Shown here: positions 1 to 64,000 of the stretch, piece after piece
How the letters are laid out: each line of letters begins with the position of its first letter
Position numbering within the stretch: position 1 is the first letter of the stretch
Source of the DNA: an uncultured Deefgea sp.
Lineage (GTDB): Bacteria > Pseudomonadota > Gammaproteobacteria > Burkholderiales > Chitinibacteraceae
Assembly: GCF_947072475.1 (NCBI RefSeq)
Contig: NZ_CAMTIA010000013.1
Coordinates: 4,553 to 68,552 of the forward strand
Direction: 5' to 3'
DNA length: 64,000 nt
Made by a program: the position numbers and the translations under genes
Notes under the pieces: generated by a model
Database searches by the model: none
What the model saw: only the letters and a program-made list of their open reading frames with translations
What the model was told of the DNA's origin: nothing

Positions 1-127
1 ATTGGTGACCGCGAGATTTTTGAAAGCGAACCCAGATGTCGGTTTGGATGTATTCAACCAAGTGACCAAGGTGAATCGCGCCATTGGCGTAAGGTAGGGC
101 AGAGGTAACGAGTATTTTGCGGGTCAT
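1..127 (-). CDS. metG: Methionyl-tRNA synthetase, N-terminal fragment (runs off the window start)
   Basis: Not in the ORF track. My translation from ATG at 127 gives [42 protein letters not shown], the MetRS N-terminus with the class I HIGH-type motif (HLGH). Confidence 0.95.
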
Positions 128-253
128 GGTCGGCCAAAATATGCAAGAAAATGACCTTGATTATAACGCAGAGTCAGCAATGACGGTTTGACAGAAAAAT
201 AGAAAGGCCTCGACTATAGTATTTTCAATACCCATACAAAAACTTGTCAATCA

Positions 254-3200
254 ATGTCAACAATAAAGCAAAAAATTCAGCATTTGAATGATTTTCGCTT
301 ACTGGCGGTGGTGATCGTTGGTGTGGTGTTGTCGATTTTTGTTTGGCAATTTGCGGCGATTAAGCTTAAACAGCAGACCGATATTCAATTTGAGCGGCAA
401 TCTGAGCCCTTGGTCAACGCTTTAAAGTTGCGGGTACAAAGTTTGGCTTTGGGTCTGTATGGCGCGCGCACCGTGCCTTTAATGGCGCACGGGCAATTAA
501 AGCCACAGCATTTTAAGCAGTATGTGGCGCAATTAAATTTAGCCGATGTGTTTCCTGGTGCTTTGGGGGTTGGCTTTATTCGCCGCGTTGAGCCACAAGA
601 TGTGGCGGCTTTTGTGCGTGAGCAGCAGCACTACCGGCCTGAATTTCAGTTGCGCGCCAAAGGCCCGAATGCGGGGACAAAATACTTAATTCAATTTATT
701 GAGCCACTCAAAGGCAATGAGGTCGCGGTCGGCTTGGACATTGCTAGTGAGCCGATGCGTAAAGCGGCGGCGGTGAGCGCCATGCATTCAGCAGGGATGG
801 CGATGAGTGCGCCGATTCAACTGGTACAAGATGGCAAAAAGTCGCCAGGATTTTTGATTTTGCTGCCCTATTATTTGCTACCGAATGCGGGGGATGAAAA
901 CCCATCGGCCAAACTTCGTGCTGAATCACTCCTCGGCTGGGTGTATGCGCCGGTGCTGATGTCTAAGTTGGTGGCGGGTTTAAATGATTATCAGAAAAAA
1001 ACCATCGATTTTGAGGTGTACTCGGGCAAAGTGCTCAAGCCGGAGTTTTTATTGTATGACGACGATTCACACTATGTGCTAGGTGCCAGTCATCCCGAGT
1101 ATCGTAATCTGCGGCGACAAGTCGAGCTAGAACTCGGTGGCCAGACGTGGACGGTGGTGCTGAGCTCAAACGATAGCTTTGCTGCACGCTTAGAGAGCTG
1201 GTTACCCTTGGGATTATTGCTATTTGGTCTGTCTATTACCGCGTTGATTGCCGCTACTTTGCTCAATGCCGCTAGGTTAAAAGAGAAGGCGCAGTCATTG
1301 GCTGAGGCGATGTCTTTGCATGCGCGCCAGCGTGAAATTCAACTTGATGCGGTGATTGATAGTACGCCCGATGTGATTGTGACCGCCGATCTGCAAGGGA
1401 CGATTTTGGGGGTGAATCGTTCGGTCACATCGATGTTTGGTTTTGCTGTGGATGAGGTGCTGGGAAAAAACATTAAAATCTTTATGCCGGAAGAATTGGC
1501 GCGCAAGCATGACGATTATGTGGCGCAATATCGCTATCAAAATGGCGCTTCGATCATGGGCAAGGGTCGTGAATTGTGGGCCAAGCACTTCGATGGCCAT
1601 TTAATTCCCATCGAGGTGAATTTGAATCAATTTCATATTGATGAGGCTACTTTTTTGGTGGCGCAAATTCGAGATATCAGTGTGCGTTTAGCGAGTGAGC
1701 AAGCATTGCGCGCCAATCAGCGGCAGTTGTCGATGATTGTTGAGGCATCAGGCTTGGGGATTTGGGATTTAGATTTACGTACCGGGGAGTCATTTTTTGG
1801 GGGTATGTGGGGCGAGATGTTGGGTTTTGTCACTCAGGAGCTGATACCCAGCGTAGAAACTTGGAGAAGCTTATTACACCCCGATGATTTGCCCTTGGCC
1901 GAAGCTTCTTTGACCGCCCATTTGGCTGGGCATTCGGCGATCCATAGCTGTGAATTAAGAATGAAAACCGCGCAAGGTCTGTGGCGGTGGGTGCATGCGA
2001 TTGGGCGGGTGTATGAGCGTGACGCGCAAGGTGCGCCGATTAAAATCGCCGGGATTCATCTGGATATTGATGCGCGTAAGTACAATGAATTAATGCTCAT
2101 TGAGCAAGATACCGCGTTAACCCATTTGCAGCAGCAATTACGCAGTGTGGTGAATTCGGCTACCGAAATTTGTATTATCGCGACCGATATTGCCGGAGAA
2201 ATTCAGCTGTTTAATGTCGGTGCCGAAAAAATGCTCGGTTATTCTGCCGACGCAGTGATTGGCGTTTTAACCCCAGAAGCCTTTCATGATCCCTCTGAGT
2301 TGGCGAGCCGCGCGCAATCTATTGCGGCCCAAACTGGCGTGTGTGTGAGTGGGTTTGAAGTGCTGGTGTCTATGGCAAAACAAGGGGGCAGCGACACCCA
2401 TGAGTGGACGTATATTTGCCAAGATGGCTCACGTCTGACTGTCAATCTAATTGTGACTGCGCGCTACGATGATGCGGGTCAATTGATTGGTTATTTAGGC
2501 GTTGCCACCGATGTGACCGAGCAAAAACATATTAATGCTGCTTTAGAGTTGGCGATTGATCAGGCTGTGGCGGCGAGTCAGGCGAAAAGTGATTTCTTGG
2601 CCAATATGAGTCATGAAATTCGCACGCCGATGAATGCGGTGATTGGTTTTTCGACCTTGCTCGCCGATACGCCGTTGAATGCGGTGCAACTGGAGTTTGT
2701 TGGCGCGATTCAGCAATCAGGCGATGCTTTACTGAGTTTGATTAATGATATTTTAGATTTTTCTAAGATTGAAGCGGGGCATTTACAGCTTGAGCATATT
2801 GAATTTGATGTGCGCTATTTGCTAGAAGGGGCATTAGATATTGTGGCGGAGAAAGCCGCCAAGCAGGCGCTTGATTTGGCCTGTATTACCAGCCCGAATG
2901 TGCCTTTGCGGCTGATTGGCGACCCAAGTCGTTTGCGGCAGGTGGTGCTTAATTTACTCAATAACGCGATTAAATTTACGGCGCAAGGCGAGGTGGTGGC
3001 GCTGCCAGGTTCAAATGATGAGCGCTGTGTATTGCGTTTTAGCGTTAAAGACACCGGCATTGGCATGAGCGAGTCGGCGCAAATATCGTTGTTTAAGCCA
3101 TTTTGTCAAGCCGATGCATCGACCACGCGCCGCTTTGGCGGTACGGGCTTGGGCTTGTCAATTTGTAAGCGCTTAATCGAAGCCATGGCCGGTGCAGTGG

Positions 3201-4522
3201 GCGTGGTTAGCGTTTTGGGTGAAGGGTCGGAGTTTTGGTTTGAGGTGACGTTGGCGGTTGCCAAAGTCGAAGCGCCGCCGCCTGAGGTTGAGCTGGCCTT
3301 GCAAGGTCTGCGCGTGCTGGTGGTGGATGATTTTGCGGCCAATCGTGAGCTGATTACTTTGCAGTTAACGTCTTTTGGTATGCTGCCGGCGTGTTTTCAT
3401 TCGCCGCATGAGGCGCTGGCTGTTTTGGCGCAAGCGCCAGCGCATTTTTCATTGGCTTTGGTTGATTTACAGTTGCCTGATCTGGATGGTTTGCAATTGG
3501 CGCGGCAAATTCAGGCTATGGTGGGTGAAACGCCATTGCCTTTGGTGTTGCTGACTTCGATGGCGGTGCCTGGGCTTGCCGCAGAAGCCAAAGCGGCTGG
3601 GTATTCTGCTTTTTTAACTAAGCCCGTCCGACAAACGCAGTTGCTCCATGTTATTGAAGAGGCCTTGAAAATGCGGCAATTTCCACGTGGAGCGCAGCAT
3701 CTGGTGACGGCGCATCATTTGGCCGAGCAAATCGCAGCAAGTAAACCGTATTTATTATTGGCTGAAGATAACCCCATCAATCAGAAGGTGGCGGTATTGA
3801 TGTTGGAAAAATTTGGCTGTCGGGTCGACGTGGTTGAAAACGGCGCATTGGCGGTCGCAGCCGTTGAGCAGCGCCGTTATGATATGGTGTTGATGGATTG
3901 CCAAATGCCCGAAATGGATGGTTTTGTGGCCACACAAACGATTCGTGCATTGCCGCCCGAGCAGGCGGGTGTTTATATTGTCGCCTTAACCGCGAATGCA
4001 TTTCAATCGGATGTCGATCATTGTTATGCAGTGGGGATGGATGATTTTGTCGCCAAGCCGATTCATATGGCCGAGATTTCACTGGCACTACAGCGTGGTT
4101 TGGCCAAGTCAGGGCGCTTGGCGCACTTGGCACCGCAGCCACAAGCGTTGGAGGACGAGATGGATGTTGGTATTAGTTTAGAGTTACAGCAAGAGTTGTT
4201 AGATATTGATCGCATGTTTGATGAGCTTAAGCAAGCGGTTGGTATGGATATGAAAGAAGAGCTGTTGGCTTTGTTTTTTCCGACTTTGGATGAATGTGTC
4301 ACCGGTTTAACGCCCGCAATAACCGCCGGCGACGCAGCGCAAGTGATTGGCTTTGCGCATAAGTTGAAAGGCGCTGCGGCGCAATTGGGGGCGGCAAAAA
4401 TGGCGGTGTATTGCAAGGCCATTGAGCAGGCCGCCAAAAACAATGATTTTGAATCGGCAATGGCGCAATTTGCCTTGGTGCAGTCTTTGGCTGTCGGTTT
4501 ATCGCAGCAATTGCGCGTTTAA
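254..4522 (+). CDS. Membrane hybrid sensor histidine kinase: CHASE - 3 PAS - HisKA - HATPase - REC - REC - HPt
   Basis: Two TM segments flank a CHASE-like region (GLDIASEPMR, SAPIQLVQ). Three PAS-like repeats; H-box FLANMSHEIRTPMNAVIG; N/G boxes NLLNNAIKFT, DTGIGM, GGTGLGL; two receivers (LVVDD..LVDLQLP..KP; LLAEDN..LMDCQMP..KP); HPt AHKLKGAA. Confidence 0.93.
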   Translation: MSTIKQKIQHLNDFRLLAVVIVGVVLSIFVWQFAAIKLKQQTDIQFERQSEPLVNALKLRVQSLALGLYGARTVPLMAHGQLKPQHFKQYVAQLNLADVFPGALGVGFIRRVEPQDVAAFVREQQHYRPEFQLRAKGPNAGTKYLIQFIEPLKGNEVAVGLDIASEPMRKAAAVSAMHSAGMAMSAPIQLVQDGKKSPGFLILLPYYLLPNAGDENPSAKLRAESLLGWVYAPVLMSKLVAGLNDYQKKTIDFEVYSGKVLKPEFLLYDDDSHYVLGASHPEYRNLRRQVELELGGQTWTVVLSSNDSFAARLESWLPLGLLLFGLSITALIAATLLNAARLKEKAQSLAEAMSLHARQREIQLDAVIDSTPDVIVTADLQGTILGVNRSVTSMFGFAVDEVLGKNIKIFMPEELARKHDDYVAQYRYQNGASIMGKGRELWAKHFDGHLIPIEVNLNQFHIDEATFLVAQIRDISVRLASEQALRANQRQLSMIVEASGLGIWDLDLRTGESFFGGMWGEMLGFVTQELIPSVETWRSLLHPDDLPLAEASLTAHLAGHSAIHSCELRMKTAQGLWRWVHAIGRVYERDAQGAPIKIAGIHLDIDARKYNELMLIEQDTALTHLQQQLRSVVNSATEICIIATDIAGEIQLFNVGAEKMLGYSADAVIGVLTPEAFHDPSELASRAQSIAAQTGVCVSGFEVLVSMAKQGGSDTHEWTYICQDGSRLTVNLIVTARYDDAGQLIGYLGVATDVTEQKHINAALELAIDQAVAASQAKSDFLANMSHEIRTPMNAVIGFSTLLADTPLNAVQLEFVGAIQQSGDALLSLINDILDFSKIEAGHLQLEHIEFDVRYLLEGALDIVAEKAAKQALDLACITSPNVPLRLIGDPSRLRQVVLNLLNNAIKFTAQGEVVALPGSNDERCVLRFSVKDTGIGMSESAQISLFKPFCQADASTTRRFGGTGLGLSICKRLIEAMAGAVGVVSVLGEGSEFWFEVTLAVAKVEAPPPEVELALQGLRVLVVDDFAANRELITLQLTSFGMLPACFHSPHEALAVLAQAPAHFSLALVDLQLPDLDGLQLARQIQAMVGETPLPLVLLTSMAVPGLAAEAKAAGYSAFLTKPVRQTQLLHVIEEALKMRQFPRGAQHLVTAHHLAEQIAASKPYLLLAEDNPINQKVAVLMLEKFGCRVDVVENGALAVAAVEQRRYDMVLMDCQMPEMDGFVATQTIRALPPEQAGVYIVALTANAFQSDVDHCYAVGMDDFVAKPIHMAEISLALQRGLAKSGRLAHLAPQPQALEDEMDVGISLELQQELLDIDRMFDELKQAVGMDMKEELLALFFPTLDECVTGLTPAITAGDAAQVIGFAHKLKGAAAQLGAAKMAVYCKAIEQAAKNNDFESAMAQFALVQSLAVGLSQQLRV

Positions 4523-4597
4523 GTGCGGGTGAGATGCGTGTTTTGCTCGACCCACGAAATGATAGGCTCAATGGCCATTAAGTAGGAATGAATCAAT

Positions 4598-5248
4598 ATG
4601 TTGCCAGATGTTGCGCAATTACCGCACTGGCTGAGTCAGCAGTTAGCAAGCTCGTCACGGGTCAGTGGTTATGACTACCAGCATCACTCTAGGCGAACGG
4701 CCGCCGTGTTGATTCCGATTGTGTTGCATCCTGATGGTGCCACTGTGTTGCTCACCGTCAGGGCCGATCATTTATCGCAACACGCTGGACAAGTGAGTTT
4801 TCCGGGCGGCGCGACAGAAGTGAGCGACCCAGATCCTGTAGCGACGGCATTGCGTGAAACCGCCGAAGAAATTGGTTTGCCGTGTGATCAGGTGCAGGTG
4901 CTCGCTTGTTTGGGGGAGTACCACACCATTAGTGGCTATTGCGTCACACCGGTAGTGGGGATTTTGCAGCCTGGCTTCTCACTTCGGGTTGACCCCAATG
5001 AAGTGGCAGACGTTTTTGAGTTGCCCTTGGTCACGTTGCTGAATCGCTCTTTGTATGAAAAGCGTTGGGTGAATCGACAAGGTGTGCGTGGTGCGACACA
5101 TTTTTTAGAAGTGAATCAGCGGGTGGTTTGGGGGGCTACTGCAGGTATATTGCTCAACTTCGCGCTAGAGTTGATGTTGGAAGGCATACCTAGGGATATG
5201 ACGCTGGAGTTGGATGACCAATGCCGCTCGTCATCTGGTTTGCGCTAG
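4598..5248 (+). CDS. Nudix hydrolase, CoA pyrophosphatase (NudL/PCD1-like)
   Basis: AAVLIPI..LLTVRA.HL..HAGQVSFPGG followed by the Nudix box ALRETAEEIGL; C-terminal VWGATAGIL. Confidence 0.88.
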   Translation: MLPDVAQLPHWLSQQLASSSRVSGYDYQHHSRRTAAVLIPIVLHPDGATVLLTVRADHLSQHAGQVSFPGGATEVSDPDPVATALRETAEEIGLPCDQVQVLACLGEYHTISGYCVTPVVGILQPGFSLRVDPNEVADVFELPLVTLLNRSLYEKRWVNRQGVRGATHFLEVNQRVVWGATAGILLNFALELMLEGIPRDMTLELDDQCRSSSGLR

Positions 5249-5408
5249 CTCGCCTGACGGGGTGCGTTTGGGCGTAAGGCGGGCACGGCTTGGGCTGAAC
5301 ATTCGCGTGAGCACTCAAATTAGTTTGCCGCTAATCAGTATTTTTCCAATAAAAATCAGCTTTACTCGCCAAAGTCATTGACGAGTTCACAGTTTTTTCA
5401 TTAAGGCG

Positions 5409-5417
5409 TGATACAAT
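5409..5417 (+). promoter_or_regulatory. Candidate extended -10 promoter (TGnTACAAT) of typA
   Basis: TGATACAAT 33 nt upstream of the typA ATG; no good -35 at 17 bp spacing. Confidence 0.45.
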
Positions 5418-5450
5418 CCGCCACTTTCGCAAATAGCCCACAGTCCAAAC

Positions 5451-7259
5451 ATGACCCGTGCACTTCGTAACGTCGCCATTATCGCTCACGTCGATCATGG
5501 TAAAACCACGCTGGTAGACCAGCTTTTACAACAAGCCGGTACTTTCCGCGCCAACCAAGCTATCGTTGAGCGCGTAATGGATTCCAACGATCTTGAAAAA
5601 GAACGTGGTATTACCATTCTGGCTAAAAACACTGCCATCGAATACGAAGGCACGCACATCAACATCGTTGACACCCCAGGTCACGCGGACTTCGGTGGTG
5701 AAGTTGAACGTGTATTGGGTATGGTTGACGGTGTATTGCTGCTGGTTGATGCCGTTGAAGGCCCAATGCCACAAACGCGTTTCGTGACCAAAAAAGCCTT
5801 GGCTTTGGGTCTGAAACCGATTGTTGTGATCAACAAAATCGACCGTCCGGGCGCACGTCCAGAATGGGTTCACGATCAAATCTTTGATTTGTTCGATAAA
5901 CTCGGCGCCACTGACGAACAACTCGATTTTAAAATGATTTTCGCTTCAGGTTTGAATGGCTTTGCCAAACTCACTTTGGAAGAAGAGTCTGACAATATGC
6001 GTCCTTTATTGGATCTATTGTTGGCGACTGTACCTAGCCCGCCGGGCGATCCTGAAGCGCCGTTGCAATTGCAAATTTCTGCGCTAGATTATTCAACTTA
6101 CACTGGTCGTCTAGGCGTAGGTAAAGTATTGAATGGTCGTATCAAGCCAGGTCAATCGGTTGTGGTTATGAATCATGGCGACCAAGTTTCGACTGGCCGT
6201 ATCAATCAAGTTTTGGGCTTTAAAGGCCTCGAGCGCGTACCAGTTGAAGAAGCTGAAGCCGGCGATATCATCATTATTTCTGGTTTGGATGAAATCGGTA
6301 TCGGTGTGACCATCTGCGATAAAGACGCGCCTGTTGGTTTGCCAGTACTTGGCGTTGATGAACCAACGTTGACGATGGACTTTATGGTGAATACTTCACC
6401 ACTCGCTGGTACTGAAGGCAAGTTTGTAACTAGCCGTCAAATCCGCGAACGTCTAGTTAAAGAATTGCTGGTTAACGTGGCACTCCGCGTTGAAGATACT
6501 GAAAACACAGATATTTTCCGTGTATCAGGTCGTGGCGAATTGCATTTGACGATTTTGCTAGAAACCATGCGCCGTGAAGGATTCGAGTTGGCCGTGGCTA
6601 AACCACGCGTGGTGTTTAAAGACATCGACGGCGTGAAATGCGAGCCGTACGAAAATCTGACCATCGACTTGGAAGACGAGCACCAAGGTGGCGTGATGGA
6701 AGAAATCGGTCGTCGTCGTGGCGAGTTGACCAATATGGAATCAGATGGCCAAGGCCGTACTCGTTTGGAATATCATGTTCCTGCGCGTGGCTTGATCGGT
6801 TTCCAAGGTGACTTCATGACCTTGACTCGCGGTACTGGCTTGATGAGCCACGTATTTGACGATTACGCACCGACTAAAGCTGAAATGCCAGGTCGTCACA
6901 ACGGTGTGTTGATTTCTCAAGACAATGGCGAAGCAGTGGCTTATGCGCTGTGGAAACTAGAAGATCGCGGTCGTATGTTCGTAGTGCCGGGCGACAAACT
7001 ATACGAAGGTATGGTCATCGGTATTCACAGTCGTGATAACGATTTGGTTGTTAACCCGATCAAAGGTAAACAACTGACTAACGTGCGTACTTCAGGTACT
7101 GACGAAGCAGTTCGTTTGACGACTGCAATCAAAATGACACTTGAGTCTGCGGTTGAGTTTATTGATGATGATGAATTGGTTGAAATTACACCAAAAACCA
7201 TCCGTATCCGTAAACGCTTCTTGACTGATAACGAACGTCGTCGCAATAAAACTGCTTAA
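5451..7259 (+). CDS. typA: Translational GTPase TypA/BipA
   Basis: [43 protein letters not shown]; C-terminal [14 protein letters not shown]. Confidence 0.98.
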
Positions 7260-7276
7260 TTGCGGGTTTGTTAGGT

Positions 7277-7307
7277 AAAACGCCAATCTTTTGATTGGCG
7301 TTTTTTT
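7277..7307 (+). terminator. Intrinsic terminator after typA (bidirectional shape)
   Basis: AAAACGCCAATC-tttt-GATTGGCGTTTT followed by more T (T7 in total). Confidence 0.85.
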
Positions 7308-7369
7308 GCGTCCGGTGTTTGCTTGGTGGCGGATTTCGACATGGCTGGGTCATGAGTTGATGGGGGCGT

Positions 7370-7403
7370 AAAAAAACGCCATCCAGAAGAATGGCGTTTT
7401 TTT
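7370..7403 (-). terminator. Intrinsic terminator after trxB (bidirectional shape)
   Basis: AAAAAAACGCCAT-ccagaaga-ATGGCGTTTTTTT between the convergent typA and trxB. Confidence 0.85.
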
Positions 7404-7458
7404 GGGTGTATTGCTATCGGCATTAGCCATCAACGCTGACGGCTAAATACCCGCTATT

Positions 7459-8472
<1,014 letters not shown>

Positions 8473-8637
8473 TTAAGAAAGCTTCTAATCTAGCTTTTAA
8501 ATCGGTGTCATAGTGTAAGACTTGTTTTTAATGTTGGGGGCGATGCTGGGTAATATCAAGTGTTGCTGTCGCTAAGGTTAATGGCTGGGTCAGAGGATAA
8601 AATTGTTTACAATTGCGATTCAATGTTTTGATGCGGT

Positions 8638-9360
8638 ATGGATCATGCAAAAAAGGAAGGCACGTTGCTGATCATCTTGAGGCGTTTTTTAGGTCATTTT
8701 CGAGCTTTGGCGCGCCCGCCTGTGAGGCGGGTGTTGTTAAAACAAATTTATTTCACCGCCAATGAGGCGGTCTGGTTGGTGGCGATTACTGGTTTTGCTT
8801 TGGGTGCGACGGTCGTGGTGCAGTTGCATGAAGAGTATGGGCAAAGTCGCGATGCGGCGTTGCGGCTTTTAGGGTCTTTGAGCTTTGTTGAGTTATCGCC
8901 CTTATTGGCGTGCTTGATGATGGTGGCGCGCTCGGCGTCAGCGATGGCCATTGAGTTGGCTTCGATGCGGATTTCGGGTGAGGTTGCCGCATTGCGGCGC
9001 ATGGGGATTTCCATTGAGTCTTATTTATTGCTACCGCGTGTGCTGGGTATGACCGTGGCGGCGGTGGTTTTGGCAGGGGTGATGGCGCTCACGTCGGTGT
9101 TGGGTGGCGTATTATTTGCCACCGGTTGGGATGCCAGTTATCAAATTTTTGCTTTGGAGCGCATGCTGCGCTGGCATGAAGTGTTGATTTGCTTATTTAA
9201 AGCCGCGAGCTTTGGTTTGGTGGCCGGCGTGGTGTCGATTTATGCTGGGTTTTCGGTGCCGCTGCAGGTGTCTGAAATTCCCAAAGCCGCATCGCGGGCG
9301 GTGTTGCGAGGGTTGCTAGCGCTGTTTGTGTTGGATTTTTGTTGGGCACTGGTGTTATGA
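8638..9360 (+). CDS. MlaE-family ABC permease
   Basis: VLLKQIYFT, ELSPLLACLMMVARSASAMAIELASMRISGEVAAL..MGI...YLLLPRV and final AASRAV match the MlaE (DUF140) pattern. Confidence 0.85.
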   Translation: MDHAKKEGTLLIILRRFLGHFRALARPPVRRVLLKQIYFTANEAVWLVAITGFALGATVVVQLHEEYGQSRDAALRLLGSLSFVELSPLLACLMMVARSASAMAIELASMRISGEVAALRRMGISIESYLLLPRVLGMTVAAVVLAGVMALTSVLGGVLFATGWDASYQIFALERMLRWHEVLICLFKAASFGLVAGVVSIYAGFSVPLQVSEIPKAASRAVLRGLLALFVLDFCWALVL

Positions 9361-9923
9361 CGCAAAGTGTTTTGAATGTTGATTTAAGCCTCGCATCCGG
9401 GCAGTTTTGGCTGAAGTTGGCTGAGCGTGACGATTTTTCCTGGTGGATTGATCGTATCTCAGCGGATTTAAATCGTTCGGCTTTGAGTGCGTGTGGGGTT
9501 TTGGAGGCGAGGCCGGTTTTAATTAGTAATTTGCGAGTGTGGGAAAACATCGTTTTGCCGTGTTGGTATCATGGTGCCGGCGATTTGTCGGGTGCCGAGT
9601 TGGCGTTGCAGGCTATTTTACAGCGGGCGGGTTTAGATGTTGCCACGCAGTCGGCGATGCTGGCGATGCTGCCTGATCGATTGGATCTCATGCAGCGCAG
9701 ACTGGTGGCTTTGCTGCGTTTGGCTTTGCAGGGTGCGCCAATTTGGCTGGTTGAGCAAGAATGGTGGGCGTGGTGGCATGATCCGCATTGTGCTGACTGG
9801 CCTTTGGTGAAGATCTTTTTGCAGCTGCCTTTGCCTCAGGTGCTGCTGGTGATCTCAACACAGAGCGCGCCTGCGGGGTTTGAGTGCGTTACCTTGGTAA
9901 AGAGTCGGGATAATGAAGAATAA
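9357..9923 (+). CDS. Degenerate MlaF-like ABC ATPase (probable pseudo-ATPase)
   Basis: ATG at 9357 overlaps the permease stop (ATGA). Retains the LISNLRVWENIVLP segment and LPDRLDLMQRRLVALLR..A..IWLVEQ spacing, but has no GxxGxGK(S/T), LSGGQ or Walker B DE. Confidence 0.7.
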   Translation: MTQSVLNVDLSLASGQFWLKLAERDDFSWWIDRISADLNRSALSACGVLEARPVLISNLRVWENIVLPCWYHGAGDLSGAELALQAILQRAGLDVATQSAMLAMLPDRLDLMQRRLVALLRLALQGAPIWLVEQEWWAWWHDPHCADWPLVKIFLQLPLPQVLLVISTQSAPAGFECVTLVKSRDNEE

Positions 9924-10893
9924 AGTTCAGTTGTTAAAGGATTGCGATCCGCGGTTTCGTTGGCTAACTTGGCGGGTGTTGTTGTTGGCAACTTGGGTTT
10001 TTGTGGCTTTTGCCGTGCTGTTGATGGTTTTGGGGCAGCGGCAAGGCTTTTTTAGTAGCAAGGAAAAAGTGCATTTTGTGGCCGAAAATGGCAGTGGATT
10101 GACGCCGGGTATGCAGGTGCGATTGTCTGGGTTTCGTATTGGGGTGACTGATAAGGTGAGCTTGAATGAGCAGGCAAAGGTGGATGTTACTTTATTGATT
10201 GAGCAGCAATATATGCAATGGGTGAAGGCCGATTCAATCGCTATTTTGCAGCAAGAGGGTTTGATTGGGGATCACTACATCGAAATTGCTGGTGGTTCAG
10301 TAGCGGCACCTCGTTTGGTTGAGGGTGGCGTATTGGTGTTTGCGCCGGCGCTGGGTATTGCTGATATTGCGCAAAATTTAAGCAATCGGACTTTGCCGAT
10401 GATTGACTCGATGCAGCAAACATTTGATTACCTGAATGACCCTAAGGGGGATATTCGTTTGGCGCTGGCCAATGTGCGGCAGCTGAGTGTTGAAATGCGT
10501 GAAACGCGTCAACGGCTCGATCAATTATTAACTCGAGTTGATGGCGTGGTGGATGTTGAAGCACGCAATACCTTAAACAGTGCGGATCGCTTGTTGACGC
10601 GGGTGGATGGGGTGGCTGCAGAGTTAAATACGAAATTGTCGCCCGTGCTGATCGGGGCGGCGTCGATTGTGGTGAGTGTTGATGCTGCGGCCAAAGATGC
10701 GAGTGCGACGGCCGCTGTAGTGCGTCAGGCGGTTGAGCTGTCTGCGCCCAGTTTGCCTAGCTTGGTGCGTCATTCCGATGAGTTGCTGTATGGTGGTCGG
10801 CAAACTTTGGATGCGGTGAATCAAAGTTGGCCAATCAATACCATGCTAGCGCCTTTGCCACTGCAGGCGCCTGTACCGGAGAGTCGGCGATGA
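9913..10893 (+). CDS. MlaD/MCE-domain protein with long C-terminal helical extension
   Basis: N-terminal TM; MCE motif GLTPGMQVRLSGFRIGV.V..V; SIAILQQEGLIGDHYIEI..GS; then about 190 residues of helical, Ala/Leu-rich sequence. Confidence 0.88.
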   Translation: MKNKVQLLKDCDPRFRWLTWRVLLLATWVFVAFAVLLMVLGQRQGFFSSKEKVHFVAENGSGLTPGMQVRLSGFRIGVTDKVSLNEQAKVDVTLLIEQQYMQWVKADSIAILQQEGLIGDHYIEIAGGSVAAPRLVEGGVLVFAPALGIADIAQNLSNRTLPMIDSMQQTFDYLNDPKGDIRLALANVRQLSVEMRETRQRLDQLLTRVDGVVDVEARNTLNSADRLLTRVDGVAAELNTKLSPVLIGAASIVVSVDAAAKDASATAAVVRQAVELSAPSLPSLVRHSDELLYGGRQTLDAVNQSWPINTMLAPLPLQAPVPESRR

Positions 10894-11672
10894 ATCGAGT
10901 TTGGGTGTTTTTGTTTTGCGCGGTGCTCACGGCTTGCGGTACGGCGCCGGTGGTGACTTCACCTGCACGTATCTTTGCCGAGCGCTCGCACCGTATGGCG
11001 TTGCAGGCAATACAGGATGGACGTATTGAAAGTGCTGAGGGTGAATGGCAGCAGGCGCTGCGTGGATATCAGGCCATAGATGATTGGCGTGGGCAGGGTA
11101 TGGCCAGATTGGGTTTGGCGCAAGCAAGTCAACGTTTGGGGCGTGGTGTTCAGGCTGAGCAAGCTTTGATGCCGATGCTCCAAGAGGGCGAATTTTTGCC
11201 CGATCAGCAAGCGCAGGCTGCTTTGCAGTTGGCGCAACTGGCTGTGCGGCAAGATTTACCCCGTGCCGAGCAGTTATTGGCTCAGGCGCGTTTAAATTGT
11301 GCTGCGCCGTGTTTTCTAGTGGTGCAGATGGATAATTTAGCGGCACAGCTTGCACTTGCGCGAGGTGATGCGTCTGCTGCGGCGCAGTTTGCGGCGCAGG
11401 CGCTCGATGGGGCAAAAGAACTTCCGGCTGAGCGCGCCTTTTCGCGGCGTTTATTGGCGGAGGTGGCCTTGCAGCAAGGGCGCTGGCACGATGCTGAGAG
11501 CCAGTTGATGCAGGCGATTGATTCAGATCGCAACAGTGCCGAGCCTATCTGGTTGCTGGATGATTACCGATTGCTATTACGGATCGCCAAGGAAAAAGGC
11601 GATATTGCGTTGCAAAAGAAGGCGCAGGCGCATTTGGGGTCTTTGTGCGCAGCGATTGAATGTTCGCCTTGA
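10890..11672 (+). CDS. TPR-like lipoprotein
   Basis: ATG at 10890 overlaps the mlaD stop (ATGA). Lipobox FLFCAVLTA-C with +2 Gly; Ala/Leu/Gln helical repeats (WQQALRGYQAID, ARLGLAQA, AEVALQQGRWHDAESQL). Confidence 0.75.
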   Translation: MNRVWVFLFCAVLTACGTAPVVTSPARIFAERSHRMALQAIQDGRIESAEGEWQQALRGYQAIDDWRGQGMARLGLAQASQRLGRGVQAEQALMPMLQEGEFLPDQQAQAALQLAQLAVRQDLPRAEQLLAQARLNCAAPCFLVVQMDNLAAQLALARGDASAAAQFAAQALDGAKELPAERAFSRRLLAEVALQQGRWHDAESQLMQAIDSDRNSAEPIWLLDDYRLLLRIAKEKGDIALQKKAQAHLGSLCAAIECSP

Positions 11673-11697
11673 GTAAAAACTGGATTTCCTATACAAT
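11669..11697 (+). promoter_or_regulatory. Sigma70 promoter of rpsB-tsf
   Basis: TTGAGT (11669-11674) - 17 nt - TACAAT (11692-11697). Confidence 0.7.
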
Positions 11698-11719
11698 ATT
11701 TGGCTTGCTATGTTTGTGT

Positions 11720-11843
11720 TGGTTTAAAATTTCGACATAAGCACAGCTAAAATCCCGTTCGCCCTGTCAAGGGTGCGCTTCAAATGGTTTGAAGCGTCCC
11801 GTGCGAATGGAAGACCTAACCCTAAGACACATTGGAGAATTAA
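11720..11843 (+). ncRNA. rpsB 5' leader (t44 / S2 autoregulatory leader-like)
   Basis: Position between promoter and rpsB; AGGGTGC, perfect hairpin CGCTTCAAA-tgg-TTTGAAGCG (11776-11796) and TGGAAGACCTAACCCT, resembling the TGGAGGCATAACCCC end of the enterobacterial rpsB leader as I recall it. Confidence 0.6.
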
Positions 11844-12569
11844 ATGTCTGTAAGTATGCGCGATATGCTCGAAGCTGGTGTTCACTTTGGCCACCAAACC
11901 CGTTACTGGAACCCGAAAATGGGTAAGTACATCTTCGGTGCACGCAACAAGATTCACATTATCAACTTAGAAAAAACATTACCATTGTTTGAAGACGCGA
12001 TGAAATACATCCGTCAATTGTCTGCAAACAAAGGCAATGTAATGTTTGTTGGTACAAAACGCGCGGCCCGCGAAATCATCGCTGAAGAAGCAGCTCGTGC
12101 AGGCGCTCCTTTCGTTGATCACCGCTGGTTGGGTGGTATGTTGACTAACTTTAAAACAGTTAAGCAATCAATCAAACGCCTGACTGAAATGAAAGCGGTT
12201 CTGGAAAATGCTGAAGGCAGTGGCTACGGCAAGAAAGAATTGTTGATGATGAAACGTGATGTTGAAAAACTAGAGCGCTCATTAGGTGGTATTAAAGAGA
12301 TGGGCGGTTTGCCTGATGCGATTTTCGTTATCGATACTGGCTATCAAAAAGGCGCGATCGTTGAAGCCATTAAATTGGGTATCCCAGTGATTGGCGTTGT
12401 TGATACCAACAACAGCCCAGAAGGTATTGACTTCGTAATCCCTGGTAACGATGATTCTTCACGTGCTATTCGTTTGTACGCTCGTGCTGCTGCTGATGCA
12501 GTACTTGAAGGTCGTAACCAAGCAACACAAGCGTTGGCTGCTGCGGTTGCCGAAGCTGCTGCTGAGTAA
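11844..12569 (+). CDS. rpsB: 30S ribosomal protein S2
   Basis: [48 protein letters not shown]. Confidence 0.99.
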
Positions 12570-12591
12570 GTCGCTCATCGCTGAAACCAAG

Positions 12592-12616
12592 AAAAAGGGG
12601 CGTCTGCCCCTTTTTT
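12592..12616 (+). terminator. Terminator/attenuator hairpin between rpsB and tsf
   Basis: AAAAAGGGGC-gtct-GCCCCTTTTTT. Confidence 0.75.
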
Positions 12617-12663
12617 GTAATGTTTACCGAATAAACTGAAATCCCTATTCAGGAGAATACATA

Positions 12664-13545
12664 ATGTCTATTACTGCAAAAATGGTTGCTGAGCTACGTG
12701 AATTAACCGGCCTTGGCATGATGGAATGCAAGAAAGCTTTGGTTGAAGTTGAGGGCGACATCAAAAAAGCAGAAGAACTATTGCGTATTAAGTCAGGCAA
12801 TAAAGCATCAAAAATGGCTGGTCGTACTGCTGCTGAAGGTGTTATTACCTCGTTTATCTCTGCCGACAAAAAAGTAGGCGCGGTGGTTGAAGTTAACTGC
12901 GAAACAGACTTTGTTGCGAAAGATGATGGTTTTGTTGCTTTTGCTAAAGGCATTGCTCAAGCTGCCGCAGAATCTAATGCCGCTGATGTTGAAGCTTTGT
13001 CTGCCGTTCAATTGGCGACAGGCGAAACCGTTGAAGAAGCACGTAAAGCATTGATCGCTAAACTAGGCGAAAACATGACTGTACGTCGTTTTGCGCGCTA
13101 CGAAACTGAAGGTGAGTTGTCAACGTACTTGCACGGCGCAAAAATCGGTGTGTTGGTCAATTTGATCGGCGGCGACGAAGCTTTGGGTAAAGACATCGCG
13201 ATGCATATCGCTGCGGCAAAACCTAAAGCGTTGGATGCCAGCGGTGTTGATCCTGAGTTGATCGAAACTGAGCGCCGTGTTGCGATCGAACGCGCTAAAG
13301 CGGACAACAAGCCAGAAGAAATGCTCACTAAGATTGCTGACGGTACTGTGAACAAGTTCTTGAAAGACATTACTTTAGTCAACCAAGTGTTTATTAAAGC
13401 CGATGATGGCAAACAAACTATTGAGCAATTGCTGAAATCTAAATCAGCCACAGTAGCTGGTTTCACCATGTTTGTTGTTGGTGAAGGCATTGAGAAAAAA
13501 GTGGTAGATTACGCTGCTGAAGTTGCAGCAGCTGCACAGCTTTAA
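12664..13545 (+). CDS. tsf: Elongation factor Ts
   Basis: [41 protein letters not shown]. Confidence 0.99.
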
Positions 13546-13568
13546 GTCTAGTCTTAGGCTTTGAAATG

Positions 13569-13596
13569 ACGCCGCACGGTGACGTGCGGCGTTTGT
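13569..13596 (+). terminator. Hairpin after tsf (probable terminator)
   Basis: ACGCCGCAC-ggtgac-GTGCGGCGT followed by TTGT (short U-tract). Confidence 0.55.
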
Positions 13597-13631
13597 ACGA
13601 CCACGACCACGCACTGTAAAAGGATAAATAC

Positions 13632-14351
13632 ATGAGTCAAACCACAAAATACAAACGCATTTTGTTGAAGCTCTCCGGTGAAGCCTTAATGGGGGATGAT
13701 AGCTACGGCATTAACCGAGCTACGATCGACCGGATTGTGCAGGAAGTGAAAAGCGTTGTTGATTTGGGCGTTCAAGTCGCTATCGTCATCGGTGGTGGCA
13801 ATATTTTTCGCGGCGTTGCGCCTGCAGCGTCGGGCATGGATCGCGCTACTGCTGATTACATGGGGATGCTGGCCACCGTCATGAATGCATTGGCATTGCA
13901 AGATGCGATGAAGCGTGCAGGCATTATTTCACGTGTTCAATCTGCGCTGACCATCGCTCAGGTTGCCGAGCCGTATGTTCGCGGTAAGGCCATTCAATAT
14001 CTAGAAGAAAATAAAGTTGTTATTTTTGGTGCCGGTACGGGTAATCCATTTTTTACCACCGACACTGCAGCTGCGCTGCGTGGCATGGAAATGGGCGCTG
14101 ATATCGTCATCAAGGCGACCAAAGTGGATGGCGTTTATACCGATGATCCTAAAAAGAATCCGGATGCCATTCGTTATCAAACTGTGACGTTTGATGAAGT
14201 CATTGGTCGTAATTTGAAGGTCATGGATGCGACGGCATTTGCTTTGTGCCGCGATCAGAAAATGAATATTTGCGTATTAAGCATCTTTAAAGCCGGCGCA
14301 TTAAAGCGTATGGTGCTTGGGGAAGATGAGGGTACGCTGGTACACTGCTAA
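13632..14351 (+). CDS. pyrH: UMP kinase
   Basis: [46 protein letters not shown]. Confidence 0.99.
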
Positions 14352-14371
14352 GCGTATTGATTCGCAGGGCG

Positions 14372-14404
14372 ACGGGCGGAGCGATGTTCCGCCTGTTTTT
14401 TATT
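14372..14404 (+). terminator. Terminator-like hairpin between pyrH and frr
   Basis: ACGGGCGGAG-cgatg-TTCCGCCTGT (two G-U pairs) followed by TTTTTTATT. Confidence 0.6.
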
Positions 14405-14418
14405 GCAGCAAGAGGTAA

Positions 14419-14979
14419 ATGATGATTGCAGATCTAAAGAAAACCACCGAAGCCAAAATGCAAAAAACGGCTGAAAAACTACGCACGGACTTGGCTAAGG
14501 TTCGTACTGGGCGTGCTCATACGGGCTTGCTAGATCATGTACAGGTGGATTACTGGGGCAGTATGGTACCAGTGAGTCAGGTTGCGAATGTGACGCTGAT
14601 TGATTCACGTACGATTGGTGTGCAGCCGTGGGAAAAACCGATGGTGGCTAAGGTTGAAAAGGCCATTCGTGATTGTGATTTGGGCTTAAACCCCGCCTCG
14701 CAAGGTGATTTGATTCGCGTGCCGATGCCGATGCTGACTGAAGAGCGTCGTAAAGATTTAATTAAAGTGGTGCGCAATGAAACCGAAGAAGCACGGGTTG
14801 CACTGCGTAATGTACGCCGCGATGCCAATGATCAAATGAAGCGCGCGCTCAAGGATAAAGACATTTCTGAAGATGACGAGCGTCGCGGTCAGGATGACGT
14901 GCAAAAACTGACTGACAAATATATTGCAGAGCTCGATAAGCAGCTTGCAGATAAAGAAAAAGAACTTTTGACGGTATAA
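14419..14979 (+). CDS. frr: Ribosome recycling factor
   Basis: [38 protein letters not shown]. Confidence 0.99.
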
Positions 14980-15007
14980 AAGTCGATTTGATTAGGCGGT
15001 AAGAAAC

Positions 15008-15766
15008 GTGGCTTTATTCTCTCGCGAACGCGAAGAACCCAAGGTTTTAGCGGGTAAAATTCCTCAACATATTGCGGTCATTATGGATGGTAACGGACGC
15101 TGGGCTAAACAGCGTCTGATGCCCCGTGTTTATGGGCATAAAAAGGGGGTTGATTCTTTGCGTGAGGTGATTAGCACCTGCAAAGAATTGGGCGTGCAAT
15201 GCCTGACTGTTTTTGCTTTTTCGAGTGAAAACTGGCGTCGCCCTGAGGAAGAAGTCACGTTTTTGATGGGGCTGTTTTTGCAAGTCTTGCAAACTGAAGT
15301 TGAGCGGATGTATCGCAACAATATTCAATTAAAAATCATTGGTAATCGCTGTCATTTTTCGGCTGAATTATTAACGATGATTGAAAATGCAGAAGCTAAA
15401 ACGGCAGGCAATGATGGTTTAATGCTGACCATTGCGGCCGATTACGGTGGGCATTGGGATGTGCTGCAAGCAACGCATCGCTTGCTGGCTGAGCATCCTG
15501 AGCGAGCTTGCGAGTTTGGCGAAGAAGACTTGAAGCCTTATCTGGCGATGGCTTATGCGCCCGATCCTGATCTATTTATCCGTACTGGTGGTGAGCAAAG
15601 AATAAGTAATTTCTTGCTATGGCAGTTGGCCTACACCGAACTTTATTTTACTGATTTGCCTTGGCCGGACTTTGGTCGTGAGCCTTTGCTGGATGCCATT
15701 GCATGGTATCAAGGGCGAGAGCGACGCTTTGGGCGTATCAGTGAACAACTAGATGAATCAAAATAA
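15008..15766 (+). CDS. uppS: Undecaprenyl diphosphate synthase
   Basis: HIAVIMDGNGRWA, FAFSSENWRRP, PDLFIRTGGEQRISNFLLWQLAYTEL. Confidence 0.98.
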   Translation: MALFSREREEPKVLAGKIPQHIAVIMDGNGRWAKQRLMPRVYGHKKGVDSLREVISTCKELGVQCLTVFAFSSENWRRPEEEVTFLMGLFLQVLQTEVERMYRNNIQLKIIGNRCHFSAELLTMIENAEAKTAGNDGLMLTIAADYGGHWDVLQATHRLLAEHPERACEFGEEDLKPYLAMAYAPDPDLFIRTGGEQRISNFLLWQLAYTELYFTDLPWPDFGREPLLDAIAWYQGRERRFGRISEQLDESK

Positions 15767-15776
15767 ATAATTATAT

Positions 15777-16604
15777 ATGCTGAAAACCCGTGTTTTAACT
15801 ACGTTACTGTTGTTGCCGCTGGTTTTAGCAGCGCTGTTTTTATTGCCACCAATGGGGTGGACTGTGTTTTGCGCCCTCCTAATGGGGCTGGCCGCTTGGG
15901 AATGGAAAAATCTAGTCGGTATGCATGGCCGTTTTTCCAAGTGTTACCCCCTGTTGACGGCGGTTTTGTTTTTGCTCTGCTCTCGTTTTGCGCCCATTCA
16001 TTTTATTTATGGTTTGTTGTTGGCATCGATGGTTTTTTGGCTGTGTTTGGTGCCATTCTGGCTGAAATTTAAATGGCCTTTAAATTCAGTGGGCAATCTA
16101 AATGCTTTTAGCGGTTGGGCATTATTGATCCCTGCCGGTCTTGCGATGATTGTATTGCGCGGCAATGGTTGGCCCTTATTGTGTGTAATGGCCATTGCTT
16201 GGGTCGCCGACTCATTTGCGTATTTTTCTGGCAAGCAATTTGGCAAAAAAAAATTAGCGCCCAATATCAGCCCAGGTAAAAGTTGGGAGGGGGTATATGG
16301 TGGCGCACTGGCTGTTGTCTGCTATTGCCTGCTTATACCCAAGCCATTTCTATTGTTACCCAGCATTGTTGTTTTACAAAGCCAAACCGCACAAATGGTC
16401 GTATGGGCTGTTTTTGCGTTGGTGCTCACCGCTGCGAGCGTGATGGGTGACTTGCTTGAGTCTTTATTAAAGCGTCAGCGCGGTATCAAAGACAGCAGTC
16501 ATTTATTGCCAGGACATGGCGGCATATTGGATCGTGTCGATAGTTTGTTGGCCATCTTACCCATCTCTGCGGCGATTTACTTACTCCACCTTATGCCTTT
16601 GTAA
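15777..16604 (+). CDS. cdsA: Phosphatidate cytidylyltransferase
   Basis: Multi-TM; ADSFAYF.G..FGKKKLAPNISPGKSWEG and GDLLESLLKR..GIKDSSHLLPGHGGILDRVDS. Confidence 0.97.
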   Translation: MLKTRVLTTLLLLPLVLAALFLLPPMGWTVFCALLMGLAAWEWKNLVGMHGRFSKCYPLLTAVLFLLCSRFAPIHFIYGLLLASMVFWLCLVPFWLKFKWPLNSVGNLNAFSGWALLIPAGLAMIVLRGNGWPLLCVMAIAWVADSFAYFSGKQFGKKKLAPNISPGKSWEGVYGGALAVVCYCLLIPKPFLLLPSIVVLQSQTAQMVVWAVFALVLTAASVMGDLLESLLKRQRGIKDSSHLLPGHGGILDRVDSLLAILPISAAIYLLHLMPL

Positions 16605-16622
16605 AAAAGCGATTGGATAATC

Positions 16623-17831
16623 ATGCAGCAACAAATTGTCACTATTCTCGGTGCGACGGGCAGTATTGGTAGTAACACATTGGACGTCATTGGGCGTCAC
16701 CCTGAGCGTTATCGCGTTTATGCGCTGAGCGCCGCGACGCAAATTGATAAGTTACTTGCTGCGTGTGAAACCCATCGCCCTTTGCATGCTGTTGTGCTGG
16801 ACGAGCAAAGTGCCGAACGCTTAAAAAAAGGTTTAATTGCGCGTGGTTTAAGCACTGAAGTCAGTTATGGCCCTCAAGCCTTGGTGCAAATTTCAACCGC
16901 GCCGGAAGTGACCACAGTGATGGCGGCGATTGTAGGTGCGGCGGGGATGTCGGCAACGCTGGCTGCGGCACAAGTAGGCAAGCGGGTCTTGCTGGCCAAT
17001 AAAGAAACCTTAGTCTTGGCGGGGCAATTATTTATGGACGCCGTGGCACGCTCAGGCAGCGTGTTATTGCCGATTGACAGTGAACACAATGCGATTTTTC
17101 AATCGTTACCTCCTTTTTATCGAGAAAATCCTTACGCCTATACCTTGGCAGATGCCGGAATTGAAAAGATTTTACTGACAGCATCGGGCGGCCCATTTCG
17201 GACTCGTGAGCTGGATACTTTTTCGCAAATTACCGCCGCAGAAGCAGTGAAGCATCCGAATTGGTCAATGGGGCGAAAAATCTCAGTCGATTCGGCCAGC
17301 ATGATGAATAAAGGACTTGAAGTCATTGAGGCGCGCTGGTTATTTAATGCCCCAGCTGAACAGATTGAGGTGGTGGTTCATCCACAAAGTGTGGTCCATT
17401 CCATGGTGCAATACCGTGATGGATCGGTGATGGCGCAATTGGGTTCGCCCGATATGCGCACGCCCATTGCTTATGGCTTGGCTTATCCTGAGCGCATTGC
17501 TGCCGGCGTGAAGGCATTAGATTTATTTTCGGTCGGCCGGTTGGATTTTACTGCGCCGGACTTTGCGCGGTTTCCTTGTTTAAATTTGGCGTATGAGGCG
17601 CTTAAAGCCGGCGGTGCTGCGCCAGCGGTGCTTAATGCCGCCAATGAGGTTGCGGTGGCGGCCTTTTTAGAATCGACGATTTTGTTCACTCAAATCCCAC
17701 ACGTGATTGAAAGCACACTGAGTCAATTGGCGCTGCGGCCGGCCGGCAATATTGAAGAGTTGCTCGATGTTGACGCTCAATCACGGTGTGTTGCGCAAGA
17801 AATTGTTCTGCAAATGGGTGGTACATGCTAA
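16623..17831 (+). CDS. dxr: 1-deoxy-D-xylulose 5-phosphate reductoisomerase
   Basis: ILGATGSIG, LANKE, PIDSEH, LTASGGPF, HPNWSMGRKISVDSA. Confidence 0.99.
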   Translation: MQQQIVTILGATGSIGSNTLDVIGRHPERYRVYALSAATQIDKLLAACETHRPLHAVVLDEQSAERLKKGLIARGLSTEVSYGPQALVQISTAPEVTTVMAAIVGAAGMSATLAAAQVGKRVLLANKETLVLAGQLFMDAVARSGSVLLPIDSEHNAIFQSLPPFYRENPYAYTLADAGIEKILLTASGGPFRTRELDTFSQITAAEAVKHPNWSMGRKISVDSASMMNKGLEVIEARWLFNAPAEQIEVVVHPQSVVHSMVQYRDGSVMAQLGSPDMRTPIAYGLAYPERIAAGVKALDLFSVGRLDFTAPDFARFPCLNLAYEALKAGGAAPAVLNAANEVAVAAFLESTILFTQIPHVIESTLSQLALRPAGNIEELLDVDAQSRCVAQEIVLQMGGTC

Positions 17832-19168
17832 CTTTATTTGCATTTATTGTTGCGATTGGTCTACTGGTATTCATTCACGAGTTCGGTCACTATTGGGCTG
17901 CAAGGCGATGCGGGGTAGGGGTATTAACTTTTTCCATTGGATTTGGTCGGCCAATTTATCAGTGGAAGCGCGGTCTAACCACTTGGCAAATCGCCCTCAT
18001 TCCTTTGGGTGGCTACGTCAAGATGCTCGATGAGTCTGAAGGTGAGGTGGCGCCAGAGTTGCGTCAATTTGCCTTTAATACCCAGCATCCAGCAAAAAAA
18101 ATGGCCATCGCCTTTGCCGGTCCTTTTGCCAATTTATTATTGGCCTCACTGATTTATGCCGGACTTTATGCCTACGGTGTCGTGACGTTAAAGCCATTGA
18201 TCGGCACCGTGGCCATAGAAAGCATTGCCGCAAAAGCGGGTTTACGCGCCGGTGATGTGCTACAGCGCGTTAACGGTGATGCGGTGCAAAGCTGGGATCA
18301 GGCGCAAGTGAGTGTATTTGGTGCAGCGAGCCAGAGTGAACTTAAACTGGATGTCGATACGCCGCAGGGCGAACGATCGATGACTTTGGATTTGCGCTCA
18401 TTAAGTAGTGAAGACTTTGATCAGCACATTTTGAGCCGTTTAGGGCTCTCGCCATATGCCACGACCACTCAAATAGCCTATGTGCAAGAAAAAGGCGCGG
18501 CAGCGCGCGCGGGGCTGCAAGTGGGCGACGTGGCGTTGCTGCTCAATCAGCAGCCCTTGGCCTCATGGTTGGATTTCCAACGTTACATTGTTCAAAACCC
18601 CAGCCAGCCTTTTGAACTACAAGTTCGGCGTGGCGCACAAACATTGGATTTGACGATCACGCCGGATGTCATTGATAAAGACGGTAAAAAAATAGGCCGA
18701 ATCGGCGTCAGTCCCACCAATGATGCCGCTTGGTATCAAAGCATGCAGCAAACCATTCAATTGTCGCCCGTGCAAGCCTTGTTGGCAGGGGTGGAGAAAA
18801 CCTATGATTTGTCGATTTTGACCGTGAAAATGTTCGGAAAAATGTTGATCGGTGCCATTTCGCCAAAACAAATCAGTGGCCCATTGGGGATTGCTGAATT
18901 TGCCGGTCAGAGTGCAGCAATGGGCTGGGTAGCTTACCTGCAGTGTTTGGCCTTAATCAGTGTCAGCTTGGGTGTGCTTAATTTGATGCCAGTACCGATT
19001 TTGGATGGCGGTCATTTGCTGTATCATGGCTACGAATTGCTCACTGGGCGCACTATTGCTGTTTGGCTTACGGTGATTTTGCAAAAAATTGGCATTTTTT
19101 TATTGCTGATGTTAATGGCGTTGGCGTTATTTAATGACGCTCAGCGCTTCTTGTTTGGCTTAGGCTAA
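17825..19168 (+). CDS. rseP: RIP metalloprotease RseP
   Basis: Likely start ATG 17825 overlapping the dxr stop; HEFGH zinc motif, GGYVKM, two PDZ-like segments, NLMPVPILDGGH. Confidence 0.97.
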   Translation: MLTLFAFIVAIGLLVFIHEFGHYWAARRCGVGVLTFSIGFGRPIYQWKRGLTTWQIALIPLGGYVKMLDESEGEVAPELRQFAFNTQHPAKKMAIAFAGPFANLLLASLIYAGLYAYGVVTLKPLIGTVAIESIAAKAGLRAGDVLQRVNGDAVQSWDQAQVSVFGAASQSELKLDVDTPQGERSMTLDLRSLSSEDFDQHILSRLGLSPYATTTQIAYVQEKGAAARAGLQVGDVALLLNQQPLASWLDFQRYIVQNPSQPFELQVRRGAQTLDLTITPDVIDKDGKKIGRIGVSPTNDAAWYQSMQQTIQLSPVQALLAGVEKTYDLSILTVKMFGKMLIGAISPKQISGPLGIAEFAGQSAAMGWVAYLQCLALISVSLGVLNLMPVPILDGGHLLYHGYELLTGRTIAVWLTVILQKIGIFLLLMLMALALFNDAQRFLFGLG

Positions 19169-19194
19169 TCTCTAACCTGTTGACGAATCGACCG

Positions 19195-21489
19195 ATGAAA
19201 TTTAAACCTATGTACGTGCTGGTCGCAGCGGCGTTTGCCAGCATCAGCCTTGCTGCTCAAGCTTTTAACCCTATCACTGTCCAGGATATCCGAGTTGAAG
19301 GTTTACAAAGAACCGATCCTGGAACGGTATTTAATTACCTCACGGTGAAAGTGGGGGATAAATTTGATGAAACTCAGGCCAGTGAAGCCATTCGTGCTTT
19401 ATTTGCAACTGGGTTTTTTGATGATGTTCGTATCGAAGTCGACAAAAATGTAATCGTCATTACGGTTGAAGAGCGCCCGACAGTGGCGCAAATTAATGTC
19501 AATGGCGCCAAGCTCTTAGAAAAAGAACAAGTTAAAGCGGCATTTAAAGGACAAAATCTGGCCGAAGGGCGGATTTTTCAGCAAGAGGTGTTAGATGCTG
19601 CGGTCAATGAATTAAAGCAGCAGTATTATGCCCGCGGCCGTTATTCGGTCGATGTGAAAACCACGGTGACAAAATTAGATCGTAATCGTGTCGGGGTGCA
19701 AGTCGATATTGCTGAGGGTGATGTTGCTAAAATTAAATCAATTAATTTTGTCGGTAATAAAGTTTACTCGCAAGATGATTTAATTAGCCAAATGTCACTG
19801 ACTACGCCAACGTGGATGACGTGGTATACCAAAACCGACCAATATTCAAAGCCAAAATTTGGTGCTGATTTAGAGGCGATCAAGTCACTGTATCTTGATA
19901 ATGGCTATTTAAATTTTGCGATTGAATCAACACAAGTCGCTTTATCTGAAGACAAAGCCGATGTGTTTTTGACCATTAATTTGCGTGAAGGTGATTTATA
20001 TCGCACCGGTGATATTAGTTTTGCCGGTAATTTTGATTTACCAGAGGCAGAATTAAAAGCTTTAGTTGCTGCAGAGACCGGTGAAATCTTTTCTCGCGAC
20101 ACCATTAATAAAACCACTGCAGCAATCTCAGATCGTCTGGGTAAAGAAGGGCATGCATTTCCGAATGTAAATGCGGTGCCAACGATTGATGAAGCGAAAA
20201 AAACAGTCGCATTTACTTTCTTTGTTGATCCTGGCAAAAAAACATCAGTTCGACGCGTTAATATTTATGGAAATAATTTAACCAAAGACGAAGTGCTGCG
20301 CCGTGAAGTGCGCCAAATGGAGTCTGCTGAATATAATTTGGCCGACATCAAACGAACCAAAGAGCGTTTGCAACAACTCGATTTCTTTAGCGAAGTGAAT
20401 ATTGATACCCCTGTCGTACCGGAAAGTTCGGACTTAGTGGATATGAATATTAATGTCGTTGAAAAGAAAACCGGTAACTTAAATTTCGGTGTTGGTTACG
20501 GGCAAGGCGAAGGGGCTTTATTTCAAGCTTCTATTTCTCAAGCTAACTTCTTGGGCACCGGCAAACGATTCTCTGCTGAAGTGAATACCAGTCAAGCCTC
20601 TAAAGTATTGGCATTTGGGATGAATAATCCATACGCCACACCCGATGGTGTTTCTTTTGGTTGGACGGCTTATTTACGTGATACTGATCCAGGTGTGATG
20701 GATTTAGGGCAATATCAAACGCAATCAAAAGGGGTCGGATTTAATTTTGGCATGCCAACTACTGAATACAATTCAATTGGTTTGGGTATCAATGCTGAAA
20801 TTATGGACTTCAAAGTATCAGAGCTCTCTCCTGATTATGTGCTTGATTACATTAAAGAGTATGGTAAAAGCGCCGCGATTTATTCGTTAAATGCCAATTG
20901 GGCCACTGATTCTCGTGATTCTGCGGTATTTCCAACCAAAGGCTTTTTGTTTAAGACTTCTGCAGAGTTAGGCGTTCCTCCGTCAGATATTAATTATTAT
21001 AAATTAAATTTACAGAGCCAATATTTCTACTCGCTACCGACTAAAAAACCATTTACATTTATGTGGAATATGGAAGTAGGTTACGGTGGATCTTATGGCG
21101 ATTCGAATGAATATCCATTCTATAAAAACTTCTATGCCGGTGGTGTGAATTCGGTTCGAGGTTATAAATCAGGTAGTTTAGGGCCGATTGATAACACCGA
21201 TAACAGCATGGGTGGCTCGACGCGATTTGTGAATAATTTTGAAGTCTTTGCACCAGTTCCTGGCATGAAAGACGATAAATCAATGCGCTTAAGTGCTTTT
21301 TATGATGCGGGTAATGTTTGGGGTTATGATCAAGACATTACTTTTAGTTCGATTCAACATTCAGTCGGTGTTGGTTTTACTTGGATTTCGCCAATTGGCC
21401 CACTGAAACTCATTTATGCACATCCGATTAATCCATCAGCGACCGCAAAAACTGAATCGATTCAGTTCCAAATTGGCCAGCTATTTTAA
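19195..21489 (+). CDS. bamA: Outer-membrane protein assembly factor BamA
   Basis: Signal peptide; POTRA motifs (IRVEGLQR, LFATGFF, ERP); barrel loop-6 motif SVRGY; C-terminal FQIGQLF. Start set at ATG 19195. Confidence 0.98.
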   Translation: MKFKPMYVLVAAAFASISLAAQAFNPITVQDIRVEGLQRTDPGTVFNYLTVKVGDKFDETQASEAIRALFATGFFDDVRIEVDKNVIVITVEERPTVAQINVNGAKLLEKEQVKAAFKGQNLAEGRIFQQEVLDAAVNELKQQYYARGRYSVDVKTTVTKLDRNRVGVQVDIAEGDVAKIKSINFVGNKVYSQDDLISQMSLTTPTWMTWYTKTDQYSKPKFGADLEAIKSLYLDNGYLNFAIESTQVALSEDKADVFLTINLREGDLYRTGDISFAGNFDLPEAELKALVAAETGEIFSRDTINKTTAAISDRLGKEGHAFPNVNAVPTIDEAKKTVAFTFFVDPGKKTSVRRVNIYGNNLTKDEVLRREVRQMESAEYNLADIKRTKERLQQLDFFSEVNIDTPVVPESSDLVDMNINVVEKKTGNLNFGVGYGQGEGALFQASISQANFLGTGKRFSAEVNTSQASKVLAFGMNNPYATPDGVSFGWTAYLRDTDPGVMDLGQYQTQSKGVGFNFGMPTTEYNSIGLGINAEIMDFKVSELSPDYVLDYIKEYGKSAAIYSLNANWATDSRDSAVFPTKGFLFKTSAELGVPPSDINYYKLNLQSQYFYSLPTKKPFTFMWNMEVGYGGSYGDSNEYPFYKNFYAGGVNSVRGYKSGSLGPIDNTDNSMGGSTRFVNNFEVFAPVPGMKDDKSMRLSAFYDAGNVWGYDQDITFSSIQHSVGVGFTWISPIGPLKLIYAHPINPSATAKTESIQFQIGQLF

Positions 21490-21502
21490 AGAGATGAGAA
21501 CA

Positions 21503-21988
21503 ATGAAGTTAATAAAATTATGGCCAATTTTTTTACTGCTCGCTGCGGCAAGTGTTTTTGCTGATACCAAAATAGGATTTGTTGATACGCAACGCATTCT
21601 ACGCGAAGCATCGCCAGCAGTTCGCGCCGCTAAAAAACTAGAAAAAGAGTTCGAACCGCGACGCGCTGAAATGCAAAGGGTTTCGGCGCAAGGCAAATCA
21701 TTGCAACAAATTTTGGATAAAAACAATATTCCAGAAAGTGACCGTCGAATTAAAGAGCGCGAACTGATTAAATTAAATCAAGACTTTCAGCGTATGCAGC
21801 GTGAAATCAATGAAGATCTAAATGCTCGGCGTAATGAAGAATTGGCGGGCTTGCAAGAACGCGTTAATTTGGCGATTCGCACGGTCGCCGAAGGCGAAAA
21901 ACTAGACTTAGTGGTTCAAGACGCGGTTTATCGTAATCCAAAGATTGACGTTACTGATAAAGTCTTGAAACTATTGGTAGATAAATAA
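21503..21988 (+). CDS. skp: Periplasmic chaperone Skp/OmpH
   Basis: Signal peptide then KIGFVDTQRIL, coiled-coil body, C-terminal IDVTDKVLK; between bamA and lpxD. Start set at ATG 21503. Confidence 0.95.
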   Translation: MKLIKLWPIFLLLAAASVFADTKIGFVDTQRILREASPAVRAAKKLEKEFEPRRAEMQRVSAQGKSLQQILDKNNIPESDRRIKERELIKLNQDFQRMQREINEDLNARRNEELAGLQERVNLAIRTVAEGEKLDLVVQDAVYRNPKIDVTDKVLKLLVDK

Positions 21989-21990
21989 TC

Positions 21991-23064
21991 GTGCTTGAAA
22001 TAATAAAGTTATATAAATTATCGGCATTAATTAGCGCTTTTGGTGGTGAATTACGTGGAGAAGATGTAGAGATTTCTGCTATTTCATCACTAGATTCTGC
22101 AGTAGAAGGTTGTTTGTCATTTTGTTTGGGAAATAAATTTCTAAATCAGGCGAAAGCATGCCAAGCCTCTGCTTTGGTATTAAAGCAGTTTGAGCCGCAA
22201 TTGCAGTGTTCGCAAATCATCATTAAAGATCCTCAGCTGTTTATTGCACGGGTATTGTCTTTATTGTACCCAGCGCCTAAAGCACAAGGGAAAATCCACC
22301 ATTCAGCCATTGTGGCTGATGATGCGATTATTGATCCAAGCGCTGAGATTGGTCCTTTGGTGGTGGTTGAATCAGGCGCTGTCATTGGTGCCAATACACT
22401 AATACAAGCGGGCACTGTGATTGGCCAAAATGTTAAAATTGGCGCCAATTGTCTATTTCATGCACGGGTCGTGGTCTACGCCGACACTGAAATTGCTGAT
22501 TATGTTGAAATCCATAGTGGCGCAGTGATTGGATCTGATGGGTTTGGTAATGCTTGGGCCGGACAGCACTGGGAGAAAATCCCGCAGATTGGCCGAGTAC
22601 AGATTGGCTCGCACGTAGAAATTGGCGCAAATACGACGATAGATCGTGGGGCTTTGGACAATACCGTGATTGCCGATGGTGTGCGCTTAGATAACCAAAT
22701 CCAAGTGGCGCATAACGTCACTATCGGCGCACATACCGCCATTGCCGCATGCACGGGCATTGCTGGTTCAACAAATATTGGCGCTAATTGCTTAATCGGT
22801 GGTGGGGTGTTGATTGCCGGTCATATCGAGATTGCGGATCGGATTACTTTATTAGCGGGTAATGGCGTACCGTCTTCATTAACTGAAGCGGGCGTTTACG
22901 CCAGCGGCGTACCTGTGATGCCTTATGCGTCATGGGCGAGGAATGTATTGCAGTTTCGGCGTTTAGATGAAATGGCTAAGCGTGTTAAAAAAATCGAGAA
23001 ACAATGCTTAGTGAATGCATCTGAGCAGGAAGGAGAAACAAATGGAACAAATGGAACCTATTGA
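21991..23064 (+). CDS. lpxD: UDP-3-O-acylglucosamine N-acyltransferase
   Basis: Hexapeptide repeats, [35 protein letters not shown]. Confidence 0.98.
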
Positions 23065-23506
23065 TATTGTTGGCATCATGAAGCATTTGCCACATCGCTA
23101 CCCATTTTTATTAGTGGATCGTGTTTTGGAATTAGAAAAAGGAAAATCGGTTGTTGCATTGAAAAATGTATCAATGAATGAGCCTTTTTTTCAAGGACAT
23201 TTCCCTAAATATCCAGTAATGCCAGGGGTGTTAATTTTAGAAGCATTAGCGCAAGCTGCAGGTATTTTAACATTTAAAAGCATTGAGCCTGCCCCGTCAG
23301 AAGATACGATTTTGTTTTATGCGGGCATTGATAATGCGCGCTTTAAGCGTCAAGTTGTTCCTGGCGATCAATTGATTTTAAAAGCTGAAATTGTGGCCAG
23401 TAAACGTGGGATTTGGAAGTACGTTGCTAAAGCCTACGTTGGCGATGAATTAGCTTGTGAAGCTGATTTAATGTGCGCTCAGCGCGAAGTTACACCTAAT
23501 ACTTAA
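23042..23506 (+). CDS. fabZ: 3-hydroxyacyl-ACP dehydratase
   Basis: [35 protein letters not shown]; ATG 23042 follows a GGAG SD. Confidence 0.98.
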
Positions 23507-23513
23507 GAAATAT

Positions 23514-24290
23514 ATGCCAAGAATTCATCCTACTGCGCTGGTCGATTCAAATGCTGTTCTAGCTGATGACGTAACGATTGGCCCATATTCTATTATTGGG
23601 CCCAATGTTAAATTGTCTGCAGGTACCGTAGTTGAAGCGCATTGCGTGATTGAAGGTCACACTCAAATTGGTGAAAATAATCTATTTCATTCTTTTTGTT
23701 CTGTTGGTTGTGTGCCGCAAGATAAAAAATATAACGGTGAGCCCACCCAATTAACGATAGGGGATCGCAATACATTTTTTCAAAATGTGACGATTTCAGT
23801 AGGAACATCGCAAGATCGTGGCCATACCATTGTGGGTAATGACAATTGGATTATGGCTTATGCGCATATTGCGCATGATTGCATGGTGGGTAATAACGTG
23901 ATTTTGGCCAATAATGCAACCTTGGCAGGTCATGTTTCTATCGGTGATTTTGTTATTTTGGGTGGACTCACCGCAGTCCATCAATTCTGTGTCATTGGTG
24001 CGCATGCGATGGCGGGTGGTGGCTCTATTATTGTGCAAGATTTACCGCCTTTTGTGATGTGCGAAGGCAATCGGGCCAGTGCTCGTAGTATTAATATCGA
24101 AGGTTTAAAGCGTCGAGGGTTTAGTCCTGAGGCGATTTTGGCGGTCAAAAAAGCGTATAAAATTTTGTATCGCGACGGTATTGCTTATAGCGATGCAATC
24201 ATTCAAATTCGTGAAATGGCAAAAAATGAACCGGCTTTAGATTGTTTTGTCGATTTCTTTGATCAAGCCAAACGTGGGATTGTTCGTTAA
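23514..24290 (+). CDS. lpxA: UDP-N-acetylglucosamine acyltransferase
   Basis: PQDKKY, AYAHIAHDC, LAGHV, VHQF; hexapeptide repeats. Confidence 0.98.
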   Translation: MPRIHPTALVDSNAVLADDVTIGPYSIIGPNVKLSAGTVVEAHCVIEGHTQIGENNLFHSFCSVGCVPQDKKYNGEPTQLTIGDRNTFFQNVTISVGTSQDRGHTIVGNDNWIMAYAHIAHDCMVGNNVILANNATLAGHVSIGDFVILGGLTAVHQFCVIGAHAMAGGGSIIVQDLPPFVMCEGNRASARSINIEGLKRRGFSPEAILAVKKAYKILYRDGIAYSDAIIQIREMAKNEPALDCFVDFFDQAKRGIVR

Positions 24291-24295
24291 TACTT

Positions 24296-25480
24296 ATGAA
24301 CGATCAACTGTTTACCGCAGCGAAAGGGCCGCGTATCGCAATTGTTGCTGGAGAAGCTTCTGGTGATTTATTAGGCGCGGCTTTAATTCAAGCATTACTT
24401 CATCTTTTTCCAACGGCACAATTTTCTGGCGTTGCGGGGCCTAAAATGTTGGCGGCGGGTGCCAAAACGATAGAACCAATGGAAACATTATCTGTAGGTG
24501 GGATTGTTGAGGTGATTCGACATTTACCAAACCTACTGAAATTGCGCCGACGTTTAGTTCGTTCGATTAAAAATGAACGGCCCGATTTGTTAATTACGAT
24601 CGATGCCCCGGATTTTAATATTGGATTGGCGCGTAAAGTAAAACGCTGTGGCATTCAGACCGTACATTATGTGAGCCCTTCGGTATGGGCTTGGCGTCCA
24701 GAGCGAATTAAAGCGATTGCTAAAGCGGTATCGCATATGCTACTTATTTTGCCGTTTGAAAAGGCGATTTATCAGCAAGCCAATATTCCCGCTACTTATG
24801 TCGGTCATCCTTTGGCAGATTTAATGCCTTTAATGGATGAGCAATTAAAGATGCGTGAAATACTCAATATTGGAACGACTCAAAAAGTATTAGCGGTTTT
24901 GCCGGGTAGTCGCCAGCGCGAAGTGAAAGTGATGGCGGCAATTTTTGTAAAAACCGCATTGCGTTTGTCTGAAATGCAAACGGATATGGTTTTTTTAGTG
25001 CCGTTTATTACGCGCGAAACGCGGCAAATATTTGAAAGTGAAATTTGGCTACAAAATGCGCAGTTACTTGATTGGCGTTTAATGTTTGGCCATTCACATG
25101 AAGCGATGATTGCGTCGGATGCTATTTTATTGGCGTCAGGCACGGCGGCATTAGAAGCTATGCTGGCGAAAAAACCGGTGGTGGTGGCGTATAAAATCAG
25201 CCCGTTAACTTATAAAATAGTTAAAAGAAAGTTTTTATTGCCCTATGTCAGTTTGCCCAATATTATTGCGGGCCGTTTTATTGTTCCTGAATTTTTGCAA
25301 GACGAAGCCGAGCCCGATAATTTAGCACAGGCATTAAATAATTATTTACTCGATAAAACCTTGTCGAGTGAATTGGCAGCGGTTTTTACTTTGCAGCATC
25401 AAACTTTGCAATGCAATGCTGCCGCTCGGGCAGCGGCAGCTGTGGCGCTGTTATTACCTAAAAGTGTATCGGCATGCTGA
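24296..25480 (+). CDS. lpxB: Lipid A disaccharide synthase
   Basis: [45 protein letters not shown]. Confidence 0.98.
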
Positions 25481-26049
25481 TTTGTGGGGTGGATGAAGCT
25501 GGGCGTGGCCCATTGGTGGGGTCGGTCTTTGCGGGGGCGGTCATACTGCCCAATACGCATACGATTAAAGGCCTGACTGACTCAAAAAAACTGTCAGAAA
25601 AGCAACGTGATCGTTTAGCTATTTGTATTAAAGAACAAGCCATTGCGTGGGCGGTAGCCAGTGCAACTGCGGCAGAGGTAGATGAGATTAATATTTTACA
25701 AGCGACCTTGCTCGCTATGCAGCGTGCGGTAAGTGCTTTGTCTATTACGCCAAGTGAAGTCTTGGTTGATGGTAATCGATCACCTGTTTTCATGATGCCC
25801 AGTCGGGCGATTATTAAAGGTGATGCAAGCGAAGCGTGTATCTCCGCCGCTTCCATTTTGGCCAAAGTGAGCCGAGATGCCGAAGCGTATGCTTTGGATT
25901 TGCTATATCCGCAATACGGTTTTGCCCAGCATAAGGGCTATGGAACGGCAAAACATTTGGCAGCACTGGCTCAATTTGGCCCTATTTCTGAACACCGTAT
26001 CTCATTCGCACCCGTTCGAGCTGCATACGCGCAACGTCAGCTATTTTAA
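25474..26049 (+). CDS. rnhB: Ribonuclease HII
   Basis: [44 protein letters not shown]. Confidence 0.98.
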
Positions 26050-26125
26050 ACGTTGTCGTGATCTGCTGTAACTTCTATGATGTATTGAAGTAATTTATTA
26101 TGACCGCTAACTAGGAAGCTGGCTT

Positions 26126-26986
26126 ATGTTTGTCATTATTGGCTACATTTTTATGTGCGTCTGTATTTTGGGGGCATATGTCTGGCATGGTGGTCATTTG
26201 GCAGTGTTTTGGCAACCGTCGGAAATTATTATTATTTTCGGTGGTGCCATTGGCGGGATGATTGCGGGCTCAAGCGCGAAAGGGCTGAAATTATTCACTA
26301 AAGCTTTGCCGACGATTTTCAAAGGAACGCCATTTAATAAAGCATTTTATATGGATTTATTTGCTTGTCTTTTTGAATTGCTCGCCAAAGTACGCAAAGA
26401 AGGTTTGATGTCGATTGAAGGCGATGTTGAAGATCCGCATGCCAGTCCGATTTTTTCTAAATACCCCAAAATTGCGCACGATCATCATGTCACCGATTTT
26501 ATTTGCGACTATTTGCGCTTAATGGTGGGCGGCAATTTAAATGCATTTGAAATCGAAAATCTAATGGATATCGAAATTGAAGCGCATCATAACGAAGCCC
26601 ATGTGGCGGCCGGGATGATGGCCAAATTAGGCGATGGTTTGCCCGCGTTTGGTATTGTTGCTGCAGTGATGGGGGTGGTGCATGTAATGGGGTCTTTGCA
26701 TTTGCCACCGTCTGAATTGGGTAAATTAATTGGTGCAGCATTGGTCGGTACCTTTATGGGGATTTGGTTGGCTTATGGTTTTGTTGGGCCACTAGCCAAT
26801 GTATTAGAAACTAAAATGGCCGAAGGGCATCAAGTGTTCTTAACCATTAAAGTGACATTAATTGCTAGCTTGAATGGCTATGCACCGCAAGTTGCCGTTG
26901 AATTTGGGCGTAAAGCATTAGATTCAACTGAGCGCCCTTCGTTTAAAGAATTAGAAGAATTTGTAAAAAACGCTAAATCTAAATAA
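26126..26986 (+). CDS. motA: Flagellar stator protein MotA (enteric H+-type)
   Basis: KVRKEGLMSIEGDVEDP (conserved rotor-contact Arg/Glu), PAFGIVAAV.GV, ALVGTFMGI, AVEFGRK. Confidence 0.96.
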   Translation: MFVIIGYIFMCVCILGAYVWHGGHLAVFWQPSEIIIIFGGAIGGMIAGSSAKGLKLFTKALPTIFKGTPFNKAFYMDLFACLFELLAKVRKEGLMSIEGDVEDPHASPIFSKYPKIAHDHHVTDFICDYLRLMVGGNLNAFEIENLMDIEIEAHHNEAHVAAGMMAKLGDGLPAFGIVAAVMGVVHVMGSLHLPPSELGKLIGAALVGTFMGIWLAYGFVGPLANVLETKMAEGHQVFLTIKVTLIASLNGYAPQVAVEFGRKALDSTERPSFKELEEFVKNAKSK

Positions 26987-27011
26987 TGCAGTCTTTAAGG
27001 GTTGATAAATA

Positions 27012-27935
27012 ATGAGCGATGACTCTCAGCGCCCCATTGTTGTAAAAAAAATCAAAAAAGGCGGCGGCGGCCATCATGGTGGGGCATGGAAAATTGCCTA
27101 TGCCGACTTTGTGACGGCCATGATGGCGTTTTTTTTATTGATGTGGCTATTAGGCTCGGTCTCTAAAGGCAATTTAAAAGGCATTTCTGATTATTTTAAT
27201 AACCCGTTAAAAGTCGCCAATGCTGGGGGCTCTGGATCGGGGGATGCGGATTCCTTGATTCAAGGCGGTGGTAATGACATTACCCAGCAAGCGGGGCAAG
27301 TGAAGAAAGGTGACCCGCCGGCGCAAGCCGAGGCGGCAAAAGATAAAAAAAGACTCAGTGAATTAAAGCAAAAATTTGAAGCTTTAATGAACGACAAAAT
27401 GAAACAAAACACCAATTTAGGGCAGTATAAAAACCAAATTAAATTGGATATGGTTGCGGAAGGCTTGCGCATTCAGATTGTTGACGAACAAAATCGGCCG
27501 ATGTTTAAATCAGGCAGCTCCGAGCTTGAAGAGTACGCGCATGGCGTCTTGCAAGAAATCGCGCAATTACTCAATGAAGTGCCCAATACGGTTTCTTTAG
27601 CCGGTCACACCGACGGTACGCAATTTGCTGGTGGCGCAGCAGGTTTTACCAATTGGGAATTGTCGTCAGAGCGGGCAAATTCATCGCGTCGCGAGTTAAT
27701 TATTGGTGGCTTAGATCCAGAAAAAGTGTTGCGAGTGAATGGGTTTGGCGATGTCATTCCACTGGATAAAGGCAATGTCTATAACCCAGTCAATCGCCGA
27801 ATTAGTATTGTGGTGCTCAATCGCGATGCAGAAACCGATATTCGTCGTCAAGCCGGTAAAAATGAAGACGCCGCTGAGCCGACTGCGGCAGGGCAAGAAG
27901 GCTTTGTCAATCCAATACAAAAACCTGCGCAATAG
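27012..27935 (+). CDS. motB: Flagellar stator protein MotB
   Basis: HGGAWKIAYADFVTAMMAFF with the proton-binding Asp; OmpA-like PG-binding domain GHTD, NWELSSERAN, NRRISI. Confidence 0.97.
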   Translation: MSDDSQRPIVVKKIKKGGGGHHGGAWKIAYADFVTAMMAFFLLMWLLGSVSKGNLKGISDYFNNPLKVANAGGSGSGDADSLIQGGGNDITQQAGQVKKGDPPAQAEAAKDKKRLSELKQKFEALMNDKMKQNTNLGQYKNQIKLDMVAEGLRIQIVDEQNRPMFKSGSSELEEYAHGVLQEIAQLLNEVPNTVSLAGHTDGTQFAGGAAGFTNWELSSERANSSRRELIIGGLDPEKVLRVNGFGDVIPLDKGNVYNPVNRRISIVVLNRDAETDIRRQAGKNEDAAEPTAAGQEGFVNPIQKPAQ

Positions 27936-27936
27936 G

Positions 27937-28662
27937 ATGTCAGTCAGAAATTGGCCGCAAAGTGCTATTTTTTTGTTAATTACACTGACCTCTTTGCTAT
28001 TACTGGTCCCGCTCAGTCATTTTTTTAGTCCTTTGGCCGCGACGATGGTTATTCCATTGGCGGCGTTTATCGCTGCGTATGTCTTGCATGACCGTTTCTG
28101 GTGGAAATGGATGCATTTATGCTTTTTACCGCTGTTGATTGTTTGTTCTCAATTTGACATTCAATCGTATTGGTATTTGCTAGCCTTGTTGTTGTGCTGG
28201 TTTATTTTTGGCCGAGTGATGATTTCACGCGTGCCTTTGTATTTAAGTAACCGCGCCGCTTTGCTGCAGTTGCAGGCTATCGTGCCAGCGCAGGCCAATT
28301 TCTTAGATATTGGCGCAGGTACTGGCACTGTTTTGAATTATTTGGCTCAGCATCGAGCCGATTTAAGCTTATGTGGTGTGGAGTATGCAAAAGGGCCTTG
28401 GTTGCTTGGCAAAATGCGTTTGCCTACTAAGGTCGCATGGCTCAATGTGGACTACAAAAATATCGATTTAGGCGCTTTTGAGTGTGTCTATGCTTTTTTG
28501 TCCTCAGCGGCGATGCCCGATTTATGGCAGCAAGCCGTACAACAAATGCGCCCGGGTACTTTGTTTATTAGTAATACTTTTGTGGTTCCAGAAATTCCTG
28601 CGGATCAAATGATCGATTTAAATGATTGGAAAGACGGTAAGCTTTTCCTATGGCGAATGTAA
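27937..28662 (+). CDS. Membrane-anchored class I SAM-dependent methyltransferase
   Basis: ATG 1 nt after the motB stop; three to four hydrophobic N-terminal helices, VPLYLSNR, motif I FLDIGAGTG, VYAFLS..AMP.LW. Confidence 0.8.
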   Translation: MSVRNWPQSAIFLLITLTSLLLLVPLSHFFSPLAATMVIPLAAFIAAYVLHDRFWWKWMHLCFLPLLIVCSQFDIQSYWYLLALLLCWFIFGRVMISRVPLYLSNRAALLQLQAIVPAQANFLDIGAGTGTVLNYLAQHRADLSLCGVEYAKGPWLLGKMRLPTKVAWLNVDYKNIDLGAFECVYAFLSSAAMPDLWQQAVQQMRPGTLFISNTFVVPEIPADQMIDLNDWKDGKLFLWRM

Positions 28663-30047
28663 AATCTGCAAGTCCTGCGTGGCTGCAATTTTGGGAACGG
28701 CGCGCCATTCCTATTTTGCAAGAATCACGCAATCAACTCATGGGAATGATCCGCCGCGCGGATTTGATTCGACCCAGCGAGGTCGCTGAAATCGTCGCAC
28801 GTGATCCTTTGCTGACAGCGCAAGTGCTCCGGATGATGAATCAACGGCAAAAAAGCACAATGTCAGCGGATGTGGTGGCGATTGAAGCTGCGATTTTACT
28901 CATTGGGGTAACACCATTTTTAGACCGTTTTTCTCGCGCGCAAACGGTAGAGGCGGTGATGCTGCCTGCACATCAGGCCGAATATGGTCAACTATTAAAG
29001 CGGATTTTCGAAGCCCGTTTGGCGCGACGCTTGGCGACAATTTTTGCCAATAAACGCTTTGATGCCAAGCTCGGTGAAATTCAAGCTGCCGCTATATTAG
29101 CCAATTTATGCGAATCCTTGGCCTTGATTGCGCCGCATTTGGATGAACAAGCACCCGCAGCTTCTTTCGATGTGTTGTCTTTATTGCAGCTATGGCAAAT
29201 GCCGCCGCCGATTCTTGATTTGATCCGTGTAGATGCTGAGCCGGCGACGCGCAGTGTGTTGCAGCATGCCGTAGTGCCCTTGTCTCGACAGCTTGAGCGT
29301 GGCTGGTGGCAAGACGAGATTCAGCAGCGTTTAGTCACCATCGCAGGGGTATTGAATTTTTCTTTGGAACAAGTTTGGCATGTGCTGACCGCGCAGTTGC
29401 TGGCTTTTGCGCGCAAAGAGGGTAAAAGCACACAGTTGTATTCACCGGCCCGATATCTAGTGATGCTGCCAGGTGATTGGCCTGCGCCAGTGAATGCGGC
29501 AAAATCCACAGAGAGCGTGGCTGCGGTGCCAAGCAAAGATATTCTGGCCGAAAGAATGCAAGCTTTGCATTTGGCAGCCGTGCAGGGCGTGCCGACCAAT
29601 CAAGTGATGGCTTTGGCGGTACGGGCTTTGGCCGATGGTTTAGGCCTGCAGCGGATTGCATTTACTTTATTGATGGCCGCCGAAAACGCATTGCGCGCGC
29701 GCTATGTACAAGGGGTTGCGCCGAGCGATCCTTTGCATACTTTGCGGATTGCTTTAGAAAAACAGCATGTTTTTACCAAGTTATTACAAAAGCCGCAGAG
29801 CTTTTGGCTCAATGCAGATAATTACGCCCAGTTTGCACCGCATTTACCGGCTGAGTTGGTCGAGCAAATCGGCGCGAAAAGCTTTTGTGCCATGTCGATT
29901 TTTGTCGGTACGCAGCCGGTGGGCTTGATTTATGCCGATTCAGGTTTAGAGGGCGTGGTGAACGAATTTCATTACACGCACTTTAAACAAATATGTATTT
30001 TAGCGAGCAAGGCCTTAGCGCATAATGCGCGCCGCTCCTCAGTGTGA
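28650..30047 (+). CDS. HDOD-domain protein with C-terminal GAF-like domain
   Basis: HDOD signature DPLLTAQVLR..N...IEAAILLIG; C-terminal LGLQRIAFTLL...FCAMSIFVGTQPVGLIYAD fits a GAF-like fold. Confidence 0.75.
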   Translation: MANVKSASPAWLQFWERRAIPILQESRNQLMGMIRRADLIRPSEVAEIVARDPLLTAQVLRMMNQRQKSTMSADVVAIEAAILLIGVTPFLDRFSRAQTVEAVMLPAHQAEYGQLLKRIFEARLARRLATIFANKRFDAKLGEIQAAAILANLCESLALIAPHLDEQAPAASFDVLSLLQLWQMPPPILDLIRVDAEPATRSVLQHAVVPLSRQLERGWWQDEIQQRLVTIAGVLNFSLEQVWHVLTAQLLAFARKEGKSTQLYSPARYLVMLPGDWPAPVNAAKSTESVAAVPSKDILAERMQALHLAAVQGVPTNQVMALAVRALADGLGLQRIAFTLLMAAENALRARYVQGVAPSDPLHTLRIALEKQHVFTKLLQKPQSFWLNADNYAQFAPHLPAELVEQIGAKSFCAMSIFVGTQPVGLIYADSGLEGVVNEFHYTHFKQICILASKALAHNARRSSV

Positions 30048-30829
30048 AACCAATGGAAATTATTACTTCGTCGCAAAACAGTCATTTCAAGCACGCCTTA
30101 AAGCTTTCGCAAAATCGGCGTGAGCGCAATAAAACCCAGCAAACGCTGTTAGATGGCGCTCACTTATTGGCCGCATGGCTTGATGCTGGGCATGCGATTG
30201 AAAAAATCATTGTTTCTGAAGCAGGCTATCAGCGCGCAGAAGTGCAAAGCTTGTTGGCACGCAGTGCGTGTAGCGTGCTTTGTTTGGCCAATGCGCTATT
30301 TAGCCAACTGACCGAGCTGCCCAGCGCGACCGGGGTTTTGACCTTGGTCGGCATCCCTAGCGCACCGCAGGCGCAGCATACTGGTTGGGTGTTATTGCTG
30401 GATGGCGTACAAGACCCGGGCAATGTTGGGGCGATTTTACGTACCGCACAAGCTGCAGGTGTTGAGCAGGTATGGCTCTCTAGTGCCTGCGCCGATGTCT
30501 GGTCGCCAAAGGTACTCAGGGCGGGTATGGGGGCGCAATTGGCCTTGCCGATGATTGAAAATGCCGATCTTTGCCAGCTTGCCAGCCAGTTTAAAGGCCC
30601 TATTGCCGCGACTTTGCTCGATGGCGCCGCTGATTTATATGATGCGCCACTACAAGGTGATTTGGCTTTGGTTTTAGGCTCGGAAGGGGCCGGCGTGACC
30701 GATGCGTTGGCCGATCTCGCTACGCTTAGAATTAAAATTCCAATGCAAGCGGGGATTGAATCGCTTAATGTTGGCCATGCAGCAGCGATTTGTTTGTATG
30801 AAATTAAACGCCAGAATCGGGTCCGCTAG
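30044..30829 (+). CDS. TrmH/SpoU-family RNA methyltransferase
   Basis: ITSSQN.HFK, LLDGVQDPGNVGAILRTA, LGSEGAGV, IPM..GIESLNV. Confidence 0.93.
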   Translation: MKPMEIITSSQNSHFKHALKLSQNRRERNKTQQTLLDGAHLLAAWLDAGHAIEKIIVSEAGYQRAEVQSLLARSACSVLCLANALFSQLTELPSATGVLTLVGIPSAPQAQHTGWVLLLDGVQDPGNVGAILRTAQAAGVEQVWLSSACADVWSPKVLRAGMGAQLALPMIENADLCQLASQFKGPIAATLLDGAADLYDAPLQGDLALVLGSEGAGVTDALADLATLRIKIPMQAGIESLNVGHAAAICLYEIKRQNRVR

Positions 30830-30975
30830 TCAGGTCAATCGCGCTGATCTGAATCATGTACGAATGCTATGCTAGTGGATCGTACTCTGCATGAAACGCG
30901 GCGGCACAGCGTGCTTAACGTTGTACCGCCGTATTGGAGCCAGTCAAACCGGTGGTTTAACTAAAAAACGCCGGC

Positions 30976-32748
30976 TTATTTTTTAATCAGCCCTTGGTAA
31001 ATGGTGTCGACTAATTCAGCCTCGGCACTGTCTTGCGACAATTCCCACGCCATAATGCCACCGAGTTTTTTCTTTTTCACGTAAGCAATTTTTTCTTTTA
31101 ATAATTGCACGTCGTCATACGCCCAAACGTCTTTACCATTGACTTTCCATACTGCACGCGTTTTTTCATCGCGATGCACCGTTCCGGGTAAGGTTTTTAA
31201 GTAGGAATAAGGTGCAGAGCCCGCTTCGAGTGGACCTTTCGCTTTGGCGATTACGGGTTGATACAGACCGTTGTTTTCTAAACTATTCACGGTCCAGCCA
31301 TAGCCATAAAATGGCACGCCCAACACGATTTTGTTGGCGGGTACGCCGCGGCTGAGGTATTCATCAACGGTGCTGTCGACAGACACTCGATCTTTTGCGC
31401 CACCAATCAAGGTGGCGTGATGTCCGGTGGTGGCAGACCAAGGGCCAGTAAAGTCATACGTCATGAGGTTGATCCAGTTTAATGATGGAATGACTTTCTC
31501 TAGCTCGATTTTTTCTGATTTAGAGCTGGCCGCAGGTGTGGCAATCGTCAGTAGCAGGCCAGGTTGAACCGCATCAATTTGCTTACGGAACTCAGCGAGC
31601 AGCGCGGTATAGTTGGGGGTGTCTTCTTCGCGAACGATATTGCCCTCGTTGCCGGCTGAACCAGGGTATTCCCAGTCGATATCAAAGCCATCGAAAACCC
31701 CTGCGGCAAGGCCGGGAACCACTTTGCCGGTTTGATCTGGCACATTGCCTTTGATGTAGGCATCAACGCAAGACTTAACAAATGCTGCTCGATTGGCGGG
31801 TAGCGCCGCATCTGAAAAGTGTTTCGACCACGTCCAGCCACCTAAACTGATCACCACTTTTAAATTTGGGTATTTTTTCTTTAATTGCTTGAGCTGGTTC
31901 CAATGGCCGTATAAGCCTTTGTCGCCTTTATCTTCTAAGCCATTGAGCGTTTTATCTGCCGCTAATGGTAGCCAGTAATCATCGCCCGCCGAGCCTTCGC
32001 CGGCTTGATCAACGCCCACCACACAGCGATTGTTTTTCACATTACCAAAGGCGTATTCCAGCACGGTGATTTTGCCGGCGGCACCGCTGGTTTCTAGATT
32101 TTTAACGTTAAAATCGCTGCTGTGTTTACCCCAAGAGGTGAAATACATCACCGACTGCGGGCTGCTTGGCCCGGTAACGCCGCTAGTATTTGCTTTGACT
32201 GCGCTGGTAGTACTGGCTGCAGTATTGTCGGCATCAAGGCGAATGAGTTTGAGGTTGTCAATAAAAGCGTCTTTGCCTTCACCTTTGGCTGAATCCCATT
32301 GCTCCCACTTCAGATGGAAATCAAATTTAGCCTTAAATTCGATTTCATAATGTTCCCATTTTTTGGTGTCTTTCAGGCGATTGGGAAAACCATTGGCGGT
32401 ACTGGCAATCCATTGCTCTTTGCGACCCGGTTTGCCTTCATCTAGTCCGAGCGTTGCGCCGCAATTGCTGCCGCACAAACCTAAATAATCAAAAACAATT
32501 TTGTATTGGCCAGCTGGAAACTGCTTACGGCTAAAAATATCGCCGATATTCACCGGTTTATTAAAGCGCGCGGCTTTGTTTTCGGCATTGAGTGGGTCTG
32601 GCTCAATCGAGGTGTATATTGGCGAGGTTTCCTCTCCGCCTAGGCCAATCCATTGGCTTAAATCTTGGTTGAAGTGGTCTTCCATCACCGGCGTTTCGGC
32701 GTGGGCAAACGCGGTAACGAGTAGTAATGGTAATAGTTTTTTTCTCAT
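30976..32748 (-). CDS. Secreted GH18 chitinase with an unassigned N-terminal domain
   Basis: Signal peptide ending AHA; about 155-aa N-domain; S/T/A linker; GH18 motifs SLGGWTWS, FDGFDIDWEYP (DxxDxDxE), LMTYD, GVPFYG, GGIMAWELSQD. Confidence 0.93.
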   Translation of the reverse strand: MRKKLLPLLLVTAFAHAETPVMEDHFNQDLSQWIGLGGEETSPIYTSIEPDPLNAENKAARFNKPVNIGDIFSRKQFPAGQYKIVFDYLGLCGSNCGATLGLDEGKPGRKEQWIASTANGFPNRLKDTKKWEHYEIEFKAKFDFHLKWEQWDSAKGEGKDAFIDNLKLIRLDADNTAASTTSAVKANTSGVTGPSSPQSVMYFTSWGKHSSDFNVKNLETSGAAGKITVLEYAFGNVKNNRCVVGVDQAGEGSAGDDYWLPLAADKTLNGLEDKGDKGLYGHWNQLKQLKKKYPNLKVVISLGGWTWSKHFSDAALPANRAAFVKSCVDAYIKGNVPDQTGKVVPGLAAGVFDGFDIDWEYPGSAGNEGNIVREEDTPNYTALLAEFRKQIDAVQPGLLLTIATPAASSKSEKIELEKVIPSLNWINLMTYDFTGPWSATTGHHATLIGGAKDRVSVDSTVDEYLSRGVPANKIVLGVPFYGYGWTVNSLENNGLYQPVIAKAKGPLEAGSAPYSYLKTLPGTVHRDEKTRAVWKVNGKDVWAYDDVQLLKEKIAYVKKKKLGGIMAWELSQDSAEAELVDTIYQGLIKK

Positions 32749-32775
32749 TATTATTCCCCTCAGTAAGGCAAAAAA

Positions 32776-32843
32776 AGCTAAGGTCTGTTGACGTTTGTTT
32801 TACAGTCGGAAAAGAAAACGTCAACAGATTCTTGAGCTTAGCT
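32776..32843. repeat. Long inverted repeat upstream of the chitinase gene
   Basis: Perfect 13-bp arms TCTGTTGACGTTT (32784-32796) / AAACGTCAACAGA (32816-32828); outer AGCTAAG (32776-32782) / CTTAGCT (32837-32843). Confidence 0.85.
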
Positions 32844-32970
32844 TACTGTAAAGGGGGAGTGACATACCAATTTATATGCCACGGTGTTTGATTTGTAGCT
32901 ACTGAAAATGAACTACAACAAGAGCTGAAGCTTTATTTGATTTTGAACTTTTATTCGGTGGAAATGAGCG

Positions 32971-33201
32971 ATGGATACCAATACACATACCTTGGCGGTG
33001 TTGTTTGCGCAATTGGGTTTGCCCAATGCGCCGCAAGAAATTGAGCAGTTTTTAGCTGCGCAGCATTTGCCTCGAAGCGTGCCTATCGCGCAAGCTTCGT
33101 TTTGGAGCGCCAGCCAAGCTGCTTTTTTACGTGAGGCCTTAGAGCAAGATGCAGAATGGGCCGAGTCGATTGATGTGCTGGCCAATTTGCTGAGCCATTA
33201 A
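32971..33201 (+). CDS. DUF2789-family small protein
   Basis: LFAQLGLPN...IEQFLA.H...I..ASFWSASQAAFLREAL..DAEWAE.ID.L matches the family pattern as I recall it. Confidence 0.85.
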   Translation: MDTNTHTLAVLFAQLGLPNAPQEIEQFLAAQHLPRSVPIAQASFWSASQAAFLREALEQDAEWAESIDVLANLLSH

Positions 33202-33244
33202 TCGCTCTGCAATTGATTTGGCGGCTCGTTTATCACGCTGAGCA

Positions 33245-34006
33245 TTATTCGCTCGGTGTATCGGCGGCCTCTAGAAATAAATAGCCCAGTTGGCTCAGTT
33301 GTTGCTGTAAAAAATCAATCGCCGCTTGGCTGTCGTGCGCATCGCCTTGGACGCTAAATTCGATATGCGCTTGCTGGCAATGCTGATTGCCAAAACTAGG
33401 TAAGCTAGAAAAAGTCAGTTGCGGCCATTGATCGACAACGGCTTGCATCAAGTCAATCAAATCACCTTCTTTGGCGTTGAGTACGGTCAAGCTGCGGCGA
33501 GTGGCCACGGTGCCTGCGGTGTAGTACTGATCGAGTAGCCATTCCACCATCGGCCAAGCCATCGTTGGGAAACCCGGTAGCAAATAATGCTGAGCAATCG
33601 CCGCGCCAGCGACTTGGTTGACTGGGTTGGGGATGATGCTTGCGCCTTGTGGGAACTGCGCCATTTTAATTCGATGCGGATACGCATCTGCGCCAAAGCG
33701 TTGTTCAATCAGCGCAGCTGCTTGCGGTTGGGGTAGCAATGGCACGTTGAGCGCGCTGGCCAATGCCGCGCGCGTATGGTCATCGGGCGTAGCGCCAATA
33801 CCGCCGCAGCTAATCACATGGCGCTGTTCGGCCAAGGTGCGTTTGAAGTGGGCGATCAACGTCGCCGGATCATCCGGCAAATAATGCACGCTACTTAAAG
33901 TATGACCGCGCGCCTGCAGTCGCTGCAAAATCGCCGCAAAGTGCTGATCGACTCGCCGACCGCTTAAAATCTCATCACCAATAATCAATACAGTAAATTG
34001 CGCCAT
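33245..34006 (-). CDS. CinA-like molybdopterin-binding-domain protein
   Basis: LIIGDEILSGRRVD, LPDD, GGIGATPDDHTR, LPGFP.MAWPM. Confidence 0.88.
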   Translation of the reverse strand: MAQFTVLIIGDEILSGRRVDQHFAAILQRLQARGHTLSSVHYLPDDPATLIAHFKRTLAEQRHVISCGGIGATPDDHTRAALASALNVPLLPQPQAAALIEQRFGADAYPHRIKMAQFPQGASIIPNPVNQVAGAAIAQHYLLPGFPTMAWPMVEWLLDQYYTAGTVATRRSLTVLNAKEGDLIDLMQAVVDQWPQLTFSSLPSFGNQHCQQAHIEFSVQGDAHDSQAAIDFLQQQLSQLGYLFLEAADTPSE

Positions 34007-34091
34007 TGTGTCGTATCCATAAAAGTATTTATCTGATGGGTATATCCATGTGGCTTTTGTATTCTGTGCGCTGCATGGATATACATTGTGA

Positions 34092-35771
34092 TTAGCTGCT
34101 TTCTTCGCTTAAAGTTTGTAGGATTTGAAACATGTTTTGAAAAACAGCCGGTATGGCTTGGCGGCCTTGGATTTCGGCGGCTTCGGCGATTTCGAGCGCC
34201 ATGCCCGGCTTTGAGTGATGGCGTAGGGCGCGGCTGATGGTGTCTTCGTCGCTGAGTGGCGGCTGCTGAGCCAGTGCAGTGCGGTAATAGTGATTCATTT
34301 CGCCGCGCGGTGCGGCAGCTTGGCGGTAGGTGTCGGCAAAGCCGTTATCCCACAAAAAATGCTCGATGTCGCGGCAATCGAGCATGGTGATGTGTTGATC
34401 TTCTGGGCGACTCCCCAGCAGGCTGCGGGCGCGTTTTTGGTATTTCATGCCAGCGTCGTCGCCATCGCAAATCACATGCCAATGAATCCCCAAATGGTCG
34501 GCAAATTTAATCAACGGCGCTAAGCCCGCTTGGGCAAATTCAACGCAGCGGATGCCTTCGAGTGGGAAATTAACCCCGCAAATTCGCGCGAGTTCTGGCA
34601 GTAACCAAAACTCAGTTTCACCTTCAACTAACAGCCAAACGCGGGCAAACATGCTGCTGGCGCGATTGCTGCGAATATGAAAAGCGACTTTTCTGGCGTC
34701 GGACAGCGATAGCGCCTGATCGGCCAATTGATACACGTGAACGTGGTTGCTGCGCCGTACTAAGCGGCGCAGTGCGTGCTGGGCAAAGCTGCCAAGTAAG
34801 TCGCCATTATTGGTGGTGATGATTTTTTGTAAGGTGAGTTGCTCGATCAAACCCCAAATCATCGCCAATTGAATCGGGTGTAGATGCGTTTCGGGGTCTT
34901 CCATCACCAAAATCGGCTCGGCGTCGGCATGCAGCGGATTTTCTCCGCGCGCGGCCAATAGCGCACCGAGCAAAATCAGCAAGGTAACGCGGCGCGAGCT
35001 CGAGCCAGAACGATTGGCGATGTCAATTAAAGTGTCGTCGTCACGAAAATTAAGCGGCGCGGCGGCGATTTGTTCGGCCAGCCGTTGTGGCGGCTCTTTG
35101 CCTTGCAATAAATGCGCTTGTTCGTGAAACAAAGCTTGCATTGCGGCCAAACCAGCGGACAACTCTTGTGGGTGCAGTTGATGCGGTAGCGTTAAAATTC
35201 GCTCAAATACGGCGCGCACTGCGGCGCTGGCCGGTAGCAGCGGGTCGTCATCGTGCGCTTGGCTGGCTAAGCGCGGATGCGTTAGCCAATCAGTGAGTTG
35301 CATATCGCGAAAACGGAGTACGGGATGCAACTCAATGATCTCTGTGGCGAGCGCATCGCTGTTGGGGTGCTCAATTTCGTTGCCATCGGCAGCCATAAAG
35401 CTGCGCCGAGCGCGAATCTCGGTGTGGCCAAAGCGCTCAGCCGCAAAGCGCAGCGCCAATGTGGCGTTGCCGTTGGCATCCCGCCATGACAGGGCATGCC
35501 AGTGCTCGGGCATCGTGTGGGCTTGAAAAAACAAGGTAATATGCAGCCGCCGCGCAATGCTGGCGCGTGAATTGGCGATGCGATGAAAATCATCGTGCGT
35601 AAATAAAGTGCTAATCGGGACGGGGCTAGAGAGGCAACGGCAGAGCGCGCTAATCAGGCTGGTTTTTCCCCAGTTGTTTTCGCCAAACAGCGCGGTGGCG
35701 CTGGCATTCAATGCTAAGTCAATTTGACTAATGCCGCGAAAATTGGTGATTTGAAGCCGAGCCAGTTGCAT
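34092..35771 (-). CDS. OLD-family ATP-dependent endonuclease (YbjD/DUF2813-like; ABC ATPase + TOPRIM)
   Basis: ITNFRGI, Walker A GENNWGKT, Walker B ILVMEDPETHLHP, TOPRIM LLVEGETE and DGD; size and motifs resemble enterobacterial YbjD. Confidence 0.88.
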   Translation of the reverse strand: MQLARLQITNFRGISQIDLALNASATALFGENNWGKTSLISALCRCLSSPVPISTLFTHDDFHRIANSRASIARRLHITLFFQAHTMPEHWHALSWRDANGNATLALRFAAERFGHTEIRARRSFMAADGNEIEHPNSDALATEIIELHPVLRFRDMQLTDWLTHPRLASQAHDDDPLLPASAAVRAVFERILTLPHQLHPQELSAGLAAMQALFHEQAHLLQGKEPPQRLAEQIAAAPLNFRDDDTLIDIANRSGSSSRRVTLLILLGALLAARGENPLHADAEPILVMEDPETHLHPIQLAMIWGLIEQLTLQKIITTNNGDLLGSFAQHALRRLVRRSNHVHVYQLADQALSLSDARKVAFHIRSNRASSMFARVWLLVEGETEFWLLPELARICGVNFPLEGIRCVEFAQAGLAPLIKFADHLGIHWHVICDGDDAGMKYQKRARSLLGSRPEDQHITMLDCRDIEHFLWDNGFADTYRQAAAPRGEMNHYYRTALAQQPPLSDEDTISRALRHHSKPGMALEIAEAAEIQGRQAIPAVFQNMFQILQTLSEESS

Positions 35772-35852
35772 TGTCGATTACCGAGTCAAGAAAGGGCGTC
35801 ACGTTGATGGCTGTGATCATAACATGCACTTGTCAATGTTCGTCAGCTTGCA

Positions 35853-36761
35853 TCAGGTGGCGTGTGCAGCGGCCTCTTGTTCTTGGTCAAACCATTGATG
35901 GCACGCCAAGCGTAAGCGCTCCGCGCCAGCGGTGAGTTGTTTTTCGGCATGCCACACAATAAAAAATCGGCGCTCCAAAGCGTGGTTTTTTAAGTTAATA
36001 GTGGCAAAAGTACCCGCCGCCAATTCGCGCCTAATTGCGCGGCGCGAGCCGCAACTAATGCCCATATTAAGTCGAATCGCCTCTCGAATCGCCTCGCCAC
36101 TGCCTAATTCAAGCACCACATTGATGGCCCCCAGATGCGGCAAGAGCATGGTTTCTAAGCTTTGCCGAACGCCAGAGCCCGGTTCGCGCAAAATCCACGC
36201 GCATTGCGCGAGTTCAGTTGGCTTGGGCGTGCTGCCTGCTAAGGGATGATCAGGATGGCAAAAAATAACCATTTCGTCTTTAAGCCAGAGCTCACACATT
36301 AAATTACTGTGGGTCAGCGGCGCTTCGATTAGGCCAATATCGGCCTTGCAGTCGAGCAGCATTTTCATCACGGCTGGTGAATTGCCGATTTCAACTTCGT
36401 AGCGGGTGTTCGCCACTTGCATTAAGGGGGCGAGTAGCGCAGGTAACACATAGTTACCGATGGTTAAACTGGCGGCGATTTTAAGTCGGCTTGGTGCACC
36501 TTGCTGGTAAATGGTTTCTAAGTCATTGGCTTGTTGCAGCATATTGAGTGCGCGCGGCAATAAATAGCGGCCGTGTTCATTCAGCGAGACTCGGCGGCCA
36601 ATGCGATCAAACAAGGTCACGCCTAAGCGGCGCTCTAATTCGCCAATCGCGCCACTCATCGCCGATTGCGACAGCCCCAATGCCGCGCCTGCCGCAGTGA
36701 CTTGCCCCGCTTGGCTAATGGCGACAAACACTTCGAGCTCTCTGAGGGTGATTTTTAGCAT
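35853..36761 (-). CDS. yeiE: LysR-family regulator, YeiE-like
   Basis: ITLRELEVF..G.VTAA...LGLSQSAMS HTH; AASLTIGNY; ILREPGSG; divergent from a yeiH-family gene. Confidence 0.85.
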   Translation of the reverse strand: MLKITLRELEVFVAISQAGQVTAAGAALGLSQSAMSGAIGELERRLGVTLFDRIGRRVSLNEHGRYLLPRALNMLQQANDLETIYQQGAPSRLKIAASLTIGNYVLPALLAPLMQVANTRYEVEIGNSPAVMKMLLDCKADIGLIEAPLTHSNLMCELWLKDEMVIFCHPDHPLAGSTPKPTELAQCAWILREPGSGVRQSLETMLLPHLGAINVVLELGSGEAIREAIRLNMGISCGSRRAIRRELAAGTFATINLKNHALERRFFIVWHAEKQLTAGAERLRLACHQWFDQEQEAAAHAT

Positions 36762-36774
36762 GGTATTTTCGCTT

Positions 36775-36789
36775 ATCGGTTTTTACGAT
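36775..36789. promoter_or_regulatory. Candidate LysR box (ATCG-N7-CGAT, T-N11-A)
   Basis: ATCGGTTTTTACGAT 14 nt upstream of the LysR start in the divergent intergenic region. Confidence 0.6.
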
Positions 36790-36878
36790 GATTATAGCCT
36801 GAAAAACCTGTTTTTCATGATGCATGGAGGGGAATAGAGTGGCGTTGTCCGCAAATAAAAACATCACGGAATCCACTT

Positions 36879-37883
36879 ATGACCTGCATCAATCAACTTA
36901 AATCCTGCGCACCCGGCTTGGCCGTGGTTTTGGGCTTAACCATTATTTCAACCTTGGTCGGCAATGCATTTCCACTAATGGGTGGCGCAGTGGTTGGGAT
37001 TTTACTCGGGATTATCATCCGCAGCCGTACCACGATTGCACCGCAATTTAATGCTGGGATTCAGTTCTCATCGAAACAAATCTTGCAGTGGTCGATTGTC
37101 GGCTTGGGCTTTAGTTTACCGATTGCCGACGTGATTAAAACCGGCATGAGCTCGTTAGAAATCACTTTTGCTACGATTACCGCAGCGGTACTTAGTGCGA
37201 TCATTTTTGGCCGCGTATTAAAAATTCCGCTCAAACTGTGTGTATTAATCGGTACCGGCACGGCGATTTGTGGCGGCTCGGCGATTGCTGCGATTACCCC
37301 GGTGGTGAAACCGGATGAACACGATACGGCGTTCGCTTTATCAACGATTTTCTTATTTAATATTGTCGCTGTGCTGGTGTTTCCGGCCATCGGCCATATG
37401 CTGGGCATGAGCGATAGTGGCTTTGGCATGTGGGCCGGTACCGCGATTAATGACACTTCGTCGGTAGTCGCCGCCGCGTATTCTTGGAGTGACAATGCCG
37501 GTGACTACGCCACAATTGTCAAGCTGACTCGTGCGATGTTGATTATTCCGGTGACGCTGATTTTTGCTTTCTTATTTGGCATGACGCGTCGTAAAGAAAC
37601 CATCAGCGAAGAAACCGAGTCAGTCTGGAAAGCCGTGCCGTGGTTTATTTTGTGGTTCTTATTGGCTTCTTTGTTTGGCAGTATGTTGCCTGATTGGATG
37701 ATTAAAACCGCCCAGTTTATTGCACCAGTGATGATTACGATGGCTTTGGTAGCGATTGGTCTATCGACAGATTTGGGCCGGATGCGTCAAACTGGCTGGC
37801 GTCCAGTGGCTTTGGGTTTATTGGTGTGGGTGAGTGTCGCCAGCACCAGCTTGGTGGTGCAGCATTTGACCGGTCGTTGGTAG
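36879..37883 (+). CDS. yeiH: YeiH-family (PSE, putative sulfate/sulfite exporter) membrane protein
   Basis: LIGTGTAICGGSAIAA, GMWAGTAINDTSSVVAA, VKLTRAM, PWFILWF, AIGLST. Confidence 0.92.
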   Translation: MTCINQLKSCAPGLAVVLGLTIISTLVGNAFPLMGGAVVGILLGIIIRSRTTIAPQFNAGIQFSSKQILQWSIVGLGFSLPIADVIKTGMSSLEITFATITAAVLSAIIFGRVLKIPLKLCVLIGTGTAICGGSAIAAITPVVKPDEHDTAFALSTIFLFNIVAVLVFPAIGHMLGMSDSGFGMWAGTAINDTSSVVAAAYSWSDNAGDYATIVKLTRAMLIIPVTLIFAFLFGMTRRKETISEETESVWKAVPWFILWFLLASLFGSMLPDWMIKTAQFIAPVMITMALVAIGLSTDLGRMRQTGWRPVALGLLVWVSVASTSLVVQHLTGRW

Positions 37884-37923
37884 TCTTGTGACGAAATGAG
37901 TTAACTCAAAAGTATTGATTATT

Positions 37924-37978
37924 AGGGTATTGCGCTATGGGCTTTGATATATAAAGCACATAAGCCAATACCCTTTTT
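37924..37978 (+). terminator. Long hairpin plus T-run after yeiH
   Basis: AGGGTATTG...CAATACCCT with imperfect inner arms GCTATGGGCTTT / AAAGCACATAAGC, followed by TTTTT. Confidence 0.55.
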
Positions 37979-37983
37979 GTTTG

Positions 37984-38257
37984 GGCAATGTTCAGATTAC
38001 GTGTTGATAGTTTTAAGTGCCTGCGGCACGGTTGTTTACAGTCGCAGTCAGTGGCGGCACCCTCTTTCTTTGACTCGCCAAAGAAAGAGGGGGAAAGAAA
38101 GGCGACCCGAGCGCGCCCAGCTCCGCTGTGCCCTCGATCGTCGTGAGCCAAACGATATGGCTGTTTGTCTCGCTCCTCACTCGGTGCGCTTAAACGGGTT
38201 TTTAAGCCCCAGCTCGACGAGCGCGGCACAGCATCAACACCAAATCTGAACACTGCC
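37984..38257. mobile_element. 274-bp MITE-like non-coding element
   Basis: 25-bp terminal inverted repeats with 3 mismatches: GGCAATGTTCAGATTACGTGTTGAT (37984-38008) / ATCAACACCAAATCTGAACACTGCC (38233-38257); internal hairpin CTCTTTCTTTG-actcgc-CAAAGAAAGAG; no transposase ORF. Confidence 0.65.
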
Positions 38258-38376
38258 TTTTATTGGGTGTTTGTTGAGTTAATCCATTGCGCCTAGCGCA
38301 AGAGTCGCTGAGGTGCGGCAGTCTCATGTAGACTAATTGAAAGCCGAATGTAATTTGTCGTTTTTTGGGGGTAGAG

Positions 38377-38811
38377 ATGATTTATTTGATCTGTGGGTTT
38401 TTACTGGTTGTCGCCACGGTATTGATTCATGTATTGGGGATTTTTTTAATTACTTTCGTTGAAAAATTCTTAATCCAGCAATTTGCCAGCTCGATCATGG
38501 TTGAGGCTATTTTATTTGCCATTGTGACCTATTTATTGATGGTGGTGCATTTGGTATCGATCTTTCTGTGGGCTTTTGTATACGTCGAGATTGGCGCTAT
38601 GCATAATTTTAGCGATGCGTTTTTCTATTCGATTTCTAGTTACTCCACCGTCGGCTTTTATGCCGAAGGCCCTGCCGGGCCCATTGGCCGCTTAAGCGGT
38701 GCCTTTGAATCTTGCGTGGGCATGGTGATGTTTGGCTTATCCGCATCGTATTTGTTTGGTATTCGCGGCAAGTTAAATGCCAATGCATTGGCTAAGCAAA
38801 CATCAACATAA
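38377..38811 (+). CDS. Small ion-channel-domain membrane protein (Ion_trans_2-like)
   Basis: Three TM helices; pore-helix region FSDAFFYSISSYSTVGF and following helix ESCVGMVMFGLS. Start set at ATG 38377. Confidence 0.75.
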   Translation: MIYLICGFLLVVATVLIHVLGIFLITFVEKFLIQQFASSIMVEAILFAIVTYLLMVVHLVSIFLWAFVYVEIGAMHNFSDAFFYSISSYSTVGFYAEGPAGPIGRLSGAFESCVGMVMFGLSASYLFGIRGKLNANALAKQTST

Positions 38812-38871
38812 TCCATGGGTATATAGCTGTAGACATTATTAATAAATGGATGCAGCTCAATACCCATGCAG

Positions 38872-39441
38872 TTAAATTGTTTGTTCGCCACTGGCCTCTT
38901 GCGCTAGTCGCTGGCGGCGTTCCAGTTGTTTGGCGTCGTAAGCCGATTTGTGCGCGATATACAATACGCGGTCGACTTCGGCGCAGACGTCGCCCTTGGC
39001 GTTCACCATTTCCACGGCATAGGTGCGGGTGATTTCTGGGGTGATGGCGAGTAATTGATGGATTTCAGTCAGTTCTGCTGCATCCAGTCGAAATTCGGCC
39101 GTCAGCGTGCTAAGCGCTGGGCGTTTAAAGCGGATGGTGCCGCCTTTATCCCAAACCACATACTCTTCGCCCAAATTAAAATACAGCATGCTCATATAAA
39201 AAGGGTCGGTGGCGGCAAACATACTGCCGCCAAACAGGCTGCCATTGAGGTTGCGCGTTTTCCAGTTGAGCGGCAATTTGACGGTGATTTGTCGAACATC
39301 AGCGCTGATTTGGCTGACTTTGCAACCGGTGCGGCGGATCGCAGGGTAGTAGTTAAAACCGATTTTTAAGAGCGCAGCCGCAAGGCGCGGCCGAGCAAGG
39401 ATGGCAAAGGCGAGTTTTTTTACTAGGGGCGACATAGTCAT
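38872..39441 (-). CDS. DUF4442 / hotdog-fold thioesterase-like protein
   Basis: FNYYPAIRRTG, LPLNWKTRN..GSLFGGSMFAATDPFYM, VVWDK.G.IRFKRP. Confidence 0.85.
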   Translation of the reverse strand: MTMSPLVKKLAFAILARPRLAAALLKIGFNYYPAIRRTGCKVSQISADVRQITVKLPLNWKTRNLNGSLFGGSMFAATDPFYMSMLYFNLGEEYVVWDKGGTIRFKRPALSTLTAEFRLDAAELTEIHQLLAITPEITRTYAVEMVNAKGDVCAEVDRVLYIAHKSAYDAKQLERRQRLAQEASGEQTI

Positions 39442-39500
39442 CCATCGGTTTGTTATTGAGTTAAACGAGTTAAGCCATCATGCCGCGCGTTGGTCGCAGA

Positions 39501-39844
39501 TTAAAACGCATAATCACGCTCAACTTTGGCGATGCGGGTTTTGTACTGGCCATACCACTGAGCGCGTCCTGATTTTTGTGCCAGTTGATGCTCGCTATGG
39601 GCTTTCCAGTTTTGGATTGACGCTAAATCAGCCCAGTACGACACCGTGATGCCAATGGCAGCTCGGGCAGACTCAACCCCTAAAAACCCCGGTTGGTCTT
39701 GTGCTAAGGCCAGCATTTTTTCAGCCATTTCAGCGTAGCCTTGCTCATCCTCAGTACGTATTGAAGTGAAAATCACTGCGTAGTAAGGTGGTTTTGGCGT
39801 ATTGGCGTATTGGCGTAGCTGGGGTGCTGGTTTTCAGTTGTCAT
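39501..39844 (-). pseudogene. Antibiotic-biosynthesis-monooxygenase (ABM) family gene, frameshifted by an extra 8-bp repeat unit
   Basis: Downstream frame reads YANTPKPPYYAVIFTS..GY..MA..M..LA..QPGFLGVESAR..IGITVSYW. ATG 39844 is 68 nt from the GTG at 39776; removing one TACGCCAA copy (three at 39794-39817) restores one ORF. Confidence 0.8.
39794..39817. repeat. (TTGGCGTA)x3 tandem repeat
   Basis: Three exact copies read directly from the sequence. Confidence 0.95.
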
Positions 39845-39932
39845 GGTGCCGTTATTGCCTTGAAGTGTTAATCAGGGAAATCGTCAGTGATACGTCATAT
39901 TCAGAACGTGATGTGCCACTGACGATGCAAGT

Positions 39933-41765
39933 TTAATCGGCTTCTTCGCCTAAAAACCCACCGCTTTGATGTGACCACAGCCGCGCATACAGGCCACCTT
40001 GTTCTAGCAAGCTTTGATGGTCGCCTTGCTCAACAATTCGCCCTTGGTCGAGTACGATCAAGCGATCCATCGCCGCAATGGTGGATAAGCGATGGGCAAT
40101 CGCCACCACGGTTTTACCTTCCATTAGGCGGTATAAGCTGGTTTGAATCGCCGCCTCAACTTCAGAGTCGAGCGCGCTGGTGGCTTCGTCGAGCAATAAA
40201 ATCGGCGCGTCTTTGAGCATTACGCGGGCAATCGCAATCCTTTGGCGTTGTCCGCCCGAGAGTTTGACGCCGCGCTCGCCCACATGCGCGTCGTAGCCGG
40301 TGCGCCCGGCAGGATCGCTTAAGTTCAGAATAAATTCATGCGCTTCGGCGCGTTTGGCGGCGGCAATCATTTCCTCATCCGTGGCATTGGGGCGGCCGTA
40401 TAAGATGTTTTCGCGCACCGAGCGATGTAACAGCGACGTGTCTTGCGTCACCATGCCAATGTGCGCGCGTAAGCTGTCTTGCGCTACCTTGGCGATGTTT
40501 TGGCCGTCAATCGTAATGTGCCCAGACTGAAGGTCGTAAAAGCGCAGTAATAGGTTCACAATCGTCGATTTGCCTGCGCCGGAGCGACCGACTAAGCCGA
40601 TTTTTTCGCCAGCGCGAATTTGTAGCGACAGCTGCTTGAGTAGTAAGCGATCTGCTTCGTAGCCAAAATCAACGTGGGCAAATTGGATTTCGCCGCGTGA
40701 TACAGTCAGTTGCGTAGCGTCGGGTTCGTCATTGACTTCGTGCGGCGTGGTCAAGGTGTTGATGCCGTCTTGTACGGTGCCAATATGCTCAAATAGTGCG
40801 GCGATTTCCCACATAATCCATTGCGACATGCCGTTTAAACGCAGCGCCATCGCCAATGAGGCCGCCACCGCGCCTGCGCTTACCTGACCATGGCTCCATA
40901 AATACAAAGCAGTACCGGCGCTAGCGATAATCAAGCACACGCTTAAGGTGTGATTGACCACCTCAAAACAACTGACTAAACGCATTTGGCCATGCACGGT
41001 GTGCATAAATTCTTGCATCGCGCTGCGGGCAAATGCTGCTTCGCGGCGACCGTGCGAAAACAGCTTCACCGTGGCAATATTGGTATAGGCATCGGTAATG
41101 CGGCCGGTCATCAGTGAGCGAGCGTCAGCTTGGTTTTGCGCTGCCTTACCCAGACGCGGAACAAAATAAAACATCGCGCCAATATACAGCAACATCCACG
41201 ACAGCAGCGGCACTAATAACCACAGATCAAAGCTGCCAGCGACAGCCAGCATGGTGAAAAAATAAATCGCCACAAACACCATGATGTCAGTGACGATAAA
41301 CACCGTTTCACGCACCGCTAACGCGGTTTGCATGACTTTGGCCGAAACGCGCCCAGCAAATTCATCCTGATAAAAACGCATGCTTTGACTGAGCATTTGC
41401 CGGTGAAAGTTCCAGCGCAGCAACATCGGGAAATTGCCGGCTAAGGCTTGATGTTTTAGTAAAGTTTGCAGGCCAACCACCAGCGGGCTGAGTAATAACA
41501 CGCCCGCAATCAGGCTCAGTCGAAACTGCTCTTGCGCCCAGAGTTGACTCGGTTCGACATGGGCCAGCCAGTCAACAATATGCCCGAGCAAGCTATACAA
41601 AATCGCTTCAAAAGAACCAATGATGGCGGTGCAGAGCATCATGCTAAAAATCAGTGGGCGTAGCCCTTTTGTACAGCGCCATATAAATGATTTGAAATCA
41701 TGGGGTAAGGTTTTGTTTTGCTGTTCTGGGTAGGGGTGAACTATATTTTCAAAAAGTCGAAACAC
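39933..41765 (-). CDS. ABC exporter, fused TMD-NBD (multidrug/MsbA-like)
   Basis: Six-TM domain, GLVGRSGAGKST, VTQD, LSGGQRQRIAIAR, LLLDEATSALD, IAHRLST. Confidence 0.95.
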   Translation of the reverse strand: MFRLFENIVHPYPEQQNKTLPHDFKSFIWRCTKGLRPLIFSMMLCTAIIGSFEAILYSLLGHIVDWLAHVEPSQLWAQEQFRLSLIAGVLLLSPLVVGLQTLLKHQALAGNFPMLLRWNFHRQMLSQSMRFYQDEFAGRVSAKVMQTALAVRETVFIVTDIMVFVAIYFFTMLAVAGSFDLWLLVPLLSWMLLYIGAMFYFVPRLGKAAQNQADARSLMTGRITDAYTNIATVKLFSHGRREAAFARSAMQEFMHTVHGQMRLVSCFEVVNHTLSVCLIIASAGTALYLWSHGQVSAGAVAASLAMALRLNGMSQWIMWEIAALFEHIGTVQDGINTLTTPHEVNDEPDATQLTVSRGEIQFAHVDFGYEADRLLLKQLSLQIRAGEKIGLVGRSGAGKSTIVNLLLRFYDLQSGHITIDGQNIAKVAQDSLRAHIGMVTQDTSLLHRSVRENILYGRPNATDEEMIAAAKRAEAHEFILNLSDPAGRTGYDAHVGERGVKLSGGQRQRIAIARVMLKDAPILLLDEATSALDSEVEAAIQTSLYRLMEGKTVVAIAHRLSTIAAMDRLIVLDQGRIVEQGDHQSLLEQGGLYARLWSHQSGGFLGEEAD

Positions 41766-41931
41766 TGAGAGTTAGCCTTGCTGCCATTCGGATTAATAGA
41801 TTGTACCGAATCTGACGCAAGCAGCGTGGGCTATTGTCAGTTATCATCCGGTTTTTATGCTGTTGAGTTGAATGCTGTTGCTCAACTCAGTGCAATGCAA
41901 TTTCGGCTAGGCCGATTTAATTTGATGATGG

Positions 41932-44583
41932 GTGAGGGTGTGCCAGATGGATAGAAATGATTTACTCATTGCGACGCGCTCGGTGTTTTTGGCTCAATTT
42001 AATCAAAGAGTGCCGATGGTGCTGGCCCATTCGATTGGGCAATTATTTAATCAGGCCGATCGAGCCAGTTCAATGCTGGAGCAGCGGCGTTTGTTGGCGG
42101 CACGGCAATTGATTATGAGTCATGACCAATTGCTTGAGCAGCAATTATCACGTCAGGTTGAGCAATTATTGCATCGCAGCTTTCAAACGGCGTATAGCCA
42201 TTTTCGACCGTCGTTTACCGAGGGACTCAATGCCACTTTGTCTTTGGTGGAGTCGGCGTCGTTTGAAGAAGAATTACATATTGATCAAATTACCCTGCGT
42301 TTTCGGCAAGAGGCCGAAGAAGCCATTCGCGATTTAAATATTCGAATTGCTTTGTTGCTAGAGCAAGACGTGATTAAAGAGCGAGAAAATCCATTTCGCA
42401 CCTATATTATTTCGCGCAGTTTTGCCAGTGCTTTAGAAGAAACGGTGGCCGAAACGGGGAGCGACAATGAATTAATCCCCGTGCTGTTGGCGCAACTCAC
42501 CACGTCAATGTGCCCGCACGTCGCGCCGCTGTATGCGGCTTTAAATCAACTGCTGGCCCAGCATGGGATTGCAGCGCAATTGCAATTAAAGGTCAGAAAG
42601 CAAAGTGAGCCAGCGGCAATCGCTGCGGGCAATTCGCTGGATCTGCCCGATGCATCACCCTCGGCATTCACCCCCGAAGCGCAACACAGCGCACCCGCAT
42701 CGGGAGGCCGTGAGCCGCAGCGTGTAGCGGCACCCAGTCGTTCATCGGCGGCTTCATCAGCAACTTCACCAGCAGCTTCATCAGCAGGTTCGGTAGGCGC
42801 AGCGCCTTGGAGCGCACGCTCAGAAGATCAATTTTTGGATTTTGTGCAATCTAGACCGTCTGCTTCGCAGGCTTTATCGCCAGGTGCTGCGCCAGCGAGT
42901 GCGCCCAATGAGATGGCGGGTATGGGCTATGGCGGCTATGGCGGCTCTGACTCGATGGACTTGGCGGCAGCGCCGGCGTCCAGTGCCGAGGCCCGTGCCA
43001 GCATAGTGCGGGCACCTTCATGGCTGAGTCATATTGGCCAAGTCGGTCGAAGCATTCAGCAGTTTTTTAGTGGCCACAGCCTGCAGCAAGGCGCGCAGGG
43101 GCAAAGCCCGGTGTGGGATGACGCTGCATCGCTGGAACTACGTTCGGTGAGTGCGCCGCTGAGCCAATCACTGCAAAGTTTGATTGCCGTCGCCACGCCA
43201 ACGGCCGACGCCATGTGGCGTGGCGACGGCCAATTGCGTAATTTGATTTTAGAGCAGCGGCAACAATTGGGTGCTAGCACCAGCGACGTCAATGAGGCGA
43301 TGACCATTGATGTGGTTGCCATGCTGTTTGAATTTATTTTGCGTGACGATAAAGTACCGGCCGAAGTTCGGGCGCAGCTTGGGCGTTTGCAGTTTTTGGT
43401 ATTAAAAATTGCGCTGCAAGATCCAAATCTTTTTGCCAGAAAAACCCATCCAGCGCGCATGCTGGTCAACCGTATTGGTTCGATTTCTCTGGGTATGCAG
43501 CAAAATAGCGAAAGCGCCTCCCGAGTCAATACCGAGATTTGCCGCATTGTGGCGATTATTTTGGCCGATGAAAGTGAAGATTTGGCCTTGTTTGTACACA
43601 TGCTCGATGCGCTGGATGCATGGGTGGCCAATGAATTAGCCCATTGCGAAAAAATGGCCAGTAGCGCCACGCAAGTTTTAGATTCTGCCAAACAGCGCAC
43701 ATTACATTTTGCGCGAATTACCGCGATGATTTCCGACGCTTTATCGCCCTATACCATCGAGCCGTATTTATATGATTTTTTGGTGAGCACTTGGGCGCGG
43801 GTGATTGAATTGGCCGGGCGCGAAGCGCCGCATAAAGCCATACAGTATCGCTTATTGGTGCCCGATTTGATTTGGAGCTTAGCGCCTAAAGTCGATCGCG
43901 ATGAATGCAAGATTTTATTGGGTTTGATCCCAACCATGATTACTACCTTGCGCGAAGGGGTGTTAACGCTTAATTGGACTGCCGAGCAATTGCAAGAATT
44001 AAACCTGCATTTGGTGGATGCGCATCGTTTGGCGATGCGTTCAGGTGCCAGTCAAGTGCTGAGCGCCGTGCCGCCACCGCTATCGGTGATGCATGAGGCT
44101 TTTGCGCCATTTTTGGACGCGGTGCATACCACTGAGGCCACAGAGAATGAGGTGGTGCTGGCGTTAAATCCGCTGTTTATTCAGGCCGAAATCGATGCTT
44201 TAGAAATCAATCTCAATTTAATTGATCAATTGATTGAGTCGGAATTAGGGCCGCCAACCGCAGTGGACATCGATAGCGAAGACGAGGATTTTACGGCGTG
44301 TTTAAGTAATGGCGTGGCGGTGGAGATTAATTTTGATGGCAGCGCGCGTATTGCGCAATTGAGCTGGCAAGCCAATCATCCCGATGCGATTGTGTTGACT
44401 TGGCCCGACCAAGACGCGCCGGCAGTATTGAGCTTGCGGGCGTTTCGCCGTTTGTTTGCCCGTGATCGCGTGCGCTTTTTAGAGCAAGCGCCTTTATTTG
44501 ATCGGGCAATGAACGAATTATTGGCCTCGGCCGAGCAAGTGGCCAGCGCCGAAACTGCATTGCCGAGCATGGCGATGGCCTAA
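41932..44583 (+). CDS. DUF1631-family protein
   Basis: TIDVVAMLFEFILRDDKVPAEVRAQLGRLQFLVLKIALQD..LF....HPARMLVNRIGS; LVPDLIWS; low-complexity central linker. True start may be ATG 41947. Confidence 0.85.
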   Translation: MRVCQMDRNDLLIATRSVFLAQFNQRVPMVLAHSIGQLFNQADRASSMLEQRRLLAARQLIMSHDQLLEQQLSRQVEQLLHRSFQTAYSHFRPSFTEGLNATLSLVESASFEEELHIDQITLRFRQEAEEAIRDLNIRIALLLEQDVIKERENPFRTYIISRSFASALEETVAETGSDNELIPVLLAQLTTSMCPHVAPLYAALNQLLAQHGIAAQLQLKVRKQSEPAAIAAGNSLDLPDASPSAFTPEAQHSAPASGGREPQRVAAPSRSSAASSATSPAASSAGSVGAAPWSARSEDQFLDFVQSRPSASQALSPGAAPASAPNEMAGMGYGGYGGSDSMDLAAAPASSAEARASIVRAPSWLSHIGQVGRSIQQFFSGHSLQQGAQGQSPVWDDAASLELRSVSAPLSQSLQSLIAVATPTADAMWRGDGQLRNLILEQRQQLGASTSDVNEAMTIDVVAMLFEFILRDDKVPAEVRAQLGRLQFLVLKIALQDPNLFARKTHPARMLVNRIGSISLGMQQNSESASRVNTEICRIVAIILADESEDLALFVHMLDALDAWVANELAHCEKMASSATQVLDSAKQRTLHFARITAMISDALSPYTIEPYLYDFLVSTWARVIELAGREAPHKAIQYRLLVPDLIWSLAPKVDRDECKILLGLIPTMITTLREGVLTLNWTAEQLQELNLHLVDAHRLAMRSGASQVLSAVPPPLSVMHEAFAPFLDAVHTTEATENEVVLALNPLFIQAEIDALEINLNLIDQLIESELGPPTAVDIDSEDEDFTACLSNGVAVEINFDGSARIAQLSWQANHPDAIVLTWPDQDAPAVLSLRAFRRLFARDRVRFLEQAPLFDRAMNELLASAEQVASAETALPSMAMA

Positions 44584-44613
44584 CCAAGCCCAAGCCCAAG
44601 CCCAAGCCCAAGC
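44584..44613. repeat. (CCAAGC)x5 microsatellite
   Basis: Five exact copies directly after the DUF1631 stop codon. Confidence 0.95.
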
Positions 44614-44675
44614 ATGGGTTGGACAATAGTCTAAAACAGCGTCTCGCTGGTGCTGGTCTTGATTTGGGCGCAGCG

Positions 44676-44700
44676 TGCCGTGCCGTGCCGTGCCGTGCCG
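44676..44700. repeat. (TGCCG)x5 microsatellite
   Basis: Five exact copies about 95 nt upstream of recC. Confidence 0.95.
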
Positions 44701-44795
44701 ATTGCGCTGCGAATGCGGACTTTGCCCGCCTTTTCTGGCAACTGAAGTCAGCTTAACAAGGTAGAATATGCCTTGCTTCTTACTTCGGTGCCCGC

Positions 44796-47700
44796 ATGTC
44801 CAGCCGCCTGCATATCTACCAGTCCAATCGCCTAGAAAATCTGTTCGAATTATTACAAGCGCTGTATGGCGTTGCCTTGAGTGATCCGTTTGCCAGCGAA
44901 AAAATCATTGTCTCCAGTAAAGGCATGGAGCGCTGGCTGCGGTTTAAATTGGCCGATCGCGTTGGGATTTGCGCGGGGATCGACTTTCAACTGCCCGCCA
45001 GCTTTGTCTGGTCTTTGCTCAAAGACGCATTGCCGCATTTGCAGGCCGATTCGCCGTACAGTTCTAGCCCGTTGGCTTGGCGCTTATTTGGCGTATTACC
45101 CACATCGGGCGCACGCGCCGCTAGCCCGATTGTGGCGGCGTATTTGGATGAAGGCGATGCGCGGCGGCAAATGGCCTTGGCGGGTAAATTGGCCGATGTG
45201 TTCGATCAGTATTTGGTGTTTCGCAGCCATTGGATTGCAGCGTGGGAAGCGGGTCAGTTGGTGGGCTTGGGCCCCGATGAAGCGTGGCAAGCCACTTTGT
45301 GGCGTGAAGTCAAAGCCAGTATCGACGCCGATTTTGGCGCAATGCCGCATCGTGCCGATATGTTTGTGCAGCTGTTTAATGCGTGGCAAAACGACGGCCC
45401 GAGCCGTCTGCCCGAGCGCATTACCGTGTTTGGCGTTGCGGGCATGCCGCCGGCGTATATCGATGTGCTGGGCGCTTTGGCCGAACACATCGACGTAAAT
45501 CTATTTTTACTCAATCCCTGCCGCGAAGAATGGGGGGCGATTGTCAGCGCCCAAGTGATTGCGCGCCGCCAATTAGAACGCGATCAAGAAGACTTGTATC
45601 TCGATCTTGGTCATCCGCTGTTGGCGTCTATGGGCAAAGCCGGGCGTGATTTTTATCGTGCGGTGACTGAGGCTTTCCCGTGGAGTGGTGGCGGTGAGCA
45701 GTGGTTGTTTTACGACCCGCTCGAGCACATTGCCACCCCCAGCTTATTGCAAACGCTGCAATCGGACGTGCTCAATTTACTCAATCGCGACACGCATAAC
45801 GCCCAAGTGGTTGCAAAGAACGATCGTTCACTGGCGTTCCATAACGCACATAGCGCGATGCGTGAGGTGGAAATCTTGCACGATGAAATCGCCGCCATGC
45901 TGGTCAATGACGACAGTTTATTGGCCTCCGAAATCGCCGTGTTACTGCCTGATATGGGGCCGTATGCCCCGCTGATTGAGGCGGTGTTTGGCGGTGCCAA
46001 AGCCTCTGGCGCACCCAATATTCCTTTTAATATCGCCGACTTAACCACGCAGCAAGAATGCCCAGCGGTTGATGTGTTAATGCAGCTATTGCAATTGCCA
46101 GAAAGCCGCTGCAAAGCCGATGAAATGTATGGCTTACTCGAAACGCCACAAGTGGCTGCGCGTTTTGACATCAGTAGCGATCAATTGCTAACGATTCGGC
46201 ATTGGATTGCGGCCGTCGGCATCCGCTGGGGCTTAGATGCGGCGCATCGCGCTGAGTTTGATTTGTTTGATATGGGCGCAGCCAATACTTGGCAACTGGG
46301 TTTGGATCGATTGCTATTGGGGCTGACTTTACCCAATGCTTTGGCTGGCGACGCGGTGCCGCTATGGGGCGAGGCTTCGTTTGCTGAGGTCTCTTCTGGA
46401 GAAGGATCTGGAGAGGGATCTGGAGAGGGATTGCCTGAGGAGGGGTTGTCTGAATGGTCGGCGCTGGCGCCATGGGATGATTTAGAAGGCTCGCAAGCGA
46501 GCTTATTGGCTAAATTAACGCGTTTTGTCGCCGCCATCGCCCAATGGCGCAGCGCACTGGCCGCGCCGCGCACGCTGCTGGAATGGCGCGATGGTATTTT
46601 ATTACTGCTTGAGGAATTTATTGTATTTGACGAGCACGACGAAGCCGAGCTCAAGCTGGCCGATGCGATTCGTTCGACCTTGGCCGATTTGGCGCAAGAA
46701 TCGCAATTGGCCGGTTTGGTCGATGCTGTGCCGCGCGAGGTGGTTGCCGATTGGCTGCAACATCGGTTTGAAAACAGCAGCCGAGGCTCAGGCTTTATGT
46801 CGCGTGGGGTGACGTTTTGTACCATGGTGCCGATGCGCGGTTTGCCGTTTCGCGTGGTGGCCGTCTTGGGTTTGAATGAAAATGATTTTCCGCGTAATCC
46901 ACCCACGGCGGGCTTTGATTTAATTGCCCAGCATCCGCGTTTAGGCGATCGCTCGCGCCGACTGGATGACCGATATTTGTTTTTAGATTTGATATTGGCG
47001 GCACGAGAAAAACTTTATTTGTCGTGGGTTGGGCGCAGCTTAAAAGACGACGCGCATTTTCCGCCTTCGGTCTTAGTGAGCGATGTGCTCGATTGTGTGG
47101 CGCAGGGGTTTTTTCTGGAAGGCGATGTCGACGCCAGTATTGAAGATCGCCGCGCGCAGTTATTACGGCATTTAACCCGTGAGTATCCGCTGCAACCCTT
47201 TAGTCTGCAAAACTTTGCTGGCCATACCCCTGATCAAGCCGCGAGCAGTATTGCGTCATTTAATCCGCTGTGGCGCAGTGCCGCCGAGCAAATTGCCCGA
47301 ACGGCGCGCCACTCTGCAGGGCTGGCGGGCGGTGATTCTGGTGTGAACGAGACCGCAGCGAGTGAATTTATCGCCAACGACGGGATGTTGCGCGACGCTG
47401 CCGCTCTGGATAGCGCCGTGGTCGATTCATACCCGCCCTTTGAGATGCCCAGCAGTTTACGTTGGGATGAATTGGCGCAATGCTTGGCCAAACCAGCGGC
47501 GTATTTTTTGCGGCACCGCGCGCATTTGTTTTTTCAAAATGACGTCAATGACGGCCACCTTGAAGACGACGAAGCGTTTGACTTAAAAGATTTTCGTGAT
47601 TACGCCGTGCGCGAATTGGGCTTGAGGTATGGGCTTGAAGCGCATGATTTAGTTTTTGCTCGGGGCAATACCCCGTTGGGTGCGCCGGGCAATCTCTTGG

Positions 47701-48392
47701 TTGACGAGCAGTTGTATGCCGCTTGCGCGCTGCTCGAAGCCTTGCCACGTTATCAAAGTAGCCCGGTATTGCCGCCGCAAATGGTGCAGCTCAATATTCC
47801 ATTCAGTGCGGGTCCGGCGGTGCAAATTACCGGCTGGTTGGATGCGTGTTATGCCGAGGGGCGGATCGTTTTAAAAAGCCAAATTTATCCGCGCGATGTG
47901 TTTCGCGCTTGGGTGGAGCATTTGGCACTGTGTGCCATGCAGCCCAGTGGCATGCAAACGGTGACGCGGTGGTTGTCACCGGAGCGGGTGTTGTACTTCG
48001 CGCCGATTGCGCCCGCGCAAGCGATGGCGCATTTGAGCGAGGTACTGGCTTTGTATCAAGCGGCAATGCATGCGCCCTTGGCGTTTTTCCCGCATAGCGC
48101 CTTGGCTTGGGGCAAGGCGGCGGACAGTGATGCGGCGGACGATGACGCCACGCAGGCTATACGTTGGGCGGCGCTGATTAAACGCTGGTTACCGAGTTTT
48201 AATACCGATGGTGAGTGGCAAGAAGTGCAAAATCAATTGCTTTGGCCGCAAGATCCTTTGCAAATGTCGAGCGCCACAGCCGCGCAGTGCCGCCATTGGG
48301 CTGAGCGCATTGTTTTGCCGATGTTGGCGGTGGTGAAAGATCGCAGCTTGCACCTCGATTTTGCCAGTTTGCTCACAGGAGACCCAGCATGA
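44796..48392 (+). CDS. recC: Exodeoxyribonuclease V subunit gamma
   Basis: IYQSNRLE, LPASFVW, DVFDQY, LNPCREEWG, MREVEILHD, TFCTMVPMRGLPF, GDRSRRLDDRYLFL. Confidence 0.97.
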   Translation: MSSRLHIYQSNRLENLFELLQALYGVALSDPFASEKIIVSSKGMERWLRFKLADRVGICAGIDFQLPASFVWSLLKDALPHLQADSPYSSSPLAWRLFGVLPTSGARAASPIVAAYLDEGDARRQMALAGKLADVFDQYLVFRSHWIAAWEAGQLVGLGPDEAWQATLWREVKASIDADFGAMPHRADMFVQLFNAWQNDGPSRLPERITVFGVAGMPPAYIDVLGALAEHIDVNLFLLNPCREEWGAIVSAQVIARRQLERDQEDLYLDLGHPLLASMGKAGRDFYRAVTEAFPWSGGGEQWLFYDPLEHIATPSLLQTLQSDVLNLLNRDTHNAQVVAKNDRSLAFHNAHSAMREVEILHDEIAAMLVNDDSLLASEIAVLLPDMGPYAPLIEAVFGGAKASGAPNIPFNIADLTTQQECPAVDVLMQLLQLPESRCKADEMYGLLETPQVAARFDISSDQLLTIRHWIAAVGIRWGLDAAHRAEFDLFDMGAANTWQLGLDRLLLGLTLPNALAGDAVPLWGEASFAEVSSGEGSGEGSGEGLPEEGLSEWSALAPWDDLEGSQASLLAKLTRFVAAIAQWRSALAAPRTLLEWRDGILLLLEEFIVFDEHDEAELKLADAIRSTLADLAQESQLAGLVDAVPREVVADWLQHRFENSSRGSGFMSRGVTFCTMVPMRGLPFRVVAVLGLNENDFPRNPPTAGFDLIAQHPRLGDRSRRLDDRYLFLDLILAAREKLYLSWVGRSLKDDAHFPPSVLVSDVLDCVAQGFFLEGDVDASIEDRRAQLLRHLTREYPLQPFSLQNFAGHTPDQAASSIASFNPLWRSAAEQIARTARHSAGLAGGDSGVNETAASEFIANDGMLRDAAALDSAVVDSYPPFEMPSSLRWDELAQCLAKPAAYFLRHRAHLFFQNDVNDGHLEDDEAFDLKDFRDYAVRELGLRYGLEAHDLVFARGNTPLGAPGNLLVDEQLYAACALLEALPRYQSSPVLPPQMVQLNIPFSAGPAVQITGWLDACYAEGRIVLKSQIYPRDVFRAWVEHLALCAMQPSGMQTVTRWLSPERVLYFAPIAPAQAMAHLSEVLALYQAAMHAPLAFFPHSALAWGKAADSDAADDDATQAIRWAALIKRWLPSFNTDGEWQEVQNQLLWPQDPLQMSSATAAQCRHWAERIVLPMLAVVKDRSLHLDFASLLTGDPA

Positions 48393-51300
48393 TGCCCGCG
48401 AGTAATGACGACCTTGTGTTACCGCCCAATATCCCAGCCAGCGCAGCGAGTGTGCCGCCGGTTTTTTCGCCCTTAATGGTGCACGATGTGCCACTCGGAG
48501 GCCGAGTGCTGATTGAAGCATCGGCCGGTACCGGAAAAACTTTTAATATCACTGGCCTGTATGCGCGCTTGATTTTAGGGGCGGGTATATCACCAGACGA
48601 ACCAGCGTATAACGCAGCCAATGGATTACTCCCCGAGCGTATCTTGGTGGTGACGTTTACCAAGGCGGCAACGGCCGAGCTGAAAGATCGGATTCGTTTG
48701 CGTTTGGCGCAATTAACGCAAACCTTTGTTGAGCAAACGCCAGTGATGGTGGGCGGCGCGCCGGAGCCATTTTGTGCTGAGGTGTGGGCACGGGTGATGG
48801 CCGAAGGCTTAGACCCCGATCCTTTATTGCGGCAACTGCGCTTGGCGCTGGCGACGCTCGATTGCGCAGCGATTTCGACGATTCATAGTTTTTGCCAACG
48901 CTTATTGACCGAACAAGCGTTTGAGGCGGGCTTTGATTTTGATCGGCAATTGCTTGAGGACGAAAGCGAATTACTCGCCGAAATTGCCCATGATTTTTGG
49001 CGCAGTCAGGTGTATGCCGCCGATATGGCGTGGGTGGCGTATTTGCGCGAGCAAAAAATCGACGTGCCGTATTTAGAGCAATTGGCAGGCCAAGTCAAAA
49101 GCCTGGATCCGGCGTATTTCTTGCCTTTGCCTGATTTGCCATCGGCCACGTATCGGGACGAGCGCGCCGCGCAATACGCCGAGCAATGGCAGCAATGCCA
49201 GCATTGGTGGGATCAAGGCGAAATTGCCGCATTGCTACTTAACGCGCAAGCGGGTGGGGTTTTTTCTGGTACGTATAAGCTCAGTGATGAAAAGTGGCAA
49301 GGCTGGCTGGCGGCCACGCATCGATTGCTGCAAAGCGCCACGCCGAGCGTGGCGTTATTTAAAGATTGGGAAAAATTTAGCCAAAGTCATTTACTAAAAA
49401 TGACCAAAAAAGAATTTAAAGCAGTGGCGCCGCAGCATGAGTTTTTTTCCGCCGCCGAGGCTTTACTGGCCAATGCCGACAGTATGGCGGCCGATTTGGC
49501 CTTGCAACTCAAATACTGGCGCTTGGATTTTGCGCGCTATGTGCGCGAACAATTGGCGTTACGCAAAGCGCACAGCGGCAAAATGTCGTTTGACGACAGC
49601 ATTACTTGCTTGGCTGGCGCGCTCGATGATCCGATTCGGGCCCAAAACTTGGTCGAAAAAGTCAGCCAAAAATACCGTGCAGCTTTGGTTGATGAGTTTC
49701 AAGATACCGATCCTTTGCAATTTAAAATTATTGATCGCTTGTTTGGCCAAGCGTTAAGCGACGGCAGTACGCCGCCGTTTTTTATGGTGGGCGATCCGAA
49801 GCAAGCGATTTACGCCTTTCGCGGCGCCGACGTGTACGCCTATTTGGGCGCGCGTGGGCAGGCTAAAGCGTGTTATTCGATTGAGACTAATTTTCGCTCT
49901 GACGCGCCGATTGTGGCTTTTGTGAATGCGTTATTTGCGCCCAAAGATGCTTTTGTTGAGCAACAAATTAGCCATCCGACCATTGCCGCTAAACAAAGTG
50001 GCGATTCCAAATGGCAATGCGCTGATGATCGCGGCGCAGTGCACGCTTTTGTATTTGATGGTTTTAATCCCGATAGCGCCGAAAAAATGCTGTTGGCGGC
50101 CACCGCCGATGAAATCGCTGGCTTACTCAATGCCGCTAGCCAAGGCCAGGCCAGTCTGGACGGAAACGCTTTAAGTCCAAAAGATATCGCGGTATTGGTG
50201 CCAAGTCATCGGCAAGCGCATGCCATGCGCCATGCTTTGGCTGCGCGCGGCGTGGCGTCGGTGATGCAAACCCGAGAAAGCGTGTTTGCTTCGAGTGAGG
50301 CGCAAGGCTTGTGCGCGATGCTGGCGGCGATTGAAGCGCCAGCGCAGACCAGCTTGCTACGCCATGCTTTGGTCAGCTCGGTGATGGGTTTGAGTGTGGC
50401 GCAATTAATGGCGCTGCAATTGGATGACGCTGCTTGGCAGGCCGAGGTGGAAAACCTACAAAGCTGGCGCGATGAATGGCGCAAATTTGGCTTTATGCCG
50501 ATGTTTCGGCGCTGGTTGGTCGAGGCCGATATTACCAGCCGTGTCTTAAAGCAAGATGGTGGCGAGCGGCGTTTGACCAATTTATTGCACGTGGCGGAGT
50601 TGGTGCAGCATGAATCCAGATCCCGCCCCAATCCGGCTTTATTGCTGGCGTGGCTCGAGCGACAAATTGCTGAGCCCAATCAAGGCGCAGAAAGCCAGCA
50701 AATGCGCTTAGAAAGCGACGCCGACCGCGTGCGTTTGGTGACGATCCATGCGTCCAAAGGCTTGGAATATCCGATTGTGTTTTGCCCGTTTGCATGGAAA
50801 GGCAAGGGGCAATTGGTGCGTAATCCACAGTGGGTGTCGTTCCACCAGCCCAGTGCCGGGCATGCGCTGCAAATTGACGTCGGCACCGATCAGCTGGATG
50901 TGCATCTTGAGCAAGCCGAGCATGAGGCGTATGCCGAGCAAATTCGTCTGTTGTATGTGGCCGTCACCCGCGCCAAACATCGCTTGTATTTGGCGTATCC
51001 GGCGTTTGAAAAACTGGCTTGGCAGTCGCTGGCGGGGCTGAAAAACGCACCGCTGACGCATTTATTGCGCACTGAAACGGGCGAGCCGATCGGTCAACAC
51101 CTGAAATCGCTCACGCCATCGCTGCTGAGTAGCGCCTTTGCTCGTTTGGGGGCGGTGACGGTGAGTGATTTGCCTGAGCCGACGCGCTACACCGGTGTGG
51201 ATCATGCCTTACCTGATTTGCAGCTGACGCCGCGCTCCAAACGATTTGATTTTGCGCCGTGGAGTTTGGCCGCGCCGTGGCGCTTGGCGAGCTTTACTTC

Positions 51301-52183
51301 GCTCACGCGTAGCCACGCGAGCGATGCGCTGGCCGAAATCGGCACGGATTACGACGCCGATGGCGTGCAGGTGCAGCGCTTTGAAAGTGAAGCGTTGACG
51401 ACGCAAATACGCTTTTGTTTTGCGCGCGGTAGCCGCGCGGGGACCACGCTGCATGCGGTGTTGGAACATACCGATTTTAGCCGCGTCAATGCCGCTGAGT
51501 TGGCGCAAACCGTGACGCAAGCAATGCAAAAGTCCGGCTTGCCGATCAACGATGCTGCGCCGCAAGTGGCGACTTGGTTATTGGAGGTATTGGCCGCGCC
51601 CATCGCGCTTGGGACGAAAGAAAATGGCGAGCAAGGTGAGAAGGGCGTGCTGCGCTTAAATCAATTGGCCCAGCGCCAGCGTTTAAATGAATGGTCTTTT
51701 TTATTGGGATGTAAATCAGTCGATATTGCGGCTTTTTGCCGCGTATTGGCGCAGCCCGAATTTGGCGTTGAACCGCGCTTTATTGCTGCCGCGCAGCGCT
51801 TAAAGCCCGAGAAATTTGTTGGTTATTTAAATGGTTTTGTTGATTTGATTTTCTTCTGGCAAGGACAGTATTTTATTGCCGATTATAAATCCAACTTTTT
51901 AGGTGACCGCTTGAGCGATTACGATCAAGGCGCTTTGCGCGAGGTGATGAGCGACTCGCATTATTACTTGCAGTATTTGCTGTATAGCTGCGCTTGGCAC
52001 CGGCATATGTTGGCGCGCTTGGGGGATGGCTATGATTATGAACGTGATTTTGGCGGGGTGTTGTATTTGTTTATTCGAGGTATGTCGATGGAGGCGAATG
52101 ATTGCGGAGTCTGGCAGGATAAACCCCCTTTAAGACTCATTGAGGCACTCAATCGCGCTTTGGGTGAAGGAGTGGCGCAATGA
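48389..52183 (+). CDS. recB: Exodeoxyribonuclease V subunit beta
   Basis: IEASAGTGKT, VVTFTKAATAEL, DEFQDTD, GDPKQAIYAFRGAD, TIHASKGLEY, LLYVAVTRA; nuclease motifs GTTLH, GFVDL, DYKSN, Y.LQY..Y. Confidence 0.97.
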   Translation: MMPASNDDLVLPPNIPASAASVPPVFSPLMVHDVPLGGRVLIEASAGTGKTFNITGLYARLILGAGISPDEPAYNAANGLLPERILVVTFTKAATAELKDRIRLRLAQLTQTFVEQTPVMVGGAPEPFCAEVWARVMAEGLDPDPLLRQLRLALATLDCAAISTIHSFCQRLLTEQAFEAGFDFDRQLLEDESELLAEIAHDFWRSQVYAADMAWVAYLREQKIDVPYLEQLAGQVKSLDPAYFLPLPDLPSATYRDERAAQYAEQWQQCQHWWDQGEIAALLLNAQAGGVFSGTYKLSDEKWQGWLAATHRLLQSATPSVALFKDWEKFSQSHLLKMTKKEFKAVAPQHEFFSAAEALLANADSMAADLALQLKYWRLDFARYVREQLALRKAHSGKMSFDDSITCLAGALDDPIRAQNLVEKVSQKYRAALVDEFQDTDPLQFKIIDRLFGQALSDGSTPPFFMVGDPKQAIYAFRGADVYAYLGARGQAKACYSIETNFRSDAPIVAFVNALFAPKDAFVEQQISHPTIAAKQSGDSKWQCADDRGAVHAFVFDGFNPDSAEKMLLAATADEIAGLLNAASQGQASLDGNALSPKDIAVLVPSHRQAHAMRHALAARGVASVMQTRESVFASSEAQGLCAMLAAIEAPAQTSLLRHALVSSVMGLSVAQLMALQLDDAAWQAEVENLQSWRDEWRKFGFMPMFRRWLVEADITSRVLKQDGGERRLTNLLHVAELVQHESRSRPNPALLLAWLERQIAEPNQGAESQQMRLESDADRVRLVTIHASKGLEYPIVFCPFAWKGKGQLVRNPQWVSFHQPSAGHALQIDVGTDQLDVHLEQAEHEAYAEQIRLLYVAVTRAKHRLYLAYPAFEKLAWQSLAGLKNAPLTHLLRTETGEPIGQHLKSLTPSLLSSAFARLGAVTVSDLPEPTRYTGVDHALPDLQLTPRSKRFDFAPWSLAAPWRLASFTSLTRSHASDALAEIGTDYDADGVQVQRFESEALTTQIRFCFARGSRAGTTLHAVLEHTDFSRVNAAELAQTVTQAMQKSGLPINDAAPQVATWLLEVLAAPIALGTKENGEQGEKGVLRLNQLAQRQRLNEWSFLLGCKSVDIAAFCRVLAQPEFGVEPRFIAAAQRLKPEKFVGYLNGFVDLIFFWQGQYFIADYKSNFLGDRLSDYDQGALREVMSDSHYYLQYLLYSCAWHRHMLARLGDGYDYERDFGGVLYLFIRGMSMEANDCGVWQDKPPLRLIEALNRALGEGVAQ

Positions 52184-54009
52184 TCAATACCACCGAGACG
52201 ACACTGCTGCCAACCGCCAACGAGATCAATGCCGGTGAAAAAATCGACGTTGAAAAAATCGATTTTTCTAGCGCACTGCTGGATTTACTTCGCCGCAAGA
52301 ATCCAGCCGCCCCTGCCGATCTAATGGGACTCGTCGCGCAACTGGCTAAAGCCAGCGAGCGCGGTGATGTCTGCGTTGATATTCCGCCGCAAACCGATTT
52401 GGCCGCATGGCTAGCGAGTGGTTTGGTGGGCGAAGCGGGTGATTTTATGCCCTTGATTGCCTCGCATCAGCGACTGTATTTAGCGCGTTATCATGCGTAT
52501 GAATCACGCTTGGCGCTGCAATTGCGTGCCATGGCGCTGGATGCGCCGCCCGCTCCCGATGAAGCGGCATTGGCGGCGCATGTGCAAACTTTTTTTGCCG
52601 ACAGCCATGAAAACCCCGATTGGCAAAAAATCGCCGTCACCGCCGCACTGCATCAGCGTTTAAGTATTGTTAGCGGCGGACCGGGTACGGGCAAAACCAC
52701 CACCTTGATTAAATTATTGACCTTGCTGCAAATCAGTAGCGATCGCGTGCTCAATATTGCGCTGGCCGCGCCAACCGGTAAGGCGGCGATGCGCATGCAA
52801 GCGGCGATTAGTCAGGGTAAGCAAGATTTAGCCAAAAAAGGCTTGTTAAGTGCGGCGTTGGCGGCGCAAATCCCCGATCAAGCCACGACTTTGCATCGCT
52901 TGCTGGGTAGTCAATTTAATTCTGTGCAGTTTCGCCATCATGCTGCGCGCCCCTTGGTGCTCGATGTGCTGGTGCTGGACGAAGCGTCGATGATTGATTT
53001 GGCCTTGATGAGTAAATTGGTCGACGCTTTGCCGCCACAAGCTCGCTTGATTTTATTGGGTGATAAAGATCAACTCGCTTCGGTTGAAGCGGGTGCGGTG
53101 ATGGGGGATTTATGTGCCGAAAGTGGGTTTTCACCGGACTTTGCCGCTAAATTGTCGCGCTTAACTGGGCAGGTGCTTGAGCCGGGATTTTCGGCGTCGG
53201 CCATTGGCGAACATATTCTGACTTTGCATAAAAGCTATCGTTTTTCTGGTGTGATTGGCGAATTGGCGCGGGCGATCAATACCGGAGATTTACGCAAAAT
53301 CAGCGCGCTGTTGTTGCCTGCAACCCGTCAGCCGGCGCTGCCCGCAGGGGATGATGCCTTGATTTGGTATCCGAGTAATCCAGCGGCGAGTGGCCAAGAC
53401 TTATCCGCGCCATTGCTGGCGGGCTATGCGCCATTTTTTGCTGCGGTAGCCGCCAAGGCGTCACCAAGCGATGTGTTTGCTGCGTTTGATGCGTTTCGGG
53501 TACTAAGCCCGGTGCGCCAAGGTGCGGCCAGCGTGGCGCGGGTGAATCATTTAATTGAGACGCAGTTGGTCAAACAAGGTTTAAGAATGAATGACCAAGT
53601 GTGGTATGCCGGTCGGCCGGTGCTGGTGCCGCAAAATTTATACGATTTAGCGCTGTATAACGGCGATATTGGCCTGACTTTGATGGATGACACCGGCAAG
53701 CTCTGGGTGCATTTCCCCGCGAGTGATGGCGGCACGCGCAAAGTCGCCCCTGCGCGCTTACCTGCAGTGGAAACCGCGTTTGCGATGACGGTGCATAAAT
53801 CGCAAGGCTCGGAGTTTGCGCATGTGTTATTGCTGCTGCCCAGCCCGAATGATGGCAGTGCCAGTGTCTTAAGTCGTGAGCTGGTTTACACCGCCATTAC
53901 GCGTGCGCGCCAGCAAGTGAGTTTGTGGGGCGAGGAAAGTATCATTACGAGCGCCAGCCGCAAAGGCATTACGCGGCAATCGGGTTTAGCGCAGCGCTTA
54001 CTGGTTTAA
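52180..54009 (+). CDS. recD: Exodeoxyribonuclease V subunit alpha
   Basis: WQKIA, SGGPGTGKTT, AAPTGKAA, LDEASMID, GDKDQLASVEAG, AMTVHKSQGSEF, ELVYTAITRA. Confidence 0.97.
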   Translation: MINTTETTLLPTANEINAGEKIDVEKIDFSSALLDLLRRKNPAAPADLMGLVAQLAKASERGDVCVDIPPQTDLAAWLASGLVGEAGDFMPLIASHQRLYLARYHAYESRLALQLRAMALDAPPAPDEAALAAHVQTFFADSHENPDWQKIAVTAALHQRLSIVSGGPGTGKTTTLIKLLTLLQISSDRVLNIALAAPTGKAAMRMQAAISQGKQDLAKKGLLSAALAAQIPDQATTLHRLLGSQFNSVQFRHHAARPLVLDVLVLDEASMIDLALMSKLVDALPPQARLILLGDKDQLASVEAGAVMGDLCAESGFSPDFAAKLSRLTGQVLEPGFSASAIGEHILTLHKSYRFSGVIGELARAINTGDLRKISALLLPATRQPALPAGDDALIWYPSNPAASGQDLSAPLLAGYAPFFAAVAAKASPSDVFAAFDAFRVLSPVRQGAASVARVNHLIETQLVKQGLRMNDQVWYAGRPVLVPQNLYDLALYNGDIGLTLMDDTGKLWVHFPASDGGTRKVAPARLPAVETAFAMTVHKSQGSEFAHVLLLLPSPNDGSASVLSRELVYTAITRARQQVSLWGEESIITSASRKGITRQSGLAQRLLV

Positions 54010-54125
54010 TTCACCTGACTGAATGGCGCAGTGCTGACCGACTTGATCGACTTAATTGACCCGACTGAATTGACCATGCTGCGTTGGACGCGAATCATCA
54101 AATTACCAATTAAACAATCAAACAA

Positions 54126-54914
54126 TCAAACAAAAATTTGCCGATGTGATGTGGTGCTCGCTTGCGGTGTTTGGTAGTCGATTTGATTCGCGTCTAAAGC
54201 GGCTAAGCAGCCTAGCTCTTGAATCACCCAACTCATCTCGGCGGCGACCGGCGCAGTAATGCGCAGGGTTTCGCCACTTAGCGGGTGTTTAAACTGCATT
54301 TGAGTGCATGCCAACAGTAGGCGATTTACCCCAAAGGCCTGGGCAAAGGCGCGATTGTGCCGTCCTTTGCCATAAGTGGTGTCGCCAATAATCGGGTGAC
54401 TCAGGTGTTTGAGGTGGCGGCGAATCTGATGGCGGCGGCCGGTAATTGGATCGAGCGTGACGACGGCATAACGGCTACTGGGGTATTTATCTACGGTCCA
54501 CGGTAGCTCGACACTGGCAATGCGCCGATAGTGGGTTTGGCTGGCTTGGGCGGCTTTTTCAACAATCCCACCAAACACTTCAGCGTCGTCCTTGCGGATT
54601 TCCAGTGGATGATCGATTTCACCTTGCTCATCTGGCCAGCCGCGCACCACGGCCAGATAATTTTTGGACACTTGCCGTTCGGCAAATTGCATCGAGAGTG
54701 CGCGGGCGCTGTCTGAGTTGAGCCCAAACAATAAAACCCCCGAGGTGGCTTTATCCAAGCGATGCGCCGGAAAAACATGCTGGCCGATTTGATCACGCAA
54801 AAGTTGCACCGCAAAGCGCGTTTCGTACGCGTCTAAGCTGCTGCGATGAACCAATAAATCACTCGGTTTGTGAATGGCAACGAGCTGTTCGTCTTGATAC
54901 AAAATGGGGAGCAT
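54126..54914 (-). CDS. truC: tRNA pseudouridine(65) synthase TruC
   Basis: MLPILYQDE..VAIHKPS.LLVHRS, HRLDKATSG (catalytic Asp), YLAVVRGW, TGRRHQIRRH, IIGDTTYGKG.HN. Confidence 0.9.
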   Translation of the reverse strand: MLPILYQDEQLVAIHKPSDLLVHRSSLDAYETRFAVQLLRDQIGQHVFPAHRLDKATSGVLLFGLNSDSARALSMQFAERQVSKNYLAVVRGWPDEQGEIDHPLEIRKDDAEVFGGIVEKAAQASQTHYRRIASVELPWTVDKYPSSRYAVVTLDPITGRRHQIRRHLKHLSHPIIGDTTYGKGRHNRAFAQAFGVNRLLLACTQMQFKHPLSGETLRITAPVAAEMSWVIQELGCLAALDANQIDYQTPQASTTSHRQIFV

Positions 54915-55018
54915 GGCGTTGCTTTGTAACGAGGGGTGGGTAAAGAGCTGACATTTATGACGAATGGAGTCAGTATATGCTAATGTAATGAATGTCTGTT
55001 TGTGGTTTAGGTTCGTTT

Positions 55019-55513
55019 ATGTCGCTGGTTCAGTCATTGCCGCATTATATTTGTGGCCACCATCATCCGCTTGAGGCGTATCAGCAAGCCGATGATCATT
55101 CGCAAACTTTGTGTTGGTCGGCAATGAGCCTGCCGTGCCCGCGCTGTTGTGCGCAAAGTGTACAAACCTTAGATTTGAACCCGCAAGTTTACGTTAATCT
55201 TCAGCAATTATCACCCAGTTTGACCGCTTTTGTGATTGAGGTGAGCGAGGTCAGTCAGCCTTTGGATGGTGTTTTATCCCTCACCGGTTATGTGCAGCGC
55301 GCTGCGTCGATGGATGAGTTGCACCCTGGCGGCGATATTTTTGACGTGCCAAATGCCGTGTGGCGCAAAGAATATTGGTTTGATAATGACACTGAGCCGA
55401 TGCACGTAGTGGCTTTACTCCGGCATTTAAAGCAAGAAATGCGCTGGCTAGAAACTTACTTGCCGCAAGGCGTGAGCGCGATTCATTTTGCTGACTTTGT
55501 CGGTACGGCTTAA
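55019..55513 (+). CDS. Hypothetical protein with a possible N-terminal Zn-binding CGH...CPRC motif
   Basis: Open frame of 164 aa from ATG 55019 in an otherwise unexplained gap, followed by a terminator; no family recognised. Confidence 0.65.
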   Translation: MSLVQSLPHYICGHHHPLEAYQQADDHSQTLCWSAMSLPCPRCCAQSVQTLDLNPQVYVNLQQLSPSLTAFVIEVSEVSQPLDGVLSLTGYVQRAASMDELHPGGDIFDVPNAVWRKEYWFDNDTEPMHVVALLRHLKQEMRWLETYLPQGVSAIHFADFVGTA

Positions 55514-55544
55514 TCTCTACTCGTTACCTGATCGTTATTAGCGT

Positions 55545-55588
55545 AATAAACATAAAGCCCCAAACTGTGTTGGGGCTTTATTGTTTTT
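55545..55588. terminator. Bidirectional terminator between the orphan ORF and glnE
   Basis: ATAAAGCCCCAA-actgtg-TTGGGGCTTTAT, A-rich on the left and T-rich on the right. Confidence 0.85.
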
Positions 55589-55638
55589 AGCCGGCTTTTT
55601 GGTCCGCGTTGATTGCAAACCATCATTCAGCCAAACCT

Positions 55639-58323
55639 TCATCCAAACAGATTTTGCCAAGTGGCTTGTACCGATTGCAGATCGTTTTCCAGTGGCGCAA
55701 TCATGTCCGGCGTGAGCGGTGTGCCGTTCAGGCGATTGATGTGCTGTAAGCGGCGCAGTGCGCGGTAGGCGATGCGGGCATGCTCAGCCGCGTGGCTGCT
55801 GATTAAGCCATGCTGGGCGGCGGTATCCAGTAGTGCGATATTGCCCAGATTGGCGGTAAGCGCCGGAATGGTCGCTGAATACGCCAAAATCAAAAATTGC
55901 ATAATAAATTCAATATCCACAATCCCGCCGCGTAAATGCTTTACATCCACGGCGCTGGCGGGATGGGTTTCAAGAATTTTCTCGCGCATTTTTTTGACTT
56001 CGGCTTTGAGCGAATCAATGTCGCGCTCAAGGCAAATCACCGCGTTACGAATCAGCGTGAATTGTTGACCAATTGCGGCATCCCCCGCGCAGTAGCGAGC
56101 GCGAGTAAGGGCTTGATGCTCCCAAACCCACGCTGAATTGCGCTGATATTGCTCGAAGGCATCAATACTGGAAACCAGTAGTCCCGATGTGCCATTGGGG
56201 CGCAAGCGTAGGTCAATATCGTAAAGCTGACCGGCTGAGGTCATGCTGGTGAGCCAGTTGACCACCCGCTTGGCAAAGCGCGCGTAGATTTCGCCCGCGT
56301 TGGGGTGTTCGTCCTCGTATAAAAACACCAGATCTAAGTCTGACGCGTAGCCCAATTCTTTGCCCCCTAATTTGCCGTAACCAATAATGGCAAACAGCGG
56401 TGTGTCGCGGTGGGTATTGGGCATTTCGCGCCAGACTTCTTCGATCGCCACCGATAAAATCAGATCGGCTAAATCAGACAAATGATCCGATAGCGTTTCT
56501 AACGGCAGCAGCTCAGCCAAGTCTTGCGACACTAAGCGAAAAATCTGCGTGTGTTGAAAATGCCGTAAGCAATCCATCTTGGCTTCGGTGTCATTTTTGA
56601 GCTGGCGTATCTCTTGCCGAAGTTGCTCGCCTAATTTGCCCCAGTCGGGGACTTGATGCAGTAAGCGCGAATCAAGGAGTTCATCAAGCAAGATGGGGTG
56701 GCGAGTGAGGTATTCAGACACCCAAGGGCTGGCGCTATACAGCGCCGCGAGCCGTTTTAACGCCTGTGGGTGTTCTGCCAGCAGCGCCAAGTAAGACTCG
56801 CGGCGGCCAATGGCCTCGAGTAAGTCCAGTAAGCGCGTGAGGGTAATGTCGGGATTGCTCACTTGGGCGGAGATGGTAATGAGTGACGGTAAAATCGCGT
56901 CCAGTCGTTGTCGGCAGCGATCGGGCATTTGCCGATATTTGCTGCTGTCGTGTAAAGCATTGAGTCGACGTTGGATTTCGAGTGGTTTGGCAAAGCCCAA
57001 TGCACTTAATCGACTGGTGTCTTCATCGAGATATTGGTCGATATGCGTTTCGGTATTGCTGCCATTGAGTGTGTTTTGCTCAGGAAGGGCGAAAATTAGT
57101 TCAAATTGCGCGGTGACACGCGCGCGATGTGCGTCGAGCGTGGTTTTGAACTGTACCCAATCGCCAACGCCCTGCTGGGCAAACCCCATGCTCAATGCCA
57201 GCCGCGCTTGATCGTCGCTTTGCGTGGGCAGCATTTGGGTCTGCGCATCGTCTAAATACATAATTCGATGCTCGACATTGCGTAAAAACACATATGCCGC
57301 TTGTAGCTGGCTGACGATGTCGGCAGGCAGCGTGCCTTGCTGTTCCAGCTCGTTGAGGATGACTTGCGTGGGTCTTTGTTGCAAAGTCTTGGTGCGCCCG
57401 CCACGGATCAGTTGGAATACTTGGCCGATAAATTCAATTTCGCGAATGCCGCCCGGCCCCAGTTTGACGTTTTCAAAGCGATCTTTGCGCGCCACTTCAC
57501 GGCGGATTTGGCTGTGTAGCTCACGCATGGAGTGATAAGCGCCGTAATCGAGGTATTTTCGATAAATAAACGGCGTGACTAAGCTCATTAAGCCGGCGGC
57601 GTCGCCACTTAAGGCGCGGCCTTTAATCCACGCGTATCGCTCCCACTCGCGCCCTTGGGTGAGTAAGTAGTTTTCTAAAGCCGCAAAGCTGCTGGCCAAG
57701 GGGCCAGAGTCGCCAAAGGGCCGCAAACGCATGTCAACTCGAAACACAAAGCCATCCGCGGTGGTGTCGCCAATGATGCGAATCAGTTTTTTACCAATTT
57801 GGGCGAAATACTCATGGTTGCTAATGGGCTTAGTGCCATTGGTTTGACCGTCTTCGGGATAGACAAAGATTAAATCGATGTCGGACGAGACATTGAGCTC
57901 ACGCCCTCCGAGTTTGCCCATGCCAACAATAATCAGTTCTTGCACCGTGCCGCTGTCTTCGCCAATCGGCAGGCCAATGCGCTCGGTGGCTTGGCTGACA
58001 AATTGCAATGCGTGGCTAAGCGCCACCTCAGCTAAGTCGCTGGTGGTGGTGACCACTTCATTTAAGTCGGAGAGATGGTTGATTTCTCGGGTGATCAAAC
58101 GGGCCATGACCGCTTGGCGCAAGCTGCGTAATTGTTGGCTGAGCTGCTCTTCTGTTTGCGGTGCGGGCAGTTGATCGAGCATCGCTTGGCGGCTAAAGGG
58201 CTGATCGAGGTGTAGCGTGGTGATTTCGATGAGCTGCGGATGGCGAACAAACAGATTGGTGAGGTAACGGCTATGTTGGCGTGCGGCGACAATGGCAGGG
58301 TGGATGAGTGGGGTATCGGTCAT
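55639..58323 (-). CDS. glnE: Glutamine synthetase adenylyltransferase / adenylyl-removing enzyme
   Basis: Two nucleotidyltransferase domains: GMGKLGGRELNVSSDIDL and GYGKLGGKELGYASDLDL; RVDMRLRP and IDLRLRPNG. Start set at ATG 58323 (track starts at 58341). Confidence 0.97.
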   Translation of the reverse strand: MTDTPLIHPAIVAARQHSRYLTNLFVRHPQLIEITTLHLDQPFSRQAMLDQLPAPQTEEQLSQQLRSLRQAVMARLITREINHLSDLNEVVTTTSDLAEVALSHALQFVSQATERIGLPIGEDSGTVQELIIVGMGKLGGRELNVSSDIDLIFVYPEDGQTNGTKPISNHEYFAQIGKKLIRIIGDTTADGFVFRVDMRLRPFGDSGPLASSFAALENYLLTQGREWERYAWIKGRALSGDAAGLMSLVTPFIYRKYLDYGAYHSMRELHSQIRREVARKDRFENVKLGPGGIREIEFIGQVFQLIRGGRTKTLQQRPTQVILNELEQQGTLPADIVSQLQAAYVFLRNVEHRIMYLDDAQTQMLPTQSDDQARLALSMGFAQQGVGDWVQFKTTLDAHRARVTAQFELIFALPEQNTLNGSNTETHIDQYLDEDTSRLSALGFAKPLEIQRRLNALHDSSKYRQMPDRCRQRLDAILPSLITISAQVSNPDITLTRLLDLLEAIGRRESYLALLAEHPQALKRLAALYSASPWVSEYLTRHPILLDELLDSRLLHQVPDWGKLGEQLRQEIRQLKNDTEAKMDCLRHFQHTQIFRLVSQDLAELLPLETLSDHLSDLADLILSVAIEEVWREMPNTHRDTPLFAIIGYGKLGGKELGYASDLDLVFLYEDEHPNAGEIYARFAKRVVNWLTSMTSAGQLYDIDLRLRPNGTSGLLVSSIDAFEQYQRNSAWVWEHQALTRARYCAGDAAIGQQFTLIRNAVICLERDIDSLKAEVKKMREKILETHPASAVDVKHLRGGIVDIEFIMQFLILAYSATIPALTANLGNIALLDTAAQHGLISSHAAEHARIAYRALRRLQHINRLNGTPLTPDMIAPLENDLQSVQATWQNLFG

Positions 58324-58567
58324 AGGGTCACTTTTGGGCAAATTCGCAAGTTTGTATCGGGCGCTATGGGCTTATTGCTTGATATGAGCGACTTAAGGCT
58401 GCGTCTAGTGTGATGCGGGGCATAGACGGCGGCAAATCTTTGCGAGAAATGCCGAGCGAAGCGAAATGCCGCTTTGGAATCAGGGTAAAATAGCGTTCTT
58501 GTGCGTAACCCTAGCATAGCCGAGCCTGTTTGGGCGCTTTCCCCTTTTTGAATTTGGACGTTTTTTA

Positions 58568-61500
58568 GTGCGCCGCATCAAACTTGCTTTAATTCATCTT
58601 CCGCATAGCCTCTTTCGATGGCTAAAGCGGCTTGCGTTGGCCTTTGTTTTGCTCTTGCTGATTGTGGCGAGTGCTTGGCAGTTTTGGTTTATGCCGCGAT
58701 TGAATGATTATCGGCCTTGGCTGATGACCCAGTTGACGCAGGCCACGGGCGTGCCAGTGTCTATTGGTCAAGTCAGTGGCAGCTGGCATGCCGGGCGCCC
58801 TCAATTGATGGTGCGTGATTTTGCTGTGGGTAAAAATCGCCAAGCACCCGATCTGCACTTCGCGGCGCTCAGTGCCACTTTGTCGATGCGGTCTTTGTTG
58901 TTAGGGCGAATTCAATTTCAGCAAATTGTGCTGCAATCGCCCTTGCTCGATATTCGTCGCTCTGTGGATGGGCGTTGGTGGATGGGCGGTGTGGTATTAA
59001 GCCAACATAGTGACGCATCGAACGACGCGAGTATGCTCAACTGGCTATTGGCGCAAAATGAAATTGTGATTGAACAAGGGCAACTCCGCTTTAGCGATGC
59101 GCAGGGTCAATATCCTAGTTTGCTGCTCAGTCAGGTGGATTTTTTTACCGATCAATTTTTAGGGACGCACCGCTTTGATTTGGCTTTAACACCGCCAGCC
59201 AGTGTGGGGCCACGGATTCAATTGCAAGGACGCTTGAAGGGCGCTGATGTCGGGCAGTGGCAGCAATGGTCTGGTTGGCTCAAATTGCAATTACCTGAAA
59301 GTAATCTCATCCAGTTTATGCCGTGGCTGAATGCCGTAATGCCTAAAGCCTTGCAACTGCAACGTGGCGTAGGGCATTTAAATTTGCGCGTCGATTTAGC
59401 GCAAGGCCAGTTGCAGTCGGTCGAGGCCGATTTGGGCGCGCGCGATTGGCAAATGCGTGATCAAGATACCGCTACCCTGTATCAGTTGCCCAAGCTCGAT
59501 GCTGTTGTCTTCTGGTCAGATACCCCCAAGGGCAAAACTTTAAAAATTAATGGTCGGCAAATTGTCTCGCCGTCTGGGGTATTGTGTACCTCGTGTAATT
59601 TGACGTATAGCCAAACCAAAGCTGAATCCGCTGTGCAGTTAAAGCAGTGGCAGCTTGCTGGTTTAAATGCGTATCTGCCGTTATTAAAGTCATATTTGAG
59701 CCATGGGGTTATGACGCAATTGAGTAGTGCTCCCGCAGAGGTGGGTGGGCTCATTCAAGAAGCCGAGCTCAGTTGGCAAGGCCCATTGTCCGCGCCAAAG
59801 GCATTGGCTGGACGTTTTGATGCGCAAGCGCTGGTGCTGCATCATCCTGATTTGAATGTCGGGCCGGTTAATCTGACAGGGCAGTGGCAAGACCAAGGCG
59901 GGCGGCTTGATGTGCAGGGGCGCAATACCGAATTTAATTACCCGGCGCAGTTTGTTGATCCGATCGTGCTCAACGAGCTCAGTACCCGCATCGATTGGCA
60001 AAAAACGGCGCAAAACTGGCGTTTTGACCTGCAGGATTTTTCAATGATGAATCCGGCGATTCAGTTGAAATTAAATGGTCGCTATGAAGGGCCAAGTTCA
60101 GGCTTGGGGAAGGTCAAAATATCGGGGGATATCGCGCATCTGTCGGCCAATCAGGCGTATCGCTATTTGCCCCGCATCTTGGGTGACGATGTACTTGATT
60201 GGTTAAAGCAAGCTTTGTTGGCTGGGGATGCTAGTCAAGGTCGAATTATTTGGCAGGGCGATGTGGCGGGGTTTCCATATCATAAAGGCTCGGCCGATGC
60301 AGCCAAGGGAAAGTTTGCCATTTATGCCAAAGCGGCCGATGTCACGCTGAACTATGTACCCGGTTGGCCGGTGATTGAGCATATCAATGGTGATTTGGCG
60401 TTTGAAGGTTTGGCCATGAGCATTAACGCATCGGCCGGCGAAATCTCAAAAACTCGTTTAAGTGGCGTGCGGGTTGACATCCCGAATCTAGAGCAAGATC
60501 AGCATATTTTGGTGAGCGGTCAGGCGAGCGGGCGTACGCATGACTTTTTGTCTTTTGTCGCCAATAGCCCGGTGAAAGACAGTACCCAAGGATTTTTGGA
60601 TACCTTGGAAGCGGATGGCGATGGCACGCTGGATTTAAAGCTCGATATGCCCATGATGCAGATTGACGACACGAAGGTGAGTGGTCGTTATCGGTTTAAG
60701 CACAATCAATTACGTTTTGGTGGGGCGATTCCGGTACTGAATGCCGCCACTGGTGAGGTTGAGTTTTCTGAATCGGCGATTAAAGTGCCGTATGCGCAGG
60801 CCAAAGCGCTTGGCGGTACGGTTAAATTATTGGGCTCGAACGATGTGAATGGCGCTTTGCTATTGAATTTAACCGGTGACGCGGCAATGGGGCAGATTGC
60901 CGCCGCTTATTTGCCAGCACTACAAACGCAGATTTCGGGGCAAAGTCAGTATCAAGCACAGCTTAGAGTCGCACCTCAGCAATTTGATATCTCGGTGAGT
61001 AGTGATTTACAAGGTGCTAAAGTCAATCTGCCTGCGCCCTTGGGGAAAAATGCCGCGCAAACTCGCGCGCTGTCGGTCAAGGCCAGTGGCGGCGCGTTAA
61101 ACCATCAATTGACTTTTTCTTTGGGTAATTTGTTATTTGGCAAAATGCAAAGTCAGCAAGCCAGTGTGGCGAGCGAGCCTAAAGTGCAGATGGTGATTGG
61201 TTTAGGCAATGAAGTTCGCCCACTGCCCGAGAGCGGTATCGTGGTCACGGGCAGTTGGCCGAAAATTGGCGTGGAGGAATGGTTGGATTTTGTTGAGAAA
61301 ATGTCGTCCTCAGCGCATGTGACTGCTCGTGGCGCAGGCAGTAGTGGTTTGCCGCCTTTGGTGGTGAAAGATTTAAGCTTTAAACAAGTGAATGCATGGG
61401 GGCGTTTGTTTAATGGCGTGACCCTCAGTGCCAAGCCGGTGGCACAGCGTTGGCAATTGGATTTGGAGAGTAAAGAGCTGGCCGGAAAAATCAACTGGCA

Positions 61501-62425
61501 CGCGGCCAATCGTCAGCTTAATGCAAAACTAAGCAAGTTATGGCTGCCTTTTGCGACGGAGCAAATCACTTATCATCCGGTGCTGACACCGGTTCAAAGC
61601 AGTAGTGCGGTGGATGCACCCAATGCTTGGCCGCAGCTTAATTTGGATGTGGCTGATTTACGCTATGAAAAAATCGAACTCGGTCATTTGAACGTCATGG
61701 CCTCACCGCAAGGCGCGGCACTCAATATTGAACAATTACAACTCAAAAATAACGACGGCGATTTGAATTTAAACGGTGTTTGGTCGCAAAAAGACGGTAA
61801 AAACCTAACGCAAGGGCAAGTACAACTGACTTCGCCGAATCTGGGGCGTTTATTGACCCGTTTTGGTTATCCGGAGTCGATGACGATGGCGCCACTCAAT
61901 TTTGGCGGCAATGTTCAATGGCAAGGGCCGCCTTGGTCGCCCAAACTCAATTCAATGCAAGGGCAGTTTAAAATTGACGTTGGCGCGGGGCAGTTTTTAA
62001 AAATTGATCCGGGCGCGGGGCGTTTTTTAACGGTACTGAATTTGCAGGCGATTCCTCGGCGCTTAAAACTCGATTTTGAAGATTTAATTTCGCAAGGCTT
62101 TGGCTTTGATCGAATTACTGGCGACGCCACCATGCATCAGGGCGTGGCCAAAACTAAAAACCTGACGATTGATGCCCCGTCGGCGCAAGTGCGGTTTAAA
62201 GGCGACGCTAATTTTGTCGCTGGCACGCAAGACATCGTGGTGCGTATTGTGCCGGCTGTGGGCGACGCGGTGGCTTTGGGGGTGGCGGCGATTAATCCAA
62301 TTGCCGGTTTAGCGACCTTTGCCGCGCAGCGCTTGTTTGATCAAAACCCATTGGGCGAATTGGTCGCCTTTGAATATCAAATCAGCGGCTCGATGCGTGA
62401 TCCACAGGTGAAAAAATTAAATTAA
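58568..62425 (+). CDS. yhdP: YhdP-family AsmA-like phospholipid bridge protein
   Basis: N-terminal TM; YLPRILGDDVLDWLKQAL..G, Y.PGWP.I; C-terminal IPRRLKLDF.D....GFGFD.I.G, Y.ISGS..DP.V. Confidence 0.93.
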   Translation: MRRIKLALIHLPHSLFRWLKRLALAFVLLLLIVASAWQFWFMPRLNDYRPWLMTQLTQATGVPVSIGQVSGSWHAGRPQLMVRDFAVGKNRQAPDLHFAALSATLSMRSLLLGRIQFQQIVLQSPLLDIRRSVDGRWWMGGVVLSQHSDASNDASMLNWLLAQNEIVIEQGQLRFSDAQGQYPSLLLSQVDFFTDQFLGTHRFDLALTPPASVGPRIQLQGRLKGADVGQWQQWSGWLKLQLPESNLIQFMPWLNAVMPKALQLQRGVGHLNLRVDLAQGQLQSVEADLGARDWQMRDQDTATLYQLPKLDAVVFWSDTPKGKTLKINGRQIVSPSGVLCTSCNLTYSQTKAESAVQLKQWQLAGLNAYLPLLKSYLSHGVMTQLSSAPAEVGGLIQEAELSWQGPLSAPKALAGRFDAQALVLHHPDLNVGPVNLTGQWQDQGGRLDVQGRNTEFNYPAQFVDPIVLNELSTRIDWQKTAQNWRFDLQDFSMMNPAIQLKLNGRYEGPSSGLGKVKISGDIAHLSANQAYRYLPRILGDDVLDWLKQALLAGDASQGRIIWQGDVAGFPYHKGSADAAKGKFAIYAKAADVTLNYVPGWPVIEHINGDLAFEGLAMSINASAGEISKTRLSGVRVDIPNLEQDQHILVSGQASGRTHDFLSFVANSPVKDSTQGFLDTLEADGDGTLDLKLDMPMMQIDDTKVSGRYRFKHNQLRFGGAIPVLNAATGEVEFSESAIKVPYAQAKALGGTVKLLGSNDVNGALLLNLTGDAAMGQIAAAYLPALQTQISGQSQYQAQLRVAPQQFDISVSSDLQGAKVNLPAPLGKNAAQTRALSVKASGGALNHQLTFSLGNLLFGKMQSQQASVASEPKVQMVIGLGNEVRPLPESGIVVTGSWPKIGVEEWLDFVEKMSSSAHVTARGAGSSGLPPLVVKDLSFKQVNAWGRLFNGVTLSAKPVAQRWQLDLESKELAGKINWHAANRQLNAKLSKLWLPFATEQITYHPVLTPVQSSSAVDAPNAWPQLNLDVADLRYEKIELGHLNVMASPQGAALNIEQLQLKNNDGDLNLNGVWSQKDGKNLTQGQVQLTSPNLGRLLTRFGYPESMTMAPLNFGGNVQWQGPPWSPKLNSMQGQFKIDVGAGQFLKIDPGAGRFLTVLNLQAIPRRLKLDFEDLISQGFGFDRITGDATMHQGVAKTKNLTIDAPSAQVRFKGDANFVAGTQDIVVRIVPAVGDAVALGVAAINPIAGLATFAAQRLFDQNPLGELVAFEYQISGSMRDPQVKKLN

Positions 62426-62499
62426 TGGGTATGTCTTGGTAGGCAATACTTAATCAGTCTTTTGCGGCAATACCTATGGAAAAAAATACGGAGGTATCC

Positions 62500-63321
62500 A
62501 TGAAGTCGGTTCAGGTTGGTGCAATTCAAATGATTTCTGGCCCCGTGGTGACTGACAATTTACAGCGCGCCAAACTGCTGATTGCCAAAGCCTCAGAGGC
62601 CGGTGCACAGCTGGTGCTGTTGCCCGAATATTTTGCGATGATGGGGCAGACCGATCAAGACAAGTTGGCAATACAAGAAACCTTTGGCGCGGGGCCGATT
62701 CAAGATTTTCTGGCCAGCGCCGCGCGTGAACACGGTATTTATCTCGTGGCCGGTACAATTGCATTGCGCTCAGAGCAGGCGGCAAAGGTTAAAAATAGCT
62801 GTCTGGTGTTTGATCCGCTCGGGCAGTGTATTGCGCGCTACGACAAAATTCATTTATTTGGTTTTGATAGTGGCGTTGAGCAGTTTTGTGAAAGCAATAC
62901 CATTAGCGCTGGGACGGAGGTGGTGGCGTTTGACACGCCATTTGGTCGTGTCGGTTTGGCGGTTTGTTATGATTTACGCTTTCCTGAGTTGTTTCGCCAG
63001 GTGGACGGTGTCGATATTTGGCTCTTACCCGCGGCGTTTACTGCGACTACCGGCCGCGCGCATTGGGAAGTATTGCTGCGCGCGCGGGCGATTGAAAATC
63101 AATGCTTTATCATCGCTGCTGATCAAGGCGGCGAGCATCCTAGCGGTCGAACGACCTATGGGCATAGCATGATTATTGATCCGTGGGGGCAAGTGCTCAA
63201 TTGTCTACCCAGTGGTGAAGGGCTGGTGCTGGGCGAATTAAAGGCCAGCCAGATGCAGCGAGTTCGCAGCAGTTTGCCCGCTTTGTCGCATCGAGTATTG
63301 TCATTGCCGGTAGCCGATTAA
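62500..63321 (+). CDS. Carbon-nitrogen hydrolase (Nit1 / deaminated-glutathione amidase-like)
   Basis: Catalytic triad motifs LLPEYF, YDKIHLF, VCYDLRFPELF; HWEVLLRARAIENQ; GGAGG SD before ATG 62500. Confidence 0.93.
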   Translation: MKSVQVGAIQMISGPVVTDNLQRAKLLIAKASEAGAQLVLLPEYFAMMGQTDQDKLAIQETFGAGPIQDFLASAAREHGIYLVAGTIALRSEQAAKVKNSCLVFDPLGQCIARYDKIHLFGFDSGVEQFCESNTISAGTEVVAFDTPFGRVGLAVCYDLRFPELFRQVDGVDIWLLPAAFTATTGRAHWEVLLRARAIENQCFIIAADQGGEHPSGRTTYGHSMIIDPWGQVLNCLPSGEGLVLGELKASQMQRVRSSLPALSHRVLSLPVAD

Positions 63322-63519
63322 GCCGCGCTGGATGGTAATGATTGGGTTGGCTGTATTTCAGAGCGATTGCGATTGAAATTGTTCGTACTTTTTTGGGTCT
63401 TTCATGGACAATCGCTTTTACTGAGTCGTTTAAAATTTGCAGGCTTGTTTTTGATTGCAAGGCCTTGCCGACTCGCTGCGCCACGACAATTTAAACACCC
63501 TATTTAAAAGTGAAACCCA

Positions 63520-64000
63520 ATGACCGTTTTTGCCTTAGCTGAACAGCAATTACTAACCCCATTTAATTTGGATGAGGCGGCGCTCAGCCAAGTTTTTAGC
63601 GACATCATGACGCACAATATTGATTACGCCGATTTGTACTTTCAATACAGCCGCTCGGAAGCGTGGAGTTTGGATGAAGGGATTGTAAAGTCAGGTAGCT
63701 TTAGCATTGACCAAGGCGTGGGTGTGCGGGCGATTCAAGGCGAAAAAACGGCGTTTGCGTATTCGGACGACATTAGTTTGCCCGCACTGACGCAAGCGGC
63801 GTATGCCACGCGAGCGATTGGTCGGCAAGGGGGTGAGGGTATTGCTCGCCATGTCACAAAACATAAAGCGCATCAGCTCTATACCCCCGCAGATCCTATT
63901 GCTAGTTTGAACGAAGCGGCCAAAGTGGCAATGTTGGAAAAACTCGAGCAGTTGGCGCGCAGTCTCGATCCGCGCGTGGTGCAGGTGATGGCGAGCTTGG
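63520..64000 (+). CDS. tldD: Metalloprotease TldD, N-terminal part (runs off the window end)
   Basis: Not in the ORF track. My translation from ATG 63520: ...IDYADLYFQYSRSEAWSLDEGIVKSGSFSIDQGVGVRAIQGEKTAFAYSD...; usual yhdP-nit-tldD order. Confidence 0.96.
   Translation, partial: MTVFALAEQQLLTPFNLDEAALSQVFSDIMTHNIDYADLYFQYSRSEAWSLDEGIVKSGSFSIDQGVGVRAIQGEKTAFAYSDDISLPALTQAAYATRAIGRQGGEGIARHVTKHKAHQLYTPADPIASLNEAAKVAMLEKLEQLARSLDPRVVQVMASL

Follow-up and report, generated by a model that had tools for sequence, protein, structure and literature searches.

A conserved MCE gene cassette with a predicted catalytically dead ABC-type subunit and a TPR-type lipoprotein

A four-gene cassette in Deefgea

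The window analyzed here is a 64,000-nucleotide stretch of DNA from an uncultured Deefgea sp. (contig NZ_CAMTIA010000013.1, positions 4,553 to 68,552). Between positions 8638 and 11672 of its forward strand, the list of open reading frames contains four genes in the order E, F*, D, and T (Table 1), whose ends overlap through an ATGA at 9357–9360 (E/F*), 11 nucleotides at 9913–9923 (F*/D), and a second ATGA at 10890–10893 (D/T). All three overlaps were read directly and bear out the tight coupling of the four genes that an earlier, sequence-only reading of this DNA had described. Promoter, terminator, and Rfam scans of positions 7200–12200 gave nothing informative. Because dN/dS across the four genes is 0.01–0.21 in three Deefgea genomes and the cassette was found again in more than 60 independent loci, we regard its genes as real rather than as chance open reading frames.

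E, F*, D, and T are found together in all complete loci that were retrieved, which come from Chitinibacteraceae, Gallionellaceae, Nitrospirae MAGs, and unclassified metagenomes. Among the retrieved loci, the F*-D-T adjacency holds in every one long enough to show these genes, E is present in the same cassette wherever the locus extends far enough, and each cassette has a single MCE gene and a single permease gene. The genome scan used a single pattern, SNLRVWEN, drawn from the short-form subset of the F* alignment, and is therefore biased toward Arg-containing (short-form) clades. It is strongly supported that the four genes are inherited together, coupled in translation, and kept under purifying selection. 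Contigs of ~91% identity occur in a fish-gut metatranscriptome, a weak sign of expression. One Deefgea assembly (L004) carries +2 frameshifts in F* and in D, so that the system may not be needed under all conditions.

Table 1. Genes and sequence features of the cassette, in positions of the window unless residues are given
Feature	Position	Strand	Basis
E, MlaE-type inner-membrane permease, 240 aa	8638..9360	+	PF02405, PDB matches, dN/dS
F*, 188-aa cytoplasmic pseudo-nucleotide-binding domain	9357..9923	+	Fold, family profile; ATG at 9357
Walker A position of F*, residues 21-29, LAERDDFSW	9417..9443	+	Aligned to GGSGSGKST of intact paralogue
Family hallmark of F*, residues 55-72, LISNLRVWENIVLPCWYH	9519..9572	+	Conservation across 143 members
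Signature (C-loop) position of F*, LDLMQ for LSGGQ	9681..9695	+	Alignments
Walker B position of F*, IWLVEQ	9741..9758	+	Alignment
D, 326-aa MCE protein with helical tail	9913..10893	+	PF02470, TIGR00996
D, N-terminal TM helix	about residues 13-44	+	Prediction
D, MCE domain	residues 52-127, nt 10066-10293	+	PF02470 MlaD, E=2.7e-12
D, hydrophobic pore loop EGLIGD	nt 10255-10272	+	Alignment
D, helical needle region	residues 149-303, nt 10357-10821	+	AF2
T, 260-aa TPR-type lipoprotein	10890..11672	+	Lipobox, TPR matches
T, lipobox LTAC, Gly at +2	nt 10926-10937	+	Read directly
T, near-invariant Cx3C (C137/C141)	nt 11298-11312	+	Conservation

The permease, the MCE protein, and the lipoprotein

The assignment of E as an MlaE-type permease is strongly supported by its match to PF02405 MlaE (E=3.4e-40) and by PDB matches to MlaE (7ch8_G, 1.7e-14) and YrbE1A (2.5e-11). 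The coupling-helix region, ARSASAMAIELASMRISGEVAALRRMGI, is conserved, with residues E106, M110, E115, L119, and I124 mostly as in an intact paralogue, and the family-invariant residues of E coincide with those of that paralogue. Among the three Deefgea genomes, E has a dN/dS of 0.01–0.05. A domain search detected no STAS domain in E or elsewhere in the cassette.

For D, the sequence-only reading had proposed one MCE domain followed by about 190 helical residues. The PF02470 match upholds the single domain; the helical portion has to be shortened to ~155 residues within a tail of ~180. The Mce family profile TIGR00996 covers residues 25–289, the pore loop aligns with GLLGE of MlaD and DLIGN of Mce1B, and an SWP motif is conserved near the C terminus. 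In the AF2 model, which was built with database homologues for a single chain, the MCE domain is confident and helices are predicted at a pLDDT of about 40–55, the needle being of low confidence because only the monomer was folded. The top Foldseek matches of this model are Mce1 subunits over the full length, the family profile of D detects Pseudomonas aeruginosa PA3213 (13hr_I) with E=1.2e-16 over residues 41–280, and D orthologues match PF28544 Helical_needle. D is under purifying selection as well (dN/dS 0.05 in the three Deefgea genomes). These data strongly support a place for D among the MCE proteins, with both a hydrophobic pore loop and a helical needle of the PA3213/Mce1 kind.

T had been read as a TPR lipoprotein, an identification that holds both for its lipobox, with Gly at +2, and for its repeats, which score above the gathering threshold in orthologues. 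In T of the window itself, the TPR_12, TPR_19, and HemY_N matches all fall below threshold, with TPR_12 at 29.0 bits against a gathering score of 30.1, as compared with 44.2 and 66.9 bits in orthologues. Pattern matching recovered a lipobox in 57 of the 60 orthologues, inspection by eye added 2 more, and Asp never occurs at +2. The family alignment contains invariant C16, R187, D213, and D225, and dN/dS among the three Deefgea genomes is 0.15. We therefore consider it strongly supported that T belongs to a dedicated family of TPR lipoproteins. With no VacJ or ABC_trans_aux match and no sequence match in the PDB, there is no support for T as a homologue of MlaA or PqiC; by contrast, the PF03886 lipoprotein in the paralogous gene set of a Sideroxydans contig (L037) is readily detected.

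An ABC-fold subunit without catalytic motifs

The AF2 model of F* has a pLDDT of 90.3 and a pTM of 0.85 and presents the RecA-like core and helical subdomain of an ABC nucleotide-binding domain (NBD). Foldseek matches it with a probability of 1.0 to YbbA, MJ0796, MacB, LolD, FtsE, MlaF (7d06_B), and MceG (8fed_H); the top matches are all ABC NBDs, with a TMq of ~0.6 for many of them. In agreement with the model, the F* family profile detects LolD (1.3e-18) and MlaF (6e-16) in the PDB. PF00005 is matched by 38 of 69 family members, and F* of the window has no Pfam match. It is a short form that lacks most of the antiparallel beta subdomain. The ABC fold that had been suspected from motif spacing is thus confirmed, and the possibility that F* is not an ABC domain was rejected by the fold and profile searches. 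NCBI annotates F* as a 'hypothetical protein'.

To map the motifs of F*, we aligned it with two ATPases, an intact one of the MlaF type and one that is LolD/YbbA-like. In agreement with the earlier placement, AERDDFSW falls on Walker A, LDLMQ on LSGGQ, and (I)WLVEQ on Walker B and the catalytic Glu. The Walker A site is acidic, with neither a Gly-rich loop nor the Lys-Ser/Thr pair, and the family consensus is also acidic there; a Lys or Arg lies near the former P-loop in about a third of family members. At the C-loop, the Leu is kept in 129 of 143 members and the Gly-Gly never. At Walker B, Glu stands in for the Asp and Gln for the catalytic Glu, and a Trp-rich EWWAWWHD comes next at the D-loop position. 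Across the family, the Walker B Asp position holds Asp in 58/143 members and Glu in 52/143; neither the catalytic Glu nor the Q-loop Gln is among the six commonest residues at its own position in the 143 members. At the H-loop, pairwise alignments place STQ, SFE, or LAD opposite THD, a region where the large alignment is gapped.

The F* family comprises 282 representatives at E<=1e-3, the best 150 of which were scored for motifs. GxxxxGK[ST] was matched by 0/150 of these and a loose signature pattern by 1/150. Since none of the best 150 of 282 representatives has intact Walker motifs, their loss is ancient, and a recent decay of mlaF is ruled out by this family-wide loss in combination with purifying selection. 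Omega for F* is 0.14–0.21 within Deefgea and has a median of 0.087 in Gallionellaceae; pairs between Chitinibacteraceae genera were left out because synonymous sites are saturated and even the values for E are inflated. The motif-less protein is thus maintained at a dN/dS of 0.09–0.21. That F* descends from an ABC NBD and has lost every catalytic motif is strongly supported, and, as judged from these motifs, it is predicted to be a catalytically dead subunit, although some nucleotide binding at an unconventional site is conceivable.

A predicted docking groove for the permease

The hallmark of the F* family is a nearly invariant block of 18 residues, SNL(K/R)VWENxxLPxWYH, in which N64 is found in 143, L67 in 142, L59 in 141, E63 in 137, and W62 in 136 of the 143 members (P68 in 129, H72 in 121, and Y71 in 115). 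The block aligns to LTVSENIGLPLREH of MlaF-type ATPases and occupies the C-terminal side of the Q-loop and the first helix of the helical subdomain. In ABC transporters, it is the groove at this position that receives the coupling helix of the permease. The docking interface thus appears to be retained on both partners, as the groove of F* and the coupling helix of E, with a predicted contact between them.

Proposed mechanism and rival explanations

Taken together, the data lead us to favor, with somewhat more confidence than doubt, an envelope-spanning E2-F*2-D6-T bridge in which a pseudo-ATPase serves as a scaffold and no ATP is hydrolyzed. By homology with MlaFEDB, PA3211–3214, Mpc, and Mce1, two E subunits would form the membrane chamber, and six D subunits would form a ring and a needle of ~170 Å above it. 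Because the homologous PA3213–PA3214 subcomplex is ~230 Å long (PMC13631591), a needle of this kind can span the periplasm. T, which we expect to be sorted to the outer membrane because its +2 residue is not Asp, would by homology cap or anchor the needle tip there in place of a PqiC-like lipoprotein. The conservation pattern suggests that two F* subunits sit with their hallmark groove on the coupling helices of E, where F* would be a permanent structural subunit that keeps the E dimer in a transport-competent shape. As F* is acidic at the P-loop site and lacks the signature motif, no ATP sandwich dimer should be possible, and cargo movement would therefore not be powered by ATP hydrolysis in this complex. 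The cargo would be hydrophobic, most likely a glycerophospholipid, moving between the inner membrane's outer leaflet and the outer membrane, and the drive could be a chemical gradient or something encoded outside the cassette, as assumed for PqiABC and LetAB. The system thus probably moves lipids without burning ATP. The view of the locus as an MCE transporter on a dead ATPase gains support from the absence of intact Walker motifs in the relatives examined and from the ABC fold of F*.

Could F* instead be a functionless, degraded remnant of mlaF, kept as a translational-coupling spacer in a decaying operon? The loss of all its catalytic motifs, its 'hypothetical protein' annotation, and the frameshifts in F* and D of one Deefgea assembly would fit such a history. 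However, dN/dS values this far below 1, a block of 18 residues nearly invariant in 143 diverged members, a confident globular fold, and an open reading frame preserved in about 60 loci of distant taxa make it extremely improbable, and we regard the data on selection and conservation as having effectively refuted it. Alternatively, an MlaF- or MceG-type ATPase from elsewhere could drive E by exchanging or pairing with F*, which would then be a regulator or place-holder. At least one genome (L037) has an intact MlaF-type ATPase near the cassette, and in mycobacteria a single ATPase encoded outside the mce operons, MceG, serves several Mce permeases, which counts in favor of such borrowing; MceG is part of the Mce1 structure 8fed. 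The coupling helix of E is moreover canonical, so that an active NBD could in principle dock. Yet the docking groove is exactly what F* keeps, and its translation in the window is coupled to that of E; for these reasons F* should fill both sites. A composite ATP site combines Walker A from one subunit with LSGGQ from the other, and, as F* lacks both, a mixed dimer of F* and an ATPase would be without any complete ATP site. Purifying selection would also not be expected to preserve a mere place-holder in two or more phyla. We accordingly consider a borrowed ATPase quite unlikely. Of the three mechanisms put forward in the sequence-only reading, the evidence thus favors an ATP-independent system with F* as a scaffold, since F* keeps its groove and would occupy the only ATPase sites of MlaE.

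The complex might also not be a transporter at all, and serve as a static tether between inner and outer membrane or as an envelope sensor with F* as its cytoplasmic output or adaptor domain. A motor predicted to be dead would suit this role, as would T, since TPR lipoproteins are typically scaffolds for protein–protein interactions. In at least 30 Gallionellaceae loci, the cassette contains an inserted gene for a CHASE2 and class III nucleotidyl cyclase protein, with gene ends that overlap, and this ties the system to signaling in that clade. However, the cyclase is absent from Chitinibacteraceae (the window included), Nitrospirae MAGs, and long-form loci, and is a mere remnant in some Gallionellaceae. 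D retains its hydrophobic pore-lining loop and E its conserved residues, as in bona fide lipid transporters, and the needle region of D shares its family with lipid-conducting needles. We therefore hold a tether or sensor to be unlikely.

Implications

Two open questions in outer-membrane biogenesis are what energizes MCE systems and in which direction they move lipids. ATP is burned by Mla, and Pqi and Let operate without any ATPase. The cassette of the window represents a natural intermediate, having the full ABC architecture with a motor that appears to be switched off and that has been conserved in this state for very long. Should the complex be functional, it would show that an MlaE/MCE conduit does not need ATP hydrolysis to work, and the system would offer a clean experimental means of separating the structural from the catalytic role of an NBD. 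Dead-NBD and live-NBD paralogues could even be compared within one organism, as the Sideroxydans contig suggests. T would join the short list of outer-membrane partners of MCE needles. The analysis also corrects automatic annotations of these proteins as 'MlaF' or 'ATP-binding protein'.

Comparison with known systems

The closest known systems are PA3211–PA3214 of P. aeruginosa (PDB 13HR) and MpcEFDA of Brucella abortus, which are closer to the cassette than are MlaFEDB and PqiBC. All have the gene order permease, NBD, MCE protein with needle, and lipoprotein, together with an MlaE-type permease, a single MCE domain followed by a helical needle, a predicted tripartite, periplasm-spanning architecture, and no MlaC or MlaA in the cassette. 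The NBD of the two described systems (PA3212 or MpcF) is, however, described as an active ATPase, and their lipoprotein is octameric and PqiC-like (PF03886 ABC_trans_aux) (PMC13631591, PMC12436622), whereas the NBD of the window cassette is predicted to be dead and T is a TPR protein without detectable PqiC similarity. E further differs from the Mpc permease in having no STAS domain. The known outer-membrane partners of MCE needles are β-barrel, MlaA-like, or PqiC-like (PMC13631591). On the Sideroxydans contig, an F* cassette and an Mpc-type set with an intact ATPase lie 3 kb apart; since this contig carries both types, the cassette is a paralogue of the active system and not its replacement.

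With Escherichia coli MlaFEDB, the cassette has in common the fold and conserved residues of the MlaE permease and an NBD-fold subunit encoded beside it, and D resembles MlaD in its single MCE domain, N-terminal TM anchor, and hydrophobic pore loop. E. coli MlaF, in contrast, is catalytically active, carries a C-terminal handshake extension, and pairs with MlaB; the extension and MlaB are both absent here. MlaD is short (183 aa) and passes lipid to the soluble carrier MlaC, and the outer-membrane partner MlaA has a different fold; neither MlaC nor MlaA (VacJ) is present in the cassette. The actinobacterial Mce1-4 systems (YrbEAB, MceA-F, MceG; PDB 8FED), to which D is related through TIGR00996 and its full-length Mce1 matches, provide a precedent both for an MCE needle and for an ATPase encoded outside the operon, but they combine six different MCE proteins and two permeases with an active MceG, as opposed to one MCE protein, one permease, and a predicted dead NBD here. 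PqiABC and LetAB likewise bridge the envelope with MCE tunnels without an ATPase, and the PqiB needle docks on an outer-membrane lipoprotein. They differ from the window cassette in that PqiA and LetA are not ABC permeases, the MCE proteins are multi-MCE, and no NBD-like subunit is present.

The loss of catalytic residues from an NBD that keeps its fold and its contact with the membrane domain also recalls ABC transporters with degenerate sites, such as heterodimeric exporters and CFTR. Those proteins retain one consensus site, and their degenerate site, with its Walker A intact, still binds ATP, whereas both would-be sites of the present system are without Walker A and without signature. Our literature searches found no description of a dead NBD or of a TPR lipoprotein in MCE systems, and a four-gene system of this kind appears to be undescribed so far. 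An evenly balanced case can be made that this is the first natural ABC-type family with a fully dead NBD as a structural part, joined to a third, TPR-type class of outer-membrane lipoprotein, and that the two together make an ATP-independent MCE lipid bridge that is spread over Betaproteobacteria (Chitinibacteraceae and Gallionellaceae), Nitrospirae, and uncultured lineages and is wired to a CHASE2-cyclase in Gallionellaceae.

A conserved four-gene cassette upstream of rpsB

The cassette encodes an MlaE-type permease (E), a dead ABC nucleotide-binding domain (NBD) that we call F*, an MCE protein (D) and a TPR lipoprotein (T). Read directly from the sequence, its genes are joined by two ATGA overlaps and one 11-nt overlap, exactly as the sequence-only reading had placed them. 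The nearest database proteins are those of Deefgea piscis, with 81% identity for F* and 94% for D, which assigns the window to a Deefgea-like bacterium of the Chitinibacteraceae. We scanned one genome per species and annotated the 60 loci found using the window proteins; because SNLRVWEN was the sole search pattern, the taxonomic survey is biased. In all Chitinibacteraceae genera found (Deefgea, Chitinibacter, Silvimonas, Jeongeupia, Formivibrio, Chitinilyticum, Andreprevotia and Amantichitinum), trxB, E-F*-D-T and rpsB occupy the same location. The Gallionellaceae (Sideroxydans, Sideroxyarcus and Gallionella) have the order F*-D-T-(X)-E, flanked by dnaB and thrS, and two Nitrospirae MAGs have E-F*-D-T. 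This last order recurs in two representatives of the long form of F* from other metagenomes or MAGs, whose MCE protein carries PF28544 'Helical_needle', and a high-GC metagenomic relative of F* (36% identity) lies in the series MlaE, F* (228 aa), MCE (335 aa) and TPR lipoprotein (282 aa). F*, D and T are mutually adjacent in every sufficiently long locus, and all four genes strictly co-occur as a conserved cassette.

Positions of the cassette genes and of other features in the window
Feature	Position	Strand	Description
typA	5451-7259
trxB	7459-8412	minus	upstream flank of cassette
E	8638-9360	+	240 aa
E/F* junction	9357-9360		ATGA overlap
F*	9357-9923	+	188 aa, ATG start at 9357
F*/D junction	9913-9923		11-nt overlap
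D	9913-10893	+	326 aa
D/T junction	10890-10893		ATGA overlap
T	10890-11672	+	260 aa, ATG start at 10890
Cx3-4C of T	11298-11312		C137/C141
C-terminal Cys pair of T	11640-11669		SLCAAIECSP
Promoter-like hexamers	11669-11753		upstream of rpsB
rpsB	11844-12569		downstream flank of cassette
rpsB-to-bamA cluster	11844-16604
Walker A + LSGGQ ORF	39933-41771	minus	612 aa

In the Chitinibacteraceae, the cassette lies directly upstream of a conserved rpsB-tsf-pyrH-frr-uppS-cdsA-dxr-rseP-bamA cluster, a neighbourhood with many envelope-biogenesis genes that is seen in the window and downstream in the loci of D. piscis (L064) and a metagenomic Deefgea contig (L065). We found no terminator-like site between T and rpsB, and promoter-like hexamers precede rpsB. 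A DUF2238 gene between typA and trxB in D. piscis (L064:7364-7984) is missing from the window, a small indel beside the cassette. The 64-kb window has no canonical mlaF; its sole ORF combining a Walker A (GRSGAGKS) with LSGGQ is probably a fused ABC exporter. In at least 30 Gallionellaceae loci (L017-L059), T and E are separated by a gene for a 597-aa CHASE2 and class III adenylate/guanylate cyclase whose ends overlap its neighbours, giving the order F*-D-T-cyclase-E (e.g. L022:9143-10936). This gene is reduced to a short remnant in L034 and L040, and the window lacks it. The insertion suggests that the MCE system is linked to cyclic-nucleotide signalling in the Gallionellaceae.

The only sign of cassette expression comes from a fish-gut metatranscriptome (X10), in which contigs matching D and part of E at about 91% identity (window 8778-8928 and 9866-10912) reach a depth similar to that of the rpsB/tsf contigs. 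This is a faint hint of operon expression by a related Deefgea strain in the fish gut. Near-identical DNA is present in the lake-water metagenomes X1-X4.

F* is an ABC domain that has lost its catalytic motifs

The window F* protein has no Pfam match and shows faint matches to ABC ATPases only (ThiQ, CcmA and, in the PDB, MJ0796 at E=0.13), covering the Q-loop to Walker B region. When 1.84 billion cluster representatives were searched exhaustively with a profile, 282 relatives passed E<=1e-3 and 54 passed the stricter E<=1e-10; their lengths are about 175-240 aa. PF00005 is matched by 38 of 69 family members (best E=1.3e-10), and the family profile matches the PDB NBDs of LolD (1.3e-18), YbbA (1.4e-17) and P. 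aeruginosa MlaF (6e-16). AlphaFold2 folds the window protein with confidence (mean pLDDT 90.3, pTM 0.85), and the 50 best PDB matches that Foldseek gives for this model are nearly all nucleotide-binding subunits or domains of ABC proteins, including MlaF (7d06_B, 7ch8_J) and MceG (8fed_G/H) with probability 1.0 and TM-scores of about 0.5-0.63. On these profile and structural matches, we conclude that the family descends from ABC ATPases. Two forms can be distinguished: a long form of about 220 aa that keeps the antiparallel β subdomain, and a short form of about 185 aa, mostly without it, to which the window protein belongs. NCBI names F* a 'hypothetical protein' and the automatic IMG names of its relatives are 'MlaF' or 'ATP-binding protein'; its NCBIfam scores fall far under the curated cut-offs (for MlaF, 50 bits vs 441).

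Two ATPases from related loci, one an intact MlaF type and the other LolD/YbbA-like, served as references in an alignment of the family, and the residues at each position were counted in 143 members. The ABC fold and the loss of Walker A, LSGGQ and Walker B with its catalytic glutamate, both proposed from the sequence alone, are borne out by the model and by this alignment. The catalytic glutamate is not among the commonest residues at its own position, and the H-loop histidine is apparently absent, at a place where the large alignment is unreliable. A search for relatives with an intact Walker A found GxxxxGK[ST] in none of the best 150 of the 282, and a loose signature pattern matched just one of these 150. 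Judged from its sequence and predicted fold, F* is a true ABC domain, catalytically dead through an ancient loss.

Catalytic motifs of intact ATPases and the corresponding positions in F*
Motif	Intact	Window F*	143 members
Walker A	GGSGSGKST	LAERDDFSW	acidic consensus, without Gly-rich loop
Q-loop	Gln	absent	Gln not among commonest residues
Signature	LSGGM/Q	LDLMQ	Leu in 129, Gly-Gly in none
Walker B + catalytic Glu	LDE	VEQ	Asp position: Asp 58/143, Glu 52/143

The conserved part of the family is instead the block SNL(K/R)VWENxxLPxWYH, in which N64 is found in all 143 members, followed by L67 (142), L59 (141), E63 (137), W62 (136), P68 (129), H72 (121) and Y71 (115). It aligns with L-T-V-x-E-N-I/V-x-x-P of real NBDs. 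This segment of ABC transporters comprises the C-terminal side of the Q-loop and the first helix of the helical subdomain, and forms the groove into which the membrane subunit fits its coupling helix. E is an MlaE permease (PF02405, E=3.4e-40) that matches MlaE of P. aeruginosa and E. coli as well as YrbE1A in the PDB. The residues invariant in 57 cassette permeases (E85, P88, L89, R98, S99, A102, M110, E115, P133, K188 and D233) coincide with those of the intact Sideroxydans paralogue, including the coupling-helix-equivalent stretch. The presumed E-F* interface is thus conserved on both sides.

Purifying selection on the dead domain was checked with Nei-Gojobori dN/dS values. Among the window, L064 and L065, these are 0.14-0.21 for F*, 0.01-0.05 for E, 0.05 for D and 0.15-0.16 for T, with 0.04-0.07 for the neighbouring cdsA and uppS; the saturated comparisons between Chitinibacteraceae genera were left out. 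Medians across nine Gallionellaceae loci are 0.06 for E, 0.087 for F* (0.03-0.16), 0.06 for D and 0.12 for T. Constraint on F* is therefore weaker than on E and D, yet the gene is clearly no pseudogene and is selectively maintained. In Deefgea sp. CFH1-16 (L004:6985-8550), 2-nt insertions relative to the window, at about 9490 in F* and 10489 in D, frameshift both genes, and NCBI annotates just a 134-aa F* fragment; either the two genes are genuinely decayed or inactivated in this strain, or the assembly is at fault.

The MCE needle protein and the TPR lipoprotein

D matches PF02470 over residues 52-127 and TIGR00996 (Mce family) over residues 25-289. In its AlphaFold2 monomer, the transmembrane helix and MCE domain are confident and the helices that follow (149-174, 181-209, 215-251, 259-276 and 286-303) have low confidence, as expected of a part that folds only in the oligomer. 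The best Foldseek matches are M. smegmatis Mce1 subunits over about 300 columns, then MlaD, and the family profile matches 13hr_I (E=1.2e-16, residues 41-280) and Mce1B (2e-11) in the PDB. We take 13hr_I, a 312-aa Mce/MlaD protein, for P. aeruginosa PA3213 bound to the lipoprotein PA3214, since PA3213 has this length and the code 13HR appears in a JBC 2026 paper (PMC13631591). The needle described there is about 170 Å long and the periplasmic subcomplex about 230 Å. The pore-lining loop EGLIGD of D lines up with GLLGE in Pseudomonas MlaD and with DLIGN in Mce1B, and the two hydrophobic tip residues are kept. These homologies predict that six copies of D make a ring with a hydrophobic pore, and that the needle is of sufficient length to span the periplasm.

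T is a TPR-type protein by Pfam and NCBIfam, and its N terminus, MNRVWVFLFCAVLTAC-G, is a lipoprotein signal peptide with glycine at +2. T is consistently a lipoprotein: the lipobox is found by pattern in 57 of 60 orthologues and by eye in 2 more, and the +2 residue is G, S or A, never D; by the +2 rule, T would reside at the outer membrane. The protein constitutes its own family, with R187, D213 and D225 invariant and a near-invariant Cx3-4C. Chitinibacteraceae members have an extra Cys pair at the extreme C terminus. These Cys pairs may form periplasmic disulfides or a metal site.

Proposed mechanism and its alternatives

By analogy with homologous structures, E2 would provide an inner-membrane chamber, D6 the ring and needle, and T, at the outer membrane, would cap or anchor that needle, while the conservation pattern suggests that F* binds the coupling helices of E and acts as a structural subunit. 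For ATP to close an NBD dimer, one subunit must supply Walker A and the other the signature motif. F* is without both and has acidic residues in place of the P-loop, so that a complete ATP site cannot arise in an F*2 dimer or in an F*/MlaF dimer. We therefore favour, with somewhat better than even confidence, an ATP-independent conduit that is equilibrative or driven by an external factor. We are more confident of the architecture and the dead-scaffold role than of this mechanism as a whole, and less confident that there is no energy input.

An ATPase borrowed from another locus is an unlikely alternative, the ATP sites of an F*/MlaF dimer being incomplete. That the cassette, with the hydrophobic pore expected of D, serves as a tether or sensor instead of a transporter is an unlikely reading. 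A functionless remnant is highly improbable given the dN/dS values. Overall, the MCE system with dead ATPase and TPR lipoprotein that the sequence-only reading had put forward is supported, and among its proposals we prefer the scaffold or ATP-independent one.

Comparison with known MCE systems

The cassette is a trans-envelope MCE-ABC machine of the PA3211/Mpc type. P. aeruginosa PA3211-3214 and Brucella MpcEFDA (PMC12436622) share its order of permease, NBD, MCE-needle and lipoprotein. Descriptions of these systems give the NBD as an MlaF-homologous ATPase, their lipoprotein is PqiC-like, unlike the TPR lipoprotein of the cassette, and MpcE additionally bears a STAS domain. In Sideroxydans, one contig carries both the dead-NBD cassette and, 3 kb upstream of it, a complete Mpc/PA3211-type system (L037:540-4139) made up of a STAS-MlaE protein (395 aa), an ATPase with intact GGSGSGKS and LSGGM motifs (278 aa), a 316-aa MCE protein and a PqiC-like lipoprotein of family PF03886 (215 aa). 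Because the two coexist, the dead-NBD/TPR cassette is a distinct paralogous variant and not a degraded copy of a sole system. The proposed ATP-independent conduit is comparable in principle with PqiABC and LetAB, which are entirely without ATPases. Full-text literature searches turned up no MCE system described as having a dead NBD or a TPR lipoprotein, and both the fully dead, conserved NBD and the dedicated TPR lipoprotein partner are new relative to the searchable papers. The outer-membrane partners listed for MCE systems are a β-barrel or lipoproteins of two folds, MlaA-like and PqiC-like (PMC13631591), to which the TPR lipoprotein would add a third lipoprotein fold.

Follow-up and report, generated by a model that had tools for sequence, protein, structure and literature searches.

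Why does a gene belonging to a very large and strongly conserved protein family carry, near its very beginning, an 8-bp unit in three perfect copies that puts its reading frame out of register? The gene encodes an ABM protein of the YqjZ type and lies on the minus strand of the stretch of DNA analysed here, which we call the window (64,000 nucleotides, C13:4553-68552). This stretch comes from the genome of a freshwater Deefgea bacterium (Neisseriales), which comprises 3.45 Mb in 108 contigs. The first-pass annotation of the locus had left three answers side by side, namely a reversible ON/OFF switch, a recent inactivation and an assembly artefact. We conclude that this is probably a very recent, strain-specific loss-of-function frameshift, and thus an ordinary pseudogene rather than a purpose-built switch. 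The features on which the argument is built are collected in Table 1.

Table 1. The broken ABM gene and its surroundings, with positions counted along the window.
Feature	Position	Strand	Evidence
Whole ABM (YqjZ-like) gene, frameshifted, probably a fresh pseudogene	39501..39844	(-)	tblastn: two frames split at the repeat; PDB 2GO8 E 6.3e-36
Truncated 23-codon frame, MTTENQHPSYANTPIRQNHLTTQ + stop	39773..39844	(-)	authentic ATG start; first 14 residues as in orthologues
Rest of the ABM/YqjZ-type CDS in the other frame, 91-aa ORF from GTG 39776	39501..39776	(-)	PF03992, 27.6 bits
Perfect tandem array (TACGCCAA)x3, third unit read as a +8 bp frameshifting duplication	39794..39817	(-)	TRF; two units in relatives and metagenome contigs
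DUF4442 (hotdog-like) gene, intact	38872..39441	(-)	PF14539, E 6.4e-15; 60 nt downstream of ABM
ABC transporter gene, fused permease + ATPase, upstream of ABM	39933..41765	(-)	Pfam ABC_tran + ABC_membrane
Hairpin between ABC stop and ABM start	39880..39926	(-)	arms ATCGTCAGTG / CACTGACGAT invariant in five Deefgea species

The frame that opens with the ATG at 39844-39842 encodes only 23 amino acids and ends with a TGA at 39775-39773. Its codons on the minus strand are ATG(39844) ACA ACT GAA AAC CAG CAC CCC AGC TAC GCC AAT ACG, followed by CCA ATA CGC CAA AAC CAC CTT ACT ACG CAG TGA. The TACGCCAA array at 39817-39794, to which TRF assigns a period of 8, 3.0 copies and 100% matches, makes up codons 10-17, and it is because this array adds 8 bp that the frame of ATG 39844 meets its stop after 23 codons. 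The second, downstream frame is closed on its 5' side by a TGA (39836-39834), finds its first start at GTG 39776 and ends with a TAA (39503-39501); this GTG and the stop of the short frame overlap as GTGA. A complete ABM domain is thus not contained in one open frame, as tblastn places residues 1-14 and residues 10-111 in different frames. Removal of a single TACGCCAA unit restores the frame and yields a product of 111 aa, which matches the Pfam ABM profile from its position 1 with 30.3 bits (cut-off 23.1), whereas the match of the 91-aa piece begins only at position 7 and scores 27.6 bits against the same cut-off. The anatomy of the two frames had been described in the first-pass annotation (the 23 residues and stop, the three units at 39794-39817, a complete ABM protein with two of them, and a downstream frame with a stop at 39834-39836 and no start before GTG 39776), and every base of that description was confirmed.

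The protein belongs to the YqjZ-like subgroup of the ABM/IsdG family (PF03992) and exceeds the Pfam gathering score both as the 111-aa product and as the 91-aa piece. Once one unit is removed, the product matches PDB 2GO8 (B. subtilis YqjZ) with an E value of 6.3e-36 over residues 11-110. Both consist of a single ferredoxin-like domain of about 105 aa with an N-terminal TPxPPYYAVIF motif, but the window copy is frameshifted. Family members, which are about 105 aa long, provide thousands of matches at approximately 70% identity. YqjZ-like proteins are ABM members of unknown function and are described as non-haem, dimeric alpha+beta barrels with type-2 barrel packing; the order of strands in their sheet is beta2-beta3-beta1-beta4, so that beta1 is central (PMC4835899). 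In the AlphaFold model of a full-length homologue with 94% identity (P0001, mean pLDDT 70.9), beta1 comprises residues 18-25, and the whole fold (E18-25, H34-47, E51-57, E62-68, helices, E99-105) is ferredoxin-like. Residues A11, T13, P14, P17, Y18, Y19, A20, V21, F23 and T24 are invariant in an alignment of 20 family sequences. The TACGCCAA units encode a near-invariant A-N-T-P motif, to which the first three of these residues belong. As the repeat thus encodes invariant residues, only the two-unit state can be ON and give a normal protein.

We then asked how many units are present elsewhere. The Deefgea genomes compared were those of a sister Deefgea species (G001), D. salmonis H3-26 (G002), D. 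piscis (G003), Deefgea sp. CFH1-16 (G005), D. rivuli (G008) and D. chitinilytica (G009). An alignment of DNA from five Deefgea species revealed that G001, G002, G003 and G005 each have two units, the first of them imperfect (TATGCCAA TACGCCAA). These four genomes read AGC TAT GCC AA(T/C) ACG CCA AAA CC, with TAT rather than TAC (the tract can also be written TATGCCAA(T/C)ACGCCAA), and the window is longer than these genomes by exactly 8 bases at this site. In D. rivuli (GCC AAC ACC CCC AAA) and D. chitinilytica (GCC AAC ACG CCA CCA) the A-N-T-P motif is likewise encoded, but by codons that do not form an 8-bp repeat. The repeat thus results from the choice of codons for a conserved motif and is not maintained as a tract.

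Metagenomes point in the same direction. We used Logan contigs of seven runs, derived from lake water (X1-X4 and X20), biofilm (X5) and faeces (X8); the candidate runs were related lake, biofilm and faeces metagenomes, and their best word share with this genome was 0.59-0.69. Every contig crossing the repeat in the seven runs lacked 8 bases at 39794. One of these, X4 record 29 (159 nt), otherwise agrees with the window at every base, and a perfect two-unit allele with TAC therefore exists in the same species; X5 record 2 has two further differences. What looked like undeleted depth in run X3 turned out to be soft-clipped two-unit TAT contigs, with the loose end ATAGCTGGGGTGC at 39806. Alleles of 1, 3, 4 or 5 units did not occur among the contigs of the seven runs, a form of evidence from which rare variants are dropped, and pattern scans of JGI metagenome contigs for alleles of 2 to 5 units returned no matches. 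An exact-protein look-up in sister assemblies, made with the DUF4442 protein, found nothing on record. Three units are thus seen in this assembly only, and two units are the ancestral and population state in the genomes and contigs compared.

Apart from the extra unit, the gene bears no mark of decay. Calculated by the Nei-Gojobori method, with one unit removed from the window gene for this purpose only, dN/dS was 0.064 against D. salmonis and 0.071 against D. piscis, and the two intact genes of these species gave 0.063 when compared with each other. As the values equal that of the intact pair, the gene must have been under strong purifying selection until very recently, and the frameshift is accordingly very recent. 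The proposal of a recent inactivation is therefore well supported, both by the two units found elsewhere and by dN/dS values of 0.06-0.07 without decay. Nevertheless, recency alone cannot separate a switch from an accident, because a switch freshly turned OFF would show no decay either.

The gene is not indispensable in this genus. Of 10 Deefgea species, 3 lack it, and in Iodobacter and two Deefgea MAGs it is not adjacent to the DUF4442 gene. Judged from these genomes, the ABM gene is expendable in Deefgea. In the sister species G001 a 263-bp MITE-like element (L005:1775-2037; G001:C1:2263228-2263490) interrupts the gene after codon 53. The element is bounded by terminal inverted repeats of 13 bp (GGGTCTGTTGACG ... 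CGTCAACAGACCC) and has duplicated its TA target, and invariant residues of this gene copy have since been replaced (V65E and R101C). Five Deefgea genomes have 43-60 matches each to the family of this element, and a sixth (G007) has 6. BLAST against the window's own genome yielded 40 HSPs, of which 8 are nearly full-length; the window's contig contains none. In Deefgea sp. CFH1-16 (L003), an A-run of 4 reads as 6 (GTACAAAAAACCC) about 36 nt before the ABM stop, and this +2 change shifts the last 12 codons, resulting in an annotated product of 122 aa. Since that assembly is based on PacBio RS II only and is 91% complete, the change may be a sequencing error and not a third lesion.

How could the third unit have arisen? 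In this Deefgea lineage the codons for the conserved N-terminal Y-A-N-T-P-K motif by coincidence amount to two 8-bp units side by side. The first step was probably a synonymous TAT>TAC change, which made the 2 x 8 bp repeat perfect, whereupon a single event of replication slippage (or of unequal exchange) may have added the third TACGCCAA unit. The additional 8 bp put the frame out of register beyond codon 14, so that translation begun at the authentic ATG stops after 23 codons, and the remaining 91 codons would be reached at most through inefficient termination-reinitiation at the overlapping GTGA. We infer both slippage as the mechanism and the reality of the extra unit in the DNA of this strain. 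By chance, a genome of 3.45 Mb should contain about 8e-4 perfect 3 x 8 bp arrays (4^-16 x genome length), and as the one observed lies so far above this expectation, the third unit should be regarded as a true duplication. On the other hand, two-unit arrays of this size are not unusual, as the genome contains 117 of them and about 53 would be expected by chance. Slippage is plausible in this organism because its genome holds longer arrays of 7-8 bp units elsewhere, which are intergenic and reach 8 copies. Loss of one TACGCCAA unit would restore the gene exactly, and for this reason we consider the site a revertible mutational hotspot and not an evolved contingency locus.

Two other sources of the change were considered and rejected. 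The footprint of an excised IS or MITE could in principle leave extra bases, but the element in G001 duplicates TA and not 8 bp, excision in bacteria rarely leaves a footprint, and slippage is a more economical explanation. A mutator background was the other candidate. However, inspection of the MutL and MutS frames gave no sign of a loss of mismatch repair, as MutL is intact and the MutS frame merely runs off the end of contig C60.

The extra unit might not exist in the organism at all. If it were an artefact of assembly, sequencing or library preparation, the strain would really have two units and an intact gene, and this would agree with the finding that three units occur in this one assembly and two in four congeneric relatives. 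However, the site is located in the middle of a contig (C13:44346-44369 of 77,134 bp), the 24-bp array is shorter than the k-mers and reads normally used in assembly, and short-read errors do not typically take the form of an 8-bp tandem duplication. The assembly is also otherwise clean (100% complete, 0.62% contaminated), and we therefore find such an artefact unlikely. If the unit is real, it could still be harmless, provided that termination-reinitiation at the GTGA gave a working protein of 91 aa or that a programmed -1 frameshift rescued the frame. The overlap of GTG 39776 with the TGA is indeed a geometry known to allow translational coupling, and the 91-aa ORF is called a protein in public annotation. 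However, its product would start at residue 21, within the modelled beta1, and would thus drop the first strand, as had been claimed in the first-pass annotation; the ANTPxPPYY motif and, with it, the invariant residues up to ANTPxPPYYAV and the first half of the central beta1 are missing. There is no purine-rich (Shine-Dalgarno-like) ribosome-binding site in the sequence before GTG 39776. Programmed frameshifting was rejected, since CGC CAA AAC is not a slippery heptamer of the X XXY YYZ type and the relatives are all colinear, so that none of them needs or uses recoding. Deprived of its invariant motif and of one half of beta1, any 91-aa product is very probably inactive, a judgement drawn from the alignment and the model; the three-unit allele would then be a null, and we regard a gene that still functions with three units as barely credible.

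A further reading is that of a switch, which would turn the ABM gene ON at two units and OFF at three at a frequency that brings a selective benefit, with the sequenced clone caught in the OFF state. In its favour, the unit is not a multiple of three, the tract lies early in the ORF, removal of one unit restores the frame, and the gene has no other damage. Moreover, X4 record 29 shows a perfect two-unit repeat in this species, other arrays of 7-8 bp units with up to 8 copies are found in the genome, and mismatch repair recognises loops of 8 nt poorly. Simple-sequence contingency loci of Neisseria and Haemophilus, such as the opa CTCTT and lic CAAT tracts, likewise have a frame-setting tandem repeat near the 5' end of an ORF, and Deefgea is itself a member of Neisseriales. 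However, known contingency tracts are usually much longer than 3 units, and the tract described here is also not preserved as a repeat, being imperfect in four congeners and absent in two. Its copy number does not vary among strains or populations, as the four congeners and every metagenome contig of the seven runs have exactly two units. Instead of occupying a region of the protein that tolerates change, it encodes the invariant A11, T13 and P14, so that even five units, which would be in frame, would damage the protein and only one ON state is left. The product is cytoplasmic and of unknown function, and the gene is not one of those for surface structures, restriction-modification or host interaction; furthermore, other lineages have lost it irreversibly, by MITE insertion or outright absence. 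An evolved slipped-strand contingency switch is for these reasons very unlikely, and the suggestion of a reversible ON/OFF gene is not supported by a short, unconserved tract in an invariant motif for which no copy number other than two was seen elsewhere. Reversible copy-number change in tandem repeats is also treated in PMC12817950. One might also imagine that the perfect 2 x 8 bp repeat created by TAT>TAC is a nascent, low-copy ON/OFF toggle of the YqjZ-type gene, and perhaps, through Rho-dependent polarity, of the DUF4442 thioesterase-like gene as well. This would amount to the birth of a contingency locus within a motif that the protein family conserves; given the evidence against it, we consider it a long shot.

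An accidental slippage knockout, which we prefer, has a closer counterpart in the (CTGG)x3 site of E. coli lacI. This site, reportedly described by Farabaugh and co-workers in 1978, is an example of a low-copy tandem-repeat indel hotspot. There, too, a short unit that is not a multiple of three occurs in 2-3 copies in an ordinary gene, and gain or loss of one unit by slippage results in an exactly revertible frameshift null. The difference is that the unit in the window is 8 bp and not 4 bp long, and that the ancestral state here is two units. The locus illustrates with textbook clarity how a two-unit repeat of incidental origin can turn into an indel hotspot once a synonymous substitution has made it perfect. 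The strain would also be a natural knockout, which could help to assign a function to the widespread and uncharacterised YqjZ family.

Beyond its annotation, the consequence for the locus is small. Public records list the locus (39501-39776, minus strand) as two ordinary proteins, one of 91 aa with a GTG start and one of 75 aa with an ATG start; each is recorded from this contig alone, and the frameshift is apparently unflagged there. It would be better to flag the locus as a frameshifted pseudogene than to list it as an ABM protein of either length.

The neighbouring DUF4442 gene is intact, and its product is 97% identical to that of D. salmonis over residues 1-189. A simple scan found no promoter- or terminator-like site between the ABM and DUF4442 genes and no sigma-70-like promoter between 38700 and 40100. 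The hairpin on the other side of the ABM gene has 10-bp arms and a 26-nt variable loop, with a predicted energy of -22 kcal/mol and a z of -2.67. It is not followed by a typical terminator T-run and has no match in Rfam; a riboswitch or leader upstream of the ABM gene was rejected on the latter ground.

Is the ABM gene one of many genes broken in this manner? A genome-wide screen for repeat-broken genes listed 41 arrays with units of 4-11 bp that are not multiples of 3 and at least 3 copies. Apart from ABM, 4 of them gain a longer spanning frame upon removal of one unit. None of the 41 arrays revealed another recognisable gene broken by an extra unit: on inspection, those at C7:31282 and C16:58438 are situated upstream of genes, and there is no convincing gene at C29:9083 or C47:20390. 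As two hits are upstream of genes and two lack a recognisable gene, a genome-wide pattern of repeat-broken genes was rejected. The array at C7:31282-31306, a perfect 3 x 8 bp CGGATAAA, ends 12 nt 5' of the ATG of a 373-aa frame. The other, also a perfect 3 x 8 bp array (AAATCATT, C16:58438-58462), precedes a 265-aa frame with a PEP-CTERM-like tail at its end, and some 150 nt separate the array from the first ATG of that frame. Their positions suggest that these two arrays affect leader or promoter spacing rather than causing coding frameshifts.

The genome also contains longer arrays whose unit length is not a multiple of 3, namely (CGGCAAC)x8, (CGTATTC)x8, (AAAACAGA)x6 and (CCGCTCAA)x5, at C2:116434-116489, C86:9032-9089, C82:6533-6583 and C35:8096-8137. 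The window itself contains (CCAAGC)x5 and (CGTGC)x5.4 at 44584-44613 and 44674-44700, directly 3' of the stop of an 883-aa ORF (41932-44583). Such longer arrays are better candidates for slippage-dependent variation than the ABM repeat. Another octamer, CTCTGCGT, is repeated in tandem 2-5 times at each of 17 sites that are scattered over the genome and for the most part intergenic, for example at C19:30161-30200 (five copies), C16:3716-3739, C29:9083-9106 and C2:5256-5470 (four arrays). Most of these arrays are found in the recurring context ttctcYgYgc-(CTCTGCGT)n-caaaaggttttt, and they look like a REP-like dispersed element in which the number of octamers is variable.
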